A stretch of DNA of 64,000 nt from an uncultured Planctomycetaceae bacterium (GTDB lineage: Bacteria; Planctomycetota; Planctomycetia; Planctomycetales; Planctomycetaceae). Each line of letters opens with the position of its first letter. Position 1 is the first letter of the stretch. A model generated the notes under the pieces. That model was not told where the DNA came from and made no database searches. It saw only the letters and a list, made by a program, of their open reading frames with translations. The stretch covers positions 192,001 through 256,000 of the forward strand of contig CAWFGE010000021.1 in NCBI GenBank assembly GCA_963815195.1, given 5' to 3'. Shown piece by piece: positions 1-64,000 of the stretch. Position numbers and translations under genes: made by a program.

Positions 1-1338
1 GTGCAATCTCTCAAAGGGGAACCGCAAACGGGGCGGCCGCGGATTACGATTTTTCTCACCGATGGAACCCCCACCGAGGGCGAACTGTTGCCGGAAAGAA
101 TTCTGAAAGCCGCAACGGAAGCCAACACCTCGCAGTCGCGGATTTTCGTGATGGGCGTGGGGCATGATGTGAATGTGCATCTCTTGGAGAAACTGGCCGA
201 AGCCACCGAAGGCGACAGCGAGTTCGTGGATCTCGAAGAAGAAATCGACGGAAAAATCGCGAGCTTGTACGACCGGCTGGCATATCCGGTGCTACAAAAC
301 GCCAAGCTCGATTTCGGCAAGCTCTCCGCGGATTCGCTCTTTCCGCGAAAAGTCCCGGCCCTGTTTCGCAATAACCCCGTGATGCTGTTTGGCCGTTACC
401 GCGAGGGAGGCAAGTATCGCGTTAAAATCCAAGGCACGCTGGCGGGAACGCCCCGCGAGTTTGTCTGCCAGGTCGATGCAGACACGGCTCCCCAAGGGCT
501 CGCCAACGAGTTCATCGCCCCGCTTTGGGCCACGCGGAAGGTCGGGTTTCTGCTTCAGGAAATCCGCCTGCACGGGAGCGATCCGGAATTGCTCAAAGAA
601 ATTGTGCGGCTCAGCCAGAAATATGGAATCATCACGGAATACACCGAGTTCGTGGCCCAATCCGGTTTTGGTGGAGGAGCGGTTGGCGGCGCTTTCGCCG
701 CGATGGATGCTTTCCGCGAAGCCGACCGCCGCTTGGCAACGGCCCGCGATTTTAATTCCGGGCGATGGGCCTTCAATCAGGCGAAAAACGACAAAGCCTT
801 GCAATCCCGCCTGGCCGTGAATGAAGAAACCAATTCCTTTATCGATCGCGCGGGCCGCACGGTGGCCTCTGAATCCATTCGCCAGGTGGGCGGCAAAGCC
901 TATTACATGCGGCAAGGCCAGTGGGTCGATTCCACCGACAACGCCAACCTGAAAGAACACGTCGTCAAACTCTACAGCGACGAGTACTTCAAACTTCTGC
1001 GGACGAACAATGACTTTGCCCGCGCCCAACGGTTGGGCTGGGCCGTCTCCGTCAACGTGGGAGACGAGCGGATCGTCGTCGAAAAAGACGGCAAACGCGT
1101 CGATGAGGAACTGCTCAAGAAAAGCCAGCAGTTGCCGCAGATGCCTGCCCAGAATGGTCCGCAAAACGGTTTTCGCGGTTTGCAGAACTTCCAAAAAAAC
1201 CAATTTCAAGATGTGAATCAGCAACAATTCAACCAGTTGCCGGTGCAACACGAATTCAATCGCCGACAGCAGATTCCGGGTCGGCGAATCGACGGCAATG
1301 ACAAAGCCCCCGCACCCGAGCAACGGGAGGAGCGATGA
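1..1338 (+). CDS. vWA (VIT/vWA-type) domain protein, 5' end outside window, Q/N-rich C-terminal tail
   Basis: IFLTDGTPT and GVGHDVNVHLLEKLA vWA motifs; LWATRKVGFLL...YGIITEYT segment typical of bacterial VIT-vWA proteins. Confidence 0.8.
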   Translation: MQSLKGEPQTGRPRITIFLTDGTPTEGELLPERILKAATEANTSQSRIFVMGVGHDVNVHLLEKLAEATEGDSEFVDLEEEIDGKIASLYDRLAYPVLQNAKLDFGKLSADSLFPRKVPALFRNNPVMLFGRYREGGKYRVKIQGTLAGTPREFVCQVDADTAPQGLANEFIAPLWATRKVGFLLQEIRLHGSDPELLKEIVRLSQKYGIITEYTEFVAQSGFGGGAVGGAFAAMDAFREADRRLATARDFNSGRWAFNQAKNDKALQSRLAVNEETNSFIDRAGRTVASESIRQVGGKAYYMRQGQWVDSTDNANLKEHVVKLYSDEYFKLLRTNNDFARAQRLGWAVSVNVGDERIVVEKDGKRVDEELLKKSQQLPQMPAQNGPQNGFRGLQNFQKNQFQDVNQQQFNQLPVQHEFNRRQQIPGRRIDGNDKAPAPEQREER

Positions 1339-3599
1339 TGAGCGTGCGTGGATTTTTATCGGGCATCCTCCTGGTCGCCCTGGCGAGTACGGCGAACGCT
1401 CAAACGTTGCATCAACCTTTCCGGCCGCCGATCACCGCCCGCAAAATTCGAATCGCCATTGACGATGCCGTGTTGCATCTGCGAAGCCAGCAGCAAGAGA
1501 ACGGGGCGATCATCGATTACGACAACCCGGGCGGCGGCACATCGCTGGCCGCGCTGGCGATGTTGGCCGCGGGCGTGGATCCGGTGTCGGACAAACAACT
1601 GCAAAAGGCGCTCGATTACCTGGGCCAACTCGAACCGAACAACACCTATATTCGCGGAATACGGGCGAATGTCTGGGAGTACGCCCTGCGAAAAGCCCCG
1701 CACGAGAAAAAGTATCGCGATCTGCTCAAGAAGGATTTCGATTGGCTGATAGAGGCCATCGGAGACCGGGAGGGCTGGCGGTACAATATGCAGTCGCGGG
1801 ATTGGGATAACTCCTGCACGCAATACGGTGTCCTCGGCGTGTGGGCCGCGACGCGCGGGGGAATCGATCCCGGGGACAAATTTTGGAAAACGATGTCCAC
1901 GCACTTTCGCAAATGCCAAAATGCCGACGGCGGTTGGGGATACACTCACAGTGGGGCGTCGACGCCCAACATGGCGACCGCGGGGCTGGCGAGCATGTTT
2001 CTCGTGTTCGACACGTTTCACGGCAAAAATTTTTACTCCGCCAAAAACCCGCGGACTTTTGAAGGCGGCGATGCCGCCGCGGTGCTCAAATCCATTGAGC
2101 GCGGCATGAAGTGGCTCGGGCCGTCCCAAGGCGACAAATCGGACGGCTATTACCTTTATGGAATCGAGCGCACCGGCGTGGCCAGCGGCCGAAAATACAT
2201 CGGCGGCGAAGACTGGTTTGCCAAGGGCGCGACGACGGTGCTGGCCGCTCAACGAAACGATGGTTCCATCCCGCTGTGCCGATGGGGAGCCCAGTATGGA
2301 ACGCCGCTCTGCACGTTGTTCCTCGTCTACGGCGGCGCGCCGGTGGCGTTCAACAAACTCCAATACGGGACTGGACATGACTGGAACCTGAACCCCCGCG
2401 ACCTGGCGAATCTCTCCAAAGAGTTGTGGTCGGCCTACGAACGGCCCATTAACTGGCAAACCGTTTCGATTGATGCCCCCCATGCGGAACTCGAAGCCCC
2501 GGTTCTGTTCATCAGCGGAACCAAAGCCGCCGAGTTCGATGAGAGTCAGATGGTCAAACTTCGGGAATATATTCAGCGGGGAGGGACCATTCTCGCGGAA
2601 CCGAGCGATCACAGCCCGGCCTTTGCAAATTCGATGAAGAAACTCTTGAGGGATATGTTCGACGAGCGGGAGTATCCCGCCATCCAACTCCAGCCGATTC
2701 CAGCCGAGCACCCAATCTATACCGTCATCAAACAGGATTGGAAAAACCGTCCCAAACTGCAAGGGGCTTCCGACGGTTCGCGTGTGTTCTTTGTTCTCTC
2801 CGAAGAATATCTCTCGGCCGACTGGCAAATGAACCACACGGACAGCGATGCCTTCAAACTGGCGATGAACCTTCTGTTTTATGTGACGGACCTGGGCGCG
2901 CTGCCCGGCAAATTCACGTCCATCTTGCCGGACACCGAACCGGCGCCCGCCACGAAGAAGACCGTCACGCTTGCTCGCGGGCGGTTTCATAGCGAATCCC
3001 CCTCGACCCGCGATTGGGATGCCGCCGAAATGACATGGTTGACGATGGCGGAGTACGTGCGGCATGTCACAGGTTATGAACTGAAAGAGAGTTCCCCCGT
3101 TCACCTGAACGCCGAAGCCCTCAAAACAATCCAATTGTTGCATCTGAGCGGACGGCACAAGTTCCACCTCCGTGAGGAAGAACGCCTGGCTCTCAAGGGG
3201 TATGTGGAAAACGGGGGAACGATTTTGGTCGATGCGTTCGCGGGATCGAATGAATTCGCCGAATCGGCCAGGAACGAATTGGAAGCGGTGTTTGGCGAAC
3301 TCCAACCCTTGGACAAAGAGGATCCACTTTCCGCGGGTCAGTTTGCCGGTGGGGCCGATCTCTCTCAAGACGTCCGTTACAAGTTGCCTGCGCGATTGGT
3401 GCTTCGCAAACGCCAACAAGCAACGCGCGGGCAGCACCTTTTGGTCGCCGAGCACCAGAACCGGCCCGCGGTGATTTTTTCGGAGTTCGATCTTTCCGCC
3501 GCCATCGCGGGACAGACACCCTACCGGGCCCTTGGCTACAAACCGGACTCGGCCCGAAAAATCGTCGCCAACCTCGTTGCCTACATCATGGCCGACTAA
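1335..3599 (+). CDS. Secreted prenyltransferase/squalene-oxidase-repeat protein with two DUF4159 domains
   Basis: Signal peptide; QNADGGWGY repeats; two LREYIQRGG / LKGYVENGG DUF4159-like units; overlaps upstream stop (ATGA). Confidence 0.75.
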   Translation: MMSVRGFLSGILLVALASTANAQTLHQPFRPPITARKIRIAIDDAVLHLRSQQQENGAIIDYDNPGGGTSLAALAMLAAGVDPVSDKQLQKALDYLGQLEPNNTYIRGIRANVWEYALRKAPHEKKYRDLLKKDFDWLIEAIGDREGWRYNMQSRDWDNSCTQYGVLGVWAATRGGIDPGDKFWKTMSTHFRKCQNADGGWGYTHSGASTPNMATAGLASMFLVFDTFHGKNFYSAKNPRTFEGGDAAAVLKSIERGMKWLGPSQGDKSDGYYLYGIERTGVASGRKYIGGEDWFAKGATTVLAAQRNDGSIPLCRWGAQYGTPLCTLFLVYGGAPVAFNKLQYGTGHDWNLNPRDLANLSKELWSAYERPINWQTVSIDAPHAELEAPVLFISGTKAAEFDESQMVKLREYIQRGGTILAEPSDHSPAFANSMKKLLRDMFDEREYPAIQLQPIPAEHPIYTVIKQDWKNRPKLQGASDGSRVFFVLSEEYLSADWQMNHTDSDAFKLAMNLLFYVTDLGALPGKFTSILPDTEPAPATKKTVTLARGRFHSESPSTRDWDAAEMTWLTMAEYVRHVTGYELKESSPVHLNAEALKTIQLLHLSGRHKFHLREEERLALKGYVENGGTILVDAFAGSNEFAESARNELEAVFGELQPLDKEDPLSAGQFAGGADLSQDVRYKLPARLVLRKRQQATRGQHLLVAEHQNRPAVIFSEFDLSAAIAGQTPYRALGYKPDSARKIVANLVAYIMAD

Positions 3600-3725
3600 A
3601 AATGGAAATTCCCATCCGCTCAGTCCGGGTGAACTCCGATCACCCGGATGCCATGCAGTCCGCAATTTCCAAAAACCTGACCGCCAAGGTTCTGGTCGAA
3701 GCAGAGAAACAGTGCAGGGAAAACG

Positions 3726-5146
3726 ATGCCGGGTCCGAATATTTTGTGGATTTGCACCGATCAGCAGCGGTTTGACACGATCGCGGCCCTGGGCAATTCT
3801 TTGATCCGCACGCCGAATGTCGATCGGCTCGTGGCCGAGGGCGTGGCGTTCACCCAGGCCTACGCCCAAAGTCCCGTCTGCACGCCGAGCCGGGCGGCGA
3901 TGCTCACCGGCCGCTATCCCCGCACAACCCGCTGCCGGCAAAACGGGCAGCAGATTCCCTCCGACGAACGCCTGCTTCCGCGGATCCTGGCCGATCACGG
4001 TTACTTTTGCGGACTCGCGGGCAAACTGCACTTGAGTTCCTGCGCAGGCGGCCGCGTGGAGCAGCGGATCGACGATGGCTACCAGGTCTTCCATTGGAGC
4101 CATCACCCCCAGCCCGATTGGCCGGAAAACGCTTACACCCAATGGCTCGCCGAGAAAGGCAAGACCTGGAAAGCGCTTTACACCGGCGAGTCCACGCGGT
4201 TTACCAAGCGAGGCGTTCCCGCGGAGTACCACCAAACCACGTGGTGCGCCGAGAAAGCCTGCGAGTTCATCGAGGACCGGGCGGACGCGGAATCGCCTTG
4301 GTTGTTCAGCGTGAATTTTTACGCGCCGCATCATCCGTTCGATCCGCCGGGCGAGTATCTCGACCGCTATAATCCCGCCGACATGCCGCTGCCCAAATTC
4401 CGCGAAGGCGAACTCGCGAACAAACCCAGGTTTCAACAACTCGACCACGTCTGGCGCACAACACGCCGGGCTATTATCCCACCGGCGAGATGTCGCCCGA
4501 CGAAGCCCGGCAAGTCGTCGCGGCTTATTATGCGATGATCGAGCACATCGATCACGAAGTCGGCCGGATGCTGAAAGCCTTAGACGACACCGGGCAGCGG
4601 GAGAACACGATCGTGATTTTTATGTCCGACCACGGCGAGATGCTGGGCGATCACGGATTGCTTTTGAAGGGGCCGCACTTTTACGATGAGGCCGTCCGCG
4701 TGCCCTTGGTCGTGCGCTGGCCGGGAAAGTTTCGAGAAGGCCTCTTGGCGGAGGGTTTGATCGAACTCGTGGATCTGGCCCCGACGCTGCTCGAGTGCGC
4801 GGAGCTTCCGGCTGAACCCCAGATACAGGGACGGTCATTCCGTTCGATCTTAACCGGCGAAGCCGACCCGTCTCGGTTTCGGGATTATGTGTATAGCGAA
4901 TATCTCAACGCGTGGACGCATCCGGGTGCCTACGCCACGATGCTCCGCACGGCCGAGGAAAAGATCGTTGTGTATCACGGCAGCGAGCCCGGGGAACTTT
5001 ACGACCTGGCGGCCGATCCGGACGAGTTTGACAACCTCTGGGACCGTCCCGATCAGGCGGCGAGAAAAGTTCGGCTCCTGAAAGCCGCCTGCGATCGGAT
5101 CGCATTCACGGCCGACCCCTGCCCCCCGCGATTGGGGCCGTTTTAA
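3726..5146 (+). CDS. Sulfatase (formylglycine type), split by a frameshift near 4455
   Basis: PNILWICTDQQR, CTPSR, GKLH, PHHP, SDHGEMLGDH, ELYDLAADPDE; two ORFs join if one G is added in TGGCG. Confidence 0.85.
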
Positions 5147-5277
5147 CGCGATTTGTGCAACGCCCGGCGTAAAAATTACAATCGGTCCGAGAAATTCGCA
5201 CTCCGGCCGGATGATGAATTCCCAAAAACGGCCTGGAATTCCGGCGTTTTTTCTTCGGATTCCCAATGACCCGGCGT

Positions 5278-5294
5278 TTGGCCCGCATCTTGCT
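5278..5294 (+). promoter_or_regulatory. Candidate sigma54 (-24/-12) promoter
   Basis: TTGGCCCGCATCTTGCT = GG-N10-GC with TTGCT, ~70 bp upstream of the 5364 ORF. Confidence 0.55.
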
Positions 5295-5363
5295 TTGGAA
5301 GACAGTTCGGAAGACTTCTTTTGATGACGGACAAACACCGCGAAGGGATCTGGAGGCGGAATC

Positions 5364-6074
5364 ATGGCGAAATTGCGATATTTGTTGTGGCTGGCGGCGG
5401 CGGTTTTGGGAATCGCTGCCCCGCGTTTGCTGGCGGGAACCGTGGACCTGGCGACACAGTGCGAGTTCTCGGGCCAAGTGGCCGATATGTCCCAGACCAC
5501 GCAAAAGCTCGGCGTGGCGATCCGCGTGGACATGCGCGGCGTGAGCTACTCCGGCAAGCTCACGCGGACGCTGCTCGAACAATCCCAACCGGGCAAAGTC
5601 ACGTTATGGTTCGGACTGCGGAACGTGCGGCTCAACGTGAAACGCATCGACATCGCCGGCGGTCCCGGCGGGGCCGCGTGCGGTCCGATGGACGTGGTCC
5701 TCGGCCATCAAAAAGAACTCTGGCTGGCGTTCGACATCGAAGCCGACAGCAAGGCGGGCTCCTCGCAGATGGTCGTCCGCAAGGTGCGGTTTCAGTTGCC
5801 TGCCGACAACTGGGCCATCGGCCGGCCGGCTTGGGTGCGAACGCAGGGGCTCGGATTCACGCAGCAAAACGTCGTGGAAGGCCTCCGCGAAGGCATCGCC
5901 CAGGACCGGTTGAGACTCGAGCAAAAGCTGCTCAAGGATGCCCCGCAAATCCTCACGCAGGTGGTCAAGCAAACCACGCCTCAAAACGCGGAAAGCCCGA
6001 TGGTGCGGGCCATCCGCAGCCGGCTGACGGGCAGCCGCCAAGACAGCCAGGCCATTTCGTCATCCTCGCCGTGA
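5364..6074 (+). CDS. Hypothetical secreted protein
   Basis: GGAGG RBS, N-terminal signal peptide, host-like codon usage. Confidence 0.65.
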   Translation: MAKLRYLLWLAAAVLGIAAPRLLAGTVDLATQCEFSGQVADMSQTTQKLGVAIRVDMRGVSYSGKLTRTLLEQSQPGKVTLWFGLRNVRLNVKRIDIAGGPGGAACGPMDVVLGHQKELWLAFDIEADSKAGSSQMVVRKVRFQLPADNWAIGRPAWVRTQGLGFTQQNVVEGLREGIAQDRLRLEQKLLKDAPQILTQVVKQTTPQNAESPMVRAIRSRLTGSRQDSQAISSSSP

Positions 6075-6349
6075 CCCGAGAACCTAGATGTTTATTTCGT
6101 AAGTTTCTCGGCAGCTTTATGAGCCCGAAGCGCAAGCGAGGGTCGCCGCACGGCGCTAGCCCCGGTTTTCGTGGGCGAAGTGGAAGTTACCTGTCGGGCG
6201 ACTCGGATTTTGGGATGATCTGCACCGGCCCGAAGCGCCGTTTTGAAGTTGCGCTTTTGCGGAGTCGCGAAGCGACGGAAGCAGATAGCTTGGGCGTAAA
6301 CCGGCGTAAGCCCAAGACCTCAGGCTCAAAGAAACGATGATCGTGACGA

Positions 6350-7783
6350 TCAACGAAGGTCCCGTGCCCACTCCTTCGTGTGCACGTCGCTGCGGATGCG
6401 CCATTCCCTGAGCACGTCCAACAGTTCGCGTTTTTTCTCCTGATGGGCCGGGTCGTTCCAGAGGTTTTTGACCTCGTCGGGGTCGGTTTTCAAGTCGAAG
6501 AGTTGCCCGGTGGGTTCATCCAGGAAATGGACCAGCTTCCAATTCCGGCTTCTGACCATCGTCATAAAATCGGTGTCGGTGAGGATGTTGTCCCGGCCAT
6601 GCTCGGCGAAGACGTAATCCCGGCCCTGCCAGTCTTCGCCTTTAAGAGCCGGGAGCAGCGATCGGGCTTCCATCGTCGGCGAAGGTTCGAGGCCCGCCAG
6701 TTCCAAGAGGGCCGGGCCTAAATCCATCTGCTGGCAGAGGCCGTCCAATTTCCGGCCGCCTTCAAAACGTCCCGGTGCCCAGACGATCGTGGGCATCCGC
6801 GTGATGAGATCGTACATCGTCCATTTCTGGCTGTGGCCGTGGTCGGTCAGGCAATCGCCATGATCGGACGTAAACACGATCACCGCGTTCTCCAGATAGC
6901 CTTTCTCGTCGAGAGCCTCCAGAATCTCGCCGATCTTCTTGTCGATCATCGTCACGTTCGCCAGGTAATACGCCCGCTGCCGATGCCGTTGCGCTTCGGT
7001 CGGATTCAACATGTGCACGACGGAATCGTGATCGACCTGGGTGTTATGGATGCGGAGTTCCTTGAACGGGGCCGGCTGGTTGTCGAGTTCCTCCTCGGTC
7101 ACCGGCAAGAGCGGCAGGTCCTTCTTCATGTAAGGCTCGGCGTATTCGGGCGTGGGATCATAAGGCGGATGCGGACCCGGAAAGCCGATCTCCAAAAACA
7201 ACGGCTGCTCGGATTTGGGTTTCGTGCGAATCCACCACGCCGCCATCTCGCCCACGAACATGTCCGGGTGCATGTCCTCCGGCAGTTCCCACTCGAACGC
7301 CCCCAGGCACTCGTTGTAATCGGTCCGCTGGCGGTAAAGCTCGCGCTGCTGCTTGACCAGCCCCCGCGCCCGCAGGGCTTTGTCCCATTCATCGAAGTAC
7401 CACCGCTCTTCGAGGTAGCGGTCTTTGTTCTCGACGACGTACCGTTCGTCAAAGCCGAGCTGCGTGTGATAAGGGTAGCTGTGCATCTTGCCGATGTTGA
7501 CGGTGCGGTAGCCGCTCTCGGCGAGCTTTTCAATCCACGAATGCCGCCAGAGGTCCGCGTTTTTTAAGATGCCGGTGGTGTGCGGATAATAGCCCGTGAA
7601 CAGACTCGCCCGCGACGGCGCACACGAAGCCGCGGTCACATGGCAGTTGGTGAAAGTCACGCCCTCGCTCACCAGCCGGTCGAGGTTGGGCGTGTCCATG
7701 TAGTCGAAACCCAGGGCGCGGATCGTATCGAACCGCTGCTGGTCGGTGATGATAAAAACGAGATGCGGACGCTCGTCGGGCAT
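6350..7783 (-). CDS. Sulfatase (formylglycine type)
   Basis: RPHLVFIITDQQR, CAPSR, GKMH, PHPPY, SDHGD; start taken at MPDERPH. Confidence 0.9.
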   Translation of the reverse strand: MPDERPHLVFIITDQQRFDTIRALGFDYMDTPNLDRLVSEGVTFTNCHVTAASCAPSRASLFTGYYPHTTGILKNADLWRHSWIEKLAESGYRTVNIGKMHSYPYHTQLGFDERYVVENKDRYLEERWYFDEWDKALRARGLVKQQRELYRQRTDYNECLGAFEWELPEDMHPDMFVGEMAAWWIRTKPKSEQPLFLEIGFPGPHPPYDPTPEYAEPYMKKDLPLLPVTEEELDNQPAPFKELRIHNTQVDHDSVVHMLNPTEAQRHRQRAYYLANVTMIDKKIGEILEALDEKGYLENAVIVFTSDHGDCLTDHGHSQKWTMYDLITRMPTIVWAPGRFEGGRKLDGLCQQMDLGPALLELAGLEPSPTMEARSLLPALKGEDWQGRDYVFAEHGRDNILTDTDFMTMVRSRNWKLVHFLDEPTGQLFDLKTDPDEVKNLWNDPAHQEKKRELLDVLREWRIRSDVHTKEWARDLR

Positions 7784-8015
7784 GGTTTCGATGCTTTCTT
7801 TTGTGTACGGTGGAGTGCCGATAGTTGAGAGCCGCCGGCGGCAAATGTCAAGCGTGTTGGTCCGCTGTGCGGTTGACCAACGAAGCAGGATGTGTTTGGA
7901 CGGAAGAGGTTCGACGACCGCACCGAGATGGCCGTCTGTAGAGAAAAAAGTCTCCGCCATTCTCCGGGGTTCGTTGAATTTCATTTTAATTCTTTATCAG
8001 TGAGGACCCCCTTTC

Positions 8016-9139
8016 GTGCCGTACGCTCAGTTTGATCGTTACGCGGTTCGCATGCAGCCGCTCTCGGCCCGTACGAATAAAAAGCGGATCGACCAGGACC
8101 ACATCTCGCCGGACAGCCCCGCGCCGAGTTGCCGGCGGCGTCCCGGGAGCTTTTGGAAGACGCCGCCGACCGGATTCGCCGGGCCCGCGGCCAGGATCGG
8201 CCGGTGGTCGTGGCGTTTGGGGCGCACGCCATCAAGAACGGTTTGGGGCCGGTGTTTCTGCGTCTGGTGGAACGGGGCTGGTTCACGCATCTCGCCACGA
8301 ATGGGGCGGGGATCATCCACGACTGGGAGTTCAGTTTCCAGGGGCAAAGCTCGGAAGATGTCCAGGCGATGGTCCACGAAGGCCGCTTCGGGAACTGGGA
8401 AGAGACGGGCCTTTATATCAATCTGGCTCTCAACATCGGAGCCTTCGAAGGCAAAGGCTACGGCGAATCGATCGGGGCCATGATCGAGACCGAAGGCCTC
8501 ACGATTCCAGAGCCCGATGATCTGGCGGCCGCGATTGAGGAATGGCCGATGTCGCCGGAACGGGCCGCCGCCGCCGCGGATTTGACGCAGATCTTAAAGC
8601 GATGGTCCTGCGAGATGGGCCGGCTGAAGCTTGAACCGGGCCGATTGGCGATTCCGCATCCGTGGAAAGGATACAGCATCCAAGCCGGGGCGTATCGCTT
8701 GGGCGTGCCGTTCACGGGGCATCCGATGATCGGGCACGACATCATCTACAATCATCCCATGAACCATGGCGCGGCCTTGGGCCGCGCGGCCCAGCGGGAT
8801 TTTCTCGCCTATGCCGAAGCCATCAGCCGCATCGACGGCGGGGTGTATCTCTCCATCGGGTCGGCGGTGATGAGTCCGATGGTGTTCGAGAAGTCGCTAT
8901 CCATCTCGCAAAACATCGCGATCCAGCGCGGCGAGCACATCGACGACCATTACATCCTGGTCTGCGATCTCGCGAAATCGACCTGGGATTGGCGAAAGGG
9001 CGAACCGCCGGAGGACAACCCGGCGTATTACTTAAGGTACAATAAGTCCTTCAGCCGGATGGGCGGGACGATGCGGTATCTCGAAATCGACAACCGGGAT
9101 TTGCTGTTGTCCCTGGTGCATTTGCTGGGGGCCTCGTGA
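8016..9139 (+). CDS. Conserved protein, deoxyhypusine-synthase-like fold; frameshift near 8125
   Basis: GAHAIKNGL, HLATNGAGIIHDWE, SIGSAVMSPMVFEK; N-terminus in a different frame from 8016. Confidence 0.6.
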
Positions 9140-10193
9140 TGAACACCGCCTCGCTCAGCCCGGGCCGTCTCGCGGAAATTGTCGCCAGGTTCTCCGAAAG
9201 CCGGATCGCCGTGGTCGGGGATTTCTTTCTGGATAAGTACCTGGAAATCGATCCGGCCCTCAACGAGCCAAGCCTCGAAACCGGCAAGACGGCCTACCAG
9301 GTGACATCGATGCGCTGTAACCCGGGCGCTGCGGGCACGGTGGTTTGCAATCTCGCGGCCTTGGGGGCCGGGGAACTTCACGCAGTGGGTCTCACCGGCC
9401 ACGACGGCGAAGGCTTCGAACTCCGGCGGGCTTTGGAGCAATTGGGCTGCACAACGCGGCATCTGCACGCCTCTCCAGAGCGGTTCACGCCGACCTATTT
9501 AAAACCTCGCGACCGGACCCGGCCGGGTTTGGAAGGCGAGCATTCGCGGTACGACACCAAAAACCGTACGCCCACGCCACGGCCAATTCAAAACGCGGTG
9601 CGGGCTTCGCTCGAATCATTGTTCCCCTGTGCGGACGCCGTCGTGGTGATGGATCAAGTGGAGTTGGAGAACTGCGGCGTAGTGACGACGGGGATTCGAG
9701 ACGCGATCTCGCAGTTCGCCCGCGAGAATCCGCAGGTCGTGTTCTGGGCCGACAGCCGCCGGCATATTCGGCAGTTTCGGAACGTGATTACCAAGCCGAA
9801 CCAGTTCGAAGCGCTTAAAGTTGTGCCCGCTCATCCGGACGCCGCCGTGCCGTTGGAGGAGTTGATCGAGCAAGGCCAACAGCTTCGGCAACAGACCGCC
9901 GCGCCGGTGTTTGTCACGCGGGGCGTCGAGGGGATGCTCATCTGCGACGAGGATTGCACGCTGGTTCCGGGAATGCCGATCGAAGGCCCGATTGATCCCA
10001 CGGGAGCGGGCGACAGCGCGACCGCGGGCTGCGTGCTGGCTCTCTGCACGGGGCCACGCCGGCCGAAGCGGGCGTGATCGGCAACCTCGTGGCGTCCCTC
10101 ACAGTCCAACAGCTCGCCACCACCGGCACCGCCCGGCCGGATCAACTTCCGCTGCGACTCGAAGAATGGCGAAACAGCCAGAAAGCCCGCTGA
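9136..10193 (+). CDS. PfkB-family sugar kinase (RfaE/HldE kinase-like); frameshift near 10055
   Basis: IAVVGDFFLDKY, PGAAGTV, KPNQFE, DPTGAGD; C-terminus GNLVASLTVQQLATTG in the next frame. Confidence 0.8.
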
Positions 10194-10197
10194 CGGA

Positions 10198-10743
10198 TTA
10201 TTCGTCTTCCTGAAGCTGTATGCGCTCGGTTTCGTATCGTTTGCGGGCGGATTTGTAGTCCTGGGCTTTTTGATAATTGCGGATCGACATCACCGCGCCG
10301 CTGATCACGAACAGCACCCCAAACGCGGGAAAGGCAAACCGGGCAATCGCGAAGGGGCCAAAATTCGGCGCGCTGGACGTGATGCCCGTCGCCATGATTG
10401 TCCAAAAGATGCCGAATACGACGATGACGATTCCTCCAACGACCGAACTGGTTTCATCGGGCAATCGCGATCGGCCGTGTTTGTCGGTCGTCATATAGGA
10501 TTCCCGCTGCTGTTCCCACATCCGGTCGAGCGCGGCCAGCTTGTTCTGGCGGGTGAGTTCCTCGACTTGCTCAGAAAGCGCCTCGGTGGTTTCCGTGAGC
10601 TGCTCGACGGCTTCCGTGAACACAGCCGACTCGGTCCGGCGGACCGCCAACTGCTGGCCGCAGTGTGTGCACTTCACATAGTTTGTGCCTTCAGGAACAT
10701 TCAGCGGAGCACCGCACGAATTGCAGCAGAGCGTTTCCATCAT
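10198..10743 (-). CDS. Zinc-ribbon protein with coiled coil and two TM helices
   Basis: CNSCGAPL...CTHCG; two hydrophobic segments. Confidence 0.7.
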   Translation of the reverse strand: MMETLCCNSCGAPLNVPEGTNYVKCTHCGQQLAVRRTESAVFTEAVEQLTETTEALSEQVEELTRQNKLAALDRMWEQQRESYMTTDKHGRSRLPDETSSVVGGIVIVVFGIFWTIMATGITSSAPNFGPFAIARFAFPAFGVLFVISGAVMSIRNYQKAQDYKSARKRYETERIQLQEDE

Positions 10744-11076
10744 CGGTCTCAGCGATTGGAGGAATCGTAGATTGGGGACGGGACTTACGTTGCCAACGTG
10801 TATGATGGGCAATCGGATGAAGAACTCAACCAGAATTTTGCGAATCTCCGCAAGATGGCATTGATGCGGACGCCATCGCAGGCCGCATTGGAAAGCCACA
10901 ATGGAACGGATTTGCCGGGAAAATCCCGGTATCCTGTTCATTATGCCGATCCTACCATCCGCTGGCGGAAAGCCATCCCTAAAGACCCCAGGATTCTCAA
11001 GTCCCCCCGTTTGTCTTTCCGATTTGGTTTAGCAATGGGGCAATTCGTCTGGGCATTTTCCTGAGGGAGTTTTTGC

Positions 11077-11360
11077 ATGTCGCAATCGTCGCCGGAGTCG
11101 GTCTGCGGGCGCTCCAACACCTGCGCGAACGGCTGGAGAAGTTGAAGAACTCATGGACGGTATTACAAGGAAGGGAGGAGGACTCCGATTTCTCGTTTCA
11201 CAAAGAATGGCAAAGCAGGTGGTTGCGGATTGTTTCCGGCTTGCGGGATCTCGACGAGGCGCTGAATTGCCGGTGGGGTCGGAAAAACTGGAGGGGGCAT
11301 CCCGAGATTTTGCGATTTCCACCCGCGGAGGATGGCGTCCTCTCAATTGAGCCGTCTTAA
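11077..11360 (+). CDS. Small hypothetical protein, probably frameshifted just after the start
   Basis: GAGGGAG RBS before ATG 11077; open frame continues as the 11073-11360 ORF. Confidence 0.35.
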
Positions 11361-11468
11361 TCCTCCCGCTGAGGATGACAAAGCGAAAGGATGGCCGTCC
11401 CTGGCCGAAAACGGCTTCCCTTGCCGTTGAGGGGATCGCATCACAGCGGATTCGAGATGTGTAAATGC

Positions 11469-11646
11469 AAAAAGCCCTCAAGAAAGGAGGGGTTCAAGAC
11501 AACCAACATCACCTTGAGCGATGGGGAACTGATTTGCAGAGTGGGTCAGGCTGCTAATCAGGGGACCTTCCACAGACTGGTTGTTGAACACCAAACCCTT
11601 TCCTGAGGGCTAGGCTGGGTAAAGGAGTGGGTGGCTTTCCCACAAT
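11469..11646 (-). ncRNA. Candidate structured non-coding RNA (rod with central bubble; 6S-like or novel sRNA)
   Basis: Nested stems 11596-11611/11473-11488, 11578-11589/11492-11505, 11551-11561/11529-11539 and side hairpin 11507-11523; G-U pairs work only on the minus strand; U-run at 3' end; sigma54 box immediately upstream. Confidence 0.6.
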
Positions 11647-11656
11647 GACATAGGCA

Positions 11657-11672
11657 AGCAGGTCCCATGCCA
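11657..11672 (-). promoter_or_regulatory. sigma54 (-24/-12) promoter
   Basis: Minus strand TGGCATGGGACCTGCT = TGGCA...GG-N10-GC. Confidence 0.65.
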
Positions 11673-11779
11673 TTAAGGGGATCAATTGAAGATTTACACG
11701 AAACAAACGCCGTAATATCTTTTTTAACAGTCAGTTATGTAAAATAGCTTTGCCAAAAAAATCTTAGGGTTCGATGGAT

Positions 11780-11860
11780 TTTCGGCGCCGAAACTTGCTT
11801 TTTCGGCGCCGATTCTGTTTGATGGGAGAGATCGGCGCTCGGCGCCGAATTTTCGTCGCC
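11780..11860. promoter_or_regulatory. Repeated palindromic sites, candidate enhancer (UAS) for the adjacent bEBP
   Basis: TTTCGGCGCCGAAA 11780-11793, TTTCGGCGCCGATT 11801-11814 (21-bp spacing), TCGGCGCCGA 11839-11848. Confidence 0.55.
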
Positions 11861-11880
11861 CCCTTTTGTTGGGTTCATCG

Positions 11881-14800
11881 ATGCTCTTCCATCGAAAATG
11901 GACATTGATCGTCATCGGATCCGCCGTGCTGGTGTATTCGATTATTGTCCTCTGTTTCATCGTCACCACGCCCGATGTCGGCTTGCGGGTTTTGCTTTCG
12001 GAGGCGGACTCTTCTCAACAAGCCCCGGTCCAGGGGATCCGCATTCACGCGACCCCGCATTTGATGGCCAGCGTCCCCAAGGGACAGAAATTGACACCGC
12101 AAGTCGGCGACCGTCTATTGCAGTTGGGCGGTTTGCCCACCCACAGTTTTTTGGATTTCGCCTGGAAGATGGATCGGCTGCGGAATGCGAAACCTAAAGA
12201 TGCTCCTCTGGCGCAGGGAGAAGATTTATGGCGGGCCGTGGAGAAATTTGTGGGCCCCTCCGAGCCTCGTGGAGTATTCGGGCGGGGAACGCTGGATCAG
12301 AGCCGAGTTTTCGCGGCCCGCCTCCGGGGGGAAGCCGGGGCCACCCTTCACCGCCTATCTTCAGGTGCAGTCGCTGCCTTTGAGCGAAGTGTTTTTGAGC
12401 TTTATCTGGTTCGCGCTGCAGCTCGGGTTTTTCATGCTGAGCGCTTTGTTGTGCTGGAACCGGCCGTTTGACCGGGCCGCGCGGGTGCTGTTTGGTTTGG
12501 GGATCGTTGGATTGGGGGCCTTCATCGCGGGGAATCATTGGTGGGTGATGGCTGCGAACCGCTGGCTGATCGTGCCTTGCGCGACGTGCGGGATTCTGCT
12601 GCCGGCGGTCTTGTTGCATTTCTTTTTGGTGTTTCCTCGCCCCAGGCTGTTTCTGCAAACGCACCGCGTGCTCTCGATGTTTGGCGTGTACCTGGTGCCG
12701 ACGCTGGCGGTCGCGGCCACGATGATGGTCGTGTGGCTCACCGGCCAAACACACGATCCCGGGGATCCGGCCGACGTCGCCGAGCTGGTTCCTCTCCTGG
12801 ATGGATTGCGATACGGCATCTACGGCTACTTCTGCGTGGCGGCGGTCTACTTCTTGCTTTCGCTGTTCGTGCTCTGGCAGAGCCTCGGGCAGTCTCAACA
12901 GGCCAAAGAGCGTCAGCAGCTTCGCTGGATTTGGCACGGGGCGACGCTGGCTTCCCTCTTTATCGCCATCACCTTGGTGCTCGCCTTCAAGAACCGCGGG
13001 GACTTTGCCTTGGGCAGCGGACGGGTTCCGATGTTCCTCGCGGCGGTGTCCTTCATCGTCGCGTTTTCCGTCGCGATGGTTCGGCATCAGTTAATGCAGG
13101 TCGATCAGATCATCAGCCGGAATATGCTGTATTACGTCGCGAGCCTGGGGCTCACCGCTGTCATCAGCCTGATGATCGCGCTCAGCATTCTCGTGCCGCA
13201 GTGGTTCAACCTCACCTTGTCGACGCAGCAAGCCCTCACGGTCGCGGCGGTGCTCACCCTTTCCGTGATTTTGCTGCTCTGGCTCCGGGATTTGTTCCAG
13301 CAGATGATCGACCGGCAGTTTTTCCGCGACCGCTACCGCCTCGACAAGGCGCTCGAGCGGATTCAGCATTCCGTGGCAAAGCTCAGCGATCCCGAGGCGA
13401 TCGCCCAACTGTTTCTCGGCTCCTGCCGGGATGTGTTGGGTGTGGAGCGGGGGGCGCTTTATCTTCGCCCGGCCACTGATGAGCCGTTCCGGTTAATGGC
13501 TCTCGCGGGCGACGGCCCGGCTTCGCTGCCTCTGGAGGGGCCGTTTTTGTCCACTCTCAAAATGCGGTCCGTCGACGGCTGGCTTTTGCCGTCCCTGCTT
13601 CCCTTGGATCCGCCGTTTTTGTCGACGCTCAAAGACCAGGGCAGCCTGCAGCGGATCACGCCGGGTTCCAGGAGCGAGCTTTCCGCCGAGCAGGCCTTGC
13701 TCTGGGAACTCGACGTCGATTTGGTGCACGGTTTGGAATCCTCCGAGGGCGTGGCGGGGCTGGTGCTCTTGGGGCCGAAGCGGCACGCGATTTCGTTCAC
13801 GTCCGAAGACCTCACCTTCTTAAACGCCCTGGGGCAGATTGCCAACGTAGCGATGTACAGCGCCCAGGTGGTCGATCAAAACATTTCCCGCTTGAACGAG
13901 GAGTTGGAGCTCAAGCTGGAAAAAATCGCCGAGCAGCAACGGCAGATTCTCGCTCCTTCAAGCCCAGTTGACGCAAATCAGCGATGAGCCCGCGCGGACG
14001 CCCGCGGCCCGGCAAGCGTTTCGTCGGGAGGATTGCAAAGGCAGCAGCCCGGCGATGAAGAAAGTCCTCGACACCGCGCGAAAGGTCGCCGCCAGCGAGA
14101 CGTCGGTGCTGCTCCGGGGGGAAAGCGGGACCGGCAAAGAGGTGATCGCCCAGGTGCTCCACAACAACAGCTCGCGGGCGGGCCAACCGATGATCCGCGT
14201 GCACTGCGCTTCGCTGTCGCCGAGCCTTTTGGAAAGCGAATTGTTCGGCCACGTCAGAGGCGCGTTCACCGGGGCGCACCAGGACCGGGTCGGGCGGTTT
14301 CAAGCCGCGAACGGCGGCACGCTGTTTCTCGACGAAATCGGCGACATTTCCCTGGAAACGCAAATCAAGCTGCTGCGGGTGCTGCAGGAACGGTGCTTCG
14401 AGCCGGTCGGCAGCGTCGAAACGGTGCGCGTCGACGTGCGGCTCATCACGGCGACGCATCAGAATCTCGAAGAACTCATCCGGGCCGGCAGGTTTCGCGA
14501 CGATCTGTTTTACCGGCTGAACGTGATCAGCATGGAACTCCCCCCGCTCCGAGAACGGCGGGAAGACATCTTGGAACTGGCGTTGCACTTTTTGGGGCGG
14601 GCGGCCAAGCGGCTCGGGAAAACGCTGACGCACATCGACGAGGAGGCTTTGGAGCTTTTGGAACGCTATCCGTGGCCGGGCAACATCCGCGAGTTGGAGA
14701 ACATCATCGAGCGGGCGGTCGTCCTGGCCGAGGGCACGGTGCTGACTCCCACGGAATTGCCCGCGGAATTGATCTCCGCCAAAGGCCGGAAACGGCCGGA

Positions 14801-15098
14801 CTCCGCGCCGGCGACGCCCTTCGTGATTCAACAAACCGCCGCCCTGAGACGCGACGATGCGGTCACGAAATCCGCCCGAAGCGATGCGGAGAATCACTCC
14901 GCCCGCGAGGCGGCGTTCGCCAAGTCTTCAACAAAACCGGCGGTTGCAAAAGCCTGCCTGCGAAGCGTCGAGGTCGAACGGGAAGAACTCCTCGCCGCGC
15001 TCGATGAATCGGGCGGCAACAAATCCCAGGCCGCCAAGAGACTCGGCCTGCCCCGCAGCACGTTCTTCAGCAAACTCAAACGCCACGGGATCGCATGA
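11881..15098 (+). CDS. Membrane-anchored sigma54-dependent activator (multi-TM sensor, GAF-like, AAA+, Fis-type HTH); frameshifts near 12190 and 13960
   Basis: GESGTGKE, ESELFGHVRGAFTGA, LFLDEIG, WPGNIRELEN, GNKSQAAKRLGLPRSTF; many TM segments upstream; three overlapping ORFs. Confidence 0.8.
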
Positions 15099-15189
15099 GG
15101 TTTTCGGGCGTTTGTCCGTAGCGGCGGCTTCCCGCGACCGAAGAGACACGGCGGCAAGATCCCGCCGCTTGGAGAATCATCGGTCCTCC

Positions 15190-16230
15190 TCACGCGCGGT
15201 CGAAGGGGAAAGCTTGGACCTGATCGATGGACGAGAGATCCAAGGCGAGCATGACGAGCCGATCCACGCCCAACGCGACGCCCGCGCAATCCGGCAAGCC
15301 GGCTTGCATCGCGGGGAGCAAGCGGTTCGTTTCCGGCAGCCGGCGGGCGTGTTCTTTTTGGCGGAGTTCGTTCTGCTTTTGTATGCGGATTTGAAGCTCC
15401 GCCGGGTCGGTCAGTTCGTGGTAGCCGTTGCAGACTTCGACGCCCTCGATGTACAACTCGAACCGCTCGGCGACCGGGGGATGGTCGCCCCGCACCTTCG
15501 CGAGGGCGGCTTGCGAAGCGGGATAATCATAAAGAAACACGGGGTGATCGATTCCCAACTCCGGCTCCACGAGGCTCGCCAACAGGAAGTTGAGCCATCC
15601 GTCCCGGTCTTTTAAGGAAAGACCCTCCGGCGGAGGGGCATCGTGCATCAGGGCCAGTTGGGCAAACTCGGCGGTCTCCAGATCGAGCACCTCGCAACCC
15701 GCATAGCGTTCGAAGGCCTGGTTATAGGTGAGGCGTTCAAACGGCACTTCCGAGAATCCCGCGTCCGGCCGGAAGCGGGCCGCCTCCGCGAACGCCCGGC
15801 GAACGAGCCCTTCCGTAAAATCCATCTGGGCGTGGTGGTCGTCGCCCGCGCGATACCACTCGGCCATCGTAAATTCCGGGTTGTGCCGGCCGCCGCGCTC
15901 GCCGTTTCGCATGACGGGCGAGATTTGATAAATGGCCTCCGCCCCCGCCGCGAGCAATCGCTTCATGGCGAACTCCGGCGACGTTTGCAGGTAGAGAATC
16001 TCTCCGCCGCCGTCTTCCGCGGGCAATCGGCCGCGGTGGTAATGCGCGATGAAGGGATCCAGGTGGGCGTCGACCACGATGTCGTGCGACAAGATCGGCG
16101 TTTCCACCTCCCAATAGCCGGCCTCGTCGAACACCCGCCGAAGCGCGGCCAACAGCGCCGCCCGCTGTTTGAGGACCTCCAGCGAAGCCGCCGGCCGCCA
16201 ATCGGATACGGGATCGTCGGATTCGGACAC
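15190..16230 (-). CDS. epmA: EF-P lysine aminoacylase
   Basis: YLQTSPEFAMKRLLA, RHNPEFTMAEWY, NGYHEL, GVALGVDRL; lacks LysRS anticodon domain. Confidence 0.9.
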   Translation of the reverse strand: MSESDDPVSDWRPAASLEVLKQRAALLAALRRVFDEAGYWEVETPILSHDIVVDAHLDPFIAHYHRGRLPAEDGGGEILYLQTSPEFAMKRLLAAGAEAIYQISPVMRNGERGGRHNPEFTMAEWYRAGDDHHAQMDFTEGLVRRAFAEAARFRPDAGFSEVPFERLTYNQAFERYAGCEVLDLETAEFAQLALMHDAPPPEGLSLKDRDGWLNFLLASLVEPELGIDHPVFLYDYPASQAALAKVRGDHPPVAERFELYIEGVEVCNGYHELTDPAELQIRIQKQNELRQKEHARRLPETNRLLPAMQAGLPDCAGVALGVDRLVMLALDLSSIDQVQAFPFDRA

Positions 16231-16305
16231 CAAAAACCTCCGTGATTTCAAAGTAAAAAAACGCGCTGTTTTGGGAGTCTTTTCGGCGGAGAATGGAACC
16301 GTGGG

Positions 16306-17160
16306 CTAACGCCCAGCGGCTGATTCGATCGGCCAAATGCCCTCGAAGACTTCCACGGCCGGGCCGGTGAGATAGACCTGGTTGTCGTCGGTGTTCCAAT
16401 CTACGTCGAGCACTCCGCCGGGGAGTCGGCAGCGGACTTTTGGTTCCGTGTGATTCAAAAGTTTGCAGGCGACGACGGCGGCGCAGGCTCCCGTGCCGCA
16501 GGCGAGAGTTTCGCCGGCACCGCGCTCCCAAACGCGGAGGGCGATCTCCTCGCGGGAGAGGACTGTGACGAACTCCACGTTCGTGCGATTGGGGAATCTT
16601 GGATGCCGTTCGATCCGCGGGCCGATCTTCAACACCCAATCGTCGCAGAGTTCTTCCACAATCACGACCACATGCGGGTTGCCCATCGAAACACAGGACG
16701 CCCACACCTGCCGGCCGCCGATGTCGAGCGAAACGTTGAGCGGCGGATTGCCAGTGAGTTTTGTGGGAATGCTCGCGGAATCGAGGACGGGCGATCCCAT
16801 GGAAACCCGCACGCGGCGGGCGAAGCCGGCTTCGGCTTCCACTTGTACGGCTTTCACCCCGGCGTCGGTTTCCACGGCGAACTCCGGCCCCGCGACCATC
16901 CGCCGATCGAACAGATATTTCGCGACGCACCTGAGACCGTTGCCGCACATCTCGGCGGGCGTCCCGTCGGCGTTCCAGATTCGCATGCGGGCTTCGGCGA
17001 CACGGGAGGGGCCGATGACGATCACGCCGTCCGCCCCCGCACCGGTGTGGCGATCGCTCATCGCCGCCGCCAACCGCGAGAAGTCTTCAGGCACGGTTTC
17101 CGTGAATGCGTCCAGGTAGATGTAGTCGTTCCCGGCCCCGTGCATCTTGGTGAACCGCAT
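16306..17160 (-). CDS. dapF: Diaminopimelate epimerase
   Basis: MRFTKMHGAGND, NADGTPAEMCGNG, SMGNPH, ERGAGETLACGTG. Confidence 0.95.
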   Translation of the reverse strand: MRFTKMHGAGNDYIYLDAFTETVPEDFSRLAAAMSDRHTGAGADGVIVIGPSRVAEARMRIWNADGTPAEMCGNGLRCVAKYLFDRRMVAGPEFAVETDAGVKAVQVEAEAGFARRVRVSMGSPVLDSASIPTKLTGNPPLNVSLDIGGRQVWASCVSMGNPHVVVIVEELCDDWVLKIGPRIERHPRFPNRTNVEFVTVLSREEIALRVWERGAGETLACGTGACAAVVACKLLNHTEPKVRCRLPGGVLDVDWNTDDNQVYLTGPAVEVFEGIWPIESAAGR

Positions 17161-17312
17161 GCCGCCTTCCATTTCGAGAAATCCTGAAAAATGTCGCCCG
17201 CCGGCTTTCGCGAGGGGCGGAACCATCATCGGATCTCAAGCATACCAAACCAAGCGCGGAAAGGCGCGCCGGGCCAACCCGCCCGGAACGAAGCCAAGCG
17301 AGGCCGAGGCGG

Positions 17313-17657
17313 TTATTCCGGAGTGGCGGTATTCAGAACGCCGATGCAACCACTGGAAAGACGCGTGGGCGGGAAATTGTCGTTGAAACCAGGGGTGCAG
17401 AAATCGGTCTGGTCCTGAAACACCGATCCGCTGATCGTGCCCACGTTCGACTTCGTCACGCCGCAAAAGCTGTAGCTTTGGTTGAGGTCGCCGACCGCCG
17501 TGGCGACATCCGCCAATTCATACATCACGGATGTGCGCAGCGTGCTGAGTCCGGCGATGCTGCCGATGACGACAATCACCGCCACCAAAATCAGCTCGGA
17601 GCTCACAACAAACCCGGATTCATCCCGCAGAAGTTTGGCGAACAGGGAAATTGGCAT
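17313..17657 (-). CDS. Flp-like (type IVb) prepilin-type small protein
   Basis: RDESG|FVVSSELILV prepilin cleavage motif followed by a hydrophobic helix. Confidence 0.7.
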   Translation of the reverse strand: MPISLFAKLLRDESGFVVSSELILVAVIVVIGSIAGLSTLRTSVMYELADVATAVGDLNQSYSFCGVTKSNVGTISGSVFQDQTDFCTPGFNDNFPPTRLSSGCIGVLNTATPE

Positions 17658-17728
17658 GGCGTCTCGCATGAACAGGATTCTGGGTGAGTGGAATCAAAAC
17701 GTGCTGCCTGGAATTAGCGCTAACCGTT

Positions 17729-18661
17729 TCAGGCCGTAACCTGCGGCGACAAAAGTTTTTTGCGGAAAAAGACGGCTGCCGCGGTCAAACCCGCCAGCAA
17801 CAAGATAATCGACGACGGTTCCGGAACCGTAGGCGTTTCCGGTCCCGCGGAAACTACCAAATTGTCAAAACCAAACCGGTCTTCCAAACTGGTGGCGTTG
17901 CTCGCATCGACACCAATCAAGCGGACTTGCGAAATGGGCATATCACTCGTGAATCCAAAGAAAAGCAGGGAGGCGTTCAATTCGTTCGTCGGCGAGGAGA
18001 TCGGCACAAAGGGATGCGGCATGTTGAACTGCGTCGTCATGCCGTTGGAATCCGTGACCGCGACCATCACCTGTCCGTTGAAGTCACCAAAATCCGTGCC
18101 AAAAAAGCCCAAAGCGTTGACGGGCGTCTGATCAAAGTCGATTAAGAAGTCGAGATTGACCGTATTGGTGTCCAAATACTGCGTTCCGCCAATGGGTATT
18201 TGCACGGGGAACCGGCCGGCGGCATTGTCAACGGGACCCGGATTGGCCAGGGTGATGTCGGACAGAATCGCAGGGTTGGCCGTCAAGCTGGCTGAGATGG
18301 GAAGAGACCCCGAACCCGGAGGCAACCGCTGAAAATCCAAATTGAGCGAGATATTCGAAGGCACACTTTGAGGGCCGACGCCGACGAAGGAGGAGCGATT
18401 CCGAAATTCAAAATCTTCGATACCGAAATCCGCCCCGTTCAACGCGGCGATAAAACTGTCGTATCCGGCTTGAGAATTCGTGTTTGCGGGCAAGCCGACC
18501 CCGGGCATTTGCGGCGTCGCCAACAGGTCGTCGACGATGAGTCCTGAGTTGTCTGCACTGTTAATGCCGGTGGCGTAGAACGTCAGCATCCCCGCCGCGG
18601 CCGTGTGAGTCAAAAAGAGGACGGCGGATACCATTCCCAAAAGTCTTCTCGCAATAAACAT
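17729..18661 (-). CDS. PEP-CTERM sorting-domain protein
   Basis: Signal peptide; C-terminal VPEPSS + TM helix + RKK. Confidence 0.9.
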   Translation of the reverse strand: MFIARRLLGMVSAVLFLTHTAAAGMLTFYATGINSADNSGLIVDDLLATPQMPGVGLPANTNSQAGYDSFIAALNGADFGIEDFEFRNRSSFVGVGPQSVPSNISLNLDFQRLPPGSGSLPISASLTANPAILSDITLANPGPVDNAAGRFPVQIPIGGTQYLDTNTVNLDFLIDFDQTPVNALGFFGTDFGDFNGQVMVAVTDSNGMTTQFNMPHPFVPISSPTNELNASLLFFGFTSDMPISQVRLIGVDASNATSLEDRFGFDNLVVSAGPETPTVPEPSSIILLLAGLTAAAVFFRKKLLSPQVTA

Positions 18662-18736
18662 TTCAGTCGCTTTCAAGCGGACGGCCCATCCCGCTACCAA
18701 AAAAAGAAGGAAAAGTCAGACCCCGCGTTGCGATAA

Positions 18737-18752
18737 AGCAAACACCATTCCT
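18737..18752 (-). promoter_or_regulatory. Candidate sigma54 promoter for the PEP-CTERM gene
   Basis: Minus strand AGGAATGGTGTTTGCT = GG-N10-GC with TTGCT. Confidence 0.4.
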
Positions 18753-19068
18753 GACCTTGGCAAATCGCCCTAAAAATCGGCGATTCCGCGCGGTTGGGAG
18801 CGTCTGCGCGGCAGAAACGGCACCCTCGCGCCAACGGTTTCAGCCGGGATGCGCCGATAGTTCATGGAACCCTTTGCCGGACAGAGAGCGATCGCGAGAG
18901 GCGATTCGGTGCGCAGAGAAGCGCGGAAGCAACGGGCAGGCCATTCTTGTGGTTGTTTGTCGATCGTCTGGCCCGCGATGGAACGATTATAACACCGCAC
19001 GCAGCCTGCCAACAGTGAAAATTGATGTGGTTTTGGGAGTTTTGCGAACCGAGCGGTTTTGCGGTTCG

Positions 19069-20364
19069 TCAGAGAATGTTGGCGAAGTCCGCTTCCGCGC
19101 GGCCGAGGTCGAGGCGGTTCAGAAAGTTGGAATAGCACATCCAAGCCGTCAATGCGTTCAAATCGGCCACCTGCGGCGGCAAATACTTGGGGGGTGCGAG
19201 CACGCCCTCCTCCGCCAGATGCGACAGCGTCCGCATGTCCTCGAGCGTCGTCTTGCCGCAGAAGAGCAGCGGAATCCGGTCGATCAGGCCTTTGCGAGTC
19301 GCGAGGCGGATGTAGTTATAAATCAGAATAAAGCCTTTGCTGTAGCTGATATCCTTGGTAAACGGCCCGCCTTCGGGCGTGCTGCCGCGGTACACGCGCA
19401 TCGTGTTGGAAAAACTCTCCTCGTCGCCCAATCCCTGGCTGCGGAAGAACTCGAACACATCGCGGAACGTCGCCCCATCCTCGGCGAGGCTCACCGCGCG
19501 GATGCGATTGGTCACCCGCCGCAGCCGGGCGGGATGCGACGCGAACGCGAAGATTTCCATCACGATCGCCAGGCCTTCCTGCGTGATCGTCGCGGACGGG
19601 GGGCCTTTGCTGAGGAATGTGCACACCGGCTGGCTCATCCCGTTGAGCGTCGTCCCCACGTGCACCCAGCCCTCGTGGACTTCCAAAAGTCTGAGGTCCT
19701 GCATGTTGAAACGGGCTTCTTTGCGAATCTTGAGGTAATCCGTGCCCGCCGCGGCGTCGGAGACGATGCCGTCGCTCAACATCACGCGAATCGGCCGGTC
19801 CGGGTCGGAAAACGCCTGGTTCAGCCGCTCTTGCAGAATGGCGACCGCATCTTCGCCGGTGATGGTCTTTTCCTGCGTGGGCAGGCTGCCTTTCTGATCG
19901 ATCTTGCCGAGGGCTTCGGACATCATCATGCCCAGATCCGCGAGCGTGGGGTCGCCCGCGTGGAACACGTCGCTCGCGCTCCCGTAAAGCTGTTGCGAAT
20001 AGCTGGCGAACTCCGGAAGTCCGCGGGCTTCGAGCATCCGCACGACGATGCGGTATTCGTGGCACATCCGCCGGAGAATCACGCCCACCGGGCTGAACTG
20101 CCCCAGCCGCCGGCTGACTTGCCGCTCGAGTTCGTGAAACTCCAGCCGCTTCGCGACCGGATCGAACCCCAGCGGGCGGTTCTCATAATACGCCCGGTCC
20201 ACCGCCGGCTGCTCTTTAAAGCCCTTTTCGAAAAACTTCTTTTGAACGTCGGCGTCCCATTTGATCGCGTCCAGAATCCGGATTGGCCGCTGGGCTTCGA
20301 CGATCTGGTCGGACAACTCGCGAATGGCTTTTCGGTAGGCTTCTTTGTTGACTTCGGACGGCAT
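19069..20364 (-). CDS. QEGLA-motif protein (DUF1704, HExxxH metallopeptidase-like)
   Basis: VHEGWVH, TQEGLA, FTKDISY. Confidence 0.85.
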   Translation of the reverse strand: MPSEVNKEAYRKAIRELSDQIVEAQRPIRILDAIKWDADVQKKFFEKGFKEQPAVDRAYYENRPLGFDPVAKRLEFHELERQVSRRLGQFSPVGVILRRMCHEYRIVVRMLEARGLPEFASYSQQLYGSASDVFHAGDPTLADLGMMMSEALGKIDQKGSLPTQEKTITGEDAVAILQERLNQAFSDPDRPIRVMLSDGIVSDAAAGTDYLKIRKEARFNMQDLRLLEVHEGWVHVGTTLNGMSQPVCTFLSKGPPSATITQEGLAIVMEIFAFASHPARLRRVTNRIRAVSLAEDGATFRDVFEFFRSQGLGDEESFSNTMRVYRGSTPEGGPFTKDISYSKGFILIYNYIRLATRKGLIDRIPLLFCGKTTLEDMRTLSHLAEEGVLAPPKYLPPQVADLNALTAWMCYSNFLNRLDLGRAEADFANIL

Positions 20365-20566
20365 TGGGGTGGAGCTTTCGGAAATCGGCGCAAGGGAAAC
20401 CGACAATGCCGAATTATATCGTCTTTTGGAAAATCCCCTATGGAGAAAATCCGCCGGCCCTCGCTTCGCGATGCCAATTGGATCCAACTCACAAATTCCG
20501 CAGCTTCCCTCCAAGCCGTCAAACCGCTCAAACCCGAAACCGGGAGAAGCAATGTCCGTCGGCGGA

Positions 20567-21988
20567 TCAAGCGCGGATCGAGTCGATCGCCCGGGGTTTT
20601 CGGTTTTTCGGGCCGAGGCGGATTGTGGAGCCGAAGGCCTCGAGCATGGTATTGTAAACGTCAAGGCCTTCGGCACCGACATCCATGATCTGGCCGGTCT
20701 TGAAGCGGCCGTTCGCACTGGAAATGCAGTGGAACACGCCGGACAGTTCGCGCTTGACGTCGTTATGCCGGCCATCTCCCGATTCGGTCGAGATGGTGAT
20801 CAGCGAGTTTTCGAGGATGGTGCGGCCGTTGGGTTCCTTGCACTCGACCGTGTCCAAAGCCTTCAGGAAATAGGCGATCTCGCGCATTTTCATGTGAGCG
20901 TGCGCCCGCAGCGCCTCGTTCTTTTGCTTCTCGTTGAACTTGTGCCACCACTCGTGGCTGCAACCTTTGTCGCCGCTGGCGTTGTGCTGTTTGGCATCGT
21001 CGAATCGCCAGCGTTTTTCGCCGTGATAACTGTAATCACCGGTCAAGCGGATGCGTTCGCCGGCCGCCAGGAAGGTCAGCGACCCAAAACGCACGCGGTC
21101 CATTTGGACCGCGAGCGCATAGATGTCGGTGAGCAACCGCCACTCGGTCGAGAGTTCTTCCAGCGTGATGTCGATGCCTTGGCCGCCCGGATCGGCCGGA
21201 CCGCCGTGCGGGATGGCCGAGCGCGGCGGCAGCTTCGGCCCCTCGGTATTCTTGTGCTTCATCGCCAAAGCGCGCTGTTCGAACTCACGGATGCGGTCGA
21301 GGTGATCGGCCACGCGGGCTTTGGACGCGCTGCCCAGCGGCGAGTTGGGACCGGTGTAGAAGCGGTAGTCCTCGACCACCGTATCCAAGACGCTATGCCG
21401 CAGCCGCTGGTTCAGATCTCCCTTGGCGACGGCGACGCCTCCGAAGACGCGCTCGAACAGATCGCGCGGCTTCTCCTGAATCGTGGCGGCCACCGTGCCG
21501 TCCAAGTTGTAGCTGTGCACGTACCGTCCCACCCGGCTGCGGCGAAAGAATGTCCCGCCGATCAAAGTCGGCACCATGCCTTGGGGCAGTCCCTGAGGAT
21601 AACAGGTCTTGCGGATGACCTGATCGATCGACGGCCCGCCGGATTTGGCTTCGCCGTCGGGCGGTTCCGCGGTGAAGGCCCCGGACGCCCCGTCATAGTG
21701 CGCGTTGATGCCTTTTTCGTCGCAGCGGACCTGATCGACGTTCCGCATGATGAGCAGCTTCTTGCTCAGCGGTTCGAGCGGTTCCAACACGCCTTTAAAG
21801 CCTTCCTTTTGCAAGGGGGCGGGAATTCCCAGCCCGAAGAAGACGTTAAACGCCCGCACGGGACTCTCCGGCTGAGGAGCCGCAAGTAGGCGGGATGAAA
21901 GCATCTCTTCGAGCAGCGGCAATCCGATGGTGGCGGTTCCCAGGCTCTTGAGCATTGTCCGGCGGCTAATGGGTGTGTGAGGCATCAT
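20567..21988 (-). CDS. DUF1552 family protein with Tat-like signal
   Basis: ISRRTMLKSLG..IGLPLLEEM, SIDQVI, PRDLFERVFG, HLDRIREFE. Confidence 0.85.
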   Translation of the reverse strand: MMPHTPISRRTMLKSLGTATIGLPLLEEMLSSRLLAAPQPESPVRAFNVFFGLGIPAPLQKEGFKGVLEPLEPLSKKLLIMRNVDQVRCDEKGINAHYDGASGAFTAEPPDGEAKSGGPSIDQVIRKTCYPQGLPQGMVPTLIGGTFFRRSRVGRYVHSYNLDGTVAATIQEKPRDLFERVFGGVAVAKGDLNQRLRHSVLDTVVEDYRFYTGPNSPLGSASKARVADHLDRIREFEQRALAMKHKNTEGPKLPPRSAIPHGGPADPGGQGIDITLEELSTEWRLLTDIYALAVQMDRVRFGSLTFLAAGERIRLTGDYSYHGEKRWRFDDAKQHNASGDKGCSHEWWHKFNEKQKNEALRAHAHMKMREIAYFLKALDTVECKEPNGRTILENSLITISTESGDGRHNDVKRELSGVFHCISSANGRFKTGQIMDVGAEGLDVYNTMLEAFGSTIRLGPKNRKPRAIDSIRA

Positions 21989-22083
21989 GATTCTCCATTG
22001 GTGTTTGGCAAGGGGCAATGGAACAAAAGCCGGCGAACCGGCTGCGATTTACAACGGGTTTGAAAACGGACCGTCGCAAACGT

Positions 22084-22273
22084 GAGGGGTACGGGGCTAG
22101 CCGCCGGGCTTGACGTTGACAACACCACGTCATCGACGCCGGAGGCTAGCGCGTACCGCTCACATTTTCAAGCCGGAGGCTAGCGCCTACCGCTCACTTT
22201 TTCAAGCCGGAGGCTAGCGCCTACCGCTCACTTTTTCAAGCCGGAGGCTAGCGCCTACCGCTCACATTTTCAA
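22084..22273. repeat. REP-like element with four tandem 34-bp copies of one arm
   Basis: GCCGGAGGCTAGCGCCTACCGCTCAC(A/T)TTTTCAA x4 at 22138-22273; inverted partner at 22084-22107; same family at 32728-32869 and 50558-50652. Confidence 0.85.
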
Positions 22274-22292
22274 GTTCTTAGACTTACAAGCG

Positions 22293-25200
22293 TCAGTTCT
22301 GTGTTCGCGCCTTCTGCACGAGATCGCTCATCACGATCGCCGTGATTAAGGCGGGATAGCTTCCCCGCTGTTCGAGGGCCGTTTTATGGATCCGCTCGAC
22401 CTCCGCGGCGTCGGCGGCGCCCAGCGGTCGTCCGAGGGCAAATTGCGTGAGCTTCCAGGTGAGCGTCTCTTGGACCCGATCGCTTTTCGCCAACAGGTCC
22501 ATCAACTCGGAGCATGTCTTGTACTTTATGGTCTTGGCGGTTCCCGGGAACAGAATTTCCCCATCGGCCCGCAGCCGATTCCCGAACTCGTCCTTCGCAT
22601 GAAATGCTCCGAGTCCATCGAACTGCTCCAAACCGAAGGCGAGCGGTTCGAACTTCTGATGGCAGCTGCCGCACGCCATGTTGGCGATGCGTTGCTCGGC
22701 GATGTCCCGCAGCGTCATGCCCGGCTTGGCGGGGACGGGCGTCGTATCGACTCCCGGCGGCGGGGCCCCGATCACGCCCCGCAGAACATCTTTCAGCACA
22801 AACAGCCCGCGCGTGACCATCGACGCATCGTCGCCGCCAATCGTCAGCACGCTCCCCTGGGTCAAGAGACCGCCGCGGGAAGCGACTTTCGAGAGGTCGT
22901 ACCGCTGGAGTCCGTCGCCCTTGGGCTTTAGGCCGTAATGCCGGGCCAATCGCGGCGTGGCGTAGGTGAACTGGGCGTTGAACAAATCGCGGAGCGGCCG
23001 GTTTTCCTTCCAGGCCACCTCCTCGAAAAAGGCCAGCGTCTCGTCGCGCATGTCGCGCCCCAACGCCTGTTCCCAATTCGGATAGCGTTTCGCGTTCGGC
23101 TGCATATTGCCCAGCCGGTCGAGATTGAGCCAATCCGAGACGAACTGTTTTGAACGCAACACCGCCCGCGGATCCTTGAGCATCCGCTGGATCTCCGCGC
23201 GGCATTGGTCGCGGTTGGAAAGCCGGCCTTCGCGCGCCGCTTGGAACAGTTCCACATCCGGCGGGCCGCCCCAGAGAATATAACTCATCCGCGAGGCGAG
23301 TTCATAGTCGCCCACGCGCCGTTCGCCGCCGGGGCCGCGCTGCCGTTCGATGCGGTAGATAAATCGCGGCGATTGGAGCATCGCTTCCACCATCAGCGAA
23401 ACGCCTTGCTCATAACTCCCGCCGGCACTCGCGACCGCTGTGAGGATGCCGCTGAAGTTGGTGACTTCGCGGTCGTCGAGCGGCCCGCGGAGCAGCCATT
23501 CGCCCGCAGCGGCGACGAATTTTCGCGCGGTGGCATCGGTATTCAGGCTCCGCGACTTCGAGAACCGGCCGGCGAACTTCAGCACATCCATCCGCGCGGC
23601 GATTAACTGAGCCAACTGCGAATAGGCTTCGACATGCTTCAGATCGACGTTCAAATTGTAGGCGGTGTTGCTGAATCCATCGGCTCTGAGGTCCGGAGGC
23701 AACAACTCGCGGGCCTCGTTGGCAATGTTGACGCCAACGGCGCTCCGGACCGTTTCGATGTACTCATCCACGGTCAGCCGCTGCACCCAAGCCTCACTCG
23801 CGCCGGGACTGCTTCTGTAAACCGCCGGGTCGATAAGTTCGACGGACCAAACCGCCCCTTCGTCGATCCACTGTTTCAGCAGTCCCTTTTCGGCTGAAGA
23901 CAGTGACGGGCCCTTGGGCGGCATTTCGCCGGAGGCCACGCGTTCCCAGAGCAGGCTGCCCTCCGATTTGCCGGGGACGATCACCTTGCCGCTCTCGCCG
24001 CCGGCGAACGCGGCTTCTTTTTGCGACAAATCGAGACCGCCTTTTTTGAGGGTCGGGTCGTGGCATTCGAGGCAATTGCGGGCGATCACCGGGGCCACTT
24101 GGGTGGCAAACGTTCGCGCGGCTTGCGCGTGGGCGAGTCTCTCGGCGGCGTGCGGATCCATTCCGGCCCGCGGCCCCGCGCGAAAGTTCTGGATCACTTC
24201 CTCCGAATCGAGCGCTCGGTGATAAATCGCGACGAGATGAATTTCCCCCAGCCAGGGCCGATCCGATGTTCTCTCGTTGGCCAGCACCAGCGGAAAGCCG
24301 CCGTCCCAGTTGGAAAGGTTTCCCGCAACCTTCTTGGCGGCGCGCTGTTTTCCGTCCAGGTACACCCGCGCGTCGCCGGCTTTGTCCCGCGTGTAAACGA
24401 TGTGGGTCAGCCGGGAAGCTGCGGTGCGGGCTCCGCTGTCGGTTTCGGGAATCCCGTTTTCACTGGTGGCCGTGGTGCGGAAGCGAATGTGATAGTGATC
24501 GCGTTCCTGCCCCAACGTGAAGTTGCGGAAACCGGAATCGTTCGAAAGCGAAACGATGCGGGCGGGGCCGTTCTGCGAATCGTTCGCCGGCGTGACCCAG
24601 GCTTCGATCGTCGCCGCCCCCGATTGCTTGAGAGCATCGACAATCTTCCGGGCCGCTGCGACCGATTGAATCTTCGTCGCCGACCGCACCACCAGAGAAC
24701 GGTCGCCCCACTGGATGGCCGAAGGCTTTTCGATCTTCAAGTCGAGCGGTTCGCCTTGTCCCGAACGATCTTTGACGAGGTCCCCGCGGCCGGCTTCAAA
24801 TGTGTAGAAGGCGGAGAGGCCCTGACTGACGCGCGGCGAAGTTGTGGGAGCATTCCGAACAAGCATCGGCGTCTCAGCGGGGCCGTCACGACCTGCGGCG
24901 AAGTTCCGCGTGACTTCGTTCGCCGAGAGAGCCCGGTCGTAAATCGCAACCAGATGCAATTCCCCAAGCCAGGGGCGATCGCCGGTGACTTCGTTGGCCA
25001 GCGACAGCCGGAAGTTCTTGTCCCATCCCGAAAGCCCGCCGGCGACCTTCTTGGATGTTTTGGGCTTGCCATCGATGAAAATCCGAACGCTGCCGTCGGG
25101 GCTGCGTGTGAAGACGACATGCGTCAGCGATGTGGCCGCCGATTGGTCCGGGGCGCTCGTGGAGGGGATTCCATTCGTGCTGGTCGAGGTCGTCCGCAGC

Positions 25201-25682
25201 CGCACATCGTACCGCCGGCCGTCTTGCCCCAGCGTGAAATTGCGTTGGTTGGGGTCGGCGGAAAGGGAAACAATCCGCGCGGGACCGTCCTGCGTTTCCC
25301 GCTCCGGCTTGATCCAGGCTTCGATGGTGAGCGCATTCGTCCGCCGGATGGCATCGATGATCTTCCGGGCCGGTCCCGTGGAATGGATAAGCGTCGACGA
25401 GCGAACTCTCAACCCCGCTTTCCGCCACTCGACGGCCGAAGTGTTTTCGATCTTCAAATCGAGCGCGCTGCCGACCCCCGACCGATCGCGGATGAGGTCG
25501 CCTTGGCCCTCGTCAAATGTGTAGAGCACTTGCAAACCGTCCGTGACCCGCCCCGCATCCGCCGCGCGTATTCCGGGAATGGAGGACATTGACAGGAGCA
25601 TCAAGACCGAAAGGGACAGGCTTCGTCCGACCGTCCTCATTTTCCGATTCGAACTGCTCAAGGTGTGGAGTCGATCGATCAT
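22293..25682 (-). CDS. Two LamG-like domains + planctomycete cytochrome c + DUF1587/1595/1592/1588/1585 protein
   Basis: Duplicated TIEAWI(V)..PARIVSLS..RNFTLGQ units; CLECH and CGSCH heme motifs; RLTVDEY, LQSPRFIYR, ELASRMSY, RGGLLTQG. Confidence 0.85.
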   Translation of the reverse strand: MIDRLHTLSSSNRKMRTVGRSLSLSVLMLLSMSSIPGIRAADAGRVTDGLQVLYTFDEGQGDLIRDRSGVGSALDLKIENTSAVEWRKAGLRVRSSTLIHSTGPARKIIDAIRRTNALTIEAWIKPERETQDGPARIVSLSADPNQRNFTLGQDGRRYDVRLRTTSTSTNGIPSTSAPDQSAATSLTHVVFTRSPDGSVRIFIDGKPKTSKKVAGGLSGWDKNFRLSLANEVTGDRPWLGELHLVAIYDRALSANEVTRNFAAGRDGPAETPMLVRNAPTTSPRVSQGLSAFYTFEAGRGDLVKDRSGQGEPLDLKIEKPSAIQWGDRSLVVRSATKIQSVAAARKIVDALKQSGAATIEAWVTPANDSQNGPARIVSLSNDSGFRNFTLGQERDHYHIRFRTTATSENGIPETDSGARTAASRLTHIVYTRDKAGDARVYLDGKQRAAKKVAGNLSNWDGGFPLVLANERTSDRPWLGEIHLVAIYHRALDSEEVIQNFRAGPRAGMDPHAAERLAHAQAARTFATQVAPVIARNCLECHDPTLKKGGLDLSQKEAAFAGGESGKVIVPGKSEGSLLWERVASGEMPPKGPSLSSAEKGLLKQWIDEGAVWSVELIDPAVYRSSPGASEAWVQRLTVDEYIETVRSAVGVNIANEARELLPPDLRADGFSNTAYNLNVDLKHVEAYSQLAQLIAARMDVLKFAGRFSKSRSLNTDATARKFVAAAGEWLLRGPLDDREVTNFSGILTAVASAGGSYEQGVSLMVEAMLQSPRFIYRIERQRGPGGERRVGDYELASRMSYILWGGPPDVELFQAAREGRLSNRDQCRAEIQRMLKDPRAVLRSKQFVSDWLNLDRLGNMQPNAKRYPNWEQALGRDMRDETLAFFEEVAWKENRPLRDLFNAQFTYATPRLARHYGLKPKGDGLQRYDLSKVASRGGLLTQGSVLTIGGDDASMVTRGLFVLKDVLRGVIGAPPPGVDTTPVPAKPGMTLRDIAEQRIANMACGSCHQKFEPLAFGLEQFDGLGAFHAKDEFGNRLRADGEILFPGTAKTIKYKTCSELMDLLAKSDRVQETLTWKLTQFALGRPLGAADAAEVERIHKTALEQRGSYPALITAIVMSDLVQKARTQN

Positions 25683-25744
25683 GTTTCGTTTCCCTGTCTT
25701 GGTTTCAATCACACAAACGGCGGCCGGCGGATCTTGAGGAAGCT

Positions 25745-26419
25745 TTACACATCAGTCCAGAACCGCCGCAACCCGCGCTCGAGATGCTCACTCGCGAGAC
25801 TCGCGGCCCGCGCCCCGTCGCCCGCGACCAACGCCTCCAGAATCGCCTGATGTTCGTCGCACGACTCCGCCATCCGCTCGGGCGTTTTTTGCGAAATCTG
25901 ATAGATCACCCGCCGGATCCTGTCGCTAAGACGCTGAAGCACCCGGGTGATTTCCTCGTTTCCGAAGAAGTCGAACAACATCCGATGAAACTCGGCATCG
26001 CATTCCACCACATCGTCCACCTGCTGTTTTCGCGTTGCCTCGCGATACCGCGTTTGGTTCTCGCGCAGTTGGCGAATTTGATCCTTCGATAACCGGCCGG
26101 CCAGGCGATTGAGGACAAATGGCTCGAGCGCCTGCCGGATTTGGTAATGATTGACGACGTCCTGGAGGGACATCTCCCGCACGATCACCCCGTGCTGCGG
26201 GGCGAGCGAGACCAGCCCATCGGCCTCCAGGCGTTCGATCGCGGCGTGCACGGGCGTCCGGCTCATCTTGAGTTGCACCGCCAGTTGCCGGACAGAAAGC
26301 ACCGCGCCCGCGGTGAGTTCACCGGCCAGAATCAGCCGTTTCAGCTTCAGATACGCTTGTTGCTTCAAAGACGCATTGCTTGCCGGGACAAGCTTTGAAG
26401 TGGTTTGGGGCATTACCAT
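25745..26419 (-). CDS. GntR/FadR-family regulator (FCD domain)
   Basis: LKQQAYLKLK..MSRTPV HTH; DAEFH and EHQAIL FCD motifs. Confidence 0.9.
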   Translation of the reverse strand: MVMPQTTSKLVPASNASLKQQAYLKLKRLILAGELTAGAVLSVRQLAVQLKMSRTPVHAAIERLEADGLVSLAPQHGVIVREMSLQDVVNHYQIRQALEPFVLNRLAGRLSKDQIRQLRENQTRYREATRKQQVDDVVECDAEFHRMLFDFFGNEEITRVLQRLSDRIRRVIYQISQKTPERMAESCDEHQAILEALVAGDGARAASLASEHLERGLRRFWTDV

Positions 26420-26468
26420 GGGAAAGGTCCATTGGTCGTCATCGGGACAACGCGGCTTTGATTTAGGC

Positions 26469-26498
26469 AGCATAACTGGCATGCCAGCGGCGTGTCAA
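26469..26498 (-). promoter_or_regulatory. sigma70-type promoter with a palindromic operator in the spacer
   Basis: Minus strand TTGACA-N18-TATGCT; CTGGCATGCCAG palindrome at 26476-26487. Confidence 0.6.
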
Positions 26499-26692
26499 CC
26501 GAGTGTCCGTGAATCGCAAACATGAACGAAAGCGCAACTGACAACAGAAATTGAAAGCGGCAAAGCGACCTCTTTTGCAAAACGAATGCGCGAATCGCCC
26601 GTGAGGATCAATGACCGGATCGGATCGGATCGGATCGGATCAAAAACATCCCACGGGCGTCGGCAAGCAGAAGGTCGGGGCCTGACCTATCG

Positions 26693-26956
26693 TCAGACGT
26701 GGCTTTCGACGTCTTTGAGTTTGGGGGTGAGGTAATCGACGGTGCTGCTCATGCTGGCGAGATGGACGTAGTCTTCTTCGGGGATCTGGACGCGGTATTG
26801 TTTGCGCAACTCCATCACGATGTCCAGAAAATCCATGCTGTCCAGTTCCATTTGCTCGCGGAACGGCTCTTGGTCTTCCAGGTTCGTCAGGTCTTCATCG
26901 GGGGCGATGCGCTCTAAGATGTCGAGGATAACCTGCCTGATTTGTCCCGAATTCAT
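26693..26956 (-). CDS. Acyl carrier protein
   Basis: ELDSMDFLDIVMEL phosphopantetheine site. Confidence 0.9.
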   Translation of the reverse strand: MNSGQIRQVILDILERIAPDEDLTNLEDQEPFREQMELDSMDFLDIVMELRKQYRVQIPEEDYVHLASMSSTVDYLTPKLKDVESHV

Positions 26957-27009
26957 TCAGTGGCTCCAGCGGATGGTTGCGTTGTGTCTCGGATCGGGTG
27001 GGTTTTAGG

Positions 27010-27063
27010 AGCCCGAAGCGCAAGCGAGGGATTTTCGTTTTTCCCTCGCTTGCGCCTCGGGCT
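27010..27063. repeat. REP doublet (AGCCCGAAGCGCAAGCGAGGG family)
   Basis: Inverted pair; single arm also at 6122-6142. Confidence 0.75.
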
Positions 27064-27089
27064 GGTGTGTTTAGGTTTCGGATTGAGAA

Positions 27090-28344
27090 TCAATCCCCTT
27101 CGTATTTTTTGAGGATCACCACGGAGTTGATCCCTAGCATTCCGAACGAGTTGTTCAGAATGTAGCGGACCGGCCCGACTTCGCGGGGTTCGTTGGCGAC
27201 GATGTTTCGGAGCGGACACTTGGGATCCAAGTGATTCAGATTGATTGTAGCGTGTGCGATCCCATCGTCAAACGAAGGCAGATTTCCCAAAAGCTCCAAA
27301 GCCCCGGCGGCGCCCATCGCGTGGCCGATGAAACTCTTGGTGTTGTTGACCACGGCTTTCGTGTCGTCGCCGAAGACTTCGTGGAGAGCCAAGGCCTCTT
27401 CCAAATCGCCCTGCTCGGTGGCGGTGGCGTGGCTGCTGACGATGTCGATTTCGCCCGGCTTCAAATTCGCCCGCCCGAGAGCCAGGCGGATGCACTCCGC
27501 CTGTCGGCCGTGGTGAGGCAGGACGAAATCGTGGGCGTCGGAATTCATCGCATAACCCACGATCTCTCCGTAAATCGTCGCGCCGCGGGCCAAGGCGTCG
27601 GGCAGGCGTTCCAGGGTGCACAGGGCGCCGCCCTCGGCCACGACGATGCCGTTGCGGTCCCGATCGAAAGGCCGGCAGGCTTGGGCGGGATCTTCGTGGC
27701 GGGCCAGGGCCCCCTGGCTTTGAAAGCTCGCAAAAATCCCGAAGGTGTGAATGCTCTCCGAAACACCCCCGGCGATCGCCAGATCGACCTCGCCCAAACG
27801 CAGCATTTGCGCGGCTTGAATGTAACCCGCATTCCCCGCGGCACACGCGGCCCCGATCGTCAAATGGGGGCCGGTGATTTTGAGGCTCAGCGTGATCTCG
27901 CCCGCCGGGTTGTTGGCGACGGTACGGGGGTTGTGGTGATGCGACCAGACTTTGGTGTCGTAGTCGAATTTCGAGATTTCGTAGATTTCGTTTTCGGTCT
28001 CGACGTTGCCGTGCTCGGTGATGCCCACATACACGCCCACGCGGTTTCGCGGGACGGTTTCCCAATCCAGCCCGGCGTGGCGGATGGCTTCGTTCGCGCA
28101 GTATACGCCGATGGACCCGGCCCGCGTGCCCCGGCGGACTTCCTTCCGCTTCTGATAACGAAGTTCATCGAAGTGGCAGACCCCGGCGAGCACCGGCCCC
28201 ATGATAGCGGGTTTCGTACGGGATCACGCCGGACCGCCCCGAGAGCAAAGCCGCCCGGAACTCCGCGAGGTTATTCCCGTTGGGAGCCGTCAGACCGATG
28301 CCCGTGAGGACGATCCGGTCCCGATCAGATGGAGAAGTCTGCAT
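27090..28344 (-). CDS. fabF: Beta-ketoacyl-ACP synthase (FabF-like); frameshift near 28203
   Basis: IVLTGIGLTAPNG, AACAAG, HATAT, KSFIGHAMG, NNSFG. Confidence 0.8.
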
Positions 28345-28700
28345 CCGTTCTACCGCACGCTCGCCGGACCGCAATGCCGCCCGGCGCGAAAAACGAGGAA
28401 CTGCTTATGAGGGTTGGACTTACGAAAAATGGTTCGGAATGAAGCCGGGAGCGCGAAACTGTGTATTTTAGGAGATTAACCTGTTCCCCACCGGCTCGCA
28501 AGCGGGGGCAAATTCCAATTTCCGGGTTTTCTCTGAAGTTCCGGTCCGAAAGGCTTCCCTTGCCCCGCGGTTTCCGGGGATGAATCCTCGAAAAATCCGG
28601 TCTTGCATTAAAGTTTGGGTTTCGCATAATCCCCGCGTGCCTGGTCAGATTCTCCGCGGCGAAACCGCCGCGGCCCCATTGAAGCACGGAATGAGTCCGC

Positions 28701-29597
28701 ATGTGGTGCACGAAGTGTCAAGCGGAGGTGGCGGCGGAAATGGCTCCGGACAACCGCCGGCTGTTATGTGCGAGCTGCGGTTCGCCGGTTCGCACTGTGC
28801 CGCTTTCGCCCACGGAGGACAAAACCCGCCAGGCGCGGGAACTTCTGGAGCGCTGGTCCAAAACCCGCTGGTCCGAACCCGCCGCGGATCCGGCGGATTC
28901 CCTGCGGCTGAATTTCGCGCCCTCGCCGCAAATGTCGAATGAAGGCCCGGCGGCCCGGGTGCCGCCCGGCTCCACATTCCGCGTGGACGATCCCCACCCC
29001 GACCGCGGCACCGCGACCGACGCCGACACGCGGAAGGAAACTCGCCAGGCCGCGGAAGCACCAAAGCCGGCGGCTGCTCGGCAGGAATCTTACAGTCCGC
29101 CCCCGTCGCGGACGCACCATCCGCACGGCGTCTCGGCTCCGCCACCGCATTTTCCTGCCGAGCCTCCGCCCGCGATAGATTTTTCCGACGACATCCCCCG
29201 CAGCACGTCGTCCAAGCTGCAAGCGTTTTGGGGGCAGATGCTGGCCTACGCGGGCGTGTTGGCCCTCACCATCGGGGCGGTGTTCGTGCTCTTGGGATAC
29301 TTCGGCGGCGCCCAATGGCAGTCCTACACGCCCACCGGCTGGCTGGTAACGACCATCGGCCAGATGCTGCTGTTTCTGGGCGTCGTGACGCTGGTTTCCG
29401 GGGGAATGGAGCAAACCACCGAAGAAGTCGCCCGGCGGATTGATCGGCTTGGCCAACGCATCATCCGCATCGAATGGGCCGCGGGAAACCATGTCCTCAA
29501 AGGCCCCAATTTGCCCGCCGAGCAATTCCAGGCAAACGCCGACGGGCAAACCAGCGGCCAAACCGCCGGGCAGAGCGAAACTCAGAAAACGTCTTAA
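28701..29597 (+). CDS. Zinc-ribbon membrane protein
   Basis: MWCTKC...CASCG, Pro-rich linker, two TM helices. Confidence 0.7.
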   Translation: MWCTKCQAEVAAEMAPDNRRLLCASCGSPVRTVPLSPTEDKTRQARELLERWSKTRWSEPAADPADSLRLNFAPSPQMSNEGPAARVPPGSTFRVDDPHPDRGTATDADTRKETRQAAEAPKPAAARQESYSPPPSRTHHPHGVSAPPPHFPAEPPPAIDFSDDIPRSTSSKLQAFWGQMLAYAGVLALTIGAVFVLLGYFGGAQWQSYTPTGWLVTTIGQMLLFLGVVTLVSGGMEQTTEEVARRIDRLGQRIIRIEWAAGNHVLKGPNLPAEQFQANADGQTSGQTAGQSETQKTS

Positions 29598-29689
29598 GCA
29601 GAACCAGGGAAGCCGTCGGGGAAGTTTCTGGGGTTTTTGTGAGTGATCAGCCAGCTTGCGCTGGCCGTTCGCCTTGCTGGTTTTTCACG

Positions 29690-30187
29690 TCACGGGGCGA
29701 TGAAGGCCAGGTAATAAAACAACAGGCCGGTGATCGAGGTCAGCGTGAGGTCGATCGTGGAAATCCAGCCCAGCGTCTTGTGAAGCCCGCTGTGCACTCC
29801 GGGAGCGGGCGGCTTGGGGAACCGCCGGAGGGCCAGAGCGATCGTGACCGCCCACAGAATCGGCGTCGTCACCGCAAAGCACAAATGCACGTAAAGCATG
29901 CTGCGGATGCGGGCCATCTCCTCGGCCGATCGGCGCGGGGCGTCGGGGTTCTTGTTGACCACGTTTTCCCAGCCGCCGTGGACAAGTTGCACGTCCACCT
30001 CAAACGCCGCGACCGCAAACAACAACACGCCGGCGAGAGTCAATTGCAGAAATTTATGCCGGGGGTAGTTCTGCCGCTTTTTGACGAGAAATATGCTATA
30101 GATCAGGGCGGGCACGACCAGCACCAGCGCGCACACCACCACGTCCAGCATAAACGTCGTCTGATAGCCCAAAAATCCCTCGGCCAT
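29690..30187 (-). CDS. DUF420 membrane protein
   Basis: Four TM helices, HKFLQ, VHLCFA, HKTLGW. Confidence 0.75.
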   Translation of the reverse strand: MAEGFLGYQTTFMLDVVVCALVLVVPALIYSIFLVKKRQNYPRHKFLQLTLAGVLLFAVAAFEVDVQLVHGGWENVVNKNPDAPRRSAEEMARIRSMLYVHLCFAVTTPILWAVTIALALRRFPKPPAPGVHSGLHKTLGWISTIDLTLTSITGLLFYYLAFIAP

Positions 30188-30269
30188 GGTCGCTCCTTGT
30201 CAGAAATTCACCTGGAGAGACATTAGCAAAAGCGCCCGCGTTGTCCAGCGGCAAAGATCCCGCGGTGGG

Positions 30270-30425
30270 AAATCCGAAATCCGAAGCACGAAATCCGAAA
30301 AAAAATCCCAATCACTGAAATCCAAAGATCCAAACTTTGCGCGTCGGGTGTGGTAATGAATGGAGGGATTTGTTGGGATATTCGGATTTGGGATTTGTTT
30401 CGGATTTCGGATTTCGTCCTTCGGG
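30270..30425. repeat. AAATCCG-periodic inverted repeat element
   Basis: AAATCCGAAATCCGAAGCACGAAATCCGAA ... TTCGGATTTCGGATTTCG; related copy at 44000-44117. Confidence 0.7.
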
Positions 30426-30584
30426 TTTGAGGTCTCGAAAGAAATCGCCAAGCGGGGTGGGGAATTGCCCCCGGTCTGATTGCTCCCCTGGGCCGGGTTT
30501 TGTAACCTGCAACTTCGCGTATAGAATTGATCTGACCTCCTCTCGCTGGAGAGAGTGACCGCTAACGGAGTACAAAAGCCCGAT

Positions 30585-32540
30585 ATGTCCGCCCCGCCTC
30601 CGGAGAAACCCGCCCCGCCGCCCGGCAAACGCCCGCCTTCCCGCCGCGACAGCGGAGACGAAGCCCCGCGTCCCGGCTTTTCCAGCGGCTGGCTGATTGT
30701 GATCGTCCTTTTGGGTTTTCTGATGATCTATTTGTATCAGCAGAATCCCGAAAACTCGGGACGCACGGTGGCGTATTCGCTGTTCCTCGAACAGGTCGAA
30801 AAGAAAAACGTCAGCGAGGTTACGTTTCACGGCGAGGTCCTCACCGGGAAATGGAAAAAACCGCCCCAGGATCCCGATGACACCAAGGAGCCCCTGCCGG
30901 ACGACTTCAACACGGTCGTCCCCCCGCCGGCTCTGCAGGACTCCAAACTCAACACGAAACTCGAGGATGCGGGCGTCCAAATCGTCGCGAAGGCCACCGG
31001 CACGGGCATGGGGACGCAACTTGTGTTCTGGATGCTCGGGCCGATCTTGCTGATCGGGTTTTTCTGGTTCATGATGCGCCGCTCGAGCGATCCGATGGGC
31101 GGCGGCATGATGGGCAATTTCATCCGCAGCCAGGCCAAGCGGTTCCAAGCCTCCGACCAGCGGACCACCTTCGACGACGTGGCCGCGATGGAACAGGCCA
31201 AGATGGAGATGCAGGAACTGGTCGAATACCTCAAAAGCCCCGCCAAGTTCCAACGCCTGGGGGCGACGATTCCCAAAGGCGTGCTCTTGATGGGGGCACC
31301 CGGCACCGGCAAAACTCTGATCGCGCGGGCCACGGCGGGCGAAGCCGGCGTGCCGTTTTATTCGATCAACGGTTCCGAGTTCATCCAGATGTTCGTCGGC
31401 GTGGGGGCGAGCCGGGTCCGCGATCTGTTCCGCACCGCCAAGGACAACGCGCCCTGCATCATCTTTATTGATGAGATCGACGCCGTCGGCCGGGTTCGCG
31501 GAGCGGGCGTCGGCGGCGGGCACGATGAACGCGAGCAAACGCTGAACCAGATCCTCAGCGAGATGGACGGTTTTACGCCCACGGAAGCTCTGATCGTGAT
31601 GGCCGCCACCAACCGCCCCGACGTGCTCGATCCCGCGCTTTTGCGGCCGGGCCGGTTCGATCGGCACATCACCATCGACCGCCCCACCAAAGCGGGCCGG
31701 CTCGGCATCTTGAAAGTCCACTGCCGCAAAGTCCCGCTGGGCGAAGATGTGAACCTCGAAGAAATCGCCGCCGCCACGATCGGGTTCTCGGGGGCGGAAC
31801 TTAAAAACCTCGTGAACGAGGCGGCCCTAAACGCCGCCCGCAGTTCGCAAAGCGTGGTCAAGCGGGACGATTTCGATTATGCCCGCGACCGCGTGCTGAT
31901 GGGGCCGCGCCGCGAGGAAATCCTCAACGCCCACGAACGCGAGATGACGGCTTACCACGAAGCCGGCCACGCTTTGTTGGGCTGGATCCTTCCCGAAGCC
32001 GATCCTGTGCACAAAGTCACGATCATTCCCCGCGGCCGGGCGCTGGGCGTCACGCAGTTCTTGCCGGACGACGACCGCTACAGCATCGGCGAACGCCGCT
32101 TGCAAACGCAGCTCATCGTTGCCCTGGGCGGCCGGGCCGCCGAGAAATTGGTGTTCGACGAATACACCGCCGGCGGCGAAGGCGACCTCAAACAAGTCAC
32201 CCAAATCGCGCGCCGCATGGTCGCCAACTGGGGCATGAGCGACGTGATCGGACCCGTCGCATTCACGCAGTCGGAAGAGCATCCGTTCCTCGGCAAGGAA
32301 ATCCACGAGCAGCGGACCTACAGCGATGAAACCGCCCGCATCATCGATCAGGAAGTGCAGCGGTTTCTCGTCGGGGCGTCCAACAAAGCCCAGCAAATCC
32401 TCAAAGAGCACCGCGACCAACTCGACGCCCTGGCCCACGCCCTCCAAGAACACGAAAGCGTGGATGCGAAAATGCTCCTGGACCTCATCGGCAAAGCCGG
32501 CCAATACAAACTCGAAGAAACCAACGGCAAACCCGCCTGA
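30585..32540 (+). CDS. ftsH: ATP-dependent zinc metalloprotease FtsH
   Basis: Two [42 protein letters not shown]. Confidence 0.95.
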
Positions 32541-32727
32541 GGGTTATTCGTCAGCGGTTTGGGAACGCACTCGTCGCCAGGGCTCTGGCTCCCGGCGATG
32601 CGCGCACTGCGAGTTTCCCGCGATCTTGGTGCGGCCCGTTTGCCGATGCGCTGGCCGGCGGTGGCGTTTGCCGGGGGTTTCTCCGGTCTGTCTATCCGCC
32701 GTCCCCCCGATTTCTCCAGGCACTTCG

Positions 32728-32869
32728 CTTTGCCATACTGATTTTAGAACGTGTTTGAAAATCTCAGCGGTAGGCGCTAGCCTCCGGCTTCGATGAAACT
32801 TTGCCATACTGATTTTAGAACGTGTTTGAAAATCTCAGCGGTAGGCGCTAGCCTCCGGCTTCGATGAAA
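32728..32869. repeat. Exact 71-bp tandem duplication containing a GTAG-type REP
   Basis: Units 32728-32798 and 32799-32869 with GCGGTAGGCGCTAGCCTCCGG. Confidence 0.85.
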
Positions 32870-32912
32870 CGAGATTCACAAAATCAAATCGCAATAGGGA
32901 AGGGAGTGCGTC

Positions 32913-33509
32913 ATGGGTCAGCAAGTTTGGAATGGGTGCGCGGTTTTATTGAGCGTTGTCGGACTGGCCGTCGGCGTTGCGGAAACGGAGCAAGCCCGTC
33001 AAGAAGTGCAAAAAGCCCAGGGAGCCCAGCCCAAAGCCGCGGTGGCGGTGCTCGCTCCCACGCAGGGGTCTTCAGCCGAGGGTTCGATCCTGCTCACCCA
33101 AGAGCAGGACGGCGTCCGGCTCCAAGGCAGCGTGCGGCATCTGGCCCCCGGCGAGCACGGGTTCCACATCCACGAGTTCGGCGATCTCCGCGACCGGGCC
33201 GGCCAATCCGCGGGCGGGCACTACAGCCCCCAAGGCCATAAGCACGGCGGTCCCGAATCCGCCGAACATCACGCCGGCGACTTGGGCAACATCACCGCGA
33301 ACAAGCAAGGCGTGGCCGAAGTGGACAAGCTTGCCAAAGGACTAAAGCTCCAGCGGATCGTCGGCCGCGCGATTGTCGTTCATGCCGGCCAGGACGACAT
33401 GACGAGCCAGCCGTCCGGCAACGCGGGAGCGCGCGTGGCCGTCGGCGTGATCGGCATTGCGCAGCCGAAAGCCAAAACCGCCTCGCAGTCGCCCACGGCG
33501 AAGCCATAA
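32913..33509 (+). CDS. sodC: Cu/Zn superoxide dismutase, exported
   Basis: HGFHIHEFGD, AGGHY, HAGDLGNI, HAGQDD, GNAGAR. Confidence 0.92.
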   Translation: MGQQVWNGCAVLLSVVGLAVGVAETEQARQEVQKAQGAQPKAAVAVLAPTQGSSAEGSILLTQEQDGVRLQGSVRHLAPGEHGFHIHEFGDLRDRAGQSAGGHYSPQGHKHGGPESAEHHAGDLGNITANKQGVAEVDKLAKGLKLQRIVGRAIVVHAGQDDMTSQPSGNAGARVAVGVIGIAQPKAKTASQSPTAKP

Positions 33510-33579
33510 CCATCATGGGGAACGAACCGCCGCGCGCACCATTTTTTGGGACTCTTTTTGAGGATGAAGAGACCGACCG

Positions 33580-34278
33580 ATGGAGTACCAACCAGAATCC
33601 GTCAGCAGTACCGGGTTGGAATTTCGCTGTCCCCATTGCAAGCGCATTGTGGAGGTGAACGAGCATCTTTTGGGGACGACGATCGATTGCCCCAACCCGG
33701 ATTGCCGGCAGCCCTTTGTGGCGAAGGCTCCACTCGCGGAGCCCGTGCCGTCTTCCGAAAACTCCGCCGAGCCCCAGGCGGACTTTCACGTCGATGAGCT
33801 TTCGAAAGACGACGAGGAAGTCTTGAAGTCCGTTCATCCGTCGATGTGGCGGCCGCACCCCCTGCGCTTCGCCGGCGTCTCGCTGCTGCTCGTCGCGGGG
33901 ATTTCGTTTTCGATCATGGCGTACCTGCTGGAGGATTCGGCGTTCGGCCTCGACCTCGGCGTCCAAGGCATTCTGGGATTGATTTTCCTTGTTGGCAGCG
34001 GCGTGATGCTGTTGACCTGGTGGTTGTCCGCCCGGTGCACCACGCTGATCATCACCAACAAGCGCACCACCTACCGCGTGGGAATCCTCTCCCGTGAGGT
34101 CAGCGAGATTCGCCACCAGGACGTGCGAAATCTGCAAATCGATCAAAACGCCTTTCAGCGGATTATGGCCGTCGGGGACATCGGCATTTCGAGTGCCGGC
34201 CAGGAAGACATCGAGATCGAAGCCAAGAACATCCCGCATCCCAACAGCATTGCCGACACCATCCGCCAGTTGCAGTGA
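33580..34278 (+). CDS. Zn-ribbon + TM + bacterial PH-domain protein
   Basis: CPHC..CPNPDC; ITNKRT..GILSR..Q..FQRI..GDI.ISSAG. Confidence 0.75.
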   Translation: MEYQPESVSSTGLEFRCPHCKRIVEVNEHLLGTTIDCPNPDCRQPFVAKAPLAEPVPSSENSAEPQADFHVDELSKDDEEVLKSVHPSMWRPHPLRFAGVSLLLVAGISFSIMAYLLEDSAFGLDLGVQGILGLIFLVGSGVMLLTWWLSARCTTLIITNKRTTYRVGILSREVSEIRHQDVRNLQIDQNAFQRIMAVGDIGISSAGQEDIEIEAKNIPHPNSIADTIRQLQ

Positions 34279-34282
34279 AGGA

Positions 34283-34657
34283 ATGAAAACCATGACAAAC
34301 GTAGCGCTCCAAGGCCGCGAAATGCAGCTCCGCGCAATGCGCGACCGATTGCGTGCGGAAATCCAGGACCGCGTCGAGACGGTGCCCGAATATCTCCACG
34401 CCACGGGCGATGTGACGGATTTGCCCACCCATCGGGCCGATCACGATGCCGAGGGCATCGACCAGGAAATCGGCACGGGACGGGTGCAAACCCAGACGCT
34501 CGCGGACGTGGACGCGGCGCTCAAACGCATCGAAAACGGGACCTACGGCGAGTGCATCTCCTGCGGCGTTCCGATCGCCGAGGAACGGCTCGACGCGCTG
34601 CCCTTCACGGCCCTGTGCATCGACTGCGAACACGAGCGGGAAACGTCCGAAACGTAA
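34283..34657 (+). CDS. TraR/DksA C4 zinc-finger protein
   Basis: ALKRIENGTYGECISCG..IAEERLDALPFTALCIDC. Confidence 0.9.
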   Translation: MKTMTNVALQGREMQLRAMRDRLRAEIQDRVETVPEYLHATGDVTDLPTHRADHDAEGIDQEIGTGRVQTQTLADVDAALKRIENGTYGECISCGVPIAEERLDALPFTALCIDCEHERETSET

Positions 34658-34702
34658 ACACCGCTATGGAAGATCCACGCACCATTTCGCCACGCGCCCG
34701 CT

Positions 34703-35368
34703 TCATGCGTCATCCAATAACCGCTCGATCAACTCTGCGACCCCGGCTCCCCGCTCGCCTCGGGTGACTCGGTCGGCCTTGGCTTTCAGCGCGGGGAGGG
34801 CATTGCCGACGGCGACTTTGTATCCGCACATCGCCAGCAACGCCTCATCGTTCTCCGCGTCCCCGACCGCCACGGTGTTACGCGCGGACAAACCGAGTTC
34901 CCGGAGGGCCGCCTCCAGACCGCTCGCTTTATCGATCCCCGCCGGCAAAACCATCACCGCACCTTTGTTGTAGATCATCGTCAGATCCAACCGCTGCTCG
35001 CGAAGCACCTCTTGAACTTTCGCGGCATAGGGCGTCCAGGTGGCGACAATCACGCGGCCCGTTTCAAACGGAACCCCGCGGTCGCGAAGGGTTTTCACGA
35101 ATTCCGGCGGAGGCGGGCCGGCAAGCATCTGTTCCTGCCCGCTGCCCGGCCGATACAGCAAACCCCCGTTCTCCGCCACCACGAGATGAAATACGTCGAT
35201 CTGCGGGAAAACCTCCAACAAGGGATCCAATCGCCGGCCCGTCGCCAGGATCAAATGCCAGCCCGGAGAAGTCCGCAACCGCACGAGGCTTTCGACCGTG
35301 GCCTCATCGACTTGCCCGTCCGTTGCGAGCGTCCCATCATAATCCACCGCCAAAACCTGATACCGCAT
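34703..35368 (-). CDS. HAD-IIB family hydrolase
   Basis: DYDGTL, ATGR, DKASGL, VGDAEND. Confidence 0.9.
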   Translation of the reverse strand: MRYQVLAVDYDGTLATDGQVDEATVESLVRLRTSPGWHLILATGRRLDPLLEVFPQIDVFHLVVAENGGLLYRPGSGQEQMLAGPPPPEFVKTLRDRGVPFETGRVIVATWTPYAAKVQEVLREQRLDLTMIYNKGAVMVLPAGIDKASGLEAALRELGLSARNTVAVGDAENDEALLAMCGYKVAVGNALPALKAKADRVTRGERGAGVAELIERLLDDA

Positions 35369-35562
35369 CGCCCCACCTTTCGGAAGTTCCGTTCGTTCCT
35401 GGATGAAGAAATCTCTCAGACATTCCCTGATGTCATGGGATCATAAAACATCCGTGCGTGGTTTTCTCCGTCTTTCTCCGTGATCTCCGTTCCCCCGCGG
35501 TAAAACGTCTTCAGGAATAACCGCCCCTCATTGTGTGTGTTTTACAAAAGTCGTTAGGAACT

Positions 35563-35641
35563 TGGGTGGCACGCCCTGAGGAACGAAGGGCGCGGCCGAA
35601 GGGTCGCCACGCCCTTCGCTACGCTCAGGGACGTGCCACCC
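35563..35641. repeat. REP doublet (GGGTGGCACGCCCTGAG family)
   Basis: GGGTGGCACGCCCTGAG..CGAAGGGCG / CGCCCTTCG..CTCAGGGACGTGCCACCC. Confidence 0.7.
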
Positions 35642-35854
35642 GATCCACTTGAAACTAGGGCGAAAGATGATCCACCGACTTTTGTGACGTACACGGCGCA
35701 TGATCTTCCGCGGCGGATTGCGCTTCCCTTCCAGGCGGAGTCGTGGAAGAATGGACGGAATAACCGTTTTCCCGGATTCGTCGGCGATCGCTGGGGAAGC
35801 CCGGCACCGGCGGATGGGACGCGGCGATTTTTGATTAGACCTTAAGGACCTTCG

Positions 35855-37360
35855 ATGGCGGACTCTCCTTCTTCTTCGGATCTGTCTTTCGGGGATGCGA
35901 CTCCGAATAAGTCTGAGGGGACGTTATATTGTGCCGGCTGCAACGAACGGTTTTACGCCGTCCGCAAACCCGGGGTCTGTCCGCGGTGCGGGGCGGCGGT
36001 CACGTCGGTCTCCAGCACCTCGCTCGCCGAAACGCTGGTGCTCGCCGATTCCACCACCGGCGGCGAGTCCGCGCCCGTCCACGTCACCCAGCCGTCCACC
36101 CGGAAGTCGGCCCTGGAAGCCGCCCACGAAGATCCCCTCGTCGGCACGCGGCTGCACGTGTATCACTGCGAATCGCTGTTGGGCTGCGGCGGGATGGGCC
36201 GGGTGTATCTGGCCCGGCACACCGATCTTGGCCGCAAGTGCGCCCTCAAGGTGCTCGCCCCGCGCGTGTCCTCGACCGATCAGGATTTCATCAACCGCTT
36301 CATGCAGGAAGGCCGGGCGACCGCGGCCCTCGTGCATCCCAACATCGTCACCATCCACGCCATCGGCGAAGCGGGCGGGCATCATTTCCTGGAGATGGAA
36401 TTTATCCGCGGCAAAACCCTCCAGCAGCTTGTGGACAGCGAAGGCCGGTTGACGCCGCTCCGGGCCACGTCCCTCGCCACGCAGGTCGCCCAAGGTCTCG
36501 CCGCCGCCCATCGGGAAGGCATCATCCACCGCGATTTGAAGCTCGACAACGTGCTGCTCACCGAGCAAGGCGTCCCCAAGCTCGCGGACTTCGGCCTCGC
36601 CAAACGCGTGAGAAAAAGCGGCACCAAAGGCCGGGAGGAACTCGCCGGCACGCCCAACTACATGGCCCCGGAACTCTTCCACGGCCAGCCGGCGACCACG
36701 GCCAGCGACGTGTACGCGCTGGGCGTCTCTTACTTCGTGATGCTCACCGGCCGCTTGCCCTTCGTGGGCAACTCGCTCAATGACTTGATGAAAATCGTCA
36801 CCGAGGATCCGCCCCCGAACATTCGCGGCGAGTTCCCCGACATCCCCTTGGAAATGGCCGAGTGCCTGGGAATCCTGCTCGCAAAAAGTCCCGCCAATCG
36901 CCCGCAGTCCGGCATCGAAGCCGCCCAACTTCTCCACGCGATCTGGGGACAAGTGCAGGACATCGAAACCCTCCTCAAAGAGGCCTTCCTCGATTATGGC
37001 GGCATTACCTGGACCCGCGAAGCCGGCCGCTATCAAATCCAGCTCGAGTTCCCCGACGGCCGCCGTCAGTCGGTGTTCGTGGAAAACAGCGAGCACTCCA
37101 CCACAGAGCGGCTGCTCCTCATTTACAGCCTCTGCTGCGAGGCCCAGTCGGAATATTACGAAGACGCCCTCCGCTTAAACGCGGTGATGGCCCACGGCGG
37201 CCTCGCCCTCCGCAACTTCGAGGGCCGGGACATGTTCTGCGTCATCGACACCTTCCCCCGCGCCTCCGTCGACGCCCTCGACGTCCGCCGCAGCGTCCTG
37301 GAAGTCGGCTACCGCGCGGACAGCGTCGAAAAACTCCTCACAGGCAAGGATGAGCACTAG
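35855..37360 (+). CDS. Ser/Thr protein kinase with N-terminal Zn ribbon and C-terminal YbjN/CesT-like domain
   Basis: LGCGGMG, HRDLKLDN, DFGLAK, GTPNYMAPE; C-terminal ADSVEKLLTGKDEH. Confidence 0.88.
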   Translation: MADSPSSSDLSFGDATPNKSEGTLYCAGCNERFYAVRKPGVCPRCGAAVTSVSSTSLAETLVLADSTTGGESAPVHVTQPSTRKSALEAAHEDPLVGTRLHVYHCESLLGCGGMGRVYLARHTDLGRKCALKVLAPRVSSTDQDFINRFMQEGRATAALVHPNIVTIHAIGEAGGHHFLEMEFIRGKTLQQLVDSEGRLTPLRATSLATQVAQGLAAAHREGIIHRDLKLDNVLLTEQGVPKLADFGLAKRVRKSGTKGREELAGTPNYMAPELFHGQPATTASDVYALGVSYFVMLTGRLPFVGNSLNDLMKIVTEDPPPNIRGEFPDIPLEMAECLGILLAKSPANRPQSGIEAAQLLHAIWGQVQDIETLLKEAFLDYGGITWTREAGRYQIQLEFPDGRRQSVFVENSEHSTTERLLLIYSLCCEAQSEYYEDALRLNAVMAHGGLALRNFEGRDMFCVIDTFPRASVDALDVRRSVLEVGYRADSVEKLLTGKDEH

Positions 37361-37406
37361 AGCAGACCGGGGCATCCCCGTGTCTTATTCGCGCGCAAAA
37401 AGCAAG

Positions 37407-37699
37407 GGCGTGTACCGCCCAACCATACGTTCCTCATTCGATGATAGCAGCCAAGCCAAGTCCAAAATGGCAGACAACTGATGTCTTTTCAAGAGCCTTC
37501 CTCAATTCCCCCAATGAACCGAGTCCAAAATGGCAGGCAGGAGCCTGCCCTACACGAACTCAATTCCCCCAATGAACCGAGTCCAAAATGGCAGGCAGGA
37601 GCCTGCCCTACACGAACTGATGTCTTTTCGAGAGCCTTCCTCAATTCCCCCAATGAACCGAGTCCAAAATGGCAGGCAGGAGCCTGCCCTACACGAACT
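37407..37699. repeat. REP array (family A: GTAGGGCAGGCTCCTGCCTGCC on minus strand), three 58-bp units
   Basis: Units at 37501, 37559, 37640; same family at 38620-38788 and 59451-59595. Confidence 0.85.
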
Positions 37700-37873
37700 A
37701 GGAATTTGCTATTGAGCGTAGCTGCGATTGGATTTGACGGGGCATCAATTTATGAGGCAGTCAGCAAGTATTTTTACGTGACAGTAAATCCGCCTATGCG
37801 GATAAACTTGCCGAATTGGATTCCTCAGCCACCACAATGAAAGTAGTATGAAACGGGGACAGGGCGAAATAAT

Positions 37874-38191
37874 ATGCTGCGCGAATTAAACTTCGTTGGC
37901 AAGCTCGTCTACGGAACCACCTGGATCTTATGCTCCAGTATCTGGTTTGCATCGTTATTCACCAATACTGCGAGCAAGCCATTTACTTTATTAGGGATTT
38001 TCATGCTAATTGCAGCGCTGATTAGCCTTGTTTTTTTTCTTATGATCTTTCTAAACAAAACGGCGAGAGACATCTTTGTTCGAGAGGAAGTGCTGCCAAA
38101 CACCATTTTTGTTAAGATGCTTTTGCCTACATCGGCACATCTCGCGATCGCCCTCCTTATTACATTTATCTTTCTTCAAACCGACCTATAG
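37874..38191 (+). CDS. AT-rich small membrane protein (three TM helices)
   Basis: 105-aa hydrophobic ORF, visibly AT-rich compared with flanks. Confidence 0.55.
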   Translation: MLRELNFVGKLVYGTTWILCSSIWFASLFTNTASKPFTLLGIFMLIAALISLVFFLMIFLNKTARDIFVREEVLPNTIFVKMLLPTSAHLAIALLITFIFLQTDL

Positions 38192-38203
38192 TAAGATAGC
38201 CGA

Positions 38204-38788
38204 GTAGGGTCCGCTGTGCGGACCGTTCGGATTGATTGCCGTATGACAGCGGCTGGGTGGCACTGTCAGCCCGGGTTATTGTTGAGAGTCTTTCGGCGGG
38301 TGGCTGGGGTCAGTTTGGCGGGAATTGCCTGGAATCAAAAGAACGTTGAATCGACAAACTGCCCCCAGCGATGCGCGTATTGGCTCGTCTGGGGGCAGGC
38401 TGCCGATACCGTTGCCTTCTGATTCAATACCCGTTCCGGCAGCCTGACCCCAGCCACCCCGGCGGGGTGGCACTGTCAGCGGGGGTTGTTGCTAACAGTC
38501 TTTCGGGTGCCACTGGCAACTTGTTGCCAGTGCTTTCCAGCAGCATGGAATCGGGGGGCGTTTCAAAACTCGATTGGTTCATCCGATTCACACTGGCAGG
38601 CAAGCTGCCAGTGGCACCCGGCGTGCACCGCCCAACCATACGTTCCTCATTCGATGATAGCAGCCAAGCCAAGTCCAAAATGGCAGGCAGGAGCCTGCCC
38701 TACTACTGAGGTCTTTTCAAGAGCCTTCCTCAATTCCCCCAATGAACCGAGTCCAAAATGGCAGGCAGGAGCCTGCCCTAGACGAACT
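38204..38788. repeat. Mosaic of nested REP/REPIN-like elements, including the composite B+A module at 38460-38788
   Basis: GTAGGGTCCGCTGTGCGGACC; GGGTGGCTGGGGTCAG..CTGACCCCAGCCACCC; GGGTGCCACTGGCA..TGCCAGTGGCACCC; family A. Confidence 0.8.
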
Positions 38789-38865
38789 CCAAAAATCTGG
38801 CCGGTTGCAAGATGGCGATCCCCTGATAGGGATACACGGCCAAGAGGTGCTGATTGCATCCGCTT
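38778..38865 (-). pseudogene. C-terminal remnant of a PIN-domain (toxin-type) gene
   Basis: Minus strand reads ADAI / QHLLAVYPYQGIAILQPARFLEFV*, resembling PIN-family C-termini. Confidence 0.5.
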
Positions 38866-39098
38866 GGGTAGGGCACTTCAGCCAACCCGGAACGGACGAT
38901 TTGGAACTTTTCCTAAGAAAAAGGACTTTTCTGCGTAGAATCGCCGACCGGATGGGGACTATAGGGTAGGAAAGTCCAAGAGACCCCATGGCCAACCGCT
39001 GCCTCACTGCCGGAAGTTTTGTCGTTGCAGGGTTTTATAGCCAAGCAGGATCTCGCAACTTTGCCAAATCCGAAAAGTCCTGTTCTGGGAGAGTGCCC

Positions 39099-39695
39099 GT
39101 GAACTCTGTGCAGTCCAACATCGACAGCCTAATTGTGCGAGCCCGGTGTGGCGACGCCGAGGCCCTGGGTGAACTGCTGGAGCGGCACCGGGGATACCTC
39201 AAGGTACTCGCGCAGCGGATGCTGGATGGCCGGATGCGGGCCCGGCTGGATGCCTCCGACTTGGTGCAGCGAACCTGCCTCTCAGTTCATCGAGCGATCA
39301 GCGAGTTTCGCGGTGAGACGACCGCCGAGTTCCTCACCTGGTTGCAACAGGTTCACGCGGGAAACGTCCAGAACGCTCTGCGGGAGCATTTGGCCCAGCG
39401 ACGCGACGTCGCCCGCGAGCAATTTACCACCCCGGAGCAAATCGCCGCGCTCGTTGCCGACGTGACGCAGTCCACACCGAGCCAGCGCATTCTTCGCGAT
39501 GAGCGGGCCGTCGAACTGACCGCCGCCTTCGAGGAACTTCCCGACGACCAGCGGGAGGCCGTGCGACTGAGGTATTTGGAGGGGTGGTCCCTTCAGGAAG
39601 TCGGGCAGGCAATGCAGCGTTCGGATAAGGCTGCTGCGGCCCTGATCCTCCGCGGACTGAATGCCCTCCGTCGAATCCTTCGAGAACAACCCTAA
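39099..39695 (+). CDS. ECF sigma factor (planctomycete kinase-associated type)
   Basis: GDAEALGELL..YL..LA, RLDASDLVQ, STPSQ, LPDDQREAVRLRYLEG. Confidence 0.9.
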   Translation: MNSVQSNIDSLIVRARCGDAEALGELLERHRGYLKVLAQRMLDGRMRARLDASDLVQRTCLSVHRAISEFRGETTAEFLTWLQQVHAGNVQNALREHLAQRRDVAREQFTTPEQIAALVADVTQSTPSQRILRDERAVELTAAFEELPDDQREAVRLRYLEGWSLQEVGQAMQRSDKAAAALILRGLNALRRILREQP

Positions 39696-39709
39696 GTGGG
39701 AGTGCCCCC

Positions 39710-42470
39710 ATGGCCAAGACTGGAACAAACAAAGTGAACCATCAGGATCTCTTAGAGGAAGCGTTCTGCGAGTACCTGCGACGGGTGGATGCCGGGGAGG
39801 ATGTCGATCGGCAGGCGTTCGTTTCGCGCTACCCGGACGTGGCCAATGTTCTGGCAGAACACCTCGACGCTGACTCCGTCGTGCGGCGGATGGCCGGACC
39901 GACCTACGCGGAGGCGACCGCTCATGGCGAGATCGATGCGACGATCACGGGAGATGTCCCGATCGGCGAGGGGGACATGGAAGATGCCGACTCCGGTTCG
40001 GACTTCATTCCCGCCGGGCGGTCTGTTGCGGAGCAGGACACCGTCATTGCCTCTCAGTCCAACGACACCCATCCCGGCGGGGAAGCTCGGCAGAGCGACA
40101 TCCCCGCCCAGTTCGGGCGCTATCGGGTCGAGAAGCTACTTGGGCAGGGGGCGATGGGCTCGGTCTATCTGGCCCACGACACGCAGCTCGACCGCCGCGT
40201 GGCACTGAAGATCCCCAAGTTCGACCAAGCCTCCGATGCTGACATGCTCGAACGCTTCTACCGCGAAGCGCGGGCGGTCGCGACACTGCACCACCCGAAC
40301 ATTTGCCCGGTCTATGACGTGGGCGAGATCGACGGGCAAACCTTCTTGAGCATGGCCTACCTCGAGGGGCGCCCGCTCTCGGACTACACAAAGTCGCAGA
40401 AGAAACAGGGCGAGCGGTCCGTGGCCAAGCTGGTGATGAAGCTGGCCCGTGCACTCCAAGAGGCCCATGAAATCGGCGTGGTTCATCGGGACCTCAAGCC
40501 GGCGAACATCATGGTCGGCAAAAAGGGCGAACCGGTGGTCATGGACTTCGGCTTGGCCCGGCGGTTGGACTCGAATGACACCCGCGTGACCAAGAGCGGC
40601 ACGATCGTCGGTACGCCGGCTTACATGTCCCCCGAGCAGGTCGAGGGCGATCCCGATGCGGTGGGCCCCGGCAGCGACCAGTTCAGTCTCGGTGTGATTC
40701 TCTACGAAATGCTCGCCGGGCAGTTGCCGTTCCAGGGCACCATGCTTTCGGTGATCGGCCAGATCGCTCACAAGGCTCCGCGGGGTATTGAGGAACTCCG
40801 ACCGGATGTCGACCCCCGCCTCGCGGCCATCTGCGGACGGATGATGAGCAAGAACCCGGCCGACCGATTTCAAAACATGGCGGCCGCTGCCGATGCGCTC
40901 CATCAATACCTCACCGAATCGAAAACGGGGGTCTCGGCGGAGGTCTCGCAGTGGGATGTGGTTCCCGCCGACCAACCACTGCCACCAAAGCCACGCCGCC
41001 GGACGGCAACTGCCTCCACAGTCTCATTCGCCAAGCAGTCCGCGAAGCGAAGCCAACGCCGCAAGAGACATCATCCGCCTCCGTGGCAGATTTGGACGGC
41101 GGTGGGCGTGTTGTCGCTTGTCGCGATCTTCGCTGCCGTGGTGCTGTTTCTGCAAACACCCGAGGGCACCGTCCGCATCGAGATCACCGACCCGGACACC
41201 CACGTCGAGTTTGCCGGCCAAACCTTCACGTTCGACGACAACGGCGCGGAAGTCGAAGTCACTCCGGGTAAGCACGCTTTGCACGTCAAACGCGGCTCGC
41301 TGTCTTTCACCACCCAGGAGTTCACCGTCGAGAAGGACAGCGATGTCGCGATCAAAGTAACTTGGCAGGACAGCGAGCTGCTTGCAAAGCGCGGCGATGA
41401 GACAATCGGCCGCAAGCGAAAACCGGCTGCGATGGCAGCCAACGTCACCAAGTCAAATGAAACAACTCCGAACCTGGGGCAAATCACGCGGGCAGCGACC
41501 CTGAAGGGACTGGCCGGCGGGGTTGAAGACGTGGCCTATGCAGACGATGGGAAATCGGTCGTCGCCGTTGCTGGGAAGGAAGTCCGTCGTTGGAGTACCG
41601 AGGATGGCAAGCCGTTGCAGGTGTACCATCTGGACAAGGCAGGGGCTGGCATCAACAGCCTGCTCCCGCTGCGGGACGGCAGACGCATGGTGACGGGCAC
41701 AGCTCCCGGTGGCCGGGGGCTTCAGCTCTTGGGATCTCCAGACCCTCAAGGTCTCGCGGGAGTTTCCAGGTCACGACACCGGCAGTCACATCCTGGCCCG
41801 CGCCCTCTCTCCCGATGAGGAGTTGCTGCTCTCCAGCGGGGGGGACAATACTGTGAAGTTGTGGAACCTAGAGACCGGCAAACAACTGCACCAGATCGAC
41901 GGCAATTATGCCAGTGCCGCCGCTTTCAATGCGGATGGCACGCGGTGGGCCAGCGCGAACTGGAACGTCGTGACCATCCTTGATGTCCAGACCGCTGAAG
42001 TCGTGCGGCGAATCAGCCCCGTGGGCCGCGGGGCCATTTTGGACATGGCTTTTTCGCCCGATGGCCGGCTTCTGCTGACCGCGGGCAATAATCCGGGTGG
42101 CCTTTCGCTCCACGAAGTTGCCACCGGGCGAAAGCTGCTCGACATCGGCTTGCCCGAGGAAGTTCGGAGCTGCGCGTTCCTGCCGGACGGACGGCACTTC
42201 GTCGCCGGGTGTCGCGACAAGACGATTCGCGTCTGGCAAACGCAATCTGGCGAGGAGGTCCTCCGCGTCGCGACGGAAAGTTACGCCACGAATTACGTGG
42301 CCGTCGCCCCGGATGGCCGCTCGCTCGCCAGCGGGGGCGGAAAGTACTGGGCAGAGCCCGGAAAAGGAGCTTTCGACGGCGACGCGAACATCTATCTTTG
42401 GCGGCTACCCAAGAGTGTCTGGCCGCAACAACAAACAAACGATCCAGGAGTGGGCACCGTTGGCCAGTGA
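39710..42470 (+). CDS. Ser/Thr kinase - TM - WD40 repeat protein; frameshift near 41715
   Basis: LGQGAMG, HRDLKPAN, DFGLAR, GTPAYMSPEQ; DNTVKLWN and DKTIRVWQ WD40 motifs in the second ORF. Confidence 0.85.
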
Positions 42471-42655
42471 CAAACCCATGGATAACAACGCCGTATTGAT
42501 CCTTCACACATGAAAAAGTCCGCGGGTACATGATGGAAAACGTGAACGCGACTCGCCGTCAGCCCCCGTACAGTTTCGTTGCAAGAGCTAAGAAAAAGTC
42601 CCCCGCCGCCCGGCCACAGGGGCCGGGCAACAGGAGCACATTTCATAGGCAGCGG

Positions 42656-42787
42656 TTATCGCCGACGACGGCGTGTTCGATGATTTTGGGGATTACCACG
42701 TCGAGTTTGGGATAAGTGTTGTAAGCCGGCCTGGTGCCCGGCATAGCCTGCCGCGGCAAGCAAGGCGATTCCGAAAATCATTTCCAT
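42656..42787 (-). CDS. 43-aa small protein: hydrophobic N-terminus with Arg-rich tail
   Basis: GAGGAGG RBS; MEMIFGIALLAAAGYAGHQAGLQHLSQTRRGNPQNHRTRRRRR*. Confidence 0.55.
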   Translation of the reverse strand: MEMIFGIALLAAAGYAGHQAGLQHLSQTRRGNPQNHRTRRRRR

Positions 42788-42894
42788 AAAACGCCTCCTC
42801 TCAGAGTCTGGGACGAATGGCACTGTCTAGTTCGGATTGCTGATGAAATTGCGGATGTTGCCTTGCACCGGAGCGGTTTGATCCTTTATTTTGC

Positions 42895-43148
42895 CGGCGG
42901 GGTGGCACTGTCAGCGGGGGTTGTTGCTAACAGTCTTTTGGGTGCCACTGGCAACTTGTTGCCAGTGCTTTCCAGCAGCATGGAATCGGGGGGCGTTTCA
43001 AAACTCGGCAGGGTGGCATGCTCATGGCTTTGCATGAGCATGGTTTCCGAACGTGATGTGGCATGGCCCCTGTGTTTTTCGATTCCAAGAAATCAAAGTT
43101 TCATCCAAGTGCATGCTCATGCCAAGCCATGAGCATGCCACCCCGCCG
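42895..43148. mobile_element. Composite REPIN/MITE-like element (B'+C) with CGGCGGGGTGGCA terminal inverted repeats
   Basis: Near-identical inverted copy at 62225-62477. Confidence 0.75.
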
Positions 43149-43534
43149 AACACCCGCGCTGGGGGCAGGTTGTCGATCATGCGCGAGACACGATTGACAT
43201 CGTCTCCGACCACCTGACCCCAGCCACCCCTCCGAACTGAAGATTGACGCGGTCTCCGACAACCTGACCCCGGGCACTCCTCCGACAACTTGCCCCCCAG
43301 CGGGCATCGACACCCTCCCCAAAAGGCTCCGCCCATGAGGAATCGACATCGGCGATCTTTCGGGCAAAGAGAAAATCCCGCTCGTCCCGATTTTTTGCTT
43401 GCATAATCGGCGAGTTTCGGGAACGATGATCAGGGGTTGCTTTCCCACCGGAACCAACCCCCTTTTCAAAAGCGTTTCCTGGGCACGTAGGGCTTTGCTC
43501 ACGACATCTTTGTTTTTGCTTTGGGAGAGTTTCC

Positions 43535-43954
43535 GTGAAGACGGTCGTTTTACTTACGCTGGCGGGAATGGGTTTGTTTCTGGGGAATTCCAAGGCCTGG
43601 GCGGTCGATTTGACCAAGACCCTGGTCGTCGAGGCCGACACCGACAAAACGTCCAAGGACATCGACGTCAAATTCGAGCTGCAGCGCACGACTTGGGCGG
43701 GGGAAAACCTGCAGATTTTCGCCAAGCTCAAGAACGAAACGGATAAAGACTACCGCTACGTGGAGGCGATCATCACCGTTTACGACAAGGAAGGCAACTT
43801 CATCACCCGCTCCACGTCGAGCACCTATCCGGAACTCCTCGGCAAGAAGAAAGTCGGTTATTTGGACGCCAATTACGTCGAGACCGGAGACCAAATCCCG
43901 GCCCGCGTGACGATCAAGCTGACCGGCGAGGAAGACGACGGCAATAACTTTTGA
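43535..43954 (+). CDS. Secreted FxLYD-like domain protein
   Basis: Signal peptide; LKNETDKDYRYVEAIITVYDKEGNFI. Confidence 0.65.
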   Translation: MKTVVLLTLAGMGLFLGNSKAWAVDLTKTLVVEADTDKTSKDIDVKFELQRTTWAGENLQIFAKLKNETDKDYRYVEAIITVYDKEGNFITRSTSSTYPELLGKKKVGYLDANYVETGDQIPARVTIKLTGEEDDGNNF

Positions 43955-44142
43955 TGTTCAGCCGCAATTGAAGCCTGGGCGAAAGCGATTCCGCGCCGGA
44001 AAATCCGAAATCCGAATATCCCAACCCTGAGTGTCCGGTGGGTTGTGTAGAAGGGACAGATTGGTTTGGAGCATTTGGATTTGGGATTCGTTTCGGATTT
44101 CGTGCTTCGGATTTGGGCTAGAAAACGCGCAGACTGATTTCA

Positions 44143-45123
44143 TCATGGGGGCGTGGCCATTGGGGTGTCGGTCATGGACGGTGCGGTGCGTTCGGCGACG
44201 CTGTAGGTGTCGCTGTCGCGGCCGGTGTTCGAGACGATCAACTCGGCCAATAACCCCAGCGAAATCGCCTGGGCCCCCAACAGCGTGGAGGCAATGGAGT
44301 AGGCCAACAGCGGGCGGGTGCCGATGGGATCGAAATCCATCCCGCCCACGTTGGTTAAGAGCCAAATCCCCGTGAGGGCGGCCAGTCCTAAAAAGCCCAG
44401 GGCGAACAAGAGGACGCCGAAGGCTCCGAGCATGTGCTGCGGGCGCTGGCCGAATCCGGTGAGGAATTTCACCGTGAGCAAATCCAGAAAGCCCCTTAGG
44501 AATCGGCGGATGCCGTATTTGGAATGCCCGAACTGCCGCTCGCGGTGATGCACGGTTTGCTCGGTGACGCGAAAGCCGCGCGCGTGGGCGAGCACGGCGA
44601 TGAAGCGGTGCAATTCGCCGTAGATACGGATTTCCTTGGCCACGTCCGAGCGGAACAGTTTGAGGCCGCAGTTGTGATCGTGCAACTTCAGCCCGGTCAG
44701 CCGGCTGACCATCCAGTTGAAGACCCGGCTGGGATACACCTTATGCCAGGGATCGAGCCGACGTTCTTTCCAGCCGTTGACCACGTCGAAACCTTGGTTC
44801 GCTTTGGCGAGGAATTTGGGGATCTCGGCGGGGTCGTCCTGGAGGTCGGCGTCCATCATCATGATCCAATTTCCCCGCGCCGCGCGCATGCCGGCGGTGA
44901 GCGCGGCCGCCTTGCCGAAGTTCCGGCGGAACCGAATCCCCGACACGCCCTCATCCTGGGCGGACAGCTCGGAAATCACCTGCCACGATTCATCCGTGGA
45001 GCCGTCGTCGATGAACACGACTTCCACATCGATATTTTCCGCATCGCAGGTGGAGCGGATTTCTCGATGCAGCTGGCCGAGGCTGGGGGCTTCGTTCAAA
45101 ACGGGGACGATAATCGAAAGCAT
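44143..45123 (-). CDS. Glycosyltransferase family 2 (polyprenol-phosphate glycosyltransferase type)
   Basis: [35 protein letters not shown], two C-terminal TMs. Confidence 0.92.
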
Positions 45124-45169
45124 GAGCGGCGTCTCTCGGGCGGATTCTCTGACAATTTGGATCGTAATC

Positions 45170-46232
45170 TTAAATTATCGGCGGGGGTTGGGAGGTGGAT
45201 TGCAGTTCGCGGTCTGTTTTGAGGGCCTTGGGCCGGACACAGTAGTATAACACACTCGCCATGCAGATTTCACTCGCAAACCACACCGCCCGGAGCAACA
45301 ACGGCACAACGACCGCTTGGCCGGGCGTGACATCCGGCTGCATCCGCAAAACTTCCAGAAGCAACCCTTCCCGCACGCCCAACCCGCCCGGCGCGAACAG
45401 GGCCGCAAAGCCGACGACCGTTGCCCCGGCGACGGCGCCCGACCAAACCGGCCAGGCGGTCCAATCGACGGATTCGCTCACGGCCCGTAGCGTGAAGCCC
45501 AGGGAGAGGCCGTGGAGCGTCCAACTGCCGGCGAACGCGGCGAGGCCTTGAATGACCAGCTTGGGCGTGATCCGCACGCGGTTTTCGCCTTCCATCATGC
45601 CTTGCGGGGTGAACTTGACGGCGAACCAGGTCAGCGTCTTGGCGATGAACGGGGCGAGCGAGCAACTGGCGGCGACGACGGTCAAAGCCGGCAGCCAGCG
45701 GACGCCGACCATCCACCGTCCCCAAACCGGCCAGCCGGCGGTGTGCTCGGGGCGGAGCAGCCAAGGCGAGAGGGCGACGGCCATCGCGGCTCCGGTGGCC
45801 ATCATCATCAACGTTTCGCAGGTCGCGGTGAGGACGGACACCGTCACCGGCGCCCCGCGGTCTTTGAGCAAGGCCGAGCGGATCACCAGCACGGTCGCCT
45901 TGCCGGGGACGTACTTTCCCAAATGCCCGCAGTAATAGGCGCGGGCGGCATCGTCGAACCGCACATCCCCGCCGACGCGGTGGATCATCCGCCGCCAGAA
46001 CCACACCGAAGGCAGCCAGCCGGCCGAATAGGCCAAACCCGCGAGCACAAGCCAGCCCCACTCGAAGGGAATGCTGCTCCAATCTTCCCGCTGCCAAAGC
46101 TGCCAACCCCGGCGTCCGACAAACGCCAGCACCAACAGGCACAAGCCCCACTTCACCGCGCCACGCCCAGCGCTTGGCGGACGACGAAGAAACGGGTTCG
46201 CTTCCCATTGCGTTTGAATTGGAAACAGTCAT
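45170..46232 (-). CDS. Lysylphosphatidylglycerol-synthase-TM / flippase-like membrane protein; probable frameshift near 46160
   Basis: [22 protein letters not shown]. Confidence 0.8.
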
Positions 46233-46629
46233 GAAAAACCACGGACCGCGCGAGGCAAATTGCAGAAGTGCCCAGTTTATCGAATGGAAGAAAACGCCTC
46301 TAGAGAGTTCTCGGCGTTGCGTTGGGGCGGAAAGCGAGGCCGGGGTGCACGTCAGCTTTTGCGGGCTTGCGACGGGTTGAAAAATCGTCAATAGGAGAAA
46401 TTGGGGATTTGCGTTAAGCTGCGGGGAGTGGCTTAAAGGAAAGTCCGTCAGCCAAAAACGCCGGCTTCTCGTACCGACTCGCAACAGGGCGGGCGCAGAA
46501 TGACTTGGGTCAGCGGCCGAATCGGGGCTTGCCGAATGACAGAGTTTTGAGGGATTATTGGATTCCTTTCGCCGCTTAAACCACCGGGCGGGTGGAACCG
46601 TTAAAGTCAAACGCCAGGGGTCTATTGAC

Positions 46630-48981
46630 TTATTTGCCTTTGCCCTGTCGATTGGCGAATTGTAGAAACAGTTTCCAGTCTTCGGGCCGAGCGCGATGAC
46701 CTTGTGAGTGATAATGGAAGGCTAAATCACCTGACGTGACGGGATGGTCCAACTGAGGCAGTTGATCGGTTCGCAGGCCTGTCGCGCCGAGCAGGCGGTA
46801 CACGGGGCCGGCGGCAACCAAAGCGAGAAACTCGCCCTTGGGATCGCTCCACTGGTCGGTAACACCGCCGTTCACATACACCCGCCGCGGCGCGATCAAC
46901 GAAATCAACATGTGCTGGTCAATGGGGAGTTCATTCCATTTCCCAACCCAGTGTTGAAGATTGCCGGCGAACTGCCACGGAAAGTTTTGCGACATGTCGT
47001 CCAGCGTTTCTCCCCAATCGCGACGGATTAACGATGCCCCCATTTCTCCCGGAACGACGCTGAACACGCTGCTGATGCGTTCGTCCTTTGCGGCGGCCCA
47101 CAAGACCGTCTTGCCGAGGCGAGAGGCCCCGGTGATCGCAATCCGTTCGCTGTCGATCGCCTTGTCGGTCTCCAAATAGTCGATCACTCGGCTCGCTCCC
47201 CAAGCCCACGCACTGATCGTGCCCCATTCATCGGGAGCCGGTTTTGTTTGGCCCGGTTTGAGTGTCATGCCGATCACGCCCCGCTGCCACTGGTTGGCCC
47301 GGTCCGGCTGTATATCGCCGTAGCCGATTTGTGCATAAGCCCAGCCCTTGGAGAGAACTTCTGCGATCGGATCAAACGGTGCCGCAGCGTTTCCCTCGAG
47401 ACGCCGCCGAACGTCTGCACTGAAGAACGAAAGGTGCAAGAGCACCGGCACGCGTCCCCCGGCATTTTTCGGCACGTGCAAGGTCACACGCAGTTTCGGC
47501 GAGGTTTCGTCGTTGATCGCCCGAGAGCCCATCCGGCCTTCGATCTTCCTGGTAATCGCCGTCCCGCTCCGCGAGTTGGCATCGGTTTCCATGACTTTCC
47601 ATTGAACCGGCGGCGCATTTTCCGGCACGCGTCCGTAGATTTGCTCTTCGTAAAACCGAAGGATCTCGGCTCGACGAACCTTCCATTCCTCGGCCGTCGC
47701 GACGCGCCGACCGCTCGACATGATTAACGGGTCGGGGAGCGAATAGTCTGGCACCTTGGCCTCATCGTAGTTCGAAACGTGTCCCGTTCGTTTTGCCAGT
47801 CGAACCGGATTTCCCCGTTGATCCCGGCCGCCGATAAATAAAACATTGTCGGCATTGCCGGCGGCTCCGGGCGGCGGCGCGGCGGCTTGAAAGAGCTTGG
47901 GGGCAAGCGTTGCGAAATACCGGCGCCAAACCGCATAGTTATGGACTCCCGCGGTGATGTGGAGTTCATGGTCGATGCCTTTTTGCTTCAATGTCTTGGA
48001 AACTGCTTTGTTCCGCTCCAACGGAAAATCGTCCTGACCGCAACCGATCCAGAAGAGATCCAGGGCGTCGTTCACCGTTTTCGCATCGTTAAGAATCTGC
48101 CCGAGCCGCTCGACGCCCGCTTGCGGCACACCCCCGCTAAACGAGCCGATCGCGCTAAACTTGTCGAGATTCTTTAGGCCGATCGTGACCGCTTGCCCTG
48201 CGCCCATCGACAAACCGGCGATCGCGCGGTCCTTATTCGTTTTGAGCACACGATATTTTTTTTCGACCAGCGGAATCACATCGCCAAGCAAATAGGATTC
48301 AAACTTTTCGGTGTTCGTCTGCTGCACGTCGCGCGGTGAACCGTGGGGCACCGCATGGCCGAACGGCATAACGACGATCATCTCTTTCGCCGACCCATCG
48401 GCGATCAGATTGTCCATGATGAAGTTCGCCGCACCAATCATCACCCAGCCGATCGCCGTGTCGTTCGAGCCGTGCAGCAAATAGAGCACGGGATAGAATT
48501 TATCCGTGTTCCCGTGGTACGACGGCGGTGTGTAAACCGAAAACCAACGTGTATCTCCCAGCGTTTTGGAATGATGAAAGTTGATTTCCACGTTGCCATG
48601 AGGCACATCCGCAGGCTCCCAAAGGGCTTCGCCGGGTATGTGGAAAAACGAACCGGCTCGGGATGCTCGCAGCTTGACCGATGAGTTTTCCGGATCGGGG
48701 ACTTGAACACCATCAATCTCGAAGCCGTAAATGTGATTTCCGGGAGGAAACGGGCCGGCCGTCGCGGTCCAAACGCCGTCGTCCCCCTTCGTCATGGCGA
48801 GTTCCTCACCCTGCTTCAACCAGTCGCCTAATAACAGCACTTTGTCGGACTTCGGCGCGGAAACGCGAAACGTGACGCGGGCATCCTCGTGGACTTCTGG
48901 GGAATTGCCCGCCGTGCAGACGTTGGCCGATGAGAAGACGAGGTGCAGAACGAACAGAGAAATCAGCAAATCTCGATTCAT
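46630..48981 (-). CDS. Secreted bifunctional esterase: CBM48-like + CE1-like esterase + CE15-like glucuronoyl esterase
   Basis: YPVLYLLHG, AIAGLSMG; second domain WGTISAWAWG, GASRLGKT, DQHMLISLIAPR. Confidence 0.8.
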   Translation of the reverse strand: MNRDLLISLFVLHLVFSSANVCTAGNSPEVHEDARVTFRVSAPKSDKVLLLGDWLKQGEELAMTKGDDGVWTATAGPFPPGNHIYGFEIDGVQVPDPENSSVKLRASRAGSFFHIPGEALWEPADVPHGNVEINFHHSKTLGDTRWFSVYTPPSYHGNTDKFYPVLYLLHGSNDTAIGWVMIGAANFIMDNLIADGSAKEMIVVMPFGHAVPHGSPRDVQQTNTEKFESYLLGDVIPLVEKKYRVLKTNKDRAIAGLSMGAGQAVTIGLKNLDKFSAIGSFSGGVPQAGVERLGQILNDAKTVNDALDLFWIGCGQDDFPLERNKAVSKTLKQKGIDHELHITAGVHNYAVWRRYFATLAPKLFQAAAPPPGAAGNADNVLFIGGRDQRGNPVRLAKRTGHVSNYDEAKVPDYSLPDPLIMSSGRRVATAEEWKVRRAEILRFYEEQIYGRVPENAPPVQWKVMETDANSRSGTAITRKIEGRMGSRAINDETSPKLRVTLHVPKNAGGRVPVLLHLSFFSADVRRRLEGNAAAPFDPIAEVLSKGWAYAQIGYGDIQPDRANQWQRGVIGMTLKPGQTKPAPDEWGTISAWAWGASRVIDYLETDKAIDSERIAITGASRLGKTVLWAAAKDERISSVFSVVPGEMGASLIRRDWGETLDDMSQNFPWQFAGNLQHWVGKWNELPIDQHMLISLIAPRRVYVNGGVTDQWSDPKGEFLALVAAGPVYRLLGATGLRTDQLPQLDHPVTSGDLAFHYHSQGHRARPEDWKLFLQFANRQGKGK

Positions 48982-49236
48982 GGCAGGCTCCCAACAGAGA
49001 TGGACGGTCGCACCAACTCCACAGTGTATCCAAATAGTCGAACGGCGATGAAGTGAGAGACATCATAAATCCAAATAGGGTTCCCATAAACGCGCTTTCG
49101 CACTCCACTCGGTGACGGAAATCCCGCAAGTCATTAAAAACGGCGGATACGCAGACGACGTCCGGTGGCGTGGGAGGACGGCGGGGGCGACCCCGCCTCT
49201 CGGCCCGATTCCCGAAATCCGCCGGCAGGCAACGGC

Positions 49237-50495
49237 TCACGAGGTGACCGCCGGTTCCATCGGCTCCTCCGCGGTGGATTTCTCGGCCTCACGTTGTTGG
49301 GCCAGTTCCTCCGCCAGGCGGTCGAGCTGGGATTTGAGAGTGGATTCCAATTCCTGCATCAAGGGATCGGCTTTCGCTCCCTTGGGACGTTTCGGGCTGA
49401 CTTCGATCGCTTCGCCGATGTCGATGATCAGCTTCATCGGACCGTGCACGCGGGCCGCATCGGTCAGGTCCTCCTCGAACCGCTCCACCGTTTCCAAGAG
49501 GCGCTCGGGCGGGCTGTCGGGCATCACGTAGTTCCGGGGATAAAGCGAGAGCGCCTGGGCGAGATACACATCCTCCAACTGCCGCCAGCGCCGTCGCGCT
49601 CGGCTTCGGGAAGCTCGGACTTGATCATGTCCGGCAGGATCGCGATCCGCAGCGCCTTGACCCGCGCCACCACGTCGCCCTCGCGGTTTCCGCCCAGCCA
49701 TTCCTCTTCGAGCGGCACCAATAGCCCATCGATCAAATGGTCCAGCCGTTTGTAAAGGGAACCCGTTTGCGGCCGGCCGAGGTATTCGACTTCCTTGAGC
49801 GTCAGAAGTGCCGTGCCCAGTTTGCGGATGCGTTGGATCAGAGTCAACTGCCGCTGCGGCCGCCAGGAGAGGCGGGTTTCGATGTCGGTCAGCACCGACG
49901 TGATGGTCGCCTCCAGGTCGCCTAAAAATTGATACCGCATGGCGACGGGATGAATGACCACCTGACCCGGCGGATCGAGTTTTTCCCGGCGTTTGGCGGC
50001 CGTGCGGGCGATGAAGGCCGTGCCTTCCATCAAGACGCCCAAGCGGTCGTTCGCGCGGGTGATCACACCTTCGGGATAAATCACCAGCGGGCGGTCGGCT
50101 TGCTCGAGGACCTCGATCGCACAGTTGAGGGCCTGCCGATCCATGCCTTCCCGATACACCGAAAACGCCCCCAGCCGCCTGGTGACGAAGCCCGTCAGCC
50201 AGTCGGCTTTGAACACGTGCCAGCTCGCCATCGTAAACAGGTGGATCTTCATGGTCCGGTTGATGAGGCCGACCGCCATCGGGTCGGAGGGCCGGCAGTG
50301 ATTGGGCGCGAGCACGATGCCATGCCCGGCGTCCAGGGATTCCCGCAGCCGCTCGGTGCCCCGGCATTCGCTTTCGACGATGGCGTAGCTCCGCCGGAGA
50401 TACCAAGGCAGCACATACCGAAACGCCGACGACCAAAACGTCCCCCGGTACGGCGGAATGAACGTGTAAGCCTCTTCAAATACGACCGGTTGCAT
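49237..50495 (-). CDS. Phospholipid/glycerol acyltransferase; frameshift near 49590
   Basis: PNHCRPSD (HX4D), GAFSVYREG, IYPEG. Confidence 0.85.
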
Positions 50496-50789
50496 ATTCT
50501 TCCTTTGCCCGTTGTGCTTTTCCCTTTGAAATCGGTCCGCCCCCGGAACGTACGCGAGCGGCTGGGCGCTAGCCGCCGGTCTTGACGTTGGGATCATCGC
50601 TTCATCGAAACCGAAGGCGAGCGCCTACCGCTCAGATTTTCAAACACGTTCTCAGATTCTCGATGGAACGCCAATCAACTGTTTTGTACAACACGTATTA
50701 TATACTGGAAAACAGCATCCGAAGCGCCCCTGTTTCGGTCCGCAATGTGCAAAACGAAATCCTAACGATAAGAAATTGAAGGAGCCGAC

Positions 50790-52689
50790 ATGACGGAAAC
50801 CCACGACAAGCAACAATTCTCGTTTCAAACCGAAATTAAGCAACTGCTGCATTTGTTGTCGCATTCGCTGTATCAAAACAAAGAGATCACGATCCGCGAA
50901 CTGGTCTCCAACGCCTCGGATGCCCTGGACAAGATGCGGTATTTGCAATTGACCGACGAAAAATACCGCGATGACGCCCCGCTGGAAATCACCCTCGTCC
51001 CCAACAAAGACGAGCGCGTTCTCTCCATCAAAGATACCGGCATCGGCCTGACCCACGATGAGTTGATCGAAAACCTGGGCACGATCGCCCATAGCGGGTC
51101 GCTCGAGTTTCTGCAAAAATTCTCCGGCGACAAAAAAGCCGACCTGTCGCTGATCGGGCAGTTCGGCGTCGGGTTTTACTCGGCGTTCATGCTGGCCGAC
51201 CGCGTGGAAGTCCTCACCAGAAGCTATCAGGAAACCGCCGGCTGGCGGTGGGAGTCCGAAGGCACGGGCGAGTTCACCATCGAACCGGCCGAGGGTTTGG
51301 ATCGAGGCACCGAAATCCGCCTGCATCTCAAAAAAGATCTCGACGAGTTCACAGAACGCCCACCGGCTGAAGCACATCATCCGCAAGTATTCCACCTTCA
51401 TTCCGCATCCGATCAAGATCGACGGCGAGCAACTCAACGATCAGCGCCCGATCTGGGTCGAGCCCAAAAGCCAGCTCGAAGAAGAGCAGTACGTCCAATT
51501 CTATCAGCACCTCTCGCACCACACCGAGGAAAAACCGCTGTGGCATCTGCATCTCTCGGCCGACTCCCCGATCCAGTTCCACGCGATTCTGTACTGCCCG
51601 CAAACCAGCTTCGAACTGATGGGCTTCGGCCGCAGCGAGCATGGGCTGCATCTGTGTGCCAAGCGGATTCTCGTCCAGGACAACAACCGCGATCTGTTGC
51701 CGGAGTATCTGCGGTTTCTGTATGGCCTCGTGGATTCGGCCGACTTGCCGCTGAACGTCTCCCGCGAGTCGCTGCAGGACAACACGATCTTCCGCAAGAT
51801 TCGCAAAGTCCTCGTCAAGCGCGTCCTGGAGCATCTCGCGAAACTCGCCGAGGACGAACCCGAGCGCTACGGGCAGTTCTTCCAACAGTTCGGCCCCATT
51901 TTACGGGAAGGCGTGGCGACCGATTTCGAAAACCGCGAAGCCGTCGCCCGGCTGCTCCGGTTTCAAAGTTCCCAGAGCGATGAGCCGACCGTCCTCGATG
52001 CCTACATCGAACGGGCCGGCGAGAAGCAAAAACCGATTTACTACCTGGGCGGCCCGGACCTGGCTTCGATCAAGAAAAGCCCGAACCTGGAACTCTTCCA
52101 GAAGCGAGGCGTGGAAGTATTGTTTCTGACCGATCCGCTGGACGAGGTCGTTCTGTCAAACCTGGGCCAGTATGCCGAGCACCCGCTGGTGTCGATCGAC
52201 GCCGCCGATGTGGAACTCCCCGAAGCCGAGGAACAGGAAGAGAAGGCCGAGGAAGATAAGGACAAAGCCGAGGAGAAGGAGGAAGTCCCGACCGGTTTCG
52301 AGCGGGTGTTGACGTTGTTCCGCGATGCGTTGGGCGATGAAGTCGAAGAAGTCAAACGTTCGCGTCGCTTGATCGAGAGCCCGTGCTGCCTGGTCAATCC
52401 GAGCGGCGCGGTCAGCACGCAAATGCAAAAGGTGATGCACCTCGCCCACAAAGATTTCGCGATGCCGAAGCGGATCTTCGAGATCAATCCGCAAGCCCCG
52501 TTGATCCGCCGACTGGCCGAGCTGACCGCGAACGCCGACCACGACAATTTCGTGAGGGACTGCGGCCGGCAGCTTTTCGCGAACGCCCTCTTAATGGAAG
52601 GCCTCGCCCCCGACACCGAAGGCACCGTGCAGCGCGTGCACCAATTCATGACCGAACTCGCCACGAAACGCTCGCCGATCGTGACGTGA
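50790..52689 (+). CDS. htpG: Chaperone HtpG (Hsp90); frameshift near 51355
   Basis: HSLYQNKE..RELVSNASDA, NLGTIAHSG, IGQFGVGFYSAF, DLPLNVSRE. Confidence 0.92.
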
Positions 52690-52875
52690 TGGCGGCAAGT
52701 TCGGGAGAAGGGGAGATCGGGAGAAGGGGAAATGCATTTGATCGGGCAGCTAGGAAGGTTCTTGTTCGGCGGTGAGTTCATTTCGTAGAATCGGTGTTAC
52801 CTGCTGCAATCTGTGGAAGGTTCGTAGACAAACGCAGGGGTCTCCGGTTACGCTATGTAGTGAGAGTTTTCAGGG

Positions 52876-53062
52876 GCAGGATATTACAAAGCGAGTGACC
52901 GCTCATACGTTTCGGCACAGCTTCGCGACGCACCTGATCGAAGCGGGCTACGACATTCGCACTGTGCAGGAACTCCTGGGACACAAGGATGTTAGAACGA
53001 CGATGATTTACACGCACGTTTTGAACAAGGGTGGCCGAGGCGTAAAAAGTCCGGCCGATTTT
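52876..53062 (+). pseudogene. intI: Integron integrase, C-terminal fragment only
   Basis: [59 protein letters not shown] is the characteristic IntI C-terminus; attC array directly downstream. Confidence 0.8.
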
Positions 53063-53168
53063 TTGCCGCCCATGCACGATAACGCGCCGCGCGTTATCGT
53101 GCACGAGGCGCATGATAAACACTATATCGTCGAGGTATGGGCGCGACTGTAACGCTGAGGCGGCCATC

Positions 53169-53283
53169 GCCTAACCAGTCGCTGCAGTTGACCCGCGGGT
53201 TCGTCTCGCATTTGGCTCGTTCACTTCAGTCACGCTACAATGACCTTCAACCCTGCTCACCGCGGGGGGCAACGAGGTTATGC
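53169..53283 (+). other. attC site (degenerate 3' spacer)
   Basis: GCCTAAC..TGCAGTTG...GCAACGA.GTTATGC. Confidence 0.65.
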
Positions 53284-53304
53284 ATTAAAGGCAGCCGCTC
53301 TGTC

Positions 53305-54198
53305 GTGTCGAAATCAGACCGAAAAACACCGACAGCCCTCATTCTTTACTTCACGCCAGAGCGATGGGGTGAACTCGATCGCTTTCGCAATTTCTATTCC
53401 ACGACGCATCGCTTCGACCGACGCACAACTGATCGTGTTCGTGGCATCTCAAGCCACTTCCACAAAGCACACACTCTACACTCACTCGCCGTCCGCCTGC
53501 GCCCTTCACTTGCACAAGACAATGAGCGGCTAGAAGCCGAAGGATATAGTCCGGCAACAAACGCCCGCGAGCTCAACGCAGTCATCGAGACGATTCTGTG
53601 CGAACTTTACGCGTCGCTCGACTGCACCGCTCAACTTTTGCGTGCTCTCTATGGCAATTTGCCGGGCGTTCCAAGCAAATCAACTCGCAAATTGTTCGCC
53701 AACGCCGTGGATGGAAAAATCGACGGCCGGTTTCCAGAAACACTCTTAGACGCGATCGTGACCGCCGCACCGTGGGTTGCCGATCTCCGGCACCTTCGCG
53801 ACACCATCGCCCATTCTGACACAGGATCTTGTCACCTTGACAGCGAATCAGATGTTGTTCGCTATATGAATTCCGCAATGGGTCCATCAAACCGGGCACA
53901 CGTCATTGATGACATCTTCTCCGACGTTGAACAATACTTTTCGTCGGTGAATCAATTGCTCGGCGTCATCTTCCGCTTCCTCAACTCCCAACTCAACGAT
54001 TCCGAGACCCAACAGTTTTGCGGGGTCTTCTTTGGTAGAATGTACACGCGGCTTGTACGGCCGTCCGAAGCAATCGATTTTCATGCCGGGCGTTGCCAAT
54101 CGCATCGCTGGTTCGACAAGGAAGAGAATTCGACTTGCCCATTCGTCGATAAGTGCGGTGCCTACCAACGCAAGGTTCCGCCAGAGGAAAATGCATAA
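53305..54198 (+). CDS. Cassette 1: predicted HEPN-domain protein
   Basis: Helical protein with ELYASLD and RDTIAH (Rx4H) motif; stop codon inside the R'' box. Confidence 0.6.
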   Translation: MSKSDRKTPTALILYFTPERWGELDRFRNFYSTTHRFDRRTTDRVRGISSHFHKAHTLHSLAVRLRPSLAQDNERLEAEGYSPATNARELNAVIETILCELYASLDCTAQLLRALYGNLPGVPSKSTRKLFANAVDGKIDGRFPETLLDAIVTAAPWVADLRHLRDTIAHSDTGSCHLDSESDVVRYMNSAMGPSNRAHVIDDIFSDVEQYFSSVNQLLGVIFRFLNSQLNDSETQQFCGVFFGRMYTRLVRPSEAIDFHAGRCQSHRWFDKEENSTCPFVDKCGAYQRKVPPEENA

Positions 54199-54283
54199 CC
54201 AAGCGTTGCACGCGAGCGGGCGGCAGCGTCGGTTCTGAAAATCAACTTCGCACGCGCCCGCCGCGTGAACTTTGTCGTTAGCC
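54193..54283 (+). other. attC site
   Basis: GCATAAC...GTTAGCC; arms CACGCGAGCGGGCG / CGCCCGCCGCGTG. Confidence 0.85.
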
Positions 54284-54459
54284 CCGTTGTCGCGGACTGT
54301 TCGATGATCCTGGCTTGCCGATCCTGCATCGACGCGCGATGGTACCCATATGCTGGGACTCGTCACGTACCGCCCGCTGTGCTGAGCGGGATTGCACGAT
54401 AGGCGATTTGGCAAGGACGTCACCCTCATCAACACCGCATTGATCTGTGCAACGCTGCT

Positions 54460-54690
54460 TTGGAATCTGTTCGTTTACGCATTCCCGAGGACTTCTATCG
54501 CGACGTTTACGATTACATCAACCGCCACAATGAATGGGGACTCGGTCTCGAAATCCTGATTGACCAGATCATTGAATACGAGATCAAGATCGCCCCAGAC
54601 CACTTTGCCAAGATTCACGAAGCAATGAGTTCAATGGGCTTGGCTGAGACCGAGCGTGTCAAAAGCCTTCGAGAAGAAGTGGTCGCCTAA
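54460..54690 (+). CDS. Cassette 2: MafI-like immunity protein (start uncertain)
   Basis: DYINRHNEWGLGLEILIDQIIEYEIKI resembles the MafI family; stop inside R''. Confidence 0.55.
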   Translation: MESVRLRIPEDFYRDVYDYINRHNEWGLGLEILIDQIIEYEIKIAPDHFAKIHEAMSSMGLAETERVKSLREEVVA

Positions 54691-54792
54691 CCACCGTCTG
54701 CAGTTGACCGGCGACGCCCGCGATGGATAATGAGTTGTCGGTTGTGAGTCTGCTCCCGCGGGCGGCCGGCAACTGAGCCTTTTACGTTGGGC
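54685..54792 (+). other. attC site
   Basis: GCCTAAC...GTTGGGC; arms CAGTTGACCGGC..GCCCGCG / CGCGGGC.GCCGGCAACTG. Confidence 0.88.
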
Positions 54793-54808
54793 CGCAGATG
54801 GGATCGAC

Positions 54809-55870
54809 ATGGTCGCTCGGAAGACTTGCCCAGCCTGCCAGAAGCGCCTCTCGGCGGCGGCGTTCAATGACTCGGGACGAACCGCCGACGGCCTGGCGCG
54901 GACGTGCCGGGCTTGCACGAATGCTCGTCGGCGGGAGCGGGGTCGTTCGCGCAAAGAGTGTCGCGAGCCCGCCAGCAATCTGGCGTCAGTGCTGCGGGAA
55001 GGCGATATTCAGGCGGCGCGGAAACGAATGCGCTCCGGCGAGTTGCCCCAATGGGACTGGATCTGCGAGACCATGCGCGAAGGGCATCTCGCAATGGCTG
55101 AGATGCTGGTGGAATCCGGTGTCGAGCGAAACATCTTCACGATGGCTGCGATGGGCGACCTAGCGGGATTGCGACGCAGGCTCCGTCGAAAGCCCGCCGA
55201 CGCCCGGCTGGCCGTCGACATGGAACCGGGCAGCCGCGACGTCACACCGTTTCACGTGGCGTGTGCTTCCGATTGGAAGTCTCACGGACACGACCGGATG
55301 GGAGCCCAGGTCGAAGCCGCCAGACTGTTGAAGGAGTCCGGCGCTGATGTGAATGCCCACGCCCACTATCGGGGGATCGACGATGCGACGCCTCTTTTTT
55401 GCGCTTGCTGGACCTCGGGAAACGTCGCGCTGGTCCGGTGGCTGCTGGACCACGGAGCGATCGCCACAGATCACGATCTGATGGCCGGTCTCGGCCACTT
55501 CCAGCGTCACGGCCGAGCGGCCTACGACATCGCGGAAGCGCTTCTGGACTGGGGATTGCCGGTCGACGGCCGCGTGGCCGGGGATCGCACACCATTACAA
55601 GCGTTCGCTCATCAGGCGGCGCACAAGACGGTTTCGTGGCTGATCGCCCACGGCGCGGACATCGGCGCACGCGGCCCGGGTGGCCGGACAGCAGCCCATC
55701 TGGCCGCCGAGAGAAACACGCGCCCGACCACCCTGGCAATCCTCGTTGACGCCGGAGCCGATCTTGCAATCCACGATGACGACGGCCACACACCACTGGA
55801 CATTGCCAGCCTGAGCGAGAAGGCTCGCGTTGTTGAGTGGATCGAGAAGATTCGCCCGAACGTCCGATGA
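54809..55870 (+). CDS. Cassette 3: C4 zinc finger + ankyrin-repeat protein
   Basis: CPAC..CRAC; TPFHVAC, TPLFCAC, TAAHLAA, GHTPLDIA. Confidence 0.8.
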   Translation: MVARKTCPACQKRLSAAAFNDSGRTADGLARTCRACTNARRRERGRSRKECREPASNLASVLREGDIQAARKRMRSGELPQWDWICETMREGHLAMAEMLVESGVERNIFTMAAMGDLAGLRRRLRRKPADARLAVDMEPGSRDVTPFHVACASDWKSHGHDRMGAQVEAARLLKESGADVNAHAHYRGIDDATPLFCACWTSGNVALVRWLLDHGAIATDHDLMAGLGHFQRHGRAAYDIAEALLDWGLPVDGRVAGDRTPLQAFAHQAAHKTVSWLIAHGADIGARGPGGRTAAHLAAERNTRPTTLAILVDAGADLAIHDDDGHTPLDIASLSEKARVVEWIEKIRPNVR

Positions 55871-55872
55871 CT

Positions 55873-55978
55873 GCCCAACCAAACGCTCAACCTGACCCGG
55901 TGCTGCCGGGCGGGTTTTGTGGTAGAATCCGTGTCGAGTGGCCCGGCAGCACCGGGCAGGTTAGCTTCAACGTTAGGG
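55873..55978 (+). other. attC site
   Basis: GCCCAAC...GTTAGGG; arms AACCTGACCCGGTGCTGCCGGGC / GCCCGGCAGCACCGGGCAGGTT with one unpaired base. Confidence 0.9.
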
Positions 55979-55986
55979 AGCAAGCA

Positions 55987-56565
55987 ATGCATCACCGAGT
56001 CGTGACCGCCGTGACGTGTTTGTCACTGCTGATCTTCGTCGCTGGCTGTCAAAAGTCCGCACCTGCACCAGAACTACCAATATCGGCTGGTGGACTCTTG
56101 CCTCTATCGTGGTCGCCAACTGACGCGAATCCGATGCCCGGAATTGATCAGGCCTATATCAGCACTTTTTGGATTCCGCAGTTCACAAAGAGCCGTCATC
56201 CCGTGCTCTTGCTTTGGTTCGATACCTATGGTGCTAAAGCGGCGTGGCACGAAAGGACGGATGGCTTTGACGGCAAACTTGGCGATATCGCGATCGAATT
56301 CCATCTCGCTTCTGAGACCTCGGATGATGGAACGGTCACGATCGCTGGCACGGATTACGATACAAAGAAAGGTTCGCTGTTCTTGATCTCCACCGAACGG
56401 GAAGATCCTGTTGTTAAACAATTGGATCGCAGTGTTGCAGACCTTGATATTCTGACTGTTGGTGAATCCAGCACTGACAAAGACAAGCTGAAGGCACTCG
56501 CAAGAAGCGATTCGGACATCTCAACGTTCTTTCGTGACGCAGCGCACAAACCAGAAGCTCCCTAA
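55987..56565 (+). CDS. Cassette 4: hypothetical lipoprotein
   Basis: GGAG RBS; MHHRVV..IFVAG|C lipobox; stop inside R''. Confidence 0.7.
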   Translation: MHHRVVTAVTCLSLLIFVAGCQKSAPAPELPISAGGLLPLSWSPTDANPMPGIDQAYISTFWIPQFTKSRHPVLLLWFDTYGAKAAWHERTDGFDGKLGDIAIEFHLASETSDDGTVTIAGTDYDTKKGSLFLISTEREDPVVKQLDRSVADLDILTVGESSTDKDKLKALARSDSDISTFFRDAAHKPEAP

Positions 56566-56649
56566 CAAATCGGTGAACGGGAGGGCTCGGCGCAGTCGGT
56601 CCTGAAATCAAGCTCCTCTCCTCGCCCCCCGTTACCTCGGTCGTTATCA
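56560..56649 (+). other. attC site
   Basis: CCCTAAC...GTTATCA; arms AACGGGAGGGC / GCCCCCCGTT. Confidence 0.8.
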
Positions 56650-56661
56650 GAAAGAAGTCAC

Positions 56662-57180
56662 ATGTTCGCAGGCGTTGACTTTAGCGCATTCTGGACTCTG
56701 GGAGAGTACCCAGAAAGTCTTATCGAGCCTTCGCCAACGGATGCAATGATTTCCGAGATCGAAGCGGAAATGGGATATCGACTGCCCAAATCATACATCG
56801 CGCTGTCGCGTATTCAGAACGGCGGCTTGCCCCAATATCGGTTCCATTCCTCGCCGTCACCGACATCATATGGAGCAGACGATCACATCGAGATTGCAGA
56901 AATCTATGCGATTGGCCATTCGGCTCCCTGGGCTTTGGGTCGAACTGGGTGCAACAACGCGTTTTGGATCAACGAATGCAACTATCCAGCGATCGGCGTA
57001 TATTTCGGGAACTGTCCCGATAGTGGCCATCAGATGCTCGCCTTGGATTACCGAACCTGCGGTAACACTGGGGAGCCCTCCGTAGTGCTTGTCGATGAAA
57101 TTGAGGATTACAACATTGTACCGTTAGCAAAAGACTTCGAGACGTTCATCCGAGGTCTACGAACCGAATGGACTGCATAA
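56662..57180 (+). CDS. Cassette 5: SMI1/KNR4 (SUKH) immunity-family protein
   Basis: EIEAEMGYRLPKSY..QNGG, SGHQMLALDYR.CG..GEPSVV, LAKDFETFI. Confidence 0.88.
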   Translation: MFAGVDFSAFWTLGEYPESLIEPSPTDAMISEIEAEMGYRLPKSYIALSRIQNGGLPQYRFHSSPSPTSYGADDHIEIAEIYAIGHSAPWALGRTGCNNAFWINECNYPAIGVYFGNCPDSGHQMLALDYRTCGNTGEPSVVLVDEIEDYNIVPLAKDFETFIRGLRTEWTA

Positions 57181-57195
57181 ATCATTGAATCTGAT

Positions 57196-58973
57196 CCCGG
57201 ATTATTCATCAGGTTCGTGCGTGGTGAGTATTTCCGTGGCGGAAAGTGCACCGGGTGGTTGGGGAGCGGAGGATGGGCGGACCGCCCCCTTTCCCCCTGG
57301 GGCCTGGCGATCGTTGGGTGAGTGAAGGAAAGAAACAGAAAGGCGGATGCCACGATGGCGAACTGCTCAGTCCCGAAGAACCAGTTGCTCATGGGCGTGA
57401 CGTGGGAGAGGTGTGTAGGGCCGCGGGCGAGCTCCACGCGGACGTGGCCAGAGGTTGGCCAGACGCAGCGATCGGATGCGGGAAGACATCGCGGCCCAAA
57501 ACGCGCTCACGCTTTCCTCAATGTAAATCACGAGGCGGCGGGAGTGCTTCACGACCCGCGCTCCTGTCCGCAGCACCGACTGCTGGAAACGATGCAAGTC
57601 CCAGCAACCGCCCAACTCGTCCTCGAACTCGATCCGCAGCATCGACGCCAGGTTGAACGCCAGCAGGCCCAACAGCAACGTCACTTCGTTCTCCGCAAAC
57701 ACCGATGACGAAAGACGGCAGCCAATCACCGCGTTGAATTCGCCCAGCCGGTCCTCGAACGTGCCGCGCTTGCGGTAGTGCGACAACACCTCATCCGCCG
57801 AGCGTTGCTCCTCGGTCCAGTTTGTGATCAGGAAGAAGTAACGCGGAAACAGAGCCAGTTGGCCCGTCTTCGCCTCCGGCTTGTCGACGATGACCAGAAT
57901 CACCCGCTGCGGATGACGCCAGCCCTCGGCTTGGTACTTTCCGAGTTCGATCACGTCCTCATATCCGCCTTTGGGCGGCCGGCCTACGGGACGTGTCAGA
58001 TAGGGCGCGGCCATCTCTTCCAGCACGTTGTTCTTCTTGATTCTCCCGCAAAAACGGATGTTTTCGTCGGTCAACTCATCCAACACCGGGCCGGCGATGA
58101 AACCCGCATCGATCCGGAGGTCGAAGCTCCACGCCAGTTGCCGGGCCTTGCCGACCACGTTGCGAATAAACCGCCGGATGCCATTGGCCGTATGCACGCT
58201 GCCTTGCCGCAGGATGGCATGAATGAAGCCGTTGCCCAGCCGCTGGCCTTCCCGCGCGCTATCGTAGTCGCCGCCGACCGAGAAACTAGCGACCAGCGGA
58301 TGATAGACGGTCTCCTTGTAGTAACCGTTGTAGCGGGCCCCCGGCTGCTGGCCATAAACCTGCATTGGGAAACTGTCAATGTCGATGGTGGCGTAGCGGA
58401 CGCGGCGGTCGCTGTCGCCGGTGCTTTTGATGTGCCGATGGATCCAGTCGAACAAGGCGCTCCGCACGGCCTCGAGATTCGTCTTGCAGTCGGCCAGCCA
58501 ATCGATGAGCCGGGATTGAGTGGGTTGGCTGGCCAGGCGTTGGTTGAGCACTTCTTCGCCGGGCCGGTCCCACGCGGCCATCTTCATAGCGGGATCATGG
58601 GCGAGCCGGTCGAGATCATCCTGATCGGACTCTCCCAGGGCCATGGCGTAGATTCTTTCCCGCAGCAGTTCGACGCCTTGATAGCGGACGCGGTCTTGCC
58701 GGCGAGGATCGATCAGTCGATCGGCAAGGGATTCGGTGAGTCCGAGCCGATGATCGAAGTCCCGCAGCAGAACGGCACCGGCGTGTGACGTGAGCCGCCC
58801 ATCGACGGCCTTGACCTTGATGGAACGATTGAAATCGGGCTCGAAAATGTTAGGCTGAACTTCACCCATCGCGTGTTTCCTCCGTAGGGTTTCGGGATTA
58901 GATATAACCCTTAAACGCACAGGGTCACGCGATGGTTCCTTCTTTTTTCAGCTTTTTTGGTGAATAATCCGGG
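57196..58973 (-). mobile_element. IS1380-family insertion sequence
   Basis: Terminal IRs CCCGGATTATTCA / TGAATAATCCGGG; no target duplication visible. Confidence 0.85.
57367..58869 (-). CDS. IS1380-family transposase
   Basis: LTSHAGAVLL, LASQPTQSR, IDIDS, YNGYY..YHPL, RIDAGF, YRKRGTFE. Confidence 0.9.
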   Translation of the reverse strand: MGEVQPNIFEPDFNRSIKVKAVDGRLTSHAGAVLLRDFDHRLGLTESLADRLIDPRRQDRVRYQGVELLRERIYAMALGESDQDDLDRLAHDPAMKMAAWDRPGEEVLNQRLASQPTQSRLIDWLADCKTNLEAVRSALFDWIHRHIKSTGDSDRRVRYATIDIDSFPMQVYGQQPGARYNGYYKETVYHPLVASFSVGGDYDSAREGQRLGNGFIHAILRQGSVHTANGIRRFIRNVVGKARQLAWSFDLRIDAGFIAGPVLDELTDENIRFCGRIKKNNVLEEMAAPYLTRPVGRPPKGGYEDVIELGKYQAEGWRHPQRVILVIVDKPEAKTGQLALFPRYFFLITNWTEEQRSADEVLSHYRKRGTFEDRLGEFNAVIGCRLSSSVFAENEVTLLLGLLAFNLASMLRIEFEDELGGCWDLHRFQQSVLRTGARVVKHSRRLVIYIEESVSAFWAAMSSRIRSLRLANLWPRPRGARPRPYTPLPRHAHEQLVLRD

Positions 58974-59136
58974 ATGACTGGTCGAAGTAAACCGAATTGA
59001 ATCGCTTTTCCGTAAGATCAATAATGTATTTCATGACTTAATTAGTAACACCTTGACTATATATTCAGGAACCGAAGAAAGAAAAACGAACTCAAATGCT
59101 TGGCGATCACTCATATTGATATAATGTATGCTCTTC

Positions 59137-59450
59137 CTAGAACCCAAACAAGTATTTTTTCTTGTATTCAATCTGTCGGGCATTTTTCATTGAAAACGTA
59201 GGATGAGCAGGGTTTAGTACAATTGTAAACGAACCTTCCATACTCTTGAATCGTTCCTCAGCCTCAATTGAGAGTCCATGCACTCCCTTACCGCTTGGTT
59301 TGGTTGGCACAACTTTTGTAAATCCCAAACTATCGATCACGTCTTCTCCATCGCCGACCGCCCAAATGAGGGATTTTGCTGTCTTCAGGCCAACCAAAAT
59401 AAGCCGCCCACCAGATTTTAAAACCGGAGCCGCAGTCTCAAAAATCCAAG
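59137..59450 (-). pseudogene. AT-rich 3' gene fragment truncated at a family A REP
   Basis: ~100-codon open frame without its own start, beginning exactly at the repeat end. Confidence 0.4.
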
Positions 59451-59595
59451 AGTTCGTGTAGGGCAGGCTCCTGCCTGCCATTTTGGACTCGGTTCATTGG
59501 GGGAATTGAGGAAGGCTCTTGAAAAGACCTCAGTAGCCTGCCATTTTGGACTTGGCTTGGCTGCTTTCATCGAATGAGGAACGTATGGTTGGGCG

Positions 59596-61221
59596 TGTAA
59601 CGGCTCAGTTCGAACTGGAATTTCTGGCTGGTTGGGTTAGTCTATTCTTATGAGAGGACCGACCCATGAGCAACAGCAAACGACGTCATTTTACGCCCGA
59701 GCAGAAAGCCGAGGTTGTCAGGCGGCATCTGTCGGGGAAGGAACCCGTCTCCAAACTCGCTGAGGAGCTTGGGGTGCAGCCGAGCCAGATTCATGCGTGG
59801 GTGAACCTGGTTCTGGCGCAGGCGGAGCGGGCATTCGAGAAGTCTCAGCAGAATGGACGCGCGCGGACGGACAAGGTCAAGGACCGCCGCATCGAACAGC
59901 TCGAAGGTAAGATCGCCGACAAGAACGAAGTGATCGCCGAGTTAATGGAGGCGAACGTTCGCGCAAAAAAAGAGCTTGGGGAACTCTAAAAGGAGGCTGG
60001 GTTCCCCACGACACGCGCGACGAAATCGTGGATTACATCACGTATTGGACGGACCGCGCCGAGATTCCCGCCAAAACCCTTTTGGGTTGGTTGGAACTGG
60101 GCACGAGCAAGTACCACTCGTGGAAAGACCGCTACGGAAAAGCCAACGAGCACAACGGGAAGATTCCCCGGGATCATTGGCTGGAGGATTGGGAGAAGGC
60201 GGCGATCGTCGACTATTTTGACCAGCATCCCTTGGAAGGCTATCGCCGGCTGACGTTCATGATGCTCGATGATGACATCGTCGCCACAAGCCCGGCGACG
60301 GTGTATCGCGTGCTCAAAGCGAACCGGCGATTGGACCGCAGGAAGTTCTCGCCGTCCAAGAAAGGCACAGGCTTCGTGCAGCCCTTAAAACCCCACGAAC
60401 ACTGGCACATCGACGTGTCTTACATCAACGTGGAAGGCACGTTTTACTACCTGACCAGCGTCTTGGATGGCTGCAGCCGGGCCATTTTGCACTGGGACCT
60501 CAAGGAGTCGATGACCGAACAGGACGTGGAAGTTATTCTGCAAAAAGCGATCGAGACCTACCCCGGCGAATCGCCGCGGATCATCTCGGACAACGGGCCG
60601 CAGTTCATCGCGCGGGACTTCAAAGAGTTCATCCGCCTCGTGGGCGCCACACACGTGCGGACCAGTCCGTACTATCCCCAATCGAACGGCAAGATCGAAC
60701 GTTGGCACGGAAGTTTGAAGTCCGAATGTATCCGGCCGAGTTGTCCGGCCAACGTCGAGGAAGCCCGGCGAAAGATTCAAAGCTATGTGGATCATTACAA
60801 TAATGTGCGGCTGCATTCGGCCATCGGCTATGTGACGCCCGCCGATAAACTGGCGGGCATCGAACAGGAGATCTTCACCGAACGCGACCGCAAGTTGGAA
60901 ACCGCCCGAACGCGCCGTCAGGCCGCCCGGCAATTCGCGCGACAGGAGGTTGCTTGATGACAAGCCGCATGGCACAATCGAATGCGACCTGGGCGGAGGA
61001 TACGGCTCTGCTGAGGAGCACCCGGAGCGCCGCCCCAGGGGCCAAGACCGGAGGCGGGATCAAGCCCCTTCCCTTGATCCCGCCCGTTTCGAAAACCCTC
61101 CGGGATTGGCACCAAAGCGAAAAACCTTCGCGGCAGGATGCCGCGAAATCCGCGACAGGAGGTCACCTTCCACTGACTAACACCAACACGCCCAAATTCC
61201 ACTTACCGCTGAACCAGGACA
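59596..61221 (+). mobile_element. IS3-family insertion sequence with 4-bp target duplication GGCG
   Basis: TG...CA ends with imperfect IRs; GGCG at 59592-59595 and 61222-61225. Confidence 0.9.
59666..60957 (+). CDS. IS3 transposase OrfA/OrfB, programmed -1 frameshift
   Basis: OrfA HTH 59666-59989; A7G slippery site 59965-59972; OrfB WHID, SDNGPQF, PQSNGKIER DDE motifs. Confidence 0.9.
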
Positions 61222-61394
61222 GGCGGTGCACGCCGGGTGCCACTGGCAGCTTGCCTGCCAGTGTGAATCGGATGAACCAATCGAGTTTTGAAACGCCCCC
61301 CGATTCCATGCTGCTGGAAAGCACTGGCAACAAGTTGCCAGTGGCACCCGAAAGACTGTTAGCAACAACCCCCGCTGACAGTGCCACCCCGCCG

Positions 61395-62224
61395 TTGAAT
61401 TCGCCCAGCCGGTCCTCGAACGTGCCGCGCTTGCGGTAGTGCGACAACACCTCATCCGCCGAGCGTTGCTCCTCGGTCCAGTTTGTGATCAGGAAGAAGT
61501 AACGCGGAAACAGAGCCAGTTGGCCCGTCTTCGCCTCCGGCTTGTCGACGATGACCAGAATCACCCGCTGCGGATGACGCCAGCCCTCGGCTTGGTACTT
61601 TCCGAGTTCGATCACGTCCTCATATCCCCCTTTGGGCGGCCGGCCCGCGGGACGTGTCAGGTAGGGCGCGGCCATCTCTTCCAGCACGTTGTTCTTCTTG
61701 ATTCTCCCGCAAAAACGGATGTTTTCGTCGGTCAACTCATCCAACACCGGCCCGGCGATGAAACCCGCATCGATCCGCAGGTCGAAGCTCCACGCCAGTT
61801 GCCGGGCCTTGCCGACCACGTTGCGAATAAACCGCCGGATGCCATTGGCCGTATGCACGCTGCCTTGCCGCAGGATGGCATGAATGAAGCCGTTGCCCAG
61901 CCGCTGGCCTTCCCGCGCGTATCGTAGCCGCCGCCCACCGAGAAACTCGCGACCAGCGGATGATAGACCGTCTCTTTATAGTAACCGTTATAGCGGGCCC
62001 CCGGTTGCTTGCCGTAAACCTGCATCGGGAAACTGTCGATGTCGATGGTCGCATAGCGAATGCGGCGGTCGCTGTCACCGGTGCTTTTGATGTGCCGATG
62101 GTTCCAGTCGAACAAGGCGCTCCGCACGGCCTCGAGATTCGTCTTGCAGTCGGCCAGCCAATCGATGAGCCGGGATTGGGTGGGCTGGCTGGCCAGGCGT
62201 TGGTTGAGCACTTCTTCGCCGGGC
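61395..62224 (-). pseudogene. Internal fragment of an IS1380 transposase
   Basis: Matches 57734-58564, both ends replaced by REP elements, 1-bp deletion near 61920. Confidence 0.9.
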
Positions 62225-62477
62225 CGGCGGGTGGCATGCTCATGGCTTGGCATGAGCATGCACTTGGATGAAACTTTGATTTCTTGGAATCGAAAAACAC
62301 AGGGGCCATGCCACATCACGTTCGGAAACCATGCTCATGCAAAGCCACGAGCATGCCACCCTGCCGAGTTTTGAAACGCCCCCCGATTCCATGCTGCTGG
62401 AAAGCACTGGCAACAAGTTGCCAGTAGCACCCAAAAGACTGTTAGCAACAACCCCCGCTGACAGTGCCACCCCGCCG
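62225..62477. mobile_element. Composite REPIN/MITE-like element (B'+C), second copy
   Basis: Reverse complement of 42895-43148 with about two substitutions and one indel. Confidence 0.8.
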
Positions 62478-62603
62478 CACGCCGCCGCTGAAATTGGTGT
62501 AGGCGAGGAACTGACCTAAGAGCGTGCCGCCCGAGGGATCGGCGCCGTCATAGCCCTTGACGTGAGGCGAACCGCCCTCATCCGCCCCGGTCACCAGAAG
62601 CTT
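62478..62603 (-). pseudogene. Single FG-GAP/VCBS-like repeat fragment
   Basis: Minus strand KLLVTGADEGGSPHVKGYDGADPSGGTLLGQFLAYTNFSGGV. Confidence 0.6.
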
Positions 62604-62620
62604 GGTGGGCAATGCCCACC

Positions 62621-64000
62621 CACCCCTTTCAACATGTCACTTACCCCTGGATTTGGCCAGAGTTCGCGCGGTGGAGATATGGTGATTCCGTTTGCCGCTC
62701 TTTTTTCGAGGCTGTGGTTTTTTCGGCCCGCGTTTCTTTTTGGGGTAACGCGTCAGGTCGATGCGTTTCGCGAGTCGCACCAACTCGATCGCGAGTTTTC
62801 GAGGTGGCATGATTTGATAGCCCTCCCAGATTTCCGCGTCCACGGCAATGTTCATGCCCACCGTCGTGGCTGTCACGTCCTGCGTCAGATGATAGTCCGA
62901 CAGTTGTTCGTCGATCGTTTCTTCACCGTGAACGGACCGCAGGGCCGCTTTCACGACGGCATAAGTGTTATAGGCCAATACCGCCGTGGCGAAGGCGAAC
63001 AGCGCAGCCTTGGGGTAGCCCAGCGTCTCCACTTCGCAACGCAACACCTCGGTCAGAGTTTGGAAGGCTTCTTCAATCGTCCAGCGCTTGCGATACAGAA
63101 AAGCCACTTTTGCGCATTGGCGACTTTGACAGGCAAGTTGGTCAGGATGTGAATCTCAGTGTCACCATTCTCTGTGGGCGTATCCAATTGGATGGTGATC
63201 CGCCGGACTCGCAACGTCTCTTCACCCTGGGACAGCTCGGCCGACTGCTCGAAAACAACACCCGTTTCGATGCGTCCGATGCGTTTCCGGCGACCGACGA
63301 GTTTCCAGGTGAGTGTCGAAGCGTGTTGGCGAATGACAAAGTAGGCCGACTGCTTGACAATTCCAAACAGAAACTTGGTCGTGCAGAAGTTCCGGTCGGC
63401 GATTGTCACCGTCTCGGCCCGGATCCATTCCAGAAGCTCCGGCAGAAGCGAACGTTCCTGAGCATGCCCGTCTTCACACGGGAGCAGTTCCGAAATCAGA
63501 TCCCGCTGCGCGTCCAGAAGCGCCAAGGTCTGGCCGGGCAAAGGGCCTTCCCGCGTGACGCGCAATTCCGCCAGCCGATGCTCAGTCGCCGCCAAATGAT
63601 TCCCGTCCAAATACTGCACGTGATAGCCCGGCAAAAGTTCGCGGCATGCTCCCGGCATGGCATCGATGACTTGAGCCGCGTCCTGGCTCGTTTCCCGGAT
63701 CATCGTCGCCGAAAGGCCGGGTTCCAGACGGTTCAACTTGCCATAAAGTGCGGCCGGCGAAACCGCCAGTTGCTCCTTGGCCGCCAAGTACCCGGCATGG
63801 ACCGACTTGTGCGTCCGCGTCGCCACGCCCATCATCAGGGCCACCACTTGCGAAAACAGCAATTCTTTCTCGTATTGTCTCTGCGAAGCGTCGGCGAAAA
63901 TCTCATCCAGTCGATCCGGCGACACAAGATTCTCGAGCGTCGCTCGAACCATCACTGCCGCTGGACATTCTTCCACAAAACGATCAAGCACAGCGTCGGG
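62621..64000 (-). mobile_element. IS4-family element, runs off the window; transposase 62637->63991 frameshifted near 63110
   Basis: LDGNHL, IADRNFCT, LTNLP, YRKRWTIEEAF (YREK-type); abuts the REP GGTGGGCAATGCCCACC at 62604-62620. Confidence 0.85.

What the first reader, a model, noticed from the sequence alone, without database searches (positions are those of the whole stretch)
11469..11672. Unannotated rod-shaped RNA gene behind a sigma54 promoter
Seen: a minus-strand TGGCATGGGACCTGCT (-24/-12) box predicts a start near 11646 and points into ~175 nt with no credible ORF. That stretch folds into nested stems: a 16-bp closing helix (11596-11611 with 11473-11488) followed at once by a U-run, a 12-bp helix with a 2-nt bulge, a central bubble with a side hairpin, and an apical 11-bp stem. 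The irregular positions in the closing helix and side hairpin are G-U on the minus strand but A-C on the plus strand, which agrees with the promoter strand. It also carries two anti-Shine-Dalgarno CUCCUUU motifs and three GGAA motifs. Known: 6S RNAs are rods with a central bubble; Csr/Rsm sRNAs present GGA loops; Vibrio Qrr sRNAs are sigma54-dependent. Inference: a sigma54-controlled regulatory RNA, either 6S-like, an RBS-pairing sRNA or a CsrA sponge, that I do not recognise as a described family.
Basis: partly seen in the sequence, partly recalled or inferred. Interest (0 to 1): 0.82.

Follow-up and report, generated by a model that had tools for sequence, protein, structure and literature searches.

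The report
New sigma-54 small RNA in Planctomycetaceae
This is a real, previously undescribed small RNA gene, conserved across one family of planctomycete bacteria, that appears to be switched on by a membrane-bound sensor protein encoded next to it; what the RNA acts on is still unknown.

Summary
The minus strand of 11466-11672 carries a sigma-54 -24/-12 box, a rod-shaped fold (z -4.99) and a U-run. It is single-copy in its genome and matches no Rfam family.

Comparative data show a conserved RNA gene.
- A covariance model finds one copy in 109 of 151 genomes of the same family. Contig titles name the family Planctomycetaceae.
- It finds none in 115 genomes of 16 sister families.
- The closing helix has compensatory changes at 10 of 11 pairs.
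- 40 of 44 distinct loci keep the sigma-54 box, and 44 of 44 keep an upstream cluster of GCGCCGA repeats. That cluster occurs only once in this genome.

The RNA always lies divergent from one roughly 1,000-aa membrane-GAF-AAA+-HTH activator. Downstream genes vary, so it is a stand-alone unit. In sister families the same activator faces an alpha/beta-hydrolase gene instead.

The conserved elements are an unpaired ACCCAGCC and an apical loop containing GACCCAC.

The most likely mechanism is a trans-acting, C-rich base-pairing sRNA. This is inferred: I found no target and no expression data.

The parts
11782..11848 (.). Candidate enhancer (UAS): a cluster of TCGGCGCCGA palindromes and GCGCCGA half-sites, about 110-190 bp upstream of the sigma-54 box.
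   Evidence: There are 7 half-site hits here, and this is the only cluster of 4 or more within 150 nt in the whole 8.87-Mb genome. The same half-site averages 5.5 per 500 nt upstream in 44 of 44 distinct relatives, against 0.07 downstream.
11657..11672 (-). Sigma-54 -24/-12 promoter TGGCATGGGACCTGCT.
   Evidence: Seen. The same motif class lies within 150 nt upstream in 40 of 44 distinct loci, with 0 hits in 132 control segments.
11466..11646 (-). The predicted sRNA, about 180 nt, from the inferred start near 11646 to the U-run.
   Evidence: Fold z -4.99. BLAST conservation in the three same-genus genomes ends at 11469; it starts at 11645 in G001 but only at about 11620-11622 in G002 and G003. 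The covariance model scores it 128.3 bits. Both ends are inferred, since there are no RNA data.
11627..11643 (-). Variable 5' hairpin.
   Evidence: Seen in the MFE structure. In relatives the distance from promoter to conserved core varies from 27 to 138 nt, and the hairpin is absent in some.
11612..11621 (-). Conserved single-stranded motif UACCCAGCCU, the candidate seed.
   Evidence: CCCAGCC columns are 91-100% conserved. The motif is exact in 34 of 44 loci and a one-base variant in the other 10. Mean unpaired probability is 0.66. It is kept in both tandem copies in G073 and in the distant f12 homologue.
11596..11611 (-). 5' arm of the closing helix P1.
   Evidence: It pairs with 11473-11488. 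Of the 11 modelled pairs, 10 show compensatory changes and 96% of cells are paired.
11529..11561 (-). Apical hairpin CUGAUU-A-GCAG-CCUGACCCACU-CUGC-A-AAUCAG.
   Evidence: GCAGCCUGACCCAC (11554-11541) is 86-100% conserved. GACCCA is present in 43 of 44 loci.
11507..11523 (-). Side hairpin (AUCGCUCAAGGUGAU), preceded by the semi-conserved UUCCCCAUCGC.
11469..11488 (-). 3' arm of P1 plus the U-run, forming an intrinsic terminator.
   Evidence: A U-run follows P1 in 31 of 44 loci by a strict criterion.
11881..15098 (+). Divergent gene for the cognate membrane-GAF-AAA+(sigma-54)-HTH_8 activator. In this genome it reads in three frames: 11881-12249, 12263-13891 and 13980-15095.
   Evidence: It is a single ORF of 1012-1074 aa in 10 of 10 relatives, 1048 aa in G001 and 1055 aa in G003. 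The frame breaks were located.

Best explanation
This is a stand-alone small-RNA gene of about 180 nt in this genome, with predicted lengths of 129-270 nt in relatives. A sigma-54 promoter transcribes it. That promoter is activated from an upstream cluster of GCGCCGA repeats by the protein encoded divergently next door. The protein is a roughly 1,000-aa one-component activator with an N-terminal membrane region, a GAF domain, an AAA+ sigma-54 interaction domain and a Fis-type HTH. An unknown membrane or envelope-associated signal would therefore be converted directly into synthesis of this RNA.

The RNA folds into a long rod whose closing helix plus U-run is the terminator. It displays two conserved unpaired C-rich elements: UACCCAGCCU just 5' of the rod, and GACCCAC in the apical loop. 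I infer that it acts in trans, probably with Hfq, by pairing these ACCCA-type motifs with G-rich sites in mRNAs to change their translation or stability.

Shown by comparison: the gene is real, conserved and structured; the promoter and enhancer architecture is conserved; the linkage to the activator is conserved; and it is not tied to any downstream gene.

Inferred: that it is transcribed, where its ends lie, that this activator binds these repeats, and the base-pairing mode. My confidence that it is a real sigma-54-dependent RNA gene is about 0.9. The figure of 0.5 is for the whole statement including the mechanism.
For: Structure.
- The fold has z -4.99 on the promoter strand and -2.17 on the other strand.
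- An independent MAFFT and RNAalifold analysis of 16 sequences from 13 genera gives 10 pairs with compensatory changes.
- On 44 distinct sequences, P1 has 10 of 11 pairs with changes on both sides and 96% of cells paired. All five measures exceed 500 of 500 shuffles. Pairing over the 21 modelled pairs falls from 91% to 37-46% when partners are slid by 1-3 columns.
- G-U pairs are common in P1, for example 11 at the first pair, which fits the minus strand.
- The interior arms differ in sequence between genera but stay complementary. All 44 have z below 0, the median is -2.75, and 29 of 44 are below -2 (folds).

Distribution.
- It is single-copy in its own genome.
- Model R1 hits 109 of 151 family genomes, covering 71 of 92 genera.
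- In a class-wide sample it hits 30 of 35 family genomes and 0 of 115 genomes in 16 other families.
- Five model-negative complete genomes all have the activator, and 4 of the 5 have a diverged copy beside it at 24.9-46.6 bits with filters off.

Regulation.
- The sigma-54 box is present in 40 of 44 loci against 0 in 132 control segments.
- Two or more GCGCCGA half-sites lie upstream in 44 of 44 loci, and three or more in 43 of 44. They peak 150-300 nt upstream.
- This is the only such cluster in the genome.
- rpoN is present.

Linkage and independence.
- The activator is divergent from the RNA in 14 of 15 loci and in 10 of 10 larger loci.
- Downstream genes are unrelated between genomes, and the first one is convergent in 4 of 10.

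Mode of action.
- The conserved motifs are unpaired, with probabilities 0.66 and 0.70.
- Both are retained in the two tandem copies in G073, even though the apical stem sequence differs between them.
- In 8 of 34 loci the ACCCAGCC motif sits within 10 nt of the predicted 5' end.
- hfq is present.
- There is no conserved ORF; the longest ORFs range from 3 to 52 aa.
Against: There is no transcript evidence of any kind.

No target emerged.
- Complements of the conserved motifs are not enriched around 7,627 crude start sites. An apparent enrichment for the third motif disappeared with controls that keep CAT.
- The 11-mer complement of the apical motif is no more frequent than its reversed control in 5 complete relatives. 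G022 has it only in the RNA gene itself.
- The best-looking target site in this genome, on the RBS and AUG of a PSCyt-family gene, is not kept in the three same-genus orthologues.

The invariance of both strands of the short apical stem (GCAG/CUGC) in most genera fits recognition of a folded hairpin by a protein at least as well as it fits a seed.

In this genome the activator gene reads in three frames. If the frameshifts are real, the circuit may be altered here.

The model-fitted alignment leans towards the modelled structure, and the genomes are related to one another, so shuffle counts are not probabilities.
Confidence: 0.5

Rival explanations
1. The RNA is protein-binding or protein-titrating. 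It would display two ACCCA-containing sites, one single-stranded and one in an invariant hairpin loop, for a sequence-specific and perhaps dimeric RNA-binding protein. It would work by sequestering or delivering that protein, in the manner of CsrB/RsmZ or CrcZ but with a different motif.
For: Both strands of the apical stem and its 11-nt loop are nearly invariant, while every other helix covaries freely. The same short motif appears twice per RNA and four times in the tandem G073 locus. No base-pairing target was found. The genome encodes 9 CsrA paralogues above the Pfam cut-off, which leaves room for altered specificities.
Against: Two sites are few for a sponge. G004 keeps the RNA beside the activator but has lost the apical motif. 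In G015 and G073 the apical stem does change while GACCCAC stays, which points to the loop bases rather than a fixed hairpin shape. No candidate protein is linked to the locus.
Confidence: 0.25
2. The RNA is a cis-acting leader or attenuator, or a functionless orphaned leader. On this reading the sigma-54 promoter really serves a downstream gene, or once did, as in sister families where it faces a hydrolase gene. The rod would be a conditional terminator or a remnant.
For: In 10 of 14 loci from other families, the activator's divergent neighbour is a roughly 290-aa alpha/beta hydrolase. Some of these have long structured leaders. So a coding gene may have been lost at this promoter in Planctomycetaceae. 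Earlier finding e1-7759524 describes a comparable orphaned sigma-54 promoter in another genome.
Against: Downstream genes differ among 10 relatives, and the first one is convergent in 4 of 10. Only the closest relative shares this window's downstream genes. Sequence motifs and a covarying structure are maintained across 71 genera, which a remnant would not show. The model finds nothing in the hydrolase leaders. This genome has no close homologue of that hydrolase.
Confidence: 0.07
3. The RNA is 6S-like and mimics a promoter for RNA polymerase holoenzyme.
For: It has a rod shape with internal loops and a length of about 180 nt.
Against: There is no match to RF00013 even at E up to 10. The same model finds a canonical 6S at G000:C10:181837-182023, at 48.9 bits against a gathering score of 46.4. 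The internal loops are not conserved, and the conserved parts are a 5' tail and an apical loop.
Confidence: 0.02
4. The RNA is a canonical CsrA/RsmA sponge acting through GGA motifs.
For: There are three GGAA motifs in this genome's copy and 9 CsrA paralogues.
Against: The GGAA motifs are not conserved. Only a partial 'gg' 5' of the apical hairpin reaches 60% in the family consensus.
Confidence: 0.03

Closest known systems
Qrr sRNAs with LuxO in Vibrio. This comparison rests on my own knowledge. Only the abstract of PMC4878744 was seen, in the listing.
   Same: A sigma-54 promoter is activated by a dedicated bEBP whose gene lies next to and divergent from an sRNA gene. The sRNA appears to be the main output of the signalling pathway. 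It has a conserved unpaired region and a terminator, and extra copies occur in some genomes.
   Different: There is no sequence or structure similarity and no Rfam hit. The activator here is a one-component membrane-GAF protein, not a phosphorylated receiver-domain response regulator. The RNA is a 130-270-nt rod rather than about 100 nt with four short stem-loops. No targets are known.
GlmY with GlrK/GlrR (QseE/QseF), and CrcZ with CbrA/CbrB. Both comparisons are recalled. CbrAB was seen only as an abstract in the listing (PMC8871633).
   Same: These are sigma-54 and bEBP-dependent sRNAs that act by titrating a protein rather than by base pairing. They are precedents for the rival reading.
   Different: They belong to different RNA families with different motifs (A-rich Hfq/Crc sites, RapZ binding) and to two-component inputs. 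None matches this RNA in Rfam.
RsaE/RoxS-type C-rich sRNAs of Firmicutes (recalled).
   Same: Several unpaired C-rich motifs are displayed in loops and linkers of one RNA, as with ACCCAGCC, GACCCAC and UUCCCCA here.
   Different: There is no homology. The phylum and the regulator differ. In those RNAs the C-runs pair with Shine-Dalgarno G-runs. Here the motif is ACCCA, and no Shine-Dalgarno-centred enrichment was seen.
Rhodopirellula-1 motif (Weinberg et al. 2010, PMC2864571), the only planctomycete motif listed there.
   Same: It is a candidate structured RNA reported from Planctomycetes.
   Different: The alignment rows seen in the supplement passages are unrelated in sequence (AACAA..GAU..GAAC...). 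The motif is annotated as cis-regulatory and tied to a transposase overlap check. It is not this RNA.

Membership tests
6S RNA (Rfam RF00013) | A match to the family covariance model at or above its gathering score. | tested here: not met
   There are 0 gathering-level hits in the window and none at E up to 10 in 11000-12200. The model does find a 6S elsewhere in this genome at 48.9 bits.
6S RNA (Rfam RF00013) | A conserved large central bubble between long helices. | tested here: not met
   Internal loops differ between genera. Conservation lies in the 5' tail and the apical loop.
6S RNA (Rfam RF00013) | Binding to sigma-70 holoenzyme. | not testable with these tools
   This needs biochemistry.
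Qrr and other sigma-54-dependent sRNAs (functional class) | A conserved -24/-12 promoter immediately upstream of a non-coding transcript. | tested here: met
   Present in 40 of 44 loci against 0 in 132 control segments. No conserved ORF.
Qrr and other sigma-54-dependent sRNAs (functional class) | A cognate bEBP and upstream activator sites. | tested here: met
   The bEBP is divergent in 10 of 10 larger loci. A repeat cluster is present in 44 of 44 loci and is unique in the genome. Binding itself was not tested.
Qrr family (Rfam) | Sequence and structure homology to the Rfam model. | tested here: not met
CsrB/RsmZ-type sponges | Many conserved GGA motifs in loops. | tested here: not met
   There are three GGAA motifs in this copy, and none is conserved across the family.
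Cis-regulatory leader or riboswitch | A conserved downstream gene on the same strand. | tested here: not met
Dispersed repeat or MITE | Multiple copies per genome. | tested here: not met
   There is one copy in this genome and one hit per genome in 108 of the 109 positive genomes. G073 has a tandem pair.
Hfq-dependent base-pairing sRNA | An intrinsic terminator with a U-tail, and hfq present in the genome. | tested here: met
Hfq-dependent base-pairing sRNA | A demonstrated mRNA target with conserved complementarity. | tested here: inconclusive
   None was found. The search was crude: ORF-based start sites and only one genome held in full.

The most novel reading that the evidence does not exclude
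The RNA is not a base-pairing sRNA. Instead it is the dedicated, single output of a membrane-embedded one-component sigma-54 activator, and it works by capturing an RNA-binding protein that reads ACCCA in unpaired contexts. That protein might be one of the nine CsrA paralogues with changed specificity. This would be a Csr/Rsm-like titration system with a new recognition code.

In this lineage the RNA took over a promoter that in sister families drives an alpha/beta-hydrolase gene. The same protein, or the RNA itself, might also engage the dispersed palindromic repeat, whose invariant arm GGUGGCUGGGGUCAGGCUGC is complementary to both conserved RNA motifs.
Probability: 0.1. Interest if true: 0.8.

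Novelty: new variant of a known kind. Interest (0 to 1): 0.62.

Why it matters
I found no described regulatory sRNA from Planctomycetes in the searches, nor in Rfam 15. This locus offers a family-wide, single-copy sRNA with a complete and conserved control module:
- a membrane one-component activator;
- its repeat sites, which are unique in the genome;
- a sigma-54 promoter;
- a terminator.

That makes it directly testable in cultured members of the family. The titles include Planctomicrobium and Maioricimonas isolates.

It also gives a clean case of regulatory rewiring. The same activator and enhancer-promoter arrangement faces a hydrolase gene in five sister families and an RNA gene here. 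Finding the targets would show what this conserved membrane sensor controls.

Tried and rejected
Expression: no RNA holder was listed for window 11000-12400, so there was nothing to lay reads on.

Rfam: there was nothing at gathering level in the whole window. The E-value search of 11000-12200 returned three chance hits, none overlapping the RNA.

Targets.
- Complements of three conserved motifs showed no enrichment in 7,627 crude translation-initiation regions. The third motif looked enriched (55 against 12), but this was explained by its ATG once controls kept CAT (control range 16-98). A thermodynamic scan timed out and was replaced by k-mer counts.
- Forty-five candidate regions were listed and 12 were annotated. 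They were NRPS, DUF1501, PSCyt-family, IS integrase and others, with no common theme.
- The PSCyt candidate has an 11-bp site over its RBS and AUG, but the site is lost in G001-G003. A 229-aa candidate has no orthologue in 2 of the 3 same-genus genomes.
- The 11-mer GGGTCAGGCTG was not above its reversed control in 5 genomes.
- The 16S 3' end has GGCUGGAU, one mismatch from the seed complement, and I judged it not compelling.

Pairing with the activator's own 5' region: I looked by eye and saw nothing.

A small protein: there is no conserved ORF.

The activator's sensor region: Pfam gives only GAF, at E up to 0.1 in 7 of 10 orthologues and above the cut-off in 3 of 10. The PDZ suggestion comes only from the Atlas feature search (score 0.94, on shares of cluster members) and was not confirmed by Pfam.

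Earlier scan notes: there was nothing at this place or for this sequence.

Literature: the searches returned nothing on this RNA. In PMC12316311 only 12 of 19 passages matching my terms were read, and they deal with protein-coding sigma-54 regulons; 'small RNA' and 'non-coding' occur 0 times in it.

Full report
**1. The observation**

- The box TGGCATGGGACCTGCT lies at 11672-11657, which puts the start near 11646.
- A 16-bp closing helix pairs 11611-11596 with 11488-11473 and includes two G-U pairs. UUUUU follows at once.
- There is a second helix with a 2-nt bulge, a side hairpin and an apical hairpin.
- There are two CUCCUUU motifs and three GGAA motifs.

The 182-nt minus-strand RNA folds at -71 kcal/mol, with z -4.99 and 0 of 200 shuffles as good. 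The plus strand reaches only z -2.17. The simple terminator scan also flags 11491-11475 plus CTTTTT. The segment occurs once in the 8.87-Mb genome.

**2. Not a described family**

Rfam 15 gives no gathering-level hit anywhere in the window. At E up to 10 in 11000-12200 it gives nothing overlapping the RNA. The 6S model finds a canonical 6S elsewhere in the genome, at C10:181837-182023 with 48.9 bits.

Literature searches returned nothing on such an RNA. A 2025 survey of sigma-54 regulons treats only protein-coding genes in the passages I read, and the terms 'small RNA' and 'non-coding' occur 0 times in it (PMC12316311). The one planctomycete motif of Weinberg 2010, Rhodopirellula-1, is unrelated according to the supplement passages I saw.

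**3. Conservation**

BLAST against 61 relatives shows conservation in the three same-genus genomes. The match ends at 11469 in all three; it starts at 11645 in G001 and at about 11620-11622 in G002 and G003. Twelve further genera match the apical part.

In sixteen sequences from 13 genera the following are shared:
- an optional 5' hairpin;
- an unpaired ACCCAGCC;
- a closing helix with a CCCU/AGGG base;
- a rod whose sequence differs in each genus;
- an apical hairpin with GCAGCCUGACCCACUCUGC;
- UUUCCCCAAUCGC;
- a U-run.

RNAalifold on the MAFFT alignment recovers the closing helix, with 10 pairs showing compensatory changes. Every sequence folds as a rod on its own.

Covariance model R1 uses only the closing helix and the apical hairpin, 21 pairs in all.
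- It finds one hit in 109 of 151 family genomes, covering 71 of 92 genera. G073 has a tandem pair.
- In a class-wide sample it finds 30 of 35 family genomes and 0 of 115 genomes in 16 other families.
- An exact 18-mer scan of named genomes gave 77 loci. Sixty were full-length model hits and one was cut by a contig end. All of these were titled Planctomycetaceae, Planctomycetales, Planctomycetota, Planctomicrobium or Maioricimonas, except three MAGs labelled Kuenenia and one labelled Tepidisphaeraceae. Of the remaining 16 weak hits (20.5-25.3 bits), 13 are in other phyla, which I read as chance. The other three are L093, a second contig of a Planctomycetaceae MAG that also has a full-length hit; L136, labelled Phycisphaerales; and L073, a 23.8-bit match spanning the model in an Actinomycetota MAG.

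**4. Structure statistics**

These rest on 44 distinct sequences.
- The closing helix has 10 of 11 pairs with changes on both sides and 96% of cells paired.
- All five measures exceed 500 of 500 shuffles.
- Sliding the partners by 1-3 columns drops pairing over the 21 modelled pairs from 91% to 37-46%.
- This alignment is fitted to the model, but the independent alignment agrees.

The interior arms, which the model does not constrain, are mutually complementary in every case. All 44 have z below 0, the median is -2.75, and 29 of 44 are below -2.

**5. Regulation**

The sigma-54 box lies within 150 nt upstream, on the correct strand, in 40 of 44 loci. It occurs 0 times in 132 control segments.

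The heptamer GCGCCGA, in either orientation and often as the palindrome TTCGGCGCCGAA, occurs on average 5.5 times in the 500 nt upstream. That means 2 or more in 44 of 44 loci and 3 or more in 43 of 44, against 0.07 downstream. The sites peak 150-300 nt upstream of the conserved core.

In this genome the only cluster of 4 or more such sites within 150 nt is this one, at window 11782-11848. The RNA promoter, and possibly the divergent activator gene, is therefore the only evident direct target. The genome has rpoN.

**6. The activator**

In 10 of 10 larger loci the divergent gene is a single ORF of 1012-1074 aa. It has an N-terminal region of about 500 aa with no family assignment, which I read as membrane-embedded from its hydrophobic stretches and one weak sub-threshold ABC2_membrane_5 hit; no topology prediction was run. 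This is followed by a GAF domain, Sigma54_activat, AAA_lid_14 and HTH_8. GAF is detected at E up to 0.1 in 7 of 10 orthologues and above the cut-off in 3 of 10.

In the window the gene reads in three frames: 11881-12249, 12263-13891 and 13980-15095. G001 (1048 aa) and G003 (1055 aa) are intact, and G002 is split once. I cannot tell assembly error from real decay.

**7. Independence from downstream genes**

This window's downstream ORFs are shared only with the closest relative. In 10 relatives the downstream genes are unrelated to one another: CinA, molybdopterin-related genes, IlvD/Edd, a methyltransferase, MoaA, a PQQ-propeller protein, a PSD1-family protein, PTPS and others. In 4 of 10 the first downstream gene is convergent.

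**8. Wider evolution**

The sensor part of the activator is found as follows:
- 27 of 27 family genomes;
- 28 of 28 in f4, 5 of 5 in f6, 2 of 2 in f7, 3 of 3 in f14, 1 of 1 in f12, 1 of 1 in f15, and 3 of 24 in f5;
- 0 of 17 in f3, 0 of 5 in f8 and 0 of 2 in f9.

I examined 14 out-of-family loci.
- In 10 the divergent neighbour is a roughly 290-aa alpha/beta hydrolase, and Abhydrolase_1 was confirmed in 10 of 10 tested.
- A strict sigma-54 box lies on that strand in 6 of the 14. Looser boxes are visible by eye in the f4 loci.
- The f12 locus (16.8 bits, E 0.008) and the f15 locus (11.1 bits, E 0.14) instead carry an RNA with UACCCAGCCU or UACCCAAA, a rod and a U-run.
- This genome has no close homologue of the hydrolase.

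Five complete family genomes that R1 had missed all have the activator. Four of the five have a diverged RNA beside it.

**9. What is conserved in the RNA**

The family consensus and counts over the 44 loci give:
- CCCAGCC exact in 34 of 44, with one-base variants in the rest;
- GACCCA in 43 of 44;
- GACCCAC in 37 of 44;
- the full GCAGCCUGACCCAC in 33 of 44.

The two tandem copies in G073 share ACCCAGCC and a loop GACCCAC but have different apical stems. G004 has lost the apical motif but keeps the 5' motif.

**10. Mechanism**

I commit to a trans-acting sRNA, probably Hfq-assisted since hfq is present. It would use the ACCCA-type unpaired motifs to pair with G-rich mRNA sites. This is inference: my target searches were negative or inconclusive. 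The main rival is a protein-titrating RNA. The cis-leader, remnant, 6S-like and GGA-sponge readings are largely excluded by sections 2, 7 and 9.

**11. Verdict**

This is a new RNA family of a known regulatory kind, with an unusual one-component membrane activator and evidence that the promoter's cargo was exchanged between bacterial families. Interest is 0.62.

Noticed in passing
window 38288-38466 (minus strand); also G000 C8:153850-154047, C14:167558-167755, C16:176425-176622 and C19:87007-87204 (truncated): This is a dispersed, near-palindromic element of about 180 nt. It folds at -100.6 kcal/mol on one strand and -99.8 on the other (z -8.6 and -7.5). It has five aligned copies in this genome, four full-length and one truncated (eight 17-mer hits at one mismatch or fewer), 17 hits in G001, and hits in 21 of 121 family genomes. 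Its inner stem covaries between genera (CAGGCUGCCG, CAGGUUGCCG, CAGACUGCGA). It has no Rfam match.

Its invariant 5' arm GGUGGCUGGGGUCAGGCUGC is complementary to both conserved sRNA motifs, with 12 of 12 Watson-Crick pairs to GCAGCCUGACCC. It could be a target in some genera, a shared protein site, or coincidence. Its patchy distribution argues against it being the family-wide target.
   Followed up: partly
window 11881-15098 (+): The cognate activator gene reads in three frames in this genome, with breaks near 12249-12263 and about 13948. It is one ORF in G001, in G003 and in 10 other relatives, and G002 is split once. The second break falls in the GAF-AAA+ linker, so if it is real it would leave a free-standing AAA+-HTH protein.
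   Followed up: partly
G000 C8:497348, C23:426310, C17:134073, C12:695295, C10:388099, C12:163720, C15:785737, C17:180334, C20:149140: There are nine CsrA (PF02599) paralogues above the Pfam cut-off in one genome, plus a tenth weaker hit.
   Followed up: no
window 60028-60957 (+) and at least 6 more copies (G000 C1:4468, C8:576463, C12:1128993, C15:152941, C16:106131, C19:266341): This is a multi-copy IS integrase gene (rve). Its upstream AAAAGGAGGCUGGGUU carries a 9-nt complement of the sRNA's ACCCAGCCU, overlapping a Shine-Dalgarno-like GGAGG. It is probably specific to this genome.
   Followed up: no
L264-L277 (other families of the class): In families f4, f5, f6, f7 and f14, orthologues of the same membrane activator are divergent from a roughly 290-aa alpha/beta-hydrolase gene instead of an RNA gene. 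This was seen in 10 of 14 loci. GCGCCGA repeats lie between the two genes in most of them.
   Followed up: partly
G000:C10:181837-182023 (-): This is the canonical 6S RNA of this genome, at 48.9 bits against a gathering score of 46.4.
   Followed up: no
L278:383-670 (G073:C58): Two sRNA modules lie head to tail behind a single sigma-54 promoter. The first ends in a weak terminator.
   Followed up: partly
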